A DNA stretch of 5,937 nt, from IMG/VR virus record IMGVR_UViG_3300045988_003949; one strand, 5' to 3'. The translations under genes and the position numbers were made by a program. The stretch is from a virus. Positions 1 through 5,937 of the stretch are shown here, one piece after another; positions within the stretch are counted from its first letter, which is position 1, and the number at the start of each line of letters is the position of its first letter. Below the pieces are notes generated by a model. The model did no database searches and was not told the DNA's origin. It saw only the letters and a list, made by a program, of their open reading frames with translations.

Positions 1-55
1 TCTACCGTTCAAGCATTGATGGGCAAATCCGTTTCCCTTACACTTTCAGCAAAAA
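1..55. repeat. Terminal direct repeat. Bases 1-55 are identical to 5883-5937, marking the circular-genome junction, so the genome unit is 5882 nt.
   Basis: Exact 55-nt identity between the window start and end, read directly (tctaccgttcaagcattgatgggcaaatccgtttcccttacactttcagcaaaaa). Confidence 0.9.
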
Positions 56-143
56 AGAAAACTGCTGGATAAACAGAACGTGCGAGCTGTCCCGGCAGAG
101 AATCAACCAATTGGAAAACGAAAACAAAATAATGTGGATGTAA
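1..143 (+). CDS. 3' part (frame 3, codons start at base 3) of the wrapped 61-aa ORF (...ENCWINRTCELSRQRINQLENENKIMWM*). It duplicates 5883-5937 and extends to the stop at 141-143.
   Basis: Open frame continuous with 5840-5937 through the 55-nt terminal repeat, with stop TAA at 141-143. The ORF track does not list it because its start codon lies at the other end of the window. Confidence 0.5.
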   Translation, partial: YRSSIDGQIRFPYTFSKKENCWINRTCELSRQRINQLENENKIMWM

Positions 144-156
144 GGAGTTGACGAAG

Positions 157-549
157 ATGATTAAAAGCTATATACTGGACACAGACGGAAACATAAAGCT
201 GGCAAGACACTTCAAAGTAAAAGAATTTGCTTGCAAAGACGGCAGTCAAGTAGTATTCATAGACGACTATCTATACACCATTCTGGATATCTTACGGGAT
301 AAGCTGGGAAAACCGGTCATTATCACCAGCGGATACAGAACACCAGGGTGGAACGCAAAATGCGGCGGAGCAAAATACAGCTATCACATGCGCGGTATGG
401 CAGCAGATATCCGGGTAAATGGAATAAGCGCAAAAGAACTTGCCAACAAGCTGGATGAAATCGTCCCGGATGGATGCGGCATTATCGTATACAAAAGTTG
501 GGTGCACTTTGATGTGCGAACTGGGAAAAAATACAGAAAGGGGGTGTAA
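157..549 (+). CDS. Zinc metallopeptidase of the M15 family (Peptidase_M15_3 / D-Ala-D-Ala carboxypeptidase-like, a phage muralytic endopeptidase), the probable lysis enzyme.
   Basis: The translation carries the family signature: SGYRTPGWNAKCGG, then SYHMRGMAADI (the H-x6-D zinc ligands), then a C-terminal WVHFDVR (third His). The ORF track starts it at TTG 148, but ATG 157 lies 9 nt after AAGGAG (142-147) and is the better start. There is no signal peptide or TM segment. Confidence 0.88.
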   Translation: MIKSYILDTDGNIKLARHFKVKEFACKDGSQVVFIDDYLYTILDILRDKLGKPVIITSGYRTPGWNAKCGGAKYSYHMRGMAADIRVNGISAKELANKLDEIVPDGCGIIVYKSWVHFDVRTGKKYRKGV

Positions 550-552
550 CAA

Positions 553-657
553 ATGGCACTTATCAGCATTAAGGACCTGAAAGCTGCAATCGCAGTTATG
601 CGACAGATCTTGGAAAAGCTAGACGAGATCTATCATGTACTGCATGACAAGCAGTGA
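553..657 (+). CDS. Possible 34-aa micro-ORF (MALISIKDLKAAIAVMRQILEKLDEIYHVLHDKQ), predicted to be an amphipathic helix.
   Basis: ATG at 553 lies 10 nt after AAGGGGG (536-542) and 3 nt after the peptidase stop. It is too short for the ORF track, and coding potential cannot be assessed by eye. Confidence 0.3.
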   Translation: MALISIKDLKAAIAVMRQILEKLDEIYHVLHDKQ

Positions 658-692
658 ATGAATGACGAATGACCTGGAAGGGAGAACTAGCA

Positions 693-914
693 ATGAAATC
701 GTGGAACATAAGAGACCAGCCCAAAGAATCATTGGAAAGACAACTCGTAAAAAAATACAAAGAAATTGATGGCAATTTTAGAATGCTTAGAAAAGTGTCA
801 AACATCGAAGACGCTAAAAAGCTGATAGATGAAATCTGGCAAATGAAAAGCTTTGCAAACAGCATTGAAATGGAACTAATGCGAAGGGAGTATAACAGTG
901 GCACGGCATCGTAA
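693..914 (+). CDS. Hypothetical 73-aa protein (MKSWNIRDQPKESLERQLVKKYKEIDGNFRMLRK...). The start could instead be ATG 669.
   Basis: GGAAGGGAG (677-685) sits 7-8 nt before ATG 693. The frame is open to TAA 912-914 and is co-oriented with the neighbouring genes. Confidence 0.55.
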   Translation: MKSWNIRDQPKESLERQLVKKYKEIDGNFRMLRKVSNIEDAKKLIDEIWQMKSFANSIEMELMRREYNSGTAS

Positions 915-1020
915 AGTAATGAGCGGCGCAAAAGACCGCCGCATTTTCAACGCAACTGCACGAAAAACCAAAAGTATCAACCTCAGCCAAAAGCCTATGC
1001 GTGGCGGGATCCGGCTGTAA
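898..1020 (+). CDS. Small, highly basic 40-aa protein (V/M-ARHRKVMSGAKDRRIFNATARKTKSINLSQKPMRGGIRL). It resembles the DNA-binding and packaging protein of Microviridae (phiX174 J, gokushovirus ORF8).
   Basis: GTG start at 898 lies 7 nt after AAGGGAG (884-890). The protein has about 13 Arg/Lys/His in 40 residues and no acidic block. The gene overlaps the end of the upstream ORF by 17 nt and stops at TAA 1018-1020. It is absent from the ORF track, probably because it is short and starts with GTG. Confidence 0.55.
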   Translation: MARHRKVMSGAKDRRIFNATARKTKSINLSQKPMRGGIRL

Positions 1021-1040
1021 AGGAAAGGAAAGTGGATATC

Positions 1041-1280
1041 ATGAAGCATGAATATTATGGTCTCTGGGACAGTGTGGCGAAGTGCTACGCATGGGTAGGC
1101 GAGAGCAAGAACAGTGCAACCTTTGCACGTATGTGCAACGTAATGGCGAAAGATGAAAAGACGTTTGTCGGACAGGCACCGGGCGACTATACCGGCGTCA
1201 AACTGGCAGAGTTTGACGATGAAACCGGCGAGTTTACCAACGACAAGGAAAAGGTATGGGAGGGCAAGCCGCATGAATAA
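1041..1280 (+). CDS. Hypothetical 79-aa acidic protein (MKHEYYGLWDSVAKCYAWVGESKNS...EFDDETGEFTNDKEKVWEGKPHE).
   Basis: ATG 1041 follows the GGAAAGGAAAGTGG RBS (the ORF track's 1032 GTG start is less likely). Its stop TAA 1278-1280 overlaps the next gene's start as ATGAATAA. Confidence 0.6.
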   Translation: MKHEYYGLWDSVAKCYAWVGESKNSATFARMCNVMAKDEKTFVGQAPGDYTGVKLAEFDDETGEFTNDKEKVWEGKPHE

Positions 1281-1671
1281 ACGATACGAAGAAGGGCGAG
1301 AGCCCTTCTTTTCCAATCCTGGAGAAAAAATCTTAAAGCAATACGTTTGGACGAAGGACGAAAAAGGGGAAGAAGTGCTGCAAGAAACTGCACCAATCGA
1401 TATCCAGCAGGAAATTGAAAGCTATGCGGATGAATGTGATATCAAAAACATTGTCCGAAAAGCGAGTTTTGACCCGCAGTTCCTAAAAAGCCTGTCAGAG
1501 GGAGCACTAAACGGAACGGAAGTAGATATCACCGAGTTTCCGCAGAACATTCACGAGTATCATCGCATGATCGCAACAGCACAGGCAAACGCCATGAAAC
1601 TAAAAGAGCTGCAGGAAGCAGCAAAAGAAGAGCCTAAAACAGAGCCTAAAACAAAGGAGGAAGAAAAGTGA
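1273..1671 (+). CDS. Hypothetical 132-aa acidic, helical protein with a Lys/Glu-rich tail (KEEPKTEPKTKEEEK). From its position and composition it is a candidate internal scaffolding (VP3-like) protein.
   Basis: ATG 1273 lies 8 nt after GGGAGGG (1258-1264). The 1153 start in the ORF track would add a basic N-terminal extension in another gene's frame. The stop TGA 1669-1671 overlaps the VP1 start as GTGA. The function is inferred only from synteny (immediately upstream of the capsid gene) and composition. Confidence 0.6.
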   Translation: MNKRYEEGREPFFSNPGEKILKQYVWTKDEKGEEVLQETAPIDIQQEIESYADECDIKNIVRKASFDPQFLKSLSEGALNGTEVDITEFPQNIHEYHRMIATAQANAMKLKELQEAAKEEPKTEPKTKEEEK

Positions 1672-3341
1672 ATCGAAACAATGAACGGCACTTTAACCAG
1701 ATTCCAGAAGTGAAAGCGAGCCGAACAAGTTTTAACCGCGACCAAACGGTTTTAACAACGTTCGACTCCGGCAAGCTGATCCCATTCTATGTTGACGAAG
1801 TATTACCGGGTGATACATTCAGAGTAGACACGTCAGCAATCATCCGGATGACAACGCCAAAATATCCGGTAATGGACGATGCATTTATCGACTTCTACTA
1901 CTTCTATTGTCCTAACAGAATTCTGTGGGACAACTTCAAGTACTTTATGGGAGAAGTAGAAGCAACACCATGGATGCCAGCAAAAGAATACGCAGTACCA
2001 CAAATCGTAATCAAAGGAACGGAGGCAAAACCAGCACCAGATGAAAAATCCATTCTAGACTATATGGGAGTGCCGACTAAAATCAAAAAAGAATTTAGAA
2101 TTAACGCACTACCCGTAAGAGCGTACGTAAAAATTTGGAATGAATTTTTCAGGGATGAAAACGTAGATAACAAAGCAACACTAAGAACGGACGATGCAAA
2201 CGTAGCCTACGAATTCGGAAATGAAACTTGGGTACAGCAAGCAGAAGACGACGCCTACACCGGCGGAAACTTGTTACCTGTAAACAAATTCCACGACTAC
2301 TTCACCAGCTGTCTGCCTTATCCTCAGCGCGGGCCAGCGGTAACACTGCCGATGGAGGGAAACGCAATGATAAAAGGATTCAACGACCAAAAACTTAAAG
2401 ACCAAACAACTCTATATGCAAACAGCTTTTTTGACGGAAAAACAACACCAGCCAACATAAAAGACAAACTGTATGCAATCTCAACATACGGAGGTGAAGA
2501 ACAAGCATATGTAAACGTCGGAACAGGAGAAGGGGACGTCCATAAAGTAGTGTACCTGGGCGCAGACCTCGGGTCAGCCACAGCAACAACCATCAACGAC
2601 CTGAGAAAAGCCGTAGCAGTACAACAGTACTATGAAGCGCTGGCACGAGGTGGCAGCAGATACCGCGAACAGGTACAAGCACTGTGGGACGTGGTTATCA
2701 GTGATAAAACCGTACAAGTGCCGGAATACCTGGGCGGCGGCAGATATCATGTCAATATCAACCAAATCGTGCAGACCAGCGGACAGCAGACAAACAACGA
2801 CACGCCAATTGGCGAAACTGGTGCAATGTCAGTAACGCCAATCAACGAAAGTAGCTTTACCAAATCGTTTGAAGAGCATGGTTTTGTAATCGGTGTATGT
2901 TGTGTGCGGCACAATCGCAGTTACCAGCAGGGACTTGAACGTTTCTGGAGCAGAAAAGACAGGCTGGACTACTACGTGCCACAGTTCGCAAACTTAGGTG
3001 AACAGCCTGTAAAAAAGAAAGAAATCATGCTCACCGGCGATGCAAAGGACGAAGAAACGTTCGGGTACCAGGAAGCATGGGCAGACTATCGCATGAAACC
3101 TAACCGGGTATCTGGCAAAATGAGAAGTAATGCGGTAGGAACACTGGACTTCTGGCATTATGCAGACTACTATACCCAAGAACCAACACTGTCGCAAGAC
3201 TGGATGGAAGAAGGCAAAATCGAGATTGCACGCACGCTCATCGTGCAAGATGAGCCTCAGTTCTTCGGAGCTATCCGCATAGCAAACAAAACCACAAGAC
3301 GGATGCCATTGTACAGTGTACCGGGCTTGTACAAACTGTAA
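1668..3341 (+). CDS. VP1: Major capsid protein VP1 (Microviridae F-protein family), 557 aa.
   Basis: The N-terminus HFNQIPEVKASRTSFNRDQTVLTTFDSGKLIPFYVDEVLPGDTF is the hallmark Phage_F capsid signature. Its size is typical of gokushovirus VP1. The GTG start lies 7 nt after AAGGAGG (1654-1660). Confidence 0.93.
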   Translation: MNRNNERHFNQIPEVKASRTSFNRDQTVLTTFDSGKLIPFYVDEVLPGDTFRVDTSAIIRMTTPKYPVMDDAFIDFYYFYCPNRILWDNFKYFMGEVEATPWMPAKEYAVPQIVIKGTEAKPAPDEKSILDYMGVPTKIKKEFRINALPVRAYVKIWNEFFRDENVDNKATLRTDDANVAYEFGNETWVQQAEDDAYTGGNLLPVNKFHDYFTSCLPYPQRGPAVTLPMEGNAMIKGFNDQKLKDQTTLYANSFFDGKTTPANIKDKLYAISTYGGEEQAYVNVGTGEGDVHKVVYLGADLGSATATTINDLRKAVAVQQYYEALARGGSRYREQVQALWDVVISDKTVQVPEYLGGGRYHVNINQIVQTSGQQTNNDTPIGETGAMSVTPINESSFTKSFEEHGFVIGVCCVRHNRSYQQGLERFWSRKDRLDYYVPQFANLGEQPVKKKEIMLTGDAKDEETFGYQEAWADYRMKPNRVSGKMRSNAVGTLDFWHYADYYTQEPTLSQDWMEEGKIEIARTLIVQDEPQFFGAIRIANKTTRRMPLYSVPGLYKL

Positions 3342-3352
3342 GAAAGGAGGAA

Positions 3353-3377
3353 GCCCGGAGAAATCCGGGCTATTTTT
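3353..3377 (+). terminator. Intrinsic terminator or attenuator hairpin: GCCCGGA-GAAA-TCCGGGC (7-bp stem, GNRA tetraloop) followed by TATTTTT.
   Basis: A perfect inverted repeat at 3353-3359/3364-3370 with a GAAA loop and a T-run at 3371-3377. It lies between the VP1 stop (3341) and the VP2 start (3380). Confidence 0.6.
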
Positions 3378-3379
3378 AA

Positions 3380-4243
3380 ATGGGGGCATTATCAGGATTC
3401 TTAACAGCGCTAAACGTAGCAGGAAACGTAGCAAATACGGTCGGAACAATCGCCGGAGCAGCAAAAAACGTTGCTGGAGCTTTTGGCGGATGGGGTCAGA
3501 CAGGCAACAGCCAAAGCCAGGGCGGAAGCACAAGCCAAGGTGGTGGACACTCAGAGAGCGGAAGCCAAGCAGGCACAAACATTCAGCAAGTAAACGACTG
3601 GCTAAAACAAGCATACGCATACCAAGGGCAAGAAGCAGCCATGCAAGGTAAATACAACAGTCAAAGCATGTTAAAACAGATGGGTTACAACACCTTACAA
3701 GCAATCATGCAGGGCGTATATAACCACATTGAAAACAGCGTAGCGATGAACTACAACAGTGCAGAGGCACTAGCAAACCGTGAATGGCAAGAGCACATGT
3801 CAAGCACAGCATACCAGCGTGCAGTTGAAGATATGAAGAAAGCCGGCTTAAATCCGATTTTGGCATTTTCTAACGGAGGTGCAAGCACACCAGGCGGATC
3901 TGCAGGAACAATTAGTGGGGCAAGTATGGGACTTGCAAGCAGTAGCGCACTAGGAGTAAGCAGAAGCGGTGGATTTGTACCGAATGCATACTCAAGTTCA
4001 AGCTGGAGTAAAAGTGACTGGTACAACGCCGCAGAAAGCTGGCAGCAGATGCTCAGTTCAACACACATGACGCCATACGGACTGCAAAAGGCGCTTACAG
4101 AAGTAGGAAGCAACACAAGCAAAGCCATTACGGATGCAACAGCAAAGGCAGAAAAGGGCGCAAGACAGAGCAGAAGCATGAAACCGCAAGATAAAACGGG
4201 AAGCTACGGAGAAAAACGAAAGCCGGGTGATTATTTAAAATGA
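3380..4243 (+). CDS. VP2: Minor capsid / DNA pilot protein (VP2, phiX H-like), 287 aa.
   Basis: A Gly/Ala-rich, low-complexity N-terminal half (MGALSGFLTALNVAGNVANTVGTIAGAAKNVAGAFGGWGQTGNSQSQGG...). It sits immediately downstream of VP1, as in gokushoviruses. Its stop overlaps the VP4 start as ATGA. Confidence 0.75.
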   Translation: MGALSGFLTALNVAGNVANTVGTIAGAAKNVAGAFGGWGQTGNSQSQGGSTSQGGGHSESGSQAGTNIQQVNDWLKQAYAYQGQEAAMQGKYNSQSMLKQMGYNTLQAIMQGVYNHIENSVAMNYNSAEALANREWQEHMSSTAYQRAVEDMKKAGLNPILAFSNGGASTPGGSAGTISGASMGLASSSALGVSRSGGFVPNAYSSSSWSKSDWYNAAESWQQMLSSTHMTPYGLQKALTEVGSNTSKAITDATAKAEKGARQSRSMKPQDKTGSYGEKRKPGDYLK

Positions 4244-5259
4244 GTTGTTACAAGCCATTAATAAGGCTGTACAACCCGGAAAACAAAGATATAAGCGGGC
4301 GGGTGTATTCACTTGCCCGCTTTTCTGAAATATCGGGAAAACAGCTCAAATATGAAGATTTGATGTACAGAAAAAACATCATGTTGATACCATGCGGGCA
4401 GTGCATCGGATGCAGAATCAGACAAAGAGAGGACTGGACAACACGAATAGAATTAGAAGCACGAGACTATCCAAGAGAAGAAGTATGGTTTATAACATTA
4501 ACCTATGACGATGATCATGTACCAGGCATGATAGTAAACACAGGCGAAATCATGCGAAAAGTGCAATACGTCTGGAAACCGGGAGAGAAGCGTCCTGAAA
4601 GCGTCCAAACTTTGCTATATCCTGACATTCAAAAGTTCTTAAAACGCCTCAGAAAGGCTTACAGGGGCAAATTACGCTATTTTGTGGCAGGAGAGTACGG
4701 AGAACAGACAGCAAGGCCACATTATCATATGATACTGTATGGATGGGAACCAACAGATCTAGAACACTTGTACAAGATACAGCACAACGGATATTTTACA
4801 AGTAAATGGCTAGGAAACCTATGGGGAATGGGTCAAATACAGATAGCACAAGCAGTACCGGAAACATATAGATATGTTGCAGGGTACGTGACGAAAAAAA
4901 TGTACGAAATTGACGGTCAAAAGGCAAACGCGTACTATGAACTAGGGCAACAAAAGCCTTTTGCATGTATGAGTCTTAAACCAGGCTTAGGAGATCACTA
5001 TTACCAAGAGCACAAAGAAGAGATCTGGAGACAAGGCTACATCCAATGCACAAACGGCAAGCGCGCACAAATTCCACGCTATTATGAAAAAATGATGGAA
5101 GCTGAAAACCCACAAAGATTGTGGAGAATTAAACAGAACAGACAGGCGGCGGTAATCGCGGAAAACCGGCTAAAATACGAAAACGCAGACTTTGAAGAGC
5201 AGTGTAAAACGAAAGAGAGAGTGACAAGGAAGCAAATGAAGAAGAGAGGGACACTTTAA
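4240..5259 (+). CDS. VP4: Rolling-circle replication initiator VP4 (phiX A-like HUH endonuclease), 339 aa.
   Basis: Cys cluster PCGQCIGC (nt 4393-4413). RCR motif 1 WFITLTYDD (about 4486-4512). Motif 2 RPHYHMILYG, with the HUH histidines at about 4720-4728. Motif 3 YRYVAGYVTKK, with the Y-x3-Y-x2-K catalytic tyrosines at about 4867-4899. Confidence 0.93.
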   Translation: MSCYKPLIRLYNPENKDISGRVYSLARFSEISGKQLKYEDLMYRKNIMLIPCGQCIGCRIRQREDWTTRIELEARDYPREEVWFITLTYDDDHVPGMIVNTGEIMRKVQYVWKPGEKRPESVQTLLYPDIQKFLKRLRKAYRGKLRYFVAGEYGEQTARPHYHMILYGWEPTDLEHLYKIQHNGYFTSKWLGNLWGMGQIQIAQAVPETYRYVAGYVTKKMYEIDGQKANAYYELGQQKPFACMSLKPGLGDHYYQEHKEEIWRQGYIQCTNGKRAQIPRYYEKMMEAENPQRLWRIKQNRQAAVIAENRLKYENADFEEQCKTKERVTRKQMKKRGTL

Positions 5260-5278
5260 CAGTGTCATGGTGTCACCT

Positions 5279-5310
5279 AGCCCAGTACCTATCAAGTAAG
5301 GTACTGGGCT
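5279..5310 (+). other. Perfect 11-bp stem-loop: AGCCCAGTACC, loop TATCAAGTAA, GGTACTGGGCT.
   Basis: Exact inverted repeat at 5279-5289/5300-5310 with a 10-nt loop, 20 nt after the VP4 stop. The loop motif TATCAAGTA recurs at 5350-5358. Confidence 0.6.
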
Positions 5311-5370
5311 ATTGCCATTTAAAGGCTCCATGTATCGGACCATTCAGTTTATCAAGTAGATATACTTTAT

Positions 5371-5413
5371 CGCGCGTGCGCACGCGCGCGAAGCGCGCAC
5401 GCGCGCACGCGCG
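5371..5413 (+). other. GC-only imperfect palindrome and hairpin: CGCGCGTGCGCACGCGCGCG, AAG, CGCGCACGCGCGCACGCGCG. The stem has 18 of 20 positions paired and is built from alternating purine/pyrimidine.
   Basis: Read directly. The two 20-nt arms are nearly reverse-complementary with a 3-nt loop, and each arm is a strictly alternating Pu/Py tract that could form Z-DNA. Confidence 0.6.
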
Positions 5414-5563
5414 GCTCTTGGGCGCTATTGTTCGCAAGCTCACAAGCGCCGTATAATATATAACTTGTTGTAGGAGTAGTAGTAGAGATAGTGGAAAAGT
5501 TGAAAAGTACTAAAATTTAACGTTAAAGCGTAAATAAAAAGCAAAAAACAATGTTAAAAGTTT

Positions 5564-5592
5564 TGTTGAAAACTTGTTGAAATGTTGAAAGT
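5564..5592 (+). repeat. Iteron cluster A: three copies of TGTTGAAA(A/T/G) at 5565, 5576 and 5584. Related copies lie at 5499-5507 and 5553-5560.
   Basis: Direct repeats of the GTTGAAA core spaced 8-11 nt apart. Confidence 0.6.
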
Positions 5593-5625
5593 CCGTCAAA
5601 ATGACGAAAATCATTGTGCAACTTT

Positions 5626-5665
5626 TTGTTGAAAACCTGTTGAAAGTGTTGAAAGTGTTGAAAAC
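5626..5665 (+). repeat. Iteron cluster B: four tandem copies of TGTTGAAA(A/G)(C/T), with GTTGAAA cores at 5628, 5639, 5648 and 5657.
   Basis: TTGTTGAAAACC TGTTGAAAG TGTTGAAAG TGTTGAAAAC. The last three copies repeat every 9 nt exactly. Confidence 0.65.
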
Positions 5666-5785
5666 GCGCACAGCGCTAAAAAGGAATGGACCAGCCGAGC
5701 TCCGCATGCGCTACGCACGGCAGGGCGCTAAAGCGCCATCAAAACAAAGGGACAAAACCGGCTACTGATATATCAATTAAAATAC

Positions 5786-5814
5786 TTGACAATTGTAAAG
5801 AAATATGCTATAAT
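5786..5814 (+). promoter_or_regulatory. Consensus sigma70-type promoter: TTGACA at 5786-5791, exact 17-nt spacer, TATAAT at 5809-5814.
   Basis: Both hexamers match the consensus 6/6 with 17-bp spacing. An SD-like AGAGAGGTAAGG and an ATG at 5840 follow downstream. An AT-rich, UP-like tract and the palindrome TGATATATCA (5766-5775) lie just upstream. Confidence 0.7.
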
Positions 5815-5839
5815 ATAACCAGAAAGAGAGGTAAGGATC

Positions 5840-5937
5840 ATGAAAAACTGTTACGAATACACAGAAAACAAAAAAGTAAAGTTCTACCGTTCAAGCATTG
5901 ATGGGCAAATCCGTTTCCCTTACACTTTCAGCAAAAA
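5840..5937 (+). CDS. 5' part of a 61-aa hypothetical protein that wraps the contig junction (MKNCYEYTENKKVKFYRSSIDGQIRFPYTFSKK...). It continues at window bases 56-143.
   Basis: ATG at 5840 lies 7-9 nt after the GAGAGGTAAGG SD and directly downstream of the consensus promoter. The frame stays open across the terminal repeat and ends at TAA 141-143, immediately before the peptidase RBS. Confidence 0.55.
   Translation, partial: MKNCYEYTENKKVKFYRSSIDGQIRFPYTFSK
5883..5937. repeat. Second copy of the 55-nt terminal redundancy, the overlap left by assembling a circular contig.
   Basis: Identical to bases 1-55. Confidence 0.9.

Follow-up and report, generated by a model that had tools for sequence, protein, structure and literature searches.

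One gene of the 5,937-nt stretch of viral DNA analysed here (the window) encodes an intact zinc peptidase of the M15 family, carried by a gokushovirus. The product is, from its sequence, a predicted soluble, cytoplasmic, single-domain enzyme of MEROPS family M15 (clan MD) and Pfam family Peptidase_M15_3, and it is probably an endolysin-type enzyme from a dsDNA-phage lysis cassette, used without a holin for host lysis. We infer the lysis role from homology with annotated endolysins located in lysis cassettes. The peptidase is a confirmed feature; such phages have been known since 2012 to carry the gene, and the window contributes a further example. Few ssDNA phages of the mammalian gut are as abundant as gokushoviruses, whose only recognisable lysis-type gene is the M15 peptidase. 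The mechanistic question is how a cytoplasmic wall hydrolase works in a 5.9-kb virus without an encoded holin.

The peptidase and its conservation

The peptidase reading frame starts with the ATG at position 157 and ends with the TAA at 547–549, and a longer N-terminus is ruled out by an in-frame stop codon at 130–132. Profile searches identified PF08291 (Peptidase_M15_3) with E = 3.9e-23 and 82.1 bits against a cut-off of 23.2, spanning profile positions 2–108 of 108, as well as PF05951 (4.4e-08) and PHROG 894, annotated ‘endolysin’ (6.5e-43). The NCBIfam equivalog model for the peptidoglycan L,D-endopeptidase MepK (NF053624) was also matched, with 47 bits against a cut-off of 185, and the protein is classed as a putative MepK relative that falls below this equivalog cut-off.

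An earlier note, made from the DNA letters alone, had proposed a microvirus carrying the full Peptidase_M15_3 signature, and all of its elements are present: SGYR at residues 58–61, the H77-x6-D84 pair inside the S-x-H-x-x-G-x-A-x-D motif, and the C-terminal H117-F-D119. By prediction, H77, D84 and H117 are the zinc ligands and D119 is the catalytic residue. Among 84 copies of the peptidase, SG[YF]R and SxHxxGxAxD are kept in every one and VHxD in 83; H77, D84 and D119 are invariant, and H117 occurs in 83. All four residues are invariant in a 64-sequence alignment that includes dsDNA-phage homologues, and the ligands named in the note thus survive alignment.

The assignment was further borne out by structure prediction. 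The final AlphaFold2 model, built on the 64-sequence alignment including the Faecalibacterium-phage group, reached a pLDDT of 92.1 and a pTM of 0.86; it replaced a model from 28 sequences (81–100% identity) that had a pLDDT of 70.6 and near-random fold matches. Comparison with the PDB by Foldseek revealed a Hedgehog/DD-peptidase (LAS) fold, the best match being 1LBU (probability 1.00, TM-score 0.64), followed by Hedgehog N-domains, VanY/VanXY, Ply500, ChiX, LysB4, LysECD7 and the T5/RB49 endolysins.

The gene is intact in 83 of 83 relatives and is under purifying selection (median dN/dS 0.17, pooled pN/pS 0.22). It was present in all 73 near-complete relatives sampled by VP1 capsid similarity, and is fixed in the clade. 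A sister clade, with VP1 45–51% identical, carries the same small-gene module and has neither a peptidase nor a transmembrane (TM) ORF, and gokushoviruses are therefore able to complete their cycle without the peptidase. For the same reason, the peptidase may be an addition to another lysis function rather than a substitute for it.

M15_3 peptidases were found in human-gut Gokushovirinae and Alpavirinae by Roux et al. (2012; PLoS One 7:e40418, PMC3394797), those of the gut Gokushovirinae being regarded as likely endolysins gained by gene transfer. M15 peptidases of gut Microviridae were reported repeatedly thereafter (Kirchberger, 2020; 2022), with the same functional reading in 2022, and M15 metallopeptidases read as a lysis gene were described in cultured marine Occultatumvirinae infecting Roseobacter (Commun Biol, 2024; PMC11499846). 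These papers verify what the earlier note had stated about M15 peptidases in gut Microviridae. Since GenBank already has close relatives with the annotation ‘peptidase M15’ (Human gut gokushovirus KX513868/KX513877 and the MG945xxx Microviridae from pig faeces), the peptidase is not novel, and sequences 100% identical to it are already held in JGI, ENA, Logan and IMG/VR. In the literature searched, we found no microvirus M15 peptidase that had been tested biochemically or genetically.

Genome context and origin of the gene

The window holds a complete circular gokushovirus genome of 5,882 nt, which lies within the 4.5–6 kb or so expected of the subfamily; the excess is due to a 55-nt terminal direct repeat. 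Profile searches identified the complete gene set of the Gokushovirinae (Microviridae), VP1 to VP5, all on one strand (Table 1). The nearest genome record is Gokushovirus WZ-2015a (KT264791), with 83.7% nucleotide identity. The VP5 call matches the gene calls on public contigs of the same virus (L001/L002), whose peptidase is 100% identical.

Table 1. Coordinates of genes and other features in the window.
Feature	Position	Strand	Remarks
Shine-Dalgarno-like AAGGAG	142..147	+	9-nt spacer to peptidase ATG; read from the sequence
M15_3 zinc peptidoglycan peptidase gene, 130 aa (predicted activity)	157..549	+	PF08291
Conserved small gene, 34 aa (34–40 in relatives), amphipathic helix	553..657	+	81/83 relatives
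Small hydrophilic gene, 81 aa	669..914	+	kept in 65/83 relatives, pN/pS 0.36
Basic 40-aa protein, resembles gokushovirus ORF8-type DNA-binding protein	898..1020	+	phrog_10695 2.7e-10
VP5, non-structural protein	1041..1280	+	PF20577 Phage_ORF5 2.5e-10
VP3 internal scaffolding protein	1273..1671	+	PF09675 Chlamy_scaf 5.4e-10; phrog_24309 6.7e-72
VP1 major capsid protein	1668..3341	+	PF02305 Phage_F 2.7e-140
Terminator-like hairpin directly 3' of VP1	3352..3371	+	consensus match only
VP2 DNA pilot protein	3380..4243	+	phrog_8742 2.5e-126
VP4 replication initiator	4240..5259	+	PF23343 8.4e-18; phrog_942 1.5e-107
Sigma-70-type promoter-like site	5786..5814	+	12/12 consensus match only
Assembly overlap	5883..5937		exact duplicate of bases 1–55

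The promoter-like site comprises TTGACA, a 17-nt spacer and TATAAT with an extended TG, and is placed approximately 225 nt upstream of the peptidase on the circle; the putative terminator consists of an 8-bp stem with six G-C pairs followed by a T-rich tail. Two ORFs of the long non-coding region (5262–5456 and 5601–5768) were rejected as genes, as their pN/pS of 0.74–0.93 indicates that they are not protein-coding, and an Rfam search gave no match above noise. The 81-aa gene belongs to a small-gene module shuffled between lineages, and its product matched nothing in Pfam, PHROG or NCBIfam; the gene for the basic 40-aa protein is present in all 83 relatives, and a homologue is labelled ‘DNA binding protein’ in Dulem virus records.

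A scan for VP1 in 185,579 species-representative genomes revealed no prophage or close relative that could point to the host. Host clues for gokushoviruses are few, and one of them is the affinity of the M15 peptidase to Faecalibacterium enzymes and those of other Clostridia; most of its nearest cellular relatives (40–51% identity) belong to Faecalibacterium, further Oscillospirales or Lachnospiraceae. Faecalibacterium phage FP_oengus encodes a 138-aa M15 ‘endolysin’, after which come a 79-aa TM protein and then a holin, and the order endolysin, small ORF, Holin_SPP1 recurs on two more phage fragments; a small TM ORF was located within 1 kb of the peptidase in 41 of 59 Clostridia genome loci. 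The peptidase was thus probably captured long ago by a gokushovirus lineage of the mammalian gut, the likely donor being a lysis cassette in a dsDNA phage that infects Clostridia (Oscillospirales or Lachnospiraceae), and the holin would have been left behind. At third codon positions, the gene has the same composition as the viral backbone, in contrast to the Faecalibacterium-phage gene; this marks the peptidase gene as an old resident. The divergent M15 alleles were also considered as recent imports, and this was rejected because no viral M15 allele was more than 59% identical to any non-microvirus M15 sampled.

Three contigs of 5.1–5.5 kb with FP_oengus-like endolysins (80–85% identical to the enzyme of that phage) were likewise rejected as microviruses with a recent transfer. 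An integrase and Holin_SPP1 genes are present on two of them and large tail-type ORFs on the third, and the capsid F gene is absent from all three; they are fragments of dsDNA temperate phages, and MT838592 is likewise a dsDNA-phage fragment. Among 80 Clostridia genome loci, no VP1 or VP4 homologue was detected on the short contigs and none of these is therefore a mis-binned microvirus.

Access of the enzyme to the cell wall

Membrane segments were sought by Kyte-Doolittle hydropathy over 19 residues (KD19) in all + strand ORFs of at least 20 aa, in all three frames and including overlapping ones, a crude hydropathy scan rather than a dedicated predictor. As controls, phiX174 E scored 2.79, the FP_oengus TM protein 2.57 and the FP_oengus holin 1.43; since the latter is a genuine Holin_SPP1-type holin, a cut-off of 1.6 was too strict and the scan was redone at 1.4. 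The statement of the earlier note that the peptidase has no signal peptide or TM segment was upheld, as its best KD19 is 0.85, and a SAR domain was likewise not found; the N-terminus, MIKSYILDTDGNIKLARHF, is charged, and its residues 2–6 form a beta-strand of the fold in the model (pLDDT 96). Equally, none of the small ORFs between 553 and 1280 has a TM helix (maximum KD19 1.19), as the note had observed. The maximum on the + strand of the window is 1.30, so that no ORF reaches 1.4, and on the coding strand of 45 proven-circular relatives no ORF reaches 1.6. At 1.4, the sole recurrent match among the circular relatives is the N-terminus of VP2. No holin family was found among the Pfam and PHROG matches of the genome. 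Thus, of the canonical holin-endolysin system, the virus has the muralytic enzyme by family match, with no holin and no signal or SAR sequence, and the puzzle raised in the note, how the enzyme gains access to the wall, is real.

The note had further placed the peptidase ‘instead of’ a phiX-type lysis gene. No small TM ORF overprinted in the manner of phiX174 E occurs in the three + strand frames of the window; the same scan finds E itself, and this part of the claim stands. Replacement is the imprecise part, because gokushoviruses as a group are without E: according to Kirchberger (2020, citing Roux et al., 2012), all metagenome-assembled gokushovirus genomes lack a phiX-type inhibitor of peptidoglycan synthesis.

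At the end of infection, the peptidase would cleave stem peptides or cross-links in the host wall, leading to cell burst and release of virions. A muralytic enzyme with no way out of the cytoplasm cannot lyse the cell alone, and in the absence of a virus-encoded holin, signal peptide or SAR domain the peptidase would have to wait until the membrane is breached or depolarised by a separate event.

One candidate for such an event lies next to the peptidase, in a conserved small gene which is a new detail of this analysis. It starts 3 nt past the peptidase stop codon, an SD-like GGGGG being located ahead of it within the 3' end of the M15 gene, and the gap is 1–3 nt in 46 of 69 relatives. Its 34-aa product (consensus MALISIKDxKQAIxxMxQILEKLDEIYHALHD) would form a strongly amphipathic helix (hydrophobic moment 0.60–0.72) with a net charge of 0 and an acidic tail (KD19 1.19), and the gene is under purifying selection (pN/pS 0.23, pS 0.67). 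It occurs in 33 GenBank gokushovirus records, nearly always unannotated, and lies at most 30 nt downstream of the M15 gene in 73 of 78 genomes selected by VP1, keeping this place across two M15 allele groups that are 46–52% identical; in KX513864 and KT264784 a homologue is located directly upstream of a third M15 allele.

This arrangement would suit a two-gene, holin-free module in which the helix protein is the lysis trigger of the lineage, either a peptide active on membranes or a protein antibiotic that targets an enzyme of wall synthesis, and the M15 peptidase is the wall-degrading partner; such peptidases would have been captured repeatedly next to the helix gene. The tight spacing across divergent alleles, the purifying selection and the amphipathicity are consistent with such a module. 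However, six gokushoviruses carry the helix gene without a peptidase, which led us to reject a strictly peptidase-specific partner; their existence would fit an ancestral lysis factor, but adjacency may as well reflect a permissive insertion site at a non-coding edge. Moreover, the lack of net charge, the acidic tail and the low hydropathy are atypical for a membrane-disrupting peptide, and the protein has no homology to any family described in Pfam, PHROG or NCBIfam and could equally serve in assembly or regulation. We consider the two-gene reading rather unlikely, and its more specific form, a holin-free module peculiar to gut gokushoviruses with the lesion made by the helix protein or else by the VP2 N-terminus, similarly doubtful. 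If true, it would constitute a third phage lysis route besides holin-endolysin systems and single-gene protein antibiotics.

Alternatively, though this appears quite improbable, the virus would need no dedicated partner for the peptidase, which would reach the wall by a host pathway or where the infection itself damages the membrane. Some phages of Gram-positive bacteria and mycobacteria have endolysins that work independently of a holin, and the Clostridia are a group with described holin-independent endolysin release. In line with this, no viral export function was found in the window or in the circular relatives, and the nearest relatives of the peptidase come from monoderm Clostridia. Host genes or unidentified lysis genes have likewise been suggested for microvirus subgroups without M15 (Commun Biol, 2024; PMC11499846). 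Against such export, the homologous endolysins of Clostridia dsDNA phages keep an adjacent holin, indicating that this enzyme family normally needs one.

It is more improbable still that surplus VP2 pilot protein would insert its N-terminus late in infection and pass the peptidase in the manner of a holin. No other hydrophobic segment recurs on the coding strand; this N-terminus scores 1.42–1.55 in 20 of the 45 circular relatives and 1.36–1.53 in the peptidase-less sister clade, a range that matches the genuine holin. In phiX174, pilot protein H carries a TM helix at its N-terminus and builds a tube that spans the membrane. The VP2 N-terminus of the window itself, however, is Gly/Ala-rich and scores only 1.12, and as part of the virion VP2 is expected to act on the membrane during entry rather than at exit.

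A virion-associated enzyme that digests the wall locally during DNA delivery, as the note had also suggested, has a general precedent in the virion-associated peptidoglycan hydrolases of tailed phages and would make the missing export route irrelevant, but it is hardly credible here, as the homologues are annotated endolysins beside holins in lysis cassettes, the gene neighbours small non-structural genes rather than VP1 or VP2, the sister clade infects its hosts without any peptidase, little room is left in the T=1 capsid of gokushoviruses, and we know of no solved gokushovirus structure with a reported peptidase component.

Comparison with known systems

The preferred reading, an endolysin-type enzyme serving host lysis, can be set against several described systems. 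The gut M15_3 peptidases of Roux et al. (2012) share with the window the Pfam family, the subfamily, the gut habitat, the Faecalibacterium/Clostridiales affinity and the proposed endolysin role. Nothing essential differs in KX513868/KX513877 and the MG945xxx genomes, where the peptidase is 64–85% and the genome 77–84% identical (nucleotides) to the window; in the nearest record, KT264791, the peptidase is 90.8% identical and its gene was left unannotated. Compared by description, the marine Occultatumvirinae likewise carry an accessory M15 gene read as a lysis gene, yet they belong to another subfamily, infect another host phylum and, unlike the window, have the gene order VP1-peptidase-VP4.

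By both sequence and fold, the best solved-structure match is 1LBU, the zinc D-Ala-D-Ala carboxypeptidase (M15A) of Streptomyces albus G, with a profile-based E of 2.1e-06 and approximately 20–26% identity; H77 and D84 of the viral enzyme align with its His154 and Asp161. Unlike the viral peptidase, the bacterial enzyme 1LBU is secreted and has an additional N-terminal peptidoglycan-binding domain, and its substrate specificity is not transferable to the viral enzyme.

The endolysins of the Faecalibacterium dsDNA phages FP_oengus (AUV56575), FP_Toutatis and Lelie are single-domain M15 enzymes of the same family that share the catalytic motifs, are 46–50% identical to the viral peptidase and have 138 instead of 130 aa. 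These phages pair the endolysin with a downstream TM protein and a Holin_SPP1-type holin, whereas the microvirus is without both, and the codon composition of their endolysin gene is quite unlike that of the microvirus gene. Finally, phiX174 E and the gokushovirus peptidase both come from Microviridae and are both presumed to serve host lysis, but E, encoded within gene D by overprinting, is a membrane protein of 91 aa and a non-enzymatic inhibitor of MraY, whereas the window has a free-standing soluble enzyme in place of an E-like ORF.

The peptidase gene and its genomic setting

The peptidase matched the Pfam profile PF08291 (Peptidase_M15_3) over its entire length with an E-value of 3.9e-23 and 82.1 bits (gathering score 23.2), followed by a second, weaker Pfam match to Peptidase_M15_2, and matched PHROG 894, 'endolysin', at 6.5e-43. 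An in-frame stop codon at 130-132 excludes a longer N-terminus. Every motif that the earlier note had named as the full signature of the family was present, namely SGYR at residues 58-61, H77-x6-D84 within S-x-H-x-x-G-x-A-x-D, and the C-terminal H117-F-D119. The only solved structure matching the peptidase by sequence was 1LBU, the zinc D-Ala-D-Ala carboxypeptidase of Streptomyces albus, in whose alignment H77 and D84 lie opposite His154 and Asp161, which we take to be zinc ligands of that enzyme. From a shallow alignment, AlphaFold2 first gave a poor model (pLDDT 70.6). A model from 64 sequences including the Faecalibacterium-phage group reached a pLDDT of 92.1 and a pTM of 0.86, and in Foldseek matched 1LBU with a probability of 1.00 and a TM-score of 0.64, further matches being Hedgehog N-terminal domains, VanY/VanXY and the phage endolysins Ply500, LysB4, LysECD7, T5 and RB49. 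The fold, as modelled, is of the LAS or 'Hedgehog/DD-peptidase' type. The profile search and structure prediction proposed as checks in the earlier note thus yielded an M15 match, intact H/D/H ligands and a modelled LAS fold, and the enzyme assignment is secure.

In all of the 83 relatives retrieved through the similarity of their peptidase, the gene was intact; SG[YF]R and SxHxxGxAxD were kept in 84/84 copies and VHxD in 83/84, the sole exception being L060, a partial contig (4.4 kb) that has a frame fusion. The median dN/dS against the window was 0.17 and the pooled pN/pS 0.22. When the lineage was sampled independently via VP1, an M15 gene was found in 73 of 73 near-complete genomes (VP1 73-97% identical). 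Third codon positions of the peptidase gene (A 35%, C 30%, G 18%, T 17%) have the composition of those of VP1 and differ from those of the Faecalibacterium-phage endolysin gene (A 9%, G 39%). Given the intact copies, low dN/dS, universal presence in the VP1 sample and VP1-like composition, the peptidase is a long-resident, selected gene of this clade.

All genes of the window lie on the + strand. An exact 55-nt terminal direct repeat (1-55 = 5883-5937, an assembly overlap) shows that the assembly is circular and 5,882 nt long, and junction-crossing ORFs appear split in the linear form of the window. The closest GenBank record was Gokushovirus WZ-2015a (KT264791; 93% of the window aligned at 83.7% nucleotide identity), and an identical peptidase is already present in JGI, ENA, Logan and IMG/VR. 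A 61-aa ORF across the junction was found in only six close relatives, with a pN/pS of 0.14 on very low divergence, and is called as a gene on one public contig (L003). The repeats between 5371 and 5663 are iteron-like and could be candidate origin or Rep-binding elements; ORFs overlapping them showed no coding selection (pN/pS 0.74-0.93).

Features of the window and of two Dulem virus genomes
Feature	Position	Strand	Remarks
Shine-Dalgarno-like AAGGAG	142-147	+	nine bases 5' of peptidase ATG
M15 peptidase	157-549	+	ATG 157, TAA 547-549, 130 aa
34-aa ORF	553-657	+	
81-aa ORF	669-914	+	
Basic 40-aa ORF8-like protein	898-1020	+	
VP5	1041-1280	+	
VP3 scaffold	1273-1671	+	
VP1 capsid	1668-3341	+	
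Strong terminator-like hairpin	3352-3371	+	immediately 3' of VP1 stop codon; consensus match only
VP2 pilot	3380-4243	+	
VP4 Rep	4240-5259	+	
Non-coding stretch	5260 across junction to 147		about 780 nt
Repeat	5371-5413		alternating CG / GCGCACGC tract, about 4 copies
Repeat	5490-5508		AGTGGAAA x2.4
Repeat	5575-5590		TGTTGAAA x2
Repeat	5638-5663		TGTTGAAAG x2.9
Sigma-70-type promoter-like site	5786-5814	+	12/12 match: TTGACA, 17-nt spacer, TATAAT, extended TG; consensus match only; about 225 nt 5' of peptidase on circle
61-aa junction ORF	5840-5937 and 56-143	+	ends 13 nt 5' of peptidase ATG; without TM segment
Single-TM hypothetical ORF directly after VP2	L174 (Dulem virus 195) 2593-2700; L175 (Dulem virus 189) 2607-2783		e.g. 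MSSDSLLLFFMVLIVLSCVPGLILLKAIVDWLKRH

Export of the peptidase and the lysis context

A hydrophobic segment is lacking in the peptidase: the highest Kyte-Doolittle 19-residue hydropathy (KD19, which is not a dedicated membrane predictor) along the protein is 0.85, and the model confidently places the N-terminus in a strand of the fold. The scan was applied to every + strand ORF of at least 20 aa in three frames, overprinted genes included. As controls, the phiX174 lysis protein E was easily detected (2.79), as was a 79-aa protein adjoining the endolysin of the Faecalibacterium phage FP_oengus (2.57). In the window the + strand maximum was 1.30, from an ORF of the non-coding region without coding selection (pN/pS 0.93). 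A KD19 of at least 1.6 was reached in none of 45 relatives with proven circular assemblies, and among 71 near-complete genomes only in two sporadic TTG-started ORFs inside VP1. As the annotated holin of FP_oengus, whose 83-aa counterpart on a closely related phage fragment has a Holin_SPP1 Pfam match, scores only 1.43, the threshold was lowered to 1.4, upon which 24 of the 45 circular genomes gave no match and 21 exactly one, in 20 of these 21 the N-terminus of the VP2 pilot. The absence of an export route, remarked upon in the earlier note, is hence borne out for the window, and its clade shares it.

Near homologous peptidases in Clostridia, a small TM-grade ORF was found within 1 kb in 41 of the 59 loci with sufficient flank, and two further phage fragments showed the gene order endolysin-small ORF-Holin_SPP1. 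It follows that the virus acquired, or retained, the enzyme without the holin.

In base composition the coding strand of the window is strongly biased, being rich in A (36%) and poor in T (19%, against about 31-33% in phiX174 and the Dulem viruses); hydrophobic ORFs are rare on such a strand and frequent on its complement, where 18 of 66 ORFs of the window had a KD19 of at least 1.6. The Dulem viruses, whose peptidase is about 50% identical, differ in this composition, having a T-rich coding strand. Two of their three genomes have a small annotated single-TM ORF after VP2, with no clear counterpart in Dulem virus 203. Its product might serve lysis as a holin or in the manner of E; T-rich strands yield many chance hydrophobic ORFs (17 with a KD19 of at least 1.4 in phiX174), and the case is therefore anecdotal.

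The earlier note had the peptidase stand 'instead of' a phiX-type lysis gene, a wording that finds no support, as gokushoviruses generally lack that inhibitor and sister genomes lack both. A phiX-type inhibitor of peptidoglycan synthesis is absent from all metagenome-assembled gokushovirus genomes, some of which have acquired bacterial peptidases (Kirchberger 2020, citing Roux 2012). Six GenBank gokushoviruses (MG945157, KT264799, MG945391, MG945135, KT264798 and MG945423; VP1 45-51% identical to that of the window), which share the 34-aa gene, a basic 39-40-aa gene and VP5, gave no M15 peptidase by tblastn at E ≤10 and no TM ORF except the VP2 N-terminus. Exit without a peptidase is thus possible for gokushoviruses, and the enzyme may be an addition to another lysis function, not necessarily a replacement.

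A conserved small gene beside the peptidase

The 34-aa ORF is a real gene, 34-40 aa long across relatives and found in 81 of 83 of them with a pN/pS of 0.23 at high synonymous divergence, and starts in most of them 1-3 nt 3' of the peptidase stop codon. Its product is a single amphipathic helix (consensus MALISIKDxKQAIxxMxQILEKLDEIYHALHD, hydrophobic moment 0.60-0.72). The gene is present in 33 GenBank records of gokushoviruses and is almost never annotated in them. In 73 of 78 genomes, covering both M15 allele groups, it lies within 30 nt of the peptidase end, and in KX513864 and KT264784 a homologue (MDIKETMNILLKILAMVDKIYHAVV...) directly precedes a third peptidase allele. The adjacency could reflect functional coupling of the two genes, a reading to which we give a low probability, or a spot bordering the non-coding region that tolerates insertions. 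The small gene is found in the peptidase-less clade as well.

In that clade a 68-75-aa ORF precedes the 34-aa gene, whereas the 81-aa ORF of the window follows it, so that the small-gene module has been rearranged between clades. The two ORFs have the motif E[ED]AKx[IL][VI][ED]EI[YW] in common, a likeness judged by eye (L085 1617-1844 and L089 4350-4556, in genomes of the peptidase-less clade) and without a tblastn match at E <1.

Origin of the peptidase and comparison with known systems

The nearest dsDNA-phage homologues were annotated endolysins of the Faecalibacterium phages FP_oengus, FP_Toutatis and Lelie (about 46% identity). When species-representative genomes were scanned with a profile, 80 loci of 40-51% identity emerged. 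Most belong to Faecalibacterium, other Oscillospirales or Lachnospiraceae, and a few are probably outliers of binning; no VP1 relatives were found in the genomes scanned. Viral M15 alleles were at most 59% identical to the non-microvirus sequences sampled. The affinity reproduces the result of Roux et al. 2012 (PMC3394797), in which the peptidases of gokushoviruses were linked to Faecalibacterium and a host among the Firmicutes was suggested; a host of this kind may be inferred here too.

Within the VP1 clade of the window, at least two peptidase allele groups (59 and 16 genomes) with a mutual identity of 46-52% occupy the same locus, which implies allele replacement or a very old divergence of the peptidase. 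The contigs L196, L197, L200 and L202, among others, have a VP1 75-77% identical to that of the window and M15 alleles of just 46-52%.

M15 peptidases in gut Microviridae, mentioned in the earlier note, were indeed reported by Roux et al. 2012, who described M15_3 peptidases in five Gokushovirinae and six Alpavirinae from human samples, inferred horizontal acquisition and proposed an endolysin role. Kirchberger et al. 2022 listed peptidases among the lysis-associated accessory genes found in several microvirus families, and documented recombination of a peptidase region; M15 metallopeptidases are also known from cultured marine microviruses (Commun Biol 2024, PMC11499846), and GenBank relatives are already labelled 'peptidase M15'. 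Among these three papers a holin is mentioned by Roux et al. alone, and solely for the bacterial homologues and their cassettes; the word does not occur in the two later ones, and none of the three raises the question of how the enzyme leaves the cytoplasm. A peptidase in such viruses is therefore an already known feature, with a role in lysis likely from homology and context, and the genuine, testable gap is that of a cytoplasmic wall hydrolase in a virus without a recognisable holin, accompanied by a conserved, unannotated small gene.

Follow-up and report, generated by a model that had tools for sequence, protein, structure and literature searches.

The interval between the Rep gene and the next reading frame

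The window analysed here is a 5,937-nt stretch of viral DNA (IMG/VR record IMGVR_UViG_3300045988_003949) in which the gene for the Rep protein (VP4) occupies positions 4240-5259, its product matching the Pfam family PF23343 (REP_ORF2-G2P, E = 8e-18). The VP4 stop is at 5259 and the next convincing start codon is an ATG at 5840, leaving a gap of 580 nt (5260-5839). The reading frame that opens at this ATG is preceded by a strong ribosome-binding site (GAGAGGTAAGG), with site and frame start spanning 5824-5937 on the + strand. It encodes 61 aa without a Pfam family and, because the window is terminally redundant over 55 nt (1-55 repeats 5883-5937), it continues at window positions 56-143. The redundancy also means that the genome is 5882 nt long, and the gap therefore makes up 9.9% of it.

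The initial annotation regarded this gap, about 10% of the genome, as free of any convincing ORF, and our analysis bears this out. The longest ORF within 5260-5839 is no more than 71 aa, the gap ORFs gave no Pfam match, and neither an Rfam search of the interval (E up to 1) nor a tRNA search returned anything. We also looked among homologous genomes for a protein gene conserved across the gap and found none: of six candidate ORFs followed by tblastn through 130 relatives, none is intact throughout, and coverage is lost or stops are gained in most. Spacings within the gap differ among relatives by 1, 2 or 11 nt. In blastn searches the region proved to be kept in 64 GenBank phage records, which are mostly unannotated there. 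Its length, which had been called unusual for a microvirus, is so only in comparison with the classical gokushoviruses of 4.1-4.7 kb; gaps of this size are ordinary in the gut clade to which the genome belongs, where genomes measure 5.3-6.2 kb. We hold with high confidence that the gap is a non-coding control region with a promoter. To our knowledge no replication origin has yet been mapped in a gokushovirus, and we found no literature account of the hairpin, the cassette or the DnaA boxes described below in Microviridae. The GC or AT skew profile of the whole window was uninformative as a means of locating an origin.

Five modules (A to E) can be distinguished in the gap. At its downstream end, module E (5786-5814, + strand) is a sigma-70/sigma-A promoter with TTGACA, a 17-nt spacer and the extended -10 element TGcTATAAT, agreeing with the consensus at 12/12 positions as well as in the extended TG. 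A near-consensus promoter occupies the equivalent place in 60/128 relatives. The expectation that the main promoter lies in the gap therefore holds, and module E would drive the downstream gene block. It is preceded by module D (5666-5785, + strand), a conserved GC-rich leader with small hairpins, for example GGCGC-TAAA-GCGCC, and a mildly stable fold (z = -1.0). This leader was found in 59 genomes, in gene orientation in all of them, and its identity is 79-92% even where that of VP4 is 37%. Module B (5371-5413) is a GC-rich palindrome of alternating purines and pyrimidines that can form a 20-bp hairpin on either strand. GC-rich alternating tracts are present in 86/126 relatives, and 122 of 124 such tracts lie within 130 nt of the cassette that constitutes module C, nearly always on its VP4 side and with either cassette orientation. 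Since its hairpin forms on either strand, the palindrome is a candidate for the place at which complementary-strand synthesis is primed.

A hairpin with a putative Rep nick motif and the polarity of the genome

The hairpin of module A, a putative origin for Rep (VP4), lies at 5278-5311, about 20 nt after the VP4 stop and beside the gene for a phiX-type Rep. Its 13-bp stem has arms that are 100% complementary, and its loop (5291-5298) reads ATCAAGTA on the + strand and TACTTGAT on the - strand. In the latter direction the loop contains TACTTG/AT, in other words the nick core CTTG/AT of phiX174 and pC194, and the hairpin is followed directly on its 3' side by GGTGACACC. This flank (5269-5277; GGTGTCACC on the + strand), which we count as part of the origin module, is invariant in a 35-sequence alignment of diverse gokushoviruses. 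When loop and flank were used together as a query, more than 120 gokushovirus contigs were retrieved from IMG/VR, and the combination is also present in GenBank genomes from insects, birds, tunicates and a hot-spring lake. The hairpin occurs across the Gokushovirinae and is common to Chp2, SpV4-like and environmental gokushoviruses. The cultured gokushovirus phiMH2K, with A-rich four-fold sites, shows no such hairpin.

Comparison with relatives had been proposed as a check on the region, and it shows the hairpin to be conserved. Among 77 distinct relatives the stem covaries around a loop that does not change, with double changes in 9/9 tested pairs and a covariation score of 0.359 against 0.138 for shuffles (0/500). 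Folded as ssDNA, 5255-5455 is far more stable than its shuffles on both strands (z = -7.5 for the + strand and -8.2 for the - strand). A second copy of TATCAAGTA (TACTTGATA on the - strand) lies at 5350-5358, forming direct repeat D11, and has neither a strong stem nor the GGTGACACC flank. In its - strand context, TCTACTTGAT, 10 nt agree with the Chp2 loop, and the copy recurs at the same offset in many relatives whose VP4 identity is at least 84%.

The hairpin core can be compared with origins that are already understood. It matches the phiX174 origin CAACTTGATA, and the core ACTTGAT(A) is shared with the viral-strand origin of phiX174 and G4 (30 nt, CAACTTG/ATATTAATAACACTATAGACCAC, inside gene A). 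Like the present genome, those phages encode a Rep of the HUH superfamily and have the core in or next to the region of the Rep gene, and the element is strictly conserved in relatives. Unlike theirs, the core of the present genome sits in the loop of a 13-bp intergenic hairpin, on the strand opposite the genes, and is followed by GGTGACACC rather than by the phiX key sequence. The double-strand origin of pC194 and pUB110 (…TTCTTATCTTG/ATA…) has the nick heptamer CTTG/ATA and a phiX-type Rep in common with the gokushovirus element, the core matching ...TCTTGATA, but its flanks differ. In those plasmids the double-strand origin also has a partner, a single-strand origin that depends on orientation, and we identified no structured counterpart of it here. 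Closer at hand, Chp2 has an intergenic hairpin (AJ270057, 2904-2941) and SpV4 a hairpin at position 512, each with a long perfect stem, on the coding strand, and with the loops TCTACTTGAT and ATTACTTGTTATA respectively; environmental gokushoviruses carry the same element with the GGTGACACC flank. These gokushoviruses combine T-rich silent sites with a coding-strand motif that usually precedes VP4 by 160-210 nt. The present genome has the motif inverted and shortly after the end of VP4, together with A-rich silent sites. By analogy with the phiX174 gene A protein and the pC194-type Reps, we infer that VP4 would cut TACTTG/AT in the extruded loop and, judged from sequence, the hairpin is likely to be a strand-specific Rep origin. 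The earlier suggestion of a replication origin next to the Rep gene thus stands for this hairpin, with its nick core, invariant loop and covarying stem, with the difference that the nick motif is on the strand complementary to the genes.

This inversion is mirrored in base composition. Genomes with a coding-strand motif (n = 93) have an AT skew at four-fold sites of VP1 with a mean of -0.41 and a maximum of +0.34; for those with the motif on the other strand (n = 57), the mean is +0.61 and the minimum +0.29. The underlying frequencies are likewise mirrored, with A.19 and T.47 for coding-strand motifs and A.47 and T.12 for opposite-strand motifs. On a VP1 tree the inverted genomes form four independent lineages in which skew has flipped together with the motif strand, although four events represent few lineages and host codon bias is not fully separable as a cause of the skew. 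One of these lineages is nested among classical genomes with a skew of -0.17 to -0.25. GC skew at four-fold sites fits no simple deamination model in either group. A preference of ssDNA phages for NNT codons has been reported and put down to C-to-T pressure acting on the strand that is packaged. Given that the nick motif is on the strand complementary to the genes, the antisense strand is predicted to be displaced and packaged: rolling-circle synthesis from the - strand motif would displace it and the capsid would receive it. On balance, we favour packaging of the antisense strand. The flip of skew in four lineages fits a model in which the orientation of the site sets the displaced and packaged strand, and would also be expected of a strand-specific minus origin. 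Precedents exist for both parts of this picture. The ICTV Circoviridae profile, where it sets Circovirus against Cyclovirus, offers a case of an origin flipped relative to the genes, and inversion of a mitochondrial origin, in the account given in PMC13602327, offers one of compositional skew reversal. These are different replicons with different Rep families and serve as analogies only.

The main competing view of the hairpin is that it is a complementary-strand origin, serving as a priming signal on the packaged strand, or the VP4 terminator, with the true nick site elsewhere. Its place some 20 nt past the VP4 stop speaks for this view, and both G4 and phiX prime from intergenic hairpins. 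Since a strand-specific minus origin would also follow the packaged strand, the skew fits a nick site and a complementary-strand origin equally and does not decide between them. What argues for a nick site is the loop, which holds the core common to phiX174 and pC194/pUB110, together with the finding that the genome has no other conserved CTTGAT site. A loop and 9-nt flank that are invariant throughout the subfamily are not terminator-like, there is no T run, and in classical genomes the hairpin is upstream of Rep rather than after it. We therefore regard this view as unlikely. In terms of folding, hairpin A and the GC palindrome both fold strongly and so both stay candidates for the complementary-strand origin.

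A portable cassette resembling the oriC basal unwinding system

Module C (5452-5665, + strand) is a portable 210-nt cassette with sharp conservation borders, resembling the basal unwinding system (BUS) of oriC. At its start stand a TA-rich tract, TATAATATATAA, and, behind it, AACTTGTTG, which is invariant; together (5452-5470) they form a candidate unwinding element that ranks as the best-conserved block of the cassette both in the GenBank relatives found by blastn and in the IMG/VR set. The part composed of T and A alone (5452-5463, about 12 nt) is kept TA-rich in relatives. There follow a trinucleotide array, TAG GAG TAG TAG TAG (5471-5485), which resembles the DnaA-trios since it reads as 3'-GAT-5' repeats, and, 4 nt past it, the tandem DnaA-box-like sites AGTGGAAAA and GTTGAAAA (5490-5506), which are mostly TGTGGAAAA in relatives. 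A second cluster of direct repeats of the form TGTTRAAAR (sites c-f, 5552-5591) includes site d, which in 17 relatives is a DnaA box without mismatch (TGTGGATAA), and a third (sites g-j, 5627-5664) consists of four TGTTGAAAR repeats spaced 11, 9 and 9 nt. Between 5564 and 5663 TGTTGAAA occurs in 7 copies where 0.42 would be expected, a number reached in 0/200 shuffles.

The cassette was found in 126 microvirus genomes, lying forward after VP4 in 92, inverted after VP4 in 9 and inverted before VP4 in 25; MG945447 contains an exact inversion of it. It is about 140 nt from hairpin A, and its repeats begin about 180 nt from the hairpin and are unchanged over VP4 identities of 37-100%. The repeats had been read initially as iterons of the origin. 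That reading does not hold, as they belong to a separate 210-nt cassette that can be inverted or relocated and stays the same even between Reps with no more than 37% identity. Rep-binding iterons of CRESS-DNA viruses and iteron plasmids adjoin the nick hairpin and co-vary with Rep, whereas these repeats are distant, invertible, movable across VP4 and Rep-independent. The region had also been described as rich in structure, repeats and promoter elements. Two hairpins, seven repeats and a 12/12 promoter are indeed present, but the repeat-bearing part, 5446-5670, is unstructured as ssDNA, with a stability no greater than that of shuffles (z = +0.2 and -0.1 for the two strands), so we rejected a structured RNA or ssDNA element within the cassette. 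Lacking such structure, the cassette is unlike a complementary-strand origin of the G4/phiX type, a role that had been suggested for the region. More generally, single-strand origins (G4 ori-c, the phiX primosome site, plasmid sso) need a conserved structure on the packaged strand in a fixed orientation to the nick site, and the cassette is unstructured with a variable orientation to the hairpin.

Several further identities were considered and set aside. A scan of 185,579 species genomes returned one 5.7-kb microvirus contig binned in a MAG and three chance matches in coding DNA, and a search of plasmids for the cassette found nothing; we thus rejected an origin from host oriC or a prophage junction, as the cassette was not found in bacterial chromosomes or plasmids. 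Four non-microvirus IMG/VR matches to the left-end motif were chance matches to Thr-rich coding repeats. Cassette orientation does not set the packaged strand, since four-fold skew is equal for forward and inverted cassettes within a clade. A XerCD/dif-like site at the TA-rich end was dismissed by eye, the XerD arm being unmatched and the would-be XerC arm lying outside the conserved block, in a comparison with the dif sequences of E. coli and B. subtilis. Spo0A, ParB and LexA boxes were ruled out on sequence as the identity of the repeats, by comparison with their consensus sequences; the Spo0A-type C variant occurs at about 1%.

The likeness to oriC deserves closer consideration. In the BUS of B. 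subtilis and C. difficile (R1-DUE in E. coli), boxes 6/7, a GC spacer, the DnaA-trios and an AT-rich DUE follow one another, and the published search rules ask for a box with at most 2 mismatches to TTATCCACA, an optional second box with at most 4, and at least 3 contiguous NAN trios (consensus 3'-GAT-5') lying 0-16 bp away from the box in the correct polarity, across a gap of about 4 bp. The cassette agrees with these rules in box, trios, 4-nt spacer and polarity, and it shares with the BUS the order and polarity of AT-rich tract, 3'-GAT-5' trios, spacer of about 4 nt, tandem boxes and distal clusters. Its polarity is that of DUE to R1 in E. coli oriC, as judged against the E. coli sequence and the description of C. 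difficile. The boxes of the window, AGTGGAAAA and AGTTGAAAA, have 2 and 3 mismatches. Of the 126 cassettes, 71 have a proximal box that departs from the DnaA box at no more than 2 positions and the rest one with 3-4 mismatches; the spacer between trios and box is 4 nt in 94, and at least 3 contiguous TAG-type trios stand beside the box in 125. Trio conservation in the IMG/VR set is partly built in, because that set was retrieved with a pattern that includes trios, and the GenBank set derived by blastn provides the unbiased check. DnaA-box-like 9-mers are enriched 86-fold when perfect, 20-fold with at most 1 mismatch and 7-fold with at most 2, with 588 in one orientation against 62 in the other, and the repeat variants shift towards TGTGGATAA.

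There are also clear differences from the BUS. The boxes are degenerate, most repeats (TGTTGAAAR) having another base at the C/G position that DnaA boxes normally keep invariant; they are nearly all in one orientation, their spacing of 8-9 nt is tighter than in known DnaA arrays, and the putative DUE is short. The trio-plus-box pattern in its 4-trio form occurs in 2.8% of shuffled genomes, and the window fits the 3-trio form only; what supports an arrangement beyond chance is its conservation and the 7- to 86-fold enrichment of boxes facing one way. As the cassette sits in a 5.9-kb ssDNA phage and is found only in microvirus contigs, away from dnaA/dnaN, it is better said to work like a BUS than to be one. 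That it binds DnaA is a tentative proposal drawn from sequence likeness. As to the host, strong Shine-Dalgarno sites and extended -10 promoters give no more than a hint of Firmicutes.

Other explanations of the repeats have to be weighed against DnaA binding. The repeat cassette may be bound by another protein, perhaps a phage or host factor that bends the DNA, regulates transcription or serves in copy control or partition, in which case the TAG array and the likeness to DnaA boxes would be coincidental. TGTTGAAAR has 2-3 mismatches to the DnaA box with the critical C/G position among them, the repeats are spaced 8, 9 or 11 nt apart, loose BUS-like patterns are not rare by chance and the cassette is about 120 nt upstream of the main promoter, all of which would accord with such a factor. 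Constancy of the repeats while all phage proteins diverge (VP4 down to 37%) favours a host factor over a phage one, however, and variants go towards TGTGGATAA and not the Spo0A box TGTCGAA, with a C at position 4 in only about 1%. With trio polarity, 4-nt spacer and TA tract placed as in the BUS model and perfect DnaA boxes enriched as described, we consider a different binder somewhat unlikely. It is a good deal less probable that the cassette is itself the Rep origin, nicked at AACTTG/TTG (5462-5470), with the TGTTGAAA repeats as Rep-binding iterons. AACTTGTTG is invariant, resembles the SpV4 loop ATTACTTGTTATA and the phiX core AACTTG, and adjoins an easily melted TA tract, but the motif is outside any hairpin, the same letters are plain repeat-junction sequence within the arrays (direct repeat D3) and the repeats do not co-vary with Rep. 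Moreover, cassette orientation (92 forward, 34 inverted) varies without a change of skew, whereas hairpin orientation tracks it. Least probable is a small protein or non-coding RNA encoded in the gap. ORFs at 5601-5768 (+) and 5510-5707 (-) are open in 23-30 relatives and a TATAAT is present at 5452-5457, yet both ORFs lie within stop-poor repeat sequence and are lost by most relatives, spacings differ by non-multiples of 3, Pfam and Rfam gave no match, and the cassette is inverted in close relatives. A terminator and a -35 element are lacking as well, and neither strand folds more stably than its shuffles.

Proposed working of the region and its significance

Returning to the reading of the cassette as a DnaA-binding element, its order of TA-rich tract, TAG trios, 4-nt spacer, tandem box-like sites and two further box clusters suggests how it might work. 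Host DnaA would bind the boxes, spread onto the trio strand and melt the TA tract; melting would then either load the host helicase, with Rep-independent copying or persistence of the replicative form as the outcome, or help to open the nearby origin. The cassette would act as an independent module, in either orientation, on the double-stranded replicative form. For the gap as a whole, we think it reasonably likely that it is a composite replication and transcription control region built from the five modules as proposed here. A wider scenario, in which a large gut clade of gokushoviruses from mammals and at least three smaller lineages elsewhere are polarity-flipped with antisense virions, and the gut clade carries in addition a portable oriC mimic for Rep-independent opening and copying by DnaA, is speculative and, taken in full, rather improbable.

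No microviruses are more widespread in viromes of the gut and the environment than the gokushoviruses, and the family of microviruses is defined as having positive-sense ssDNA. The hairpin, with its TACTTG/AT loop and GGTGACACC flank, provides a precise substrate for VP4 nicking, and the strand on which the motif lies gives a rule, drawn from sequence only, for predicting the packaged strand of metagenomic microviruses. Such a rule bears on strand-aware virome libraries, on models of mutation bias and on host prediction based on codon usage. If antisense packaging is true, then the 'positive-sense' descriptor of the family needs qualification. If the cassette binds DnaA, it would represent a new route by which an ssDNA phage may couple with, or escape, host replication control, and it could underlie the plasmid-like persistence that has been reported for gokushoviruses.

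Coding content of the genome and of the region after VP4

The window represents a gokushovirus genome in circularly permuted form, and its two ends repeat the same 55 nt exactly and in direct orientation (1-55 = 5883-5937 of 5937 nt); the genome is therefore truly 5882 nt long and circular. ORF and Pfam calls place all of its genes on the + strand, namely peptidase M15 (157-549), VP5 (1041-1280), the VP3 scaffold (1273-1671), VP1 (1668-3341), VP2 (3380-4243) and VP4/Rep (4240-5259), and an ORF starting at 5840 runs on, through the terminal redundancy, at 56-143. The closest GenBank relatives are gokushoviruses of the human and pig gut (~83% identity). Near its 3' end the VP3 gene carries a perfect 12-nt tandem duplication (AGAGCCTAAAAC twice, 1629-1653) encoding EPKTEPKT. 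The single Rfam match of the whole window, to Termite-leu RNA at 4290-4357 inside VP4, scores 21 bits against a gathering score of 51 (E = 0.4) and we judged it to be due to chance.

The initial annotation had proposed that the DNA between the VP4 stop and the ATG at 5840 (5260-5839) is an unusually long non-coding control region. Its non-coding nature is confirmed, and its length is real but normal for this gut clade. The longest ORF in the gap reaches no more than 71 aa, Pfam searches of the gap ORFs gave no match, and an Rfam search of the gap gave none at E up to 1, nor any tRNA. When six candidate ORFs were compared with ~130 related genomes, none was kept as a conserved gene, most relatives lacking them or interrupting them with stops; the two that are open in 23-30 relatives both lie in stop-poor repeat DNA whose spacings vary by 1, 2 or 11 nt. 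The DNA itself is conserved in 64 GenBank phage records, most of which have nothing annotated there.

The hairpins, direct repeats and consensus promoter attributed to this region are all present: a perfect 13-bp hairpin (5278-5311), a 20-bp GC palindrome (5371-5413), seven copies of TGTTGAAA where 0.42 would be expected, and a promoter (5786-5814, TTGACA-17-TGcTATAAT) that matches the consensus at 12 of 12 positions. Folded as ssDNA, 5255-5455 is much more stable than shuffled sequences (z = -7.5 and -8.2), but the repeat-bearing part is no better than its shuffles (z = +0.2 and -0.1). The proposal that a replication origin lies here was largely right for the hairpin and promoter, and wrong on the role of the iterons and on the strand. 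A further small hairpin with the sequence GACACT-TTAAC-AGTGTC (5250-5266) extends across the VP4 stop codon, and GGTGTCAC downstream of it repeats part of this hairpin (GTGTC), so that the end of VP4 and the origin flank have sequence in common.

A probable origin hairpin and the predicted packaged strand

The hairpin at 5278-5311 is a more important element than the repeats. Its loop, TATCAAGT, is found again 25-35 nt past the VP4 stop in all relatives whose VP4 is at least 55% identical and in some at 44-47%, independently of how the repeat cassette is oriented. The loop does not vary among 77 distinct sequences, while their stems are altered by compensatory pairs (CCCAG/CTGGG to CCAAG/CTTGG, CCTAG/CTAGG or GTGCC/GGCAC), and in some clades the stem is wholly different. 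An alignment of 35 sequences shows no variation in loop or flank, and double changes at 9/9 tested stem pairs, giving a covariation score of 0.359 compared with 0.138 for shuffles (0/500) and at most 0.121 for slid controls. The complementary strand reads TACTTGAT in the loop and then GGTGACACC, and more than 120 IMG/VR contigs carry the pattern ACTTGAT-N9-17-GGTGACACC. By blastn the hairpin region also matched gokushoviruses of tunicates, birds, bees, blackflies and a hot-spring lake; in these the match falls on the opposite strand with respect to the genes.

This complementary-strand loop matches the nick core CTTG/ATA of phiX174 (CAACTTG/ATA..., present in 544 records) and of the pC194/pUB110 plasmids. 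Hairpins with the motif on the coding strand are present in Chp2 (14 bp, loop TCTACTTGAT) and in SpV4 (loop ATTACTTGTTATA). The hairpin at 5278-5311 appears to be a new, structured variant of the phiX174/pC194-type origin, apparently one that serves the whole subfamily. A second nick-like motif at 5350-5358, 60 nt from the hairpin and without stem or flank, gives on the - strand TCTACTTGATAAA, identical to the Chp2 loop over 10 nt, and could be a secondary or termination site.

Among 150 gokushovirus genomes oriented by VP1, whether the A/T skew at VP1 4-fold sites is positive or negative can be predicted from the hairpin's orientation relative to the genes. In the 93 genomes with a coding-strand motif, most of them 4.1-4.8 kb long and usually with the hairpin 160-210 nt upstream of VP4, these sites are T-rich, with a mean AT skew of -0.41 (maximum +0.34) and frequencies of A.19, C.18, G.16 and T.47. 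The 57 genomes with the motif on the opposite strand, the window included, are a near mirror of this, being A-rich with a mean of +0.61 (minimum +0.29; A.47, C.19, G.22, T.12). The isolates Chp2 and SpV4, which we take to be positive-sense, fit the coding-strand pattern, T making up 0.51 and 0.65 of their 4-fold sites. On the VP1 tree the inverted state has four origins: L202 (+0.82), a genome nested among classical ones with skews of -0.17 to -0.25, the L211/L212/L246 lineage (+0.89), L194 (+0.76) and the large gut clade (+0.60). Cassette orientation had no such effect on the skew.

In ssDNA phages NNT codons are favoured through C-to-T pressure on the packaged strand. That the skew flips with the motif strand argues that, in either group, the strand with the motif acts like the packaged one, and is strong comparative evidence that the hairpin acts as a strand-specific replication signal. 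These data need careful interpretation, as the inverted state rests on four independent events only and the GC skew is at odds with simple deamination. A further caveat is that the hairpin may be a complementary-strand origin instead of a nick site, which would yield the same association between orientation and skew.

The 25 genomes with the cassette upstream of VP4 (such as L006, 5300-5637) have, in the stretch separating the inverted cassette from the VP4 start codon, a diverged form of the hairpin whose loop is ATAGACAAGGAAG, stem CCGGCACAAG and flank GGTGTCAAC. No loop with CTTGAT was detected in this clade, and its 4-fold skew is likewise A-rich (+0.59). The cultured Bdellovibrio gokushovirus phiMH2K (L138, AF306496), another caveat to the skew argument, also has A-rich VP1 4-fold sites (A.46, T.27, G.06), and falls outside both groups, having no perfect hairpin of at least 9 bp and no ACTTGAT...GGTGACACC module.

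A movable cassette built like a bacterial unwinding system

The repeats of the gap belong to a discrete, movable cassette. A block of ~5452-5665 with sharp borders is 70-95% conserved in 45 records found by blastn with its core, and in MG945447 exactly this block is inverted between collinear flanks (breakpoints 5447-5457 and 5662-5664); some further genomes carry it, also inverted, between VP2 and VP4. Scanning IMG/VR with its left-end motif gave 120 contigs, four of them chance matches in coding repeats. The cassette is forward after VP4 in 92/126 microvirus genomes, and inverted after VP4 in nine (VP4 being 87-95% identical to the window's in five of these). In the remaining 25 it is again inverted and lies 68 nt before VP4. 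Alternating purine-pyrimidine tracts rich in GC, comparable to that at 5371-5413, which forms the same hairpin on either strand because it is palindromic, occur in 86/126 relatives; of 124 such tracts, 122 lie within 130 nt of the cassette, nearly always on the VP4 side. No cassette was found in plasmids, nor in 185,579 species genomes except for one microvirus contig binned in a MAG. This complete 5.7-kb contig (L134, CAVKUS010000079.1) was assigned to 'Bacteroides sp. CAG:545', probably spuriously, since strong Shine-Dalgarno sites and sigma-A-type promoters in the phage speak for a Firmicutes host.

The cassette runs from a TA-only tract through an invariant AACTTGTTG, TAG nnG TAG TAG TAG, a mostly G-rich 4-nt spacer, TGTGGAAAA then GTTGAAAA, a variable A/T stretch, four copies of TGTTGAAAR and a second variable stretch to four further repeats. 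Variant repeats shift towards the DnaA box TGTGGATAA; in 17 genomes one particular repeat site matches the box perfectly, and TGTGGAAAA occurs often. DnaA-box 9-mers are enriched in cassettes over the rest of the genomes by 86-fold (perfect), 20-fold (up to one mismatch) and 7-fold (up to two), and across all cassettes 588 such 9-mers point one way and 62 the other. Published rules for the basal unwinding system (BUS) of bacterial oriC call for a DnaA box with up to two mismatches, a spacer of 0-16 bp (gap ~4 bp) and at least three NAN trios, 3'-GAT-5' being commonest, followed by the unwinding element. The window conforms, with AGTGGAAAA (two mismatches), a 4-nt spacer and five trios, and among 126 cassettes 125 have at least three trios, 94 the 4-nt spacer and 71 a proximal box with up to two mismatches. 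The polarity (AT-rich, trios, spacer, TGTGGATAA, on one strand) is that of E. coli oriC from DUE to R1, a sequence checked against 5425 genomes.

Unlike a bacterial BUS, the cassette does not lie at a chromosomal origin, and its boxes are degenerate. We have not filed it as a member because its commonest repeat departs from the DnaA box at a normally invariant position, its repeat spacings are tight (8-9 nt), a stricter trio-plus-box pattern was found in 2.8% of shuffled genomes, and the pattern used to collect the IMG/VR set included the trios. In its construction the cassette resembles a BUS, and it may act as one too.

The leader block and a model for replication

The leader (5666-5785) is conserved, always in gene orientation, in 59 genomes, with 79-92% identity even at 37% VP4 identity, where the peptidase gene is also unusually similar. 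In genomes such as L054, L062 and L075, which share only 37-40% identity with the window in VP1 and VP4, the leader is 85-92% identical as DNA and peptidase M15 85-92% as protein. This similarity despite divergent VP1 and VP4 points to the leader, promoter and lysis gene as a recombining block, and indicates that it was probably exchanged recently between distant gut gokushoviruses. In 60/128 relatives the equivalent place is occupied by an extended -10 promoter close to consensus, with a strong Shine-Dalgarno site after it; this hints at a Firmicutes host.

Taking the hairpin as a nick site, VP4 would cut the non-coding strand at TACTTG/AT, within the extruded loop, and the nicked strand would be displaced by rolling-circle synthesis and then packaged, in line with the skew. 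On the double-stranded form, the cassette's architecture suggests that host DnaA may bind the box arrays, extend onto the TAG-trio strand and melt the TA tract, which could admit the helicase and so allow copying or persistence without Rep, or help to open the origin 150 nt away. The promoter, given its consensus match and conservation among relatives, would drive the gene block. Our literature searches found no description of the hairpin, the cassette, DnaA boxes in Microviridae or antisense packaging. Under this model the phage would be expected to package the antisense strand of its genome, and the comparative data suggest that several gokushovirus lineages may do the same.

Follow-up and report, generated by a model that had tools for sequence, protein, structure and literature searches.

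A conserved hairpin with a phiX174-like nick core as the most likely viral-strand origin of gokushovirus-type microviruses

The hairpin immediately downstream of the Rep gene in the analyzed stretch of viral DNA (5,937 nt, hereafter the window) is, judging by sequence comparison, one copy of a cis-element common to gokushovirus-type microviruses, and we consider with moderate confidence that its most likely role is that of the viral-strand origin in rolling-circle replication. Seen this way, it would be a previously undescribed form of a known type of origin, distributed across the family. In the window the nick core of the element is on the strand complementary to all recognisable genes, and comparison with other microviruses points to repeated inversions of the element, accompanied by a change in the base composition of the genes.

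The window represents one complete circular genome of a microvirus (5,882 nt) plus 55 nt of assembly overlap (positions 1–55 are identical to 5883–5937). All its recognisable genes are on the plus strand, namely an M15-family peptidase (148–549; Pfam PF08291, E = 4e-23), which is an accessory gene reported as moving between microvirus families, a Chp2-like scaffold protein (1153–1671), the major capsid protein VP1 (1668–3341; Pfam Phage_F, E = 3e-140), a 287-aa ORF (3380–4243), and VP4/Rep (4240–5259; Pfam PF23343, E = 8e-18), an HUH endonuclease with the motifs RPHYHMILY and YRYVAGYVTKK that is presumed to act on the hairpin element. From the Rep stop codon to the next gene (ATG at 5841) there are 580 nt of non-coding sequence, and the hairpin is situated at the start of this region, beginning 19 nt past the stop codon. 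Near the other end of this region there is a perfect sigma-70 consensus promoter at 5786–5814 (TTGACA, 17 nt, TG-TATAAT; 12/12 matches), ending approximately 27 nt upstream of the ATG, with a GAGAGG/GGTAAGG Shine-Dalgarno-like stretch in between.

The segments AGCCCAGTACC (5279–5289) and GGTACTGGGCT (5300–5310) pair around TATCAAGTAA, as described in the first-pass annotation (a perfect 11-bp stem with a 10-nt loop), and the perfect pairing in fact continues by one base on each side, yielding 13-bp arms (5278–5290 and 5299–5311) and an 8-nt loop ATCAAGTA (5291–5298). The chance level was set by 200 first-order Markov simulations of the genome, in which perfect hairpins of at least 13 bp were never seen (0/200) and those of at least 11 bp were seen in 2/200, with the mean longest stem of 7.9 bp; the hairpin exceeds chance. 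The predicted folding of the 56-nt element is stable on both strands, –15.6 kcal/mol (z = –6.3) for the minus strand and –14.5 kcal/mol (z = –5.1) for the plus strand. Simulation, folding, and covariation all point to a minus-strand hairpin or cruciform at 5278–5311.

The full origin-like element, as delimited by the covariance model R1 described below, occupies 5267–5322 on the minus strand and reads 5'-TTAAATGGCAATAGCCCAGTACCTTACTTGATAGGTACTGGGCTAGGTGACACCAT-3', that is, the 5' arm, the loop TACTTGAT, the 3' arm AGGTACTGGGCTA, and then GGTGACAC. It contains the decamer TACTTGATAG at 5289–5298 (minus strand; CTATCAAGTA on the plus strand) and, 3' of the hairpin on the strand of the element, a GTGACAC box at 5270–5276 (minus strand; GTGTCAC on the plus strand), a candidate Rep-binding site. 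Close to the box are the palindrome GACACTTTAACAGTGTC (5250–5266), which extends across the stop codon of Rep, and another GTGTCA (5262–5267), so that copies of GACAC/GTGTC are spread over 5250–5276; close relatives have from one to three such copies. The form of the GTGTCA box varies among L001–L080 (Rep more than 88% identical), being CGGTGTCACC, CAGTGTCATGGTGTCACC, or, in L067, three copies. Most distant copies of the element retain (N)TGACAC, which in many other lineages is followed by inverted GTGTCA. By sequence, the TGACAC/GTGTCA repeats beside the hairpin look like an initiator-binding array.

The 9-mer TATCAAGTA is found in the window exactly twice, at 5290–5298 and 5350–5358, and five times if one mismatch is allowed, compared to 1.07 expected. 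Hence the downstream repeat noted in the first-pass annotation is exact, and the GC palindrome (5371–5413), which it was said to precede immediately, starts 12 nt after it. The second copy (5350–5358; CTACTTGATAAACTG on the minus strand) is accompanied neither by a hairpin nor by the GTGACAC box, and its surroundings form no stable hairpin (–2.2 kcal/mol, z = –1.6). Of the 70 distinct close relatives, 13 contain it exactly, 28 with one mismatch (as TATCAAATA in 25 of the 28), and 29 not at all. The duplicated 9-mer had been regarded as part of the classic architecture of nick sites; being variable or deleted in most close relatives, it does not fit this role, and the second copy seems to be a partial duplication of the nick core that has since decayed. 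The GC palindrome itself consists of G and C only and is imperfect, its 20-nt arms being 90% complementary and separated by a 3-nt spacer; many close relatives have it, and in other close relatives its position is taken by a different hairpin, GGGGTTGACTTAAAAGTCAACCCC.

The set of close relatives comprised 80 contigs with Rep 88–100% identical to that of the window, representing 70 distinct sequences. Almost all of them have, directly after Rep, GGTGTCACCTAGCC(C/A)AGTACCTATCAAGTA followed by the complementary arm, and CCTATCAAGTA is present in 69 of the 70, as is the loop copy of the 9-mer, whose conservation was to be checked according to the first-pass annotation. The lower stem in these relatives shows compensatory changes (CCCAG/CTGGG, CCAAG/CTTGG, CCTAG/CTAGG). 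The right arm, as read on the plus strand, is often imperfect near the loop (AGATAC, AGCAC, GGAC), and therefore the constraint seems to be on the sequence at one side and on pairing elsewhere. An exact search of viral contigs with AGTACCTATCAAGTA yielded many more members of the clade, with Rep identity down to 72%, as well as two very distant contigs, L128 and L130 (Rep 32–34% and VP1 28–33% identical to those of the window), that share the 15-mer, the upstream GTGTCAC, and the complementary arm. The genes of L128 and L130 are on the other strand, the coding strand being TACTTGATAGGTACTG...GTGACAC; a search for close relatives of these two contigs found none.

The covariance model R1 was built from 29 diverse copies, the window among them (alignment A2), whose Reps are approximately 32–100% identical to that of the window. 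Throughout this alignment, both TACTTGATAG (29/29) and GTGACAC are invariant, and the general form of the element on its own strand is the 5' arm, the loop with (C)TACTTGAT, the 3' arm, and (N)TGACAC. The stem, on the contrary, drifts with pairing retained: both sides have changed in 9 of 19 pairs, with such compensatory variants as GCCCAG/CTGGGC, GCCAAG/CTTGGC, GTCCAG/CTGGAC, and ACCAG/CTGGT. There are 50 doubly changed cells, compared to 11.3 in shuffled alignments (this number was reached in 0/500) and 6–12 if the pairing is slid by 1–3 columns; the respective covariation scores are 0.298, 0.113, and 0.024–0.072. The score of R1 on the window (5267–5322, minus strand), 73.6 bits with E = 7e-16, is not independent, as the window is a training sequence; copies outside the training set (L246, L268, L273, L269, L264, and others) score 36–58 bits. 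A search of Rfam produced nothing near the gathering score.

The taxonomic range of the element is wide, with R1 matches in prophages and in MAG contigs assigned to Clostridia, Alphaproteobacteria, Bacteroidia, and others. The R1 match in the Chlamydia phage Chp2 is marginal (E = 0.002; intergenic, 2894–2951), and the hairpin scan identifies the same element in Chp2 (L248) at these positions, on the coding strand. Similarly, hairpins with the TACTTGTT loop are found on the coding strand of phiMH2K (L247; approximately 3300–3345, loop CTACTTGTTG) and SpV4 (L249; approximately 510–555, loop ATTACTTGTTATA), and are intergenic in the Chp2 and phiMH2K records, where, unlike that of SpV4, the annotation allows the position to be checked. 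Thus the three classical cultured gokushoviruses all have a TACTTG(A/T)T loop. The divergent clade L234–L243 has the loop CTTCCTTGTCTAT and TGACACC directly upstream of Rep. The comparison with related microviruses, proposed in the first-pass annotation, thereby places the element in cultured phages as well as in distant contigs; almost all gokushovirus-like genomes examined contain it. Most microviruses have it upstream of Rep and in the orientation opposite to that in the window.

The reverse complement of the loop contains ACTTGATA, which, in agreement with the original observation, is identical to phiX174 4301–4308, around the annotated rep_origin at 4306. This is the core of the viral-strand origin of phiX174 (Bullavirinae), cut by protein A at CAACTTG/ATA (the slash marks the cut); 8 of 10 bases of this recognition core, namely ACTTGATA, are present in the window, on the non-coding strand. 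When the two are aligned in register, 15/30 positions match the 30-nt phiX origin, with 7/20 matches beyond the core decamer. The two phages belong to the same family with rolling-circle replication, and their initiators share the HUH and Y-x-x-x-Y-V-x-K-K motifs, RPHYHMILY and YRYVAGYVTKK of the window Rep corresponding to LHFHAVHF and FYVAKYVNKK of phiX174 protein A. By this analogy, the Rep nick is predicted at CTTG/ATA, between the minus-strand bases opposite 5293 and 5292, with the G/A junction within minus-strand 5'-CCTTACTTGATAGGTACTGGGC-3' (a longer stretch is 5'-GCCCAGTACCTTACTTGATAGGTACTGGGCTAGGTGACACC-3'). The analogy covers the core sequence and the enzyme only: the phiX174 origin is inside gene A, on the coding strand, and has no hairpin, while the element is placed in the loop of a covarying 13–18-bp hairpin, is intergenic, is flanked by TGACAC repeats, and in the clade of the window is on the non-coding strand. 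The element does not have the phiX-type layout, i.e., an in-gene origin with an AT-rich spacer, a distal binding sequence, and no hairpin.

The Rep proteins of the pC194/pUB110 family also belong to the phiX-type superfamily. Double-strand origins of these rolling-circle plasmids share the CTTGATA nick core, and the pC194 origin used with RepH contains CTTGATA (PMC7072734). These origins are plasmid rather than viral, have different flanks, and contain no TGACAC box. In origins of CRESS-DNA viruses (geminiviruses, circoviruses, nanoviruses) one likewise sees an invariant loop motif, a covarying stem, and adjacent short repeats, which in the window could bind Rep, while their nonanucleotide NANTATTAC is absent here (the window loop is ATCAAGTA / TACTTGAT), and their Rep represents a different HUH lineage, fused to an SF3 helicase and acting in eukaryotic hosts. 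In CRESS-DNA viruses, the orientation of genes relative to the virion strand varies, and ambisense or negative-sense genomes exist. Finally, hairpins described in reekeekee- and roodoodoo-microviruses lie in intergenic regions close to Rep and combine an identical loop with compensatory changes in the stem (PMC9865509); these are different clades, and the likeness to the element is by description. Olo Ndela et al. (2022) tentatively tied these hairpins to negative-strand synthesis and reported neither a nick-core similarity nor an analysis of orientation and skew (PMC9865509).

The proposal of an HUH nick site in the hairpin loop, made in the first-pass annotation, is thus strongly supported by sequence comparison as regards the invariant loop and 3' flank, the covarying stem, and the CTTG/AT core, whereas the nearby duplicate does not contribute to it. 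Moreover, the loop remains the same in phages of unrelated hosts while the stem drifts, and therefore a phage-encoded reader is favored. We have found neither a mapped nick nor a described origin for any gokushovirus in the open-access literature. One point against an origin on the minus strand is that leading-strand synthesis would proceed head-on against transcription.

The hexamer AACTTG at 5461–5466 (in ATAACTTGTTGTAGG, 5459–5473) was considered as a nick site of the plus strand because it stands at the opening of the most widely conserved non-coding block of the genome. This block is found in either orientation and lacks both a hairpin and a TGACAC context, and most microviruses with the hairpin element do not have it; this candidate was set aside. 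The block itself (5452–5665) comprises at least eight TGTTGAAA-type repeats, opening with TATAATATATAACTTGTTGTAG, and is 72–81% identical in more than 25 GenBank gokushoviruses. Its orientation varies relative to both the genes and the hairpin: it is inverted in L044, H9, H24, H26, and H29, and is on the strand of the element in L237–L241. Translations of the ORFs inside the block are of low complexity, and the block may be an array of protein-binding sites or else the other origin of replication.

The first-pass annotation had allowed that the minus-strand position of the phiX174 core may be a coincidence. This does not agree with the behavior of the element in other microviruses, where it has been inverted in several lineages and the A/T skew of the genes flips along with it. 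Independent events were scanned for with the commonest normal-orientation motif, TACTTGATGTAACTG, in 100 other microvirus contigs with recognisable Rep or VP1; the genes and the element are on the same strand in 92 of them and on opposite strands in 8. In the former, the median coding-strand skew (T–A)/(T+A) at fourfold-degenerate sites is +0.60, with T>A in 81 contigs and A>=T in 11, while in the latter the values are –0.63, –0.57, –0.60, –0.76, –0.31, –0.71, –0.76, and +0.67, that is, negative in 7/8. The association of orientation and skew yields p = 1.4e-5 by the Fisher test and p = 9e-5 by the Mann-Whitney test, both uncorrected for phylogeny. Besides these 11 contigs, exceptions to the skew rule are L415, an inverted genome with T>A, and phiMH2K, which has the element on the coding strand and yet A 0.44 and T 0.26 at fourfold sites.

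In a crude neighbor-joining tree of VP1, genomes with the opposite-strand element are found in at least five separate places, e.g., L372, L425, and L444 beside the normal L353, L367, and L370, L449 beside L357, and L472 beside L377. In these sister genomes the element occupies the same intergenic slot upstream of Rep, and its orientation alone differs. Hence, as far as base composition and these trees can tell, the A/T skew follows the strand of the element through several independent inversions.

The window itself follows the same trend. Its coding-strand fourfold frequencies are A 0.51, G 0.21, C 0.155, and T 0.12, so the complementary strand has T 0.51, C 0.21, G 0.155, and A 0.12, close to the viral strand of phiX174 (coding-strand fourfold frequencies T 0.59, C 0.20, G 0.13, A 0.09); the coding-strand T frequency is 0.50 in Chp2 and 0.65 in SpV4, both of which package their coding strand. 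ssDNA phages have been described as characteristically favoring codons that end in T, which has been ascribed to C-to-T pressure on their single strand (PMC3278643). Where the element is on the coding strand, most genomes are T-rich, e.g., the gut clade L253/L331–L352 (T 0.58–0.66, A 0.08–0.14), and T>A is observed in approximately 15/19 prophage and MAG loci. Genomes with the element on the non-coding strand (the clade of the window, the clade with 55% Rep identity, L230, L252, and L234–L245) are all A-rich (A 0.32–0.56, T 0.08–0.17). The latter form one clade in the Rep tree and therefore count as roughly one event; the inversion within the large gut clade of the window is probably single, and the independence of inversions rests on other lineages and the crude neighbor-joining trees.

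G/C skew does not flip with the element, e.g., the coding-strand C frequency is 0.49 in L377 as well as in L472, and therefore simple C-to-T deamination is not a full explanation. The polarised mutation spectrum of 52 distinct Rep genes, aimed at a G-to-A excess on the coding strand, offered 48 usable fourfold sites, a number too small for this purpose, and these sites were too saturated.

The skew would follow the element because the element would mark the strand existing as ssDNA, be it as a nick site or as a single-strand origin. The most substantial rival to the viral-strand origin is a complementary-strand (stage I) origin on the packaged strand, read by host primase, RNA polymerase, or PriA, comparable with the phiX174 n' site, the G4 origin hairpins, and the plasmid ssoA with its conserved loop. 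Such an origin is strand-specific too and equally well explains the skew following the element; moreover, invariant loops and covarying stems are how single-strand origins look, and hairpins of other clades were read in this way, with reservations, by Olo Ndela et al. (PMC9865509). We nevertheless consider it unlikely, as the same loop is retained across such hosts as Chlamydia, Spiroplasma, Bdellovibrio, and those of Clostridia, Prevotella, and Alphaproteobacteria MAGs, a breadth more easily reconciled with a reader encoded by the phage than with host priming systems, the loop agrees with the nick core of the phiX174/pC194 Rep family, which includes VP4, and the adjacent TGACAC repeat array resembles initiator-binding sites.

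Neither a terminator nor an orientation-free double-strand site would be expected to have the skew following it. The position of the hairpin shortly after the Rep stop codon suits a Rho-independent terminator of the operon ending with Rep, acting in plus-strand RNA, and T-runs indeed follow the plus-strand hairpin in the clade with approximately 55% Rep identity (TGTTTTTTA) and in some close relatives; many close relatives have GGGCTTTTGTC. The tail in the window is TTGCCATTT, and a consensus scan of the plus strand does not call the hairpin a terminator; besides, a terminator needs neither an invariant loop nor a GTGACAC box kept across Reps with approximately 32% identity, and most microviruses have the element upstream of Rep in the other orientation. 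With no T-run here and an invariant loop and flank, termination as the primary role was rejected as very improbable, and it may be a secondary function of the hairpin. A double-stranded recombination site, e.g., a dif-like attP serving lysogeny through host XerC/XerD, would be free in its orientation and hence tolerate inversion, and some gokushoviruses do integrate at dif via short non-coding motifs (PMC7062461). This we regard as the least probable reading: such a site gives no cause for the A/T skew to flip, and dif-like motifs are rare, being found in only 48 gokushovirus genomes (Kirchberger and Ochman, PMC7062461), while the element is in almost all genomes examined. A scan of 185,579 species-representative genomes (GTDB, one genome per species) identified no prophage of the clade of the window, the closest match being a 5.8-kb free-standing contig with Rep 51% identical. 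In L259, the sole prophage examined with flanks on both sides, the duplication is that of a genome in tandem and not of an att site: positions 5594–14264 of this 36-kb bacterial contig (Clostridia MAG contig CANQDP010000010.1) contain a tandem microvirus genome with a 5,173-nt period. Several ATATCTTTGCGCAAAAGCC-like repeats follow its right end and may mark the integration site. A coding explanation was also rejected, as the ORFs overlapping the region, at 5262–5456 (plus strand) and 5170–5343 (minus strand), either gave no Pfam match or were set aside, the conservation being of the kind seen for a hairpin.

With the element as the viral-strand origin, replication might proceed as follows. 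Rep (VP4) would bind the GTGACAC/GACAC repeats on the supercoiled replicative form, the inverted repeat would be extruded with its loop exposed, and one of the two Rep tyrosines (YVAGY) would cut the minus strand at CTTG/ATA. The resulting 3'-OH would prime leading-strand synthesis, and a further cut, at the site regenerated after one round, would allow the displaced strand to be circularized by ligation and packaged. Canonical microviruses displace and encapsidate their coding strand. The nick core in the window is on the strand complementary to all genes, and the displaced, encapsidated strand in its clade would be antisense. A local inversion of the element within its intergenic region is the probable source of this orientation, and other lineages of microviruses have undergone the same inversion independently.

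The minus strand is therefore probably not only the functional strand of the element but the viral strand of the window, as comparison of orientations and skews indicates, and base composition suggests that the gut clade of the window packages the antisense strand. We have found no description of a negative-sense microvirus in the open-access literature, and the possibility of antisense-packaging microviruses is, as far as we could find, unreported. In its broadest form, the hypothesis is that the dominant human- and pig-gut gokushovirus clade represented by the window, together with at least four other microvirus lineages, encapsidates the strand complementary to mRNA, and that polarity has been switched repeatedly by local inversion of a phiX-like CTTG/AT hairpin origin, the long-missing origin of gokushoviruses; we regard the chances of this for and against as evenly balanced. 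If true, the family, regarded as strictly positive-sense, would thereby gain its first negative-sense members.

Among the ssDNA phages of gut and environmental viromes, gokushoviruses are the most abundant, and the element provides a specific, family-wide origin candidate for them. If the link between orientation and skew holds, the packaged strand of any microvirus would be readable from sequence, and virion polarity would prove to be labile in the evolution of a family assumed to be positive-sense throughout. This would affect strand-specific virome library methods and quantification, mutation-bias and codon-usage models of ssDNA phages, the design of synthetic gokushovirus genomes, and the understanding of how replication, transcription, and packaging are coupled.

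Follow-up and report, generated by a model that had tools for sequence, protein, structure and literature searches.

The repeat array and its setting

The window, that is, the whole 5,937-nt stretch of DNA analysed here, is a circular gokushovirus genome with a 55-nt terminal redundancy and Pfam matches to the F capsid protein, Rep, ORF5, the scaffold protein and an M15 peptidase. Between VP4 and the accessory genes, the word GTTGAAA occurs eight times on the + strand within a span of 165 nt (at 5499, 5565, 5576, 5584, 5628, 5639, 5648, and 5657), and TGTTGAAAR is exact at 5564, 5583, 5627, 5638, 5647, and 5656. The original prediction had described these repeats as an array of iterons and had named a shuffling test for it. 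Apart from these eight copies, the window contains a single GTTGAAA, on the - strand at 945; the resulting total of nine compares with 1.43 expected, and none of 200 whole-window shuffles gave a count as high. Dinucleotide-preserving shuffles of three local regions (5495-5665, 5460-5670, and 5260-5839) yielded on average 0.12-0.48 copies and at most 4, and 0 of 20,000 reached 8, so the array is real and not explained by the local A/T-rich composition. Chance and composition are thus ruled out as its source by the global and the local shuffles alike.

From 5' to 3', the start-to-start spacings are 66, 11, 8, 44, 11, 9, and 9 nt. The last three copies do repeat with an exact 9-nt period, as had been noticed, and the proposed spacing of one helical turn holds approximately, the measured values being 8-11 nt. 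The single copy at 5499 is exact, whereas the one placed at 5553-5560 is degenerate in the window (GTTAAAAG) and reads GTTGAAAG in most relatives. The word AACTTGTTG is duplicated as described (5462-5470 and 5571-5579), and the element also contains a 39-nt direct repeat (5544-5582 and 5607-5645). The limits first assigned to the array, 5495-5665, proved too narrow: the true unit extends over 5452-5665, and besides the 39-nt repeat the earlier reading had overlooked an additional box at 5490-5498 (AGTGGAAAA), a block of TAG triplets at 5471-5485 and an AT-rich tract at 5452-5463.

Conservation of the element in gut gokushoviruses

We mapped the non-coding element of 214 nt ("mini-oriC"; 5452-5665, no strand assigned) in relatives with nhmmer and BLAST and aligned the copies. 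Every related gokushovirus for which sufficient sequence was available has it, once per genome, including all 74 close relatives and all 49 members of a distant clade, fetched independently via VP4 alone, that had enough upstream DNA. The element also turned up in 77 microvirus contigs, with VP4 identities to the window of 36-100%, and it is kept, its module preserved down to the base pair, in well over 150 genomes of gut gokushoviruses, whose animal sources include humans, pigs, and monkeys. Of 113 unique copies, 109 are 212-216 nt long. Identity is 85-91% in the motif blocks and 42-70% in the spacers, and this holds where VP4 is only 36-57% and VP1 only 41-56% identical. Non-conservation of the repeats had been set in advance as grounds for abandoning the array; instead, their number, order, and spacing are conserved in relatives. 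The main variation within the boxes is T or G at box position 4, and the small genes adjoining the element vary from one relative to another.

The element is found in both orientations and on either side of VP4, downstream or upstream. In some genomes (L021, L045, L048, L064, L070, and L073) it is reversed while its flanks are the same, and in the distant clade it is inverted and located between VP2 and VP4. Inverted copies are only 77-80% identical to forward copies, which indicates old, fixed inversions and rules out an active invertible switch. A strict scan of SpV4, phiMH2K, and Chp2 revealed no comparable module, arguing against a general gokushovirus feature, although this is a weak negative since the same scan also missed the GAG-containing block of the window itself. 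No plasmid sequence similar to the element was found.

Correspondence with bacterial origin unwinding modules

On the complementary strand, the repeat reads TTTTCAACA and matches a DnaA box. Its general form there, (T/C/A)TTTCAACA, is the box variant of Clostridia-type chromosome origins. Relatives have TGTGGAAAA or the perfect TGTGGATAA at homologous columns. Most boxes of the window are 1-2 mismatches away from TTWTNCACA, so that individually they would be weak sites.

In bacteria, the basal unwinding system (BUS) is represented by boxes 6 and 7 of B. subtilis incC with their DnaA-trios, and by Clostridium oriC2 (Richardson 2016/2019; Pelliciari 2021, PMC8287927; C. difficile, PMC7561715). 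A BUS comprises a DnaA box that departs from TTATCCACA at no more than 2 positions and, abutting it, another box of the same orientation for which up to 4 mismatches are allowed; a box-trio spacer of 0-16 bp, with a peak at 10-13 bp when counted from the better box (in Firmicutes, 12) and including a GC cluster of about 4 bp; at least 3 DnaA-trios, 3'-NAN-5' with the consensus 3'-GAT-5', on the strand running 5' away from the boxes; and an AT-rich unwinding region beyond the trios (Pelliciari 2021, PMC8287927).

Each of these parts has a counterpart in the phage element. The predicted box nearer the trios, AGTGGAAA(A) at 5490-5498 on the - strand, would correspond to B. subtilis box 7; it has 2 mismatches to TGTGGATAA, within the limit for a BUS box, and TGTGGAAAA stands at this site in 32 of 113 relatives, reducing the mismatches to 1. 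Abutting it, as box 6 abuts box 7 in B. subtilis, is the predicted farther box AGTTGAAAA (5498-5506, - strand; 3 mismatches), the consensus orientation TTWTNCACA of the pair reading on the - strand. On the + strand, 5' of the boxes, lies the DnaA-trio block TAG GAG TAG TAG TAG (5471-5485; 3'-GAT-5' in the published notation). A five-triplet block TAG-NNG-TAG-TAG-TAG is found in 108 of 112 unique copies, with A or C as the middle base of the second triplet, and the three box-proximal triplets are TAG in nearly all copies. Trios and boxes are separated by the 4-nt spacer AGAT (5486-5489) at the position of the bacterial GC cluster, which places the farther box 12 nt from the trios, as in Firmicutes. 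Both distances hold in about 103 of 112 unique copies, and the spacer averages 60% G+C; it reads GGAG, GCAA, AGGC, or GCAC in relatives, GGCC in B. subtilis, and GGGG in a Ruminococcus metagenome-assembled genome (MAG).

Beyond the trios, the AT-rich tract TATAATATATAA (5452-5463) and the invariant AACTTGTTG (5462-5470) form a candidate DNA-unwinding element at 5452-5470, neither part being assigned a strand. In the oriC of B. subtilis and Ruminococcus, the AT-rich region stands at this same place, and ACTTGTTGTAG is nearly constant in an alignment of 23 representative copies. The 22 nt located 5' of the trios are always AT-rich in relatives, with a mean of 75% A+T; the tract itself covers 12-20 nt, whereas that of B. 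subtilis is a 27-mer, and GC-rich DNA comes after it.

The remaining predicted boxes form two clusters on the - strand, each consisting of four boxes in the same orientation. Cluster 1 (5552-5591) contains the boxes 5552-5560, 5564-5572, 5575-5583, and 5583-5591. Its first box is degenerate in the window (TGTTAAAAG), and the site at 5564 is the perfect consensus TGTGGATAA in 22 and TGTGGAAAA in 8 of 113 relatives. Cluster 2 (5627-5665) contains the boxes 5627-5635, 5638-5646, 5647-5655, and 5656-5664, spaced by 11, 9, and 9 nt; its first site is TGTGGAAAA, a perfect match to TTWTNCACA, in 53 of 113 relatives. The clusters are separated by a spacer (5592-5626, no strand assigned) of conserved length and variable sequence. 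It contains the two palindromes noticed earlier, CGTCA-aaa-TGACG (5594-5606) and AATGA-cgaaaa-TCATT (5600-5615), and the semi-conserved ATTGTGCAAC. The palindromes lie where they had been placed, but their sequence is not conserved across clades, other clades having different ones, e.g. TGCACAAA-acca-TTTGTGCA. Altogether, the element has ten predicted boxes of one orientation in three groups of 2, 4, and 4.

The layout from trios to boxes aligns without gaps to those of B. subtilis (TAGTAGAAGTAATAGTAG-GGCC-TGTGGATT-TGTGGATAA), C. acetobutylicum (ending in TGTTGATAA), C. botulinum (TGTTGATA-TGTTAATAA), and the Ruminococcus MAG. The phage element shares with the bacterial BUS the abutting box pair of one orientation, the 4-nt, usually GC-rich spacer, at least five 3'-GAT-5' trios and the adjacent AT-rich DNA, and with the Clostridium BUS a box variant with T at position 4 (TGTTGATAA / TGTTGAAAA). 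It differs in that all ten boxes are co-oriented, the AT-rich tract is short, and the host oriC lacks anything like the invariant AACTTGTTG beside the trios. Moreover, its location is the 5.9-kb genome of an ssDNA phage instead of a dnaA-dnaN spacer, and therefore we take it to work like a BUS without being a chromosomal oriC.

A scan of bacterial genomes gave two informative Ruminococcus MAG loci among the matches listed. The dnaA-dnaN spacer of the MAG, delimited by Pfam-identified genes, contains TTTTCAACA 16 times and TTTTCCACA 8 times, together with a box triplet phased at 9 nt (L291, 4889-4915), as in phage cluster 2, and an unwinding module TTTTCCACA-GTTTCAACA-CCCC-(CTA)5 followed by AT-rich DNA. 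A profile of the phage element aligns collinearly with this oriC (E = 4.6e-13) over the trios and the two box clusters, the phage version taking up 214 nt compared with 1.3 kb in the MAG. R. albus 7 is listed with two TTTTCAACA boxes. Boxes of the TTTTCAACA type are also listed for Chlamydophila and Porphyromonas, and thus Ruminococcus-like Clostridia are our best guess for the hosts. No microvirus contigs in bacterial assemblies were seen among the first 120 genome matches listed, and no prophage was seen at L291.

Possible roles of the element

The best reading of the GTTGAAA repeats is that they are DnaA boxes, and that the element is a compact copy of the dnaN-proximal end of an oriC, namely its BUS. 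We consider it probable that host DnaA binds the element as an oriC-like module once the genome is in its double-stranded replicative form. A conserved host protein fits as the partner because conservation of the element far exceeds that of the phage proteins, and tolerance of either orientation and of more than one position is what a site acting on double-stranded DNA would be expected to show. An array for an initiator or host factor, with DnaA-box-like sites and an origin among the options, was part of the original prediction, and this class is supported by the relatives, the published oriC and the host-type oriC. VP4 and small phage proteins had also been suggested as partners, but host DnaA is likelier, given that the repeats are near-invariant while VP4 falls to 36% identity.

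In the proposed mechanism, the phage ssDNA would first be converted to the double-stranded replicative form, on which host DnaA-ATP would bind the box arrays. From the two trio-adjacent boxes, DnaA would oligomerise onto the strand carrying the TAG trios and open the adjacent AT-rich DNA, and the host replicative helicase, along with primase and polymerase, could be loaded onto the phage circle. We infer DnaA binding, unwinding, and helicase loading at the element from its sequence. The opening might serve theta-type amplification or maintenance of the replicative form, prime lagging-strand synthesis during rolling-circle replication, or expose single-stranded DNA; helicase loading for replication of the replicative form is the option that we favour.

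An unlikely alternative is that the element binds DnaA without any opening of DNA, either titrating it from the host origin in the manner of datA or employing it as a transcription factor at phage promoters. Ten boxes per genome, multiplied by many copies of the replicative form, would bind much DnaA, the array of the window lies about 120 nt upstream of a strong promoter (5786-5814), and independence of orientation fits this alternative equally well. However, a sponge has no need for five trios, an exact 4-nt spacing, a box pair, and an AT-rich tract, which are the most invariant parts, and a titration locus would not be expected to couple its box cluster to trios and AT-rich DNA at fixed spacing. 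Neither distance nor orientation to any promoter is conserved, and regulation of the promoter at 5786-5814, suggested previously, is improbable as a conserved role since other genomes have the element in reverse or between VP2 and VP4. Distinctly less probable is that the repeats are iterons for a phage protein (the VP4 Rep, VP5, or a small basic protein), as in plasmid or CRESS-virus origins or R1 parC. Direct repeats in two clusters do flank a palindrome-bearing spacer, and AACTTG at 5462 and 5571 resembles the phiX174 nick sequence CAACTTG/ATA, but no phage protein, the Rep initiator included, co-varies with the repeats (85-91% identity compared with 36-57% for VP4 and 41-56% for VP1). In addition, the same words fill the bacterial dnaA-dnaN spacer, the small genes beside the element differ between relatives, and inversion of the element is hard to square with a strand-specific rolling-circle origin.

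We give little credence to another host regulator acting at origins, such as Spo0A or an OmpR-family response regulator that recognises direct repeats. Both B. subtilis oriC and phage phi29 have DnaA boxes that overlap with the 0A box of Spo0A, TGNCGAA; TGTTGAA is one mismatch away from this motif, the direct repeats have periods of 9-11 nt, and the likely hosts are Clostridia. Yet the mismatch hits the CG core of the 0A box, relatives drift to the DnaA consensus TGTGGATAA and not to TGTCGAA, and the architecture of trios and spacer is specific to DnaA. Collinearity with the dnaN-proximal end of a Ruminococcus-type oriC might also be expected of host origin DNA that is carried without function or as a homology patch for recombination with the chromosome. 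This, too, is highly improbable for an element that is universal, single-copy, and constant in length, with motifs strongly and spacers weakly constrained across clades whose VP4 is at 36% identity; about 70% identity over 160 nt is poor for recombination, and the L291 locus showed no prophage. A small RNA gene or a short peptide gene has hardly any probability. A 55-aa ORF (5601-5768) is present in the window, with the repeats translated as VENLLKVLKVLK, some GenBank records annotate a hypothetical protein there, and TATAAT lies at the left edge of the element. However, neither this ORF nor those on the reverse strand keep a start codon or frame across clades, and substitutions fall at all codon positions, ruling out coding. 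A structured non-coding RNA is ruled out as well: the region has no Rfam match at E <= 1, RNAalifold on 21 diverse copies gave 0.0 kcal/mol and no pairs on either strand, and no conserved -35 box or terminator accompanies the element. A single-sequence DNA fold of the whole spacer is significant (z = -4), but its source is the flanking hairpins, not the array. We also rejected TTGAAA as a -35 promoter array (one weak 9/12 match inside the array and no conserved -10 box), long-range pairing between 5495-5502 and 5619-5626 (each side changes on its own among relatives), and dif/Xer, CtsR, Rex, CcpA, LexA, IHF, and WalR/SaeR-type sites, whose motifs appear to show at best a one-mismatch resemblance and leave the TAG block unexplained.

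A DnaA-bound, oriC-like element would be unusual for this family. In the textbook scheme of Microviridae replication, based on phiX174, Rep nicks the DNA, the host helicase unwinds it and the PriA primosome primes synthesis, with no role for DnaA; we know of no DnaA requirement in rolling-circle microviruses such as phiX174. The phiX174 origin is a 30-bp gpA site, CAACTTG/ATA..., accompanied by a PriA primosome assembly site, and the AACTTG words at 5462 and 5571 resemble its nick sequence. The element is likewise a predicted replication signal in a Microviridae genome and has the word AACTTG, but the phiX174 origin is a single, strand-specific site for the phage Rep without repeats or DnaA boxes. 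A phiX174-type origin has its CAACTTG/ATA-like nick sequence in one fixed orientation, on the strand to be displaced and packaged; of this, the element has only AACTTGTTG (5462 and 5571), and some genomes carry the element in reverse with respect to their genes. For the rolling-circle (VP4) origin, a hairpin at 5269-5311 is a better candidate than the array. Its reverse complement reads TTACTTGATA...TAGGTGACACC, and it contains a full ACTTGATA...TAGGTGAC module on the - strand. This phiX-like nick hairpin is on the non-coding strand. A possibility that we regard as rather doubtful is that rolling-circle replication and DnaA each have an origin module of their own, and that the virion strand of this clade runs antisense to the genes.

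Known systems offer partial parallels. E. coli datA and DARS and the DnaA-box clusters of B. subtilis have no unwinding function; they resemble the element as dense non-oriC box arrays that could divert or modulate DnaA, but lack a trio and AT-rich module at fixed distance, the most conserved part of the element. The plasmid and phage origins of pSC101, F, R6K, RK2, and P1 (oriR) combine DnaA boxes with Rep iterons. Like them, the element belongs to a mobile replicon and is predicted to recruit host DnaA via boxes beside an AT-rich region. Those origins, however, depend on 17-22-bp iterons for their own Rep, with DnaA as an accessory, whereas the phage element has a chromosomal layout and no separate iterons were seen in it. 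To our knowledge, no BUS-like trio architecture has been described in the injection-stop region of phage T5. That region is reportedly likewise non-coding and rich in DnaA boxes and repeats, but T5 is a large dsDNA phage and the role proposed there is in DNA injection (bioRxiv 10.1101/866236). The original prediction had stated that no such array was described for Microviridae, and our literature search agrees: no paper linking DnaA boxes or oriC to Microviridae genomes was found.

The presence of the element suggests that tiny ssDNA phages use the machinery with which their hosts start replication. A complete chromosomal-type module would mean that one of the most abundant groups of human-gut phages has adopted the host initiation system, an origin mimicry detectable from sequence alone. 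For these never-cultured phages, the element is a clue to the host (Clostridia, Ruminococcus-like); at 214 nt, it is also a compact natural candidate DnaA substrate for in vitro work and, for the hard-to-manipulate Clostridia of the gut, a candidate minimal replicon on which to build genetic tools. We tentatively raise the further idea, which we regard as rather doubtful, that host DnaA controls the double-stranded form of these gut gokushoviruses, which would be replicated or maintained as an oriC-type minichromosome. If this is true, the minichromosome would be an integrase-free, plasmid-like carrier state in Clostridia and DnaA a determinant of host range, and such episomal maintenance may explain the long-term persistence of microviruses in individual guts.

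An array within a conserved non-coding element

At 5937 nt, with a terminal overlap of 55 nt, the window comprises the whole circular genome of a gokushovirus and corresponds to IMG/VR contig 3300045988_001400. Its genes are on the + strand throughout: an M15 peptidase (148-549), ORF5/VP5 (1032-1280), a scaffold protein ending at 1671, the F-type capsid protein VP1 (1668-3341), VP2 (3380-4243), and Rep/VP4 (4240-5259). The array sits inside the 580-nt non-coding stretch that follows (5260-5839). Downstream of it, a consensus promoter TTGACA-17-TATAAT (TGnTATAAT form; 5786-5814) precedes a 61-aa ORF crossing the window end. The small genes driven by this promoter differ among close relatives (window 5786-5937 and 1-146; L001 4080-4330; L002 1530-2010), making the region from the conserved spacer to the M15 peptidase gene a slot for variable "cargo". 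A 55-aa ORF at 5601-5768 (MTKIIVQLFVENLLKVLKVLK...), in which the second box cluster is translated as a heptad-like peptide, corresponds in position to a hypothetical protein annotated in some GenBank relatives; it is probably not a gene, because its start codon and reading frame vary across clades.

Eight copies of GTTGAAA lie within 5499-5663 on the + strand; elsewhere the genome has a single further copy. None of 20,000 local dinucleotide-preserving shuffles reached eight copies (means 0.12-0.48, maximum 4). The array described in the original prediction is genuine and out of the ordinary. Its last three copies are indeed phased at 9 nt, and both clusters, the palindromes and the two copies of AACTTGTTG lie where they had been placed. 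GenBank and IMG/VR relatives retain the entire array.

Mapping in these relatives delimits a discrete element with the look of a mobile unit, window 5452-5665, found as one copy in all 74 loci of a VP4-based search that reach far enough. In 6 of the 74 (L021, L045, L048, L064, L070, and L073) the GC-rich flanks are the same but the element between them is inverted, e.g. at 3721-3937 in L021, 2182-2393 in L045, and 2272-2483 in L070. Inverted and forward copies are only 77-80% identical, indicating old, fixed rearrangements rather than an active switch. To the left of the element lies a GC-only imperfect palindrome, CGCGCGTGCGCACGCGCGCG-AAG-CGCGCACGCGCGCACGCGCG (5371-5413; 20-nt arms, 90% complementary), and to the right a related CGCGCACAGCGC (5666-5680); these tracts are likely the joints of the inversions. 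The GC palindromes would be expected to form a very stable hairpin in single-stranded DNA and are thus a possible complementary-strand origin. The GC tract also contains GCGCGTG, which we take to be the Lactococcus Chi sequence.

A pattern scan retrieved 77 microvirus contigs, all with the full-length element, whose VP4 and VP1 are 36-100% and 41-98% identical to those of the window. In the most distant clade the inverted element occupies the VP2-VP4 spacer (e.g. L146 3408-3617). Sampling this clade through VP4 alone, which does not favor carriers of the element, gave 55 loci, of which 49 have it and the other 6 end before the upstream DNA. The distribution among relatives suggests that the element can function in both orientations and at two positions. 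Its length is 212-216 nt in 109 of 113 unique copies, and its motif blocks are 85-91% identical compared with 42-70% for the spacers, so constraint acts on short words at fixed distances. Set against the divergence of the phage proteins, this conservation points to a partner that evolves far more slowly than they do. Within a phage collection the element was found only in microviruses (49 records), and it was absent from the plasmids searched.

Putative DnaA boxes and trios of a bacterial type

Aligned diverse copies share an AT-rich box and an invariant ACTTGTTGTAG-NN-GTAGTAGTAG, directly followed by two GTTGAAA-like words and then by two clusters of four such words each. Read on the opposite strand, TGTTGAAAA becomes TTTTCAACA, which differs at one position from the stringent DnaA-box consensus TTWTNCACA (as cited in PMC7561715). 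Individual box columns come closer in some copies: that of box 5564 reads TGTGGATAA, a perfect TTATCCACA, in 22 of 113, while TGTGGAAAA is found in 53 of 113 at box 5627 and in 32 of 113 at box 5490. The sequence TAG-GAG-TAG-TAG-TAG (5471-5485) is built like a row of DnaA-trios (3'-GAT-5'), the motif through which DnaA binds single strands (PMC7561715; Pelliciari et al. 2021, PMC8287927). Beside the trios, AACTTGTTG (5462-5470) is invariant in all clades, and a second copy lies inside box cluster 1 (5571-5579); it may represent a degenerate box, or serve as a site for a helicase loader or a contact for Rep.

The nearest known system is the basal unwinding system of bacterial oriC. Published modules read TAGTAGAAGTAATAGTAG-GGCC-TGTGGATT-TGTGGATAA on the scaffold strand of Bacillus subtilis, ...TAGTAGTAG-GGAG-TGTGGATT-TGTTGATAA in Clostridium acetobutylicum, and (TAG)6-GGCT-TGTTGATA-TGTTAATAA in C. 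botulinum, and the distance from the trios to the farther box is 12 nt in Firmicutes (Pelliciari et al. 2021, supplement and table, PMC8287927). Both the window module (TAGGAGTAGTAGTAG-AGAT-AGTGGAAA-AGTTGAAAA) and that of the related phage L087 ((TAG)5-GGAG-TGTTGAAA-TGTTGAATA) align with these three without gaps. About 103 of 112 unique phage copies keep the five-triplet block together with the 4-nt spacer (60% G+C) and the distance of 12 nt. In the formal definition of a module, the box may have up to 2 mismatches and the spacer up to 16 bp, and there must be 3 or more NAN trios (Pelliciari et al. 2021, PMC8287927); the element has such a box, spacer and trios. Every sequence feature of the bacterial system that we tested for is present; only the chromosomal context is lacking.

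A bacterial genome scan with GTTGAAANNGTTGAAANNGTTGAAA returned at least 120 loci, mostly irrelevant. Among the matches listed are two loci titled uncultured Ruminococcus MAGs (L291 and L257) in which TGTTGAAAA and TGTGGAAAA are densely clustered. The L291 cluster takes up the whole 1346-nt spacer between genes for a 469-aa DnaA and a 365-aa DnaN, with 16 copies of TTTTCAACA and 8 of TTTTCCACA, mostly in one orientation, and with CTTTCAACAGTTTCAACACTTTCAACA, a triple phased at 9 nt. Roughly 150 nt before dnaN stands TTTTCCACA-GTTTCAACA-CCCC-CTACTACTACTACTA, followed by AT/T-rich DNA. The phage-element profile matches L291 5660-5500 collinearly, starting at the trios and extending over both box clusters (E = 4.6e-13), the best match among the 120 loci listed; the collinearity is the stronger point, since repeats inflate the score. 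The trios of this Ruminococcus oriC have no counterpart of AACTTGTTG beside them. In L257 (Ruminococcus sp. RUG11850 MAG), two dense box clusters in both orientations (520-650 and 800-1130) have no trio block and no dnaA or dnaN within 8 kb; their neighbors are a SpoU methylase and DUF6512. The two clusters may represent the second half of an origin in two parts, or a different kind of DnaA-box cluster.

Judged from these sequences, a Ruminococcus-like member of the Clostridia is our best guess for the host, with which the canonical sigma-A promoters and strong Shine-Dalgarno sites of the phage are compatible. Two TTTTCAACA boxes are also tabulated at the predicted module of R. albus 7. The assignment is a best guess rather than a demonstration because the same table has the variant for Chlamydophila and Porphyromonas.

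Putative role in replication

The general idea of an initiator-binding, origin-like array was right, and its architecture, conservation, and identity with the oriC module make it, more specifically, a well-supported candidate for a host DnaA mini-origin. In the literature searched, we found no connection between DnaA boxes or oriC and Microviridae, in line with the original prediction that no such array had been described there. On the double-stranded replicative form, DnaA-ATP would occupy the ten boxes and oligomerize from the box pair 5490-5506 onto the TAG strand (5471-5485); melting of 5452-5470 would follow, permitting helicase loading. Such an opening could be used to amplify the replicative form in theta mode or to maintain it, to prime the lagging strand in rolling-circle replication, or for both purposes.

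The orientation independence of the element fits action on duplex DNA and argues against a strand-specific single-strand origin, as does the lack of any conserved fold found in it. That the array is purely a DnaA sponge is less likely, given that the strongest constraint falls on the trios, their spacing, and the AT tract. Nor is the array a Rep-iteron origin, since variation in the repeats does not follow that in VP4.

A phiX-type nick origin was also rejected as the identity of the element. The better candidate for a VP4 rolling-circle origin immediately follows the VP4 stop codon (5269-5311), where GGTGTCACC accompanies a 13-bp hairpin with the loop ATCAAGTA; a second TATCAAGTA occurs at 5350-5358. 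Rep proteins of the phiX174/pC194 family nick at CTTG/ATA, and the hairpin is preferred because its reverse complement reads this word, with the loop TTACTTGATA followed by TAGGTGACACC. It is 90-93% identical in very distant microviruses. The module is on the coding strand in microviruses from Ciona (MH572423) and Apis (MH992199) and likewise in SpV4 (M17988, 1640-1672), whose + strand reads AACTTGATAA-N9-TAGGTGA. In the gut clade of the window the putative nick hairpin reads on the non-coding strand, which bears on the polarity of these phages, i.e. on which strand the virion carries.
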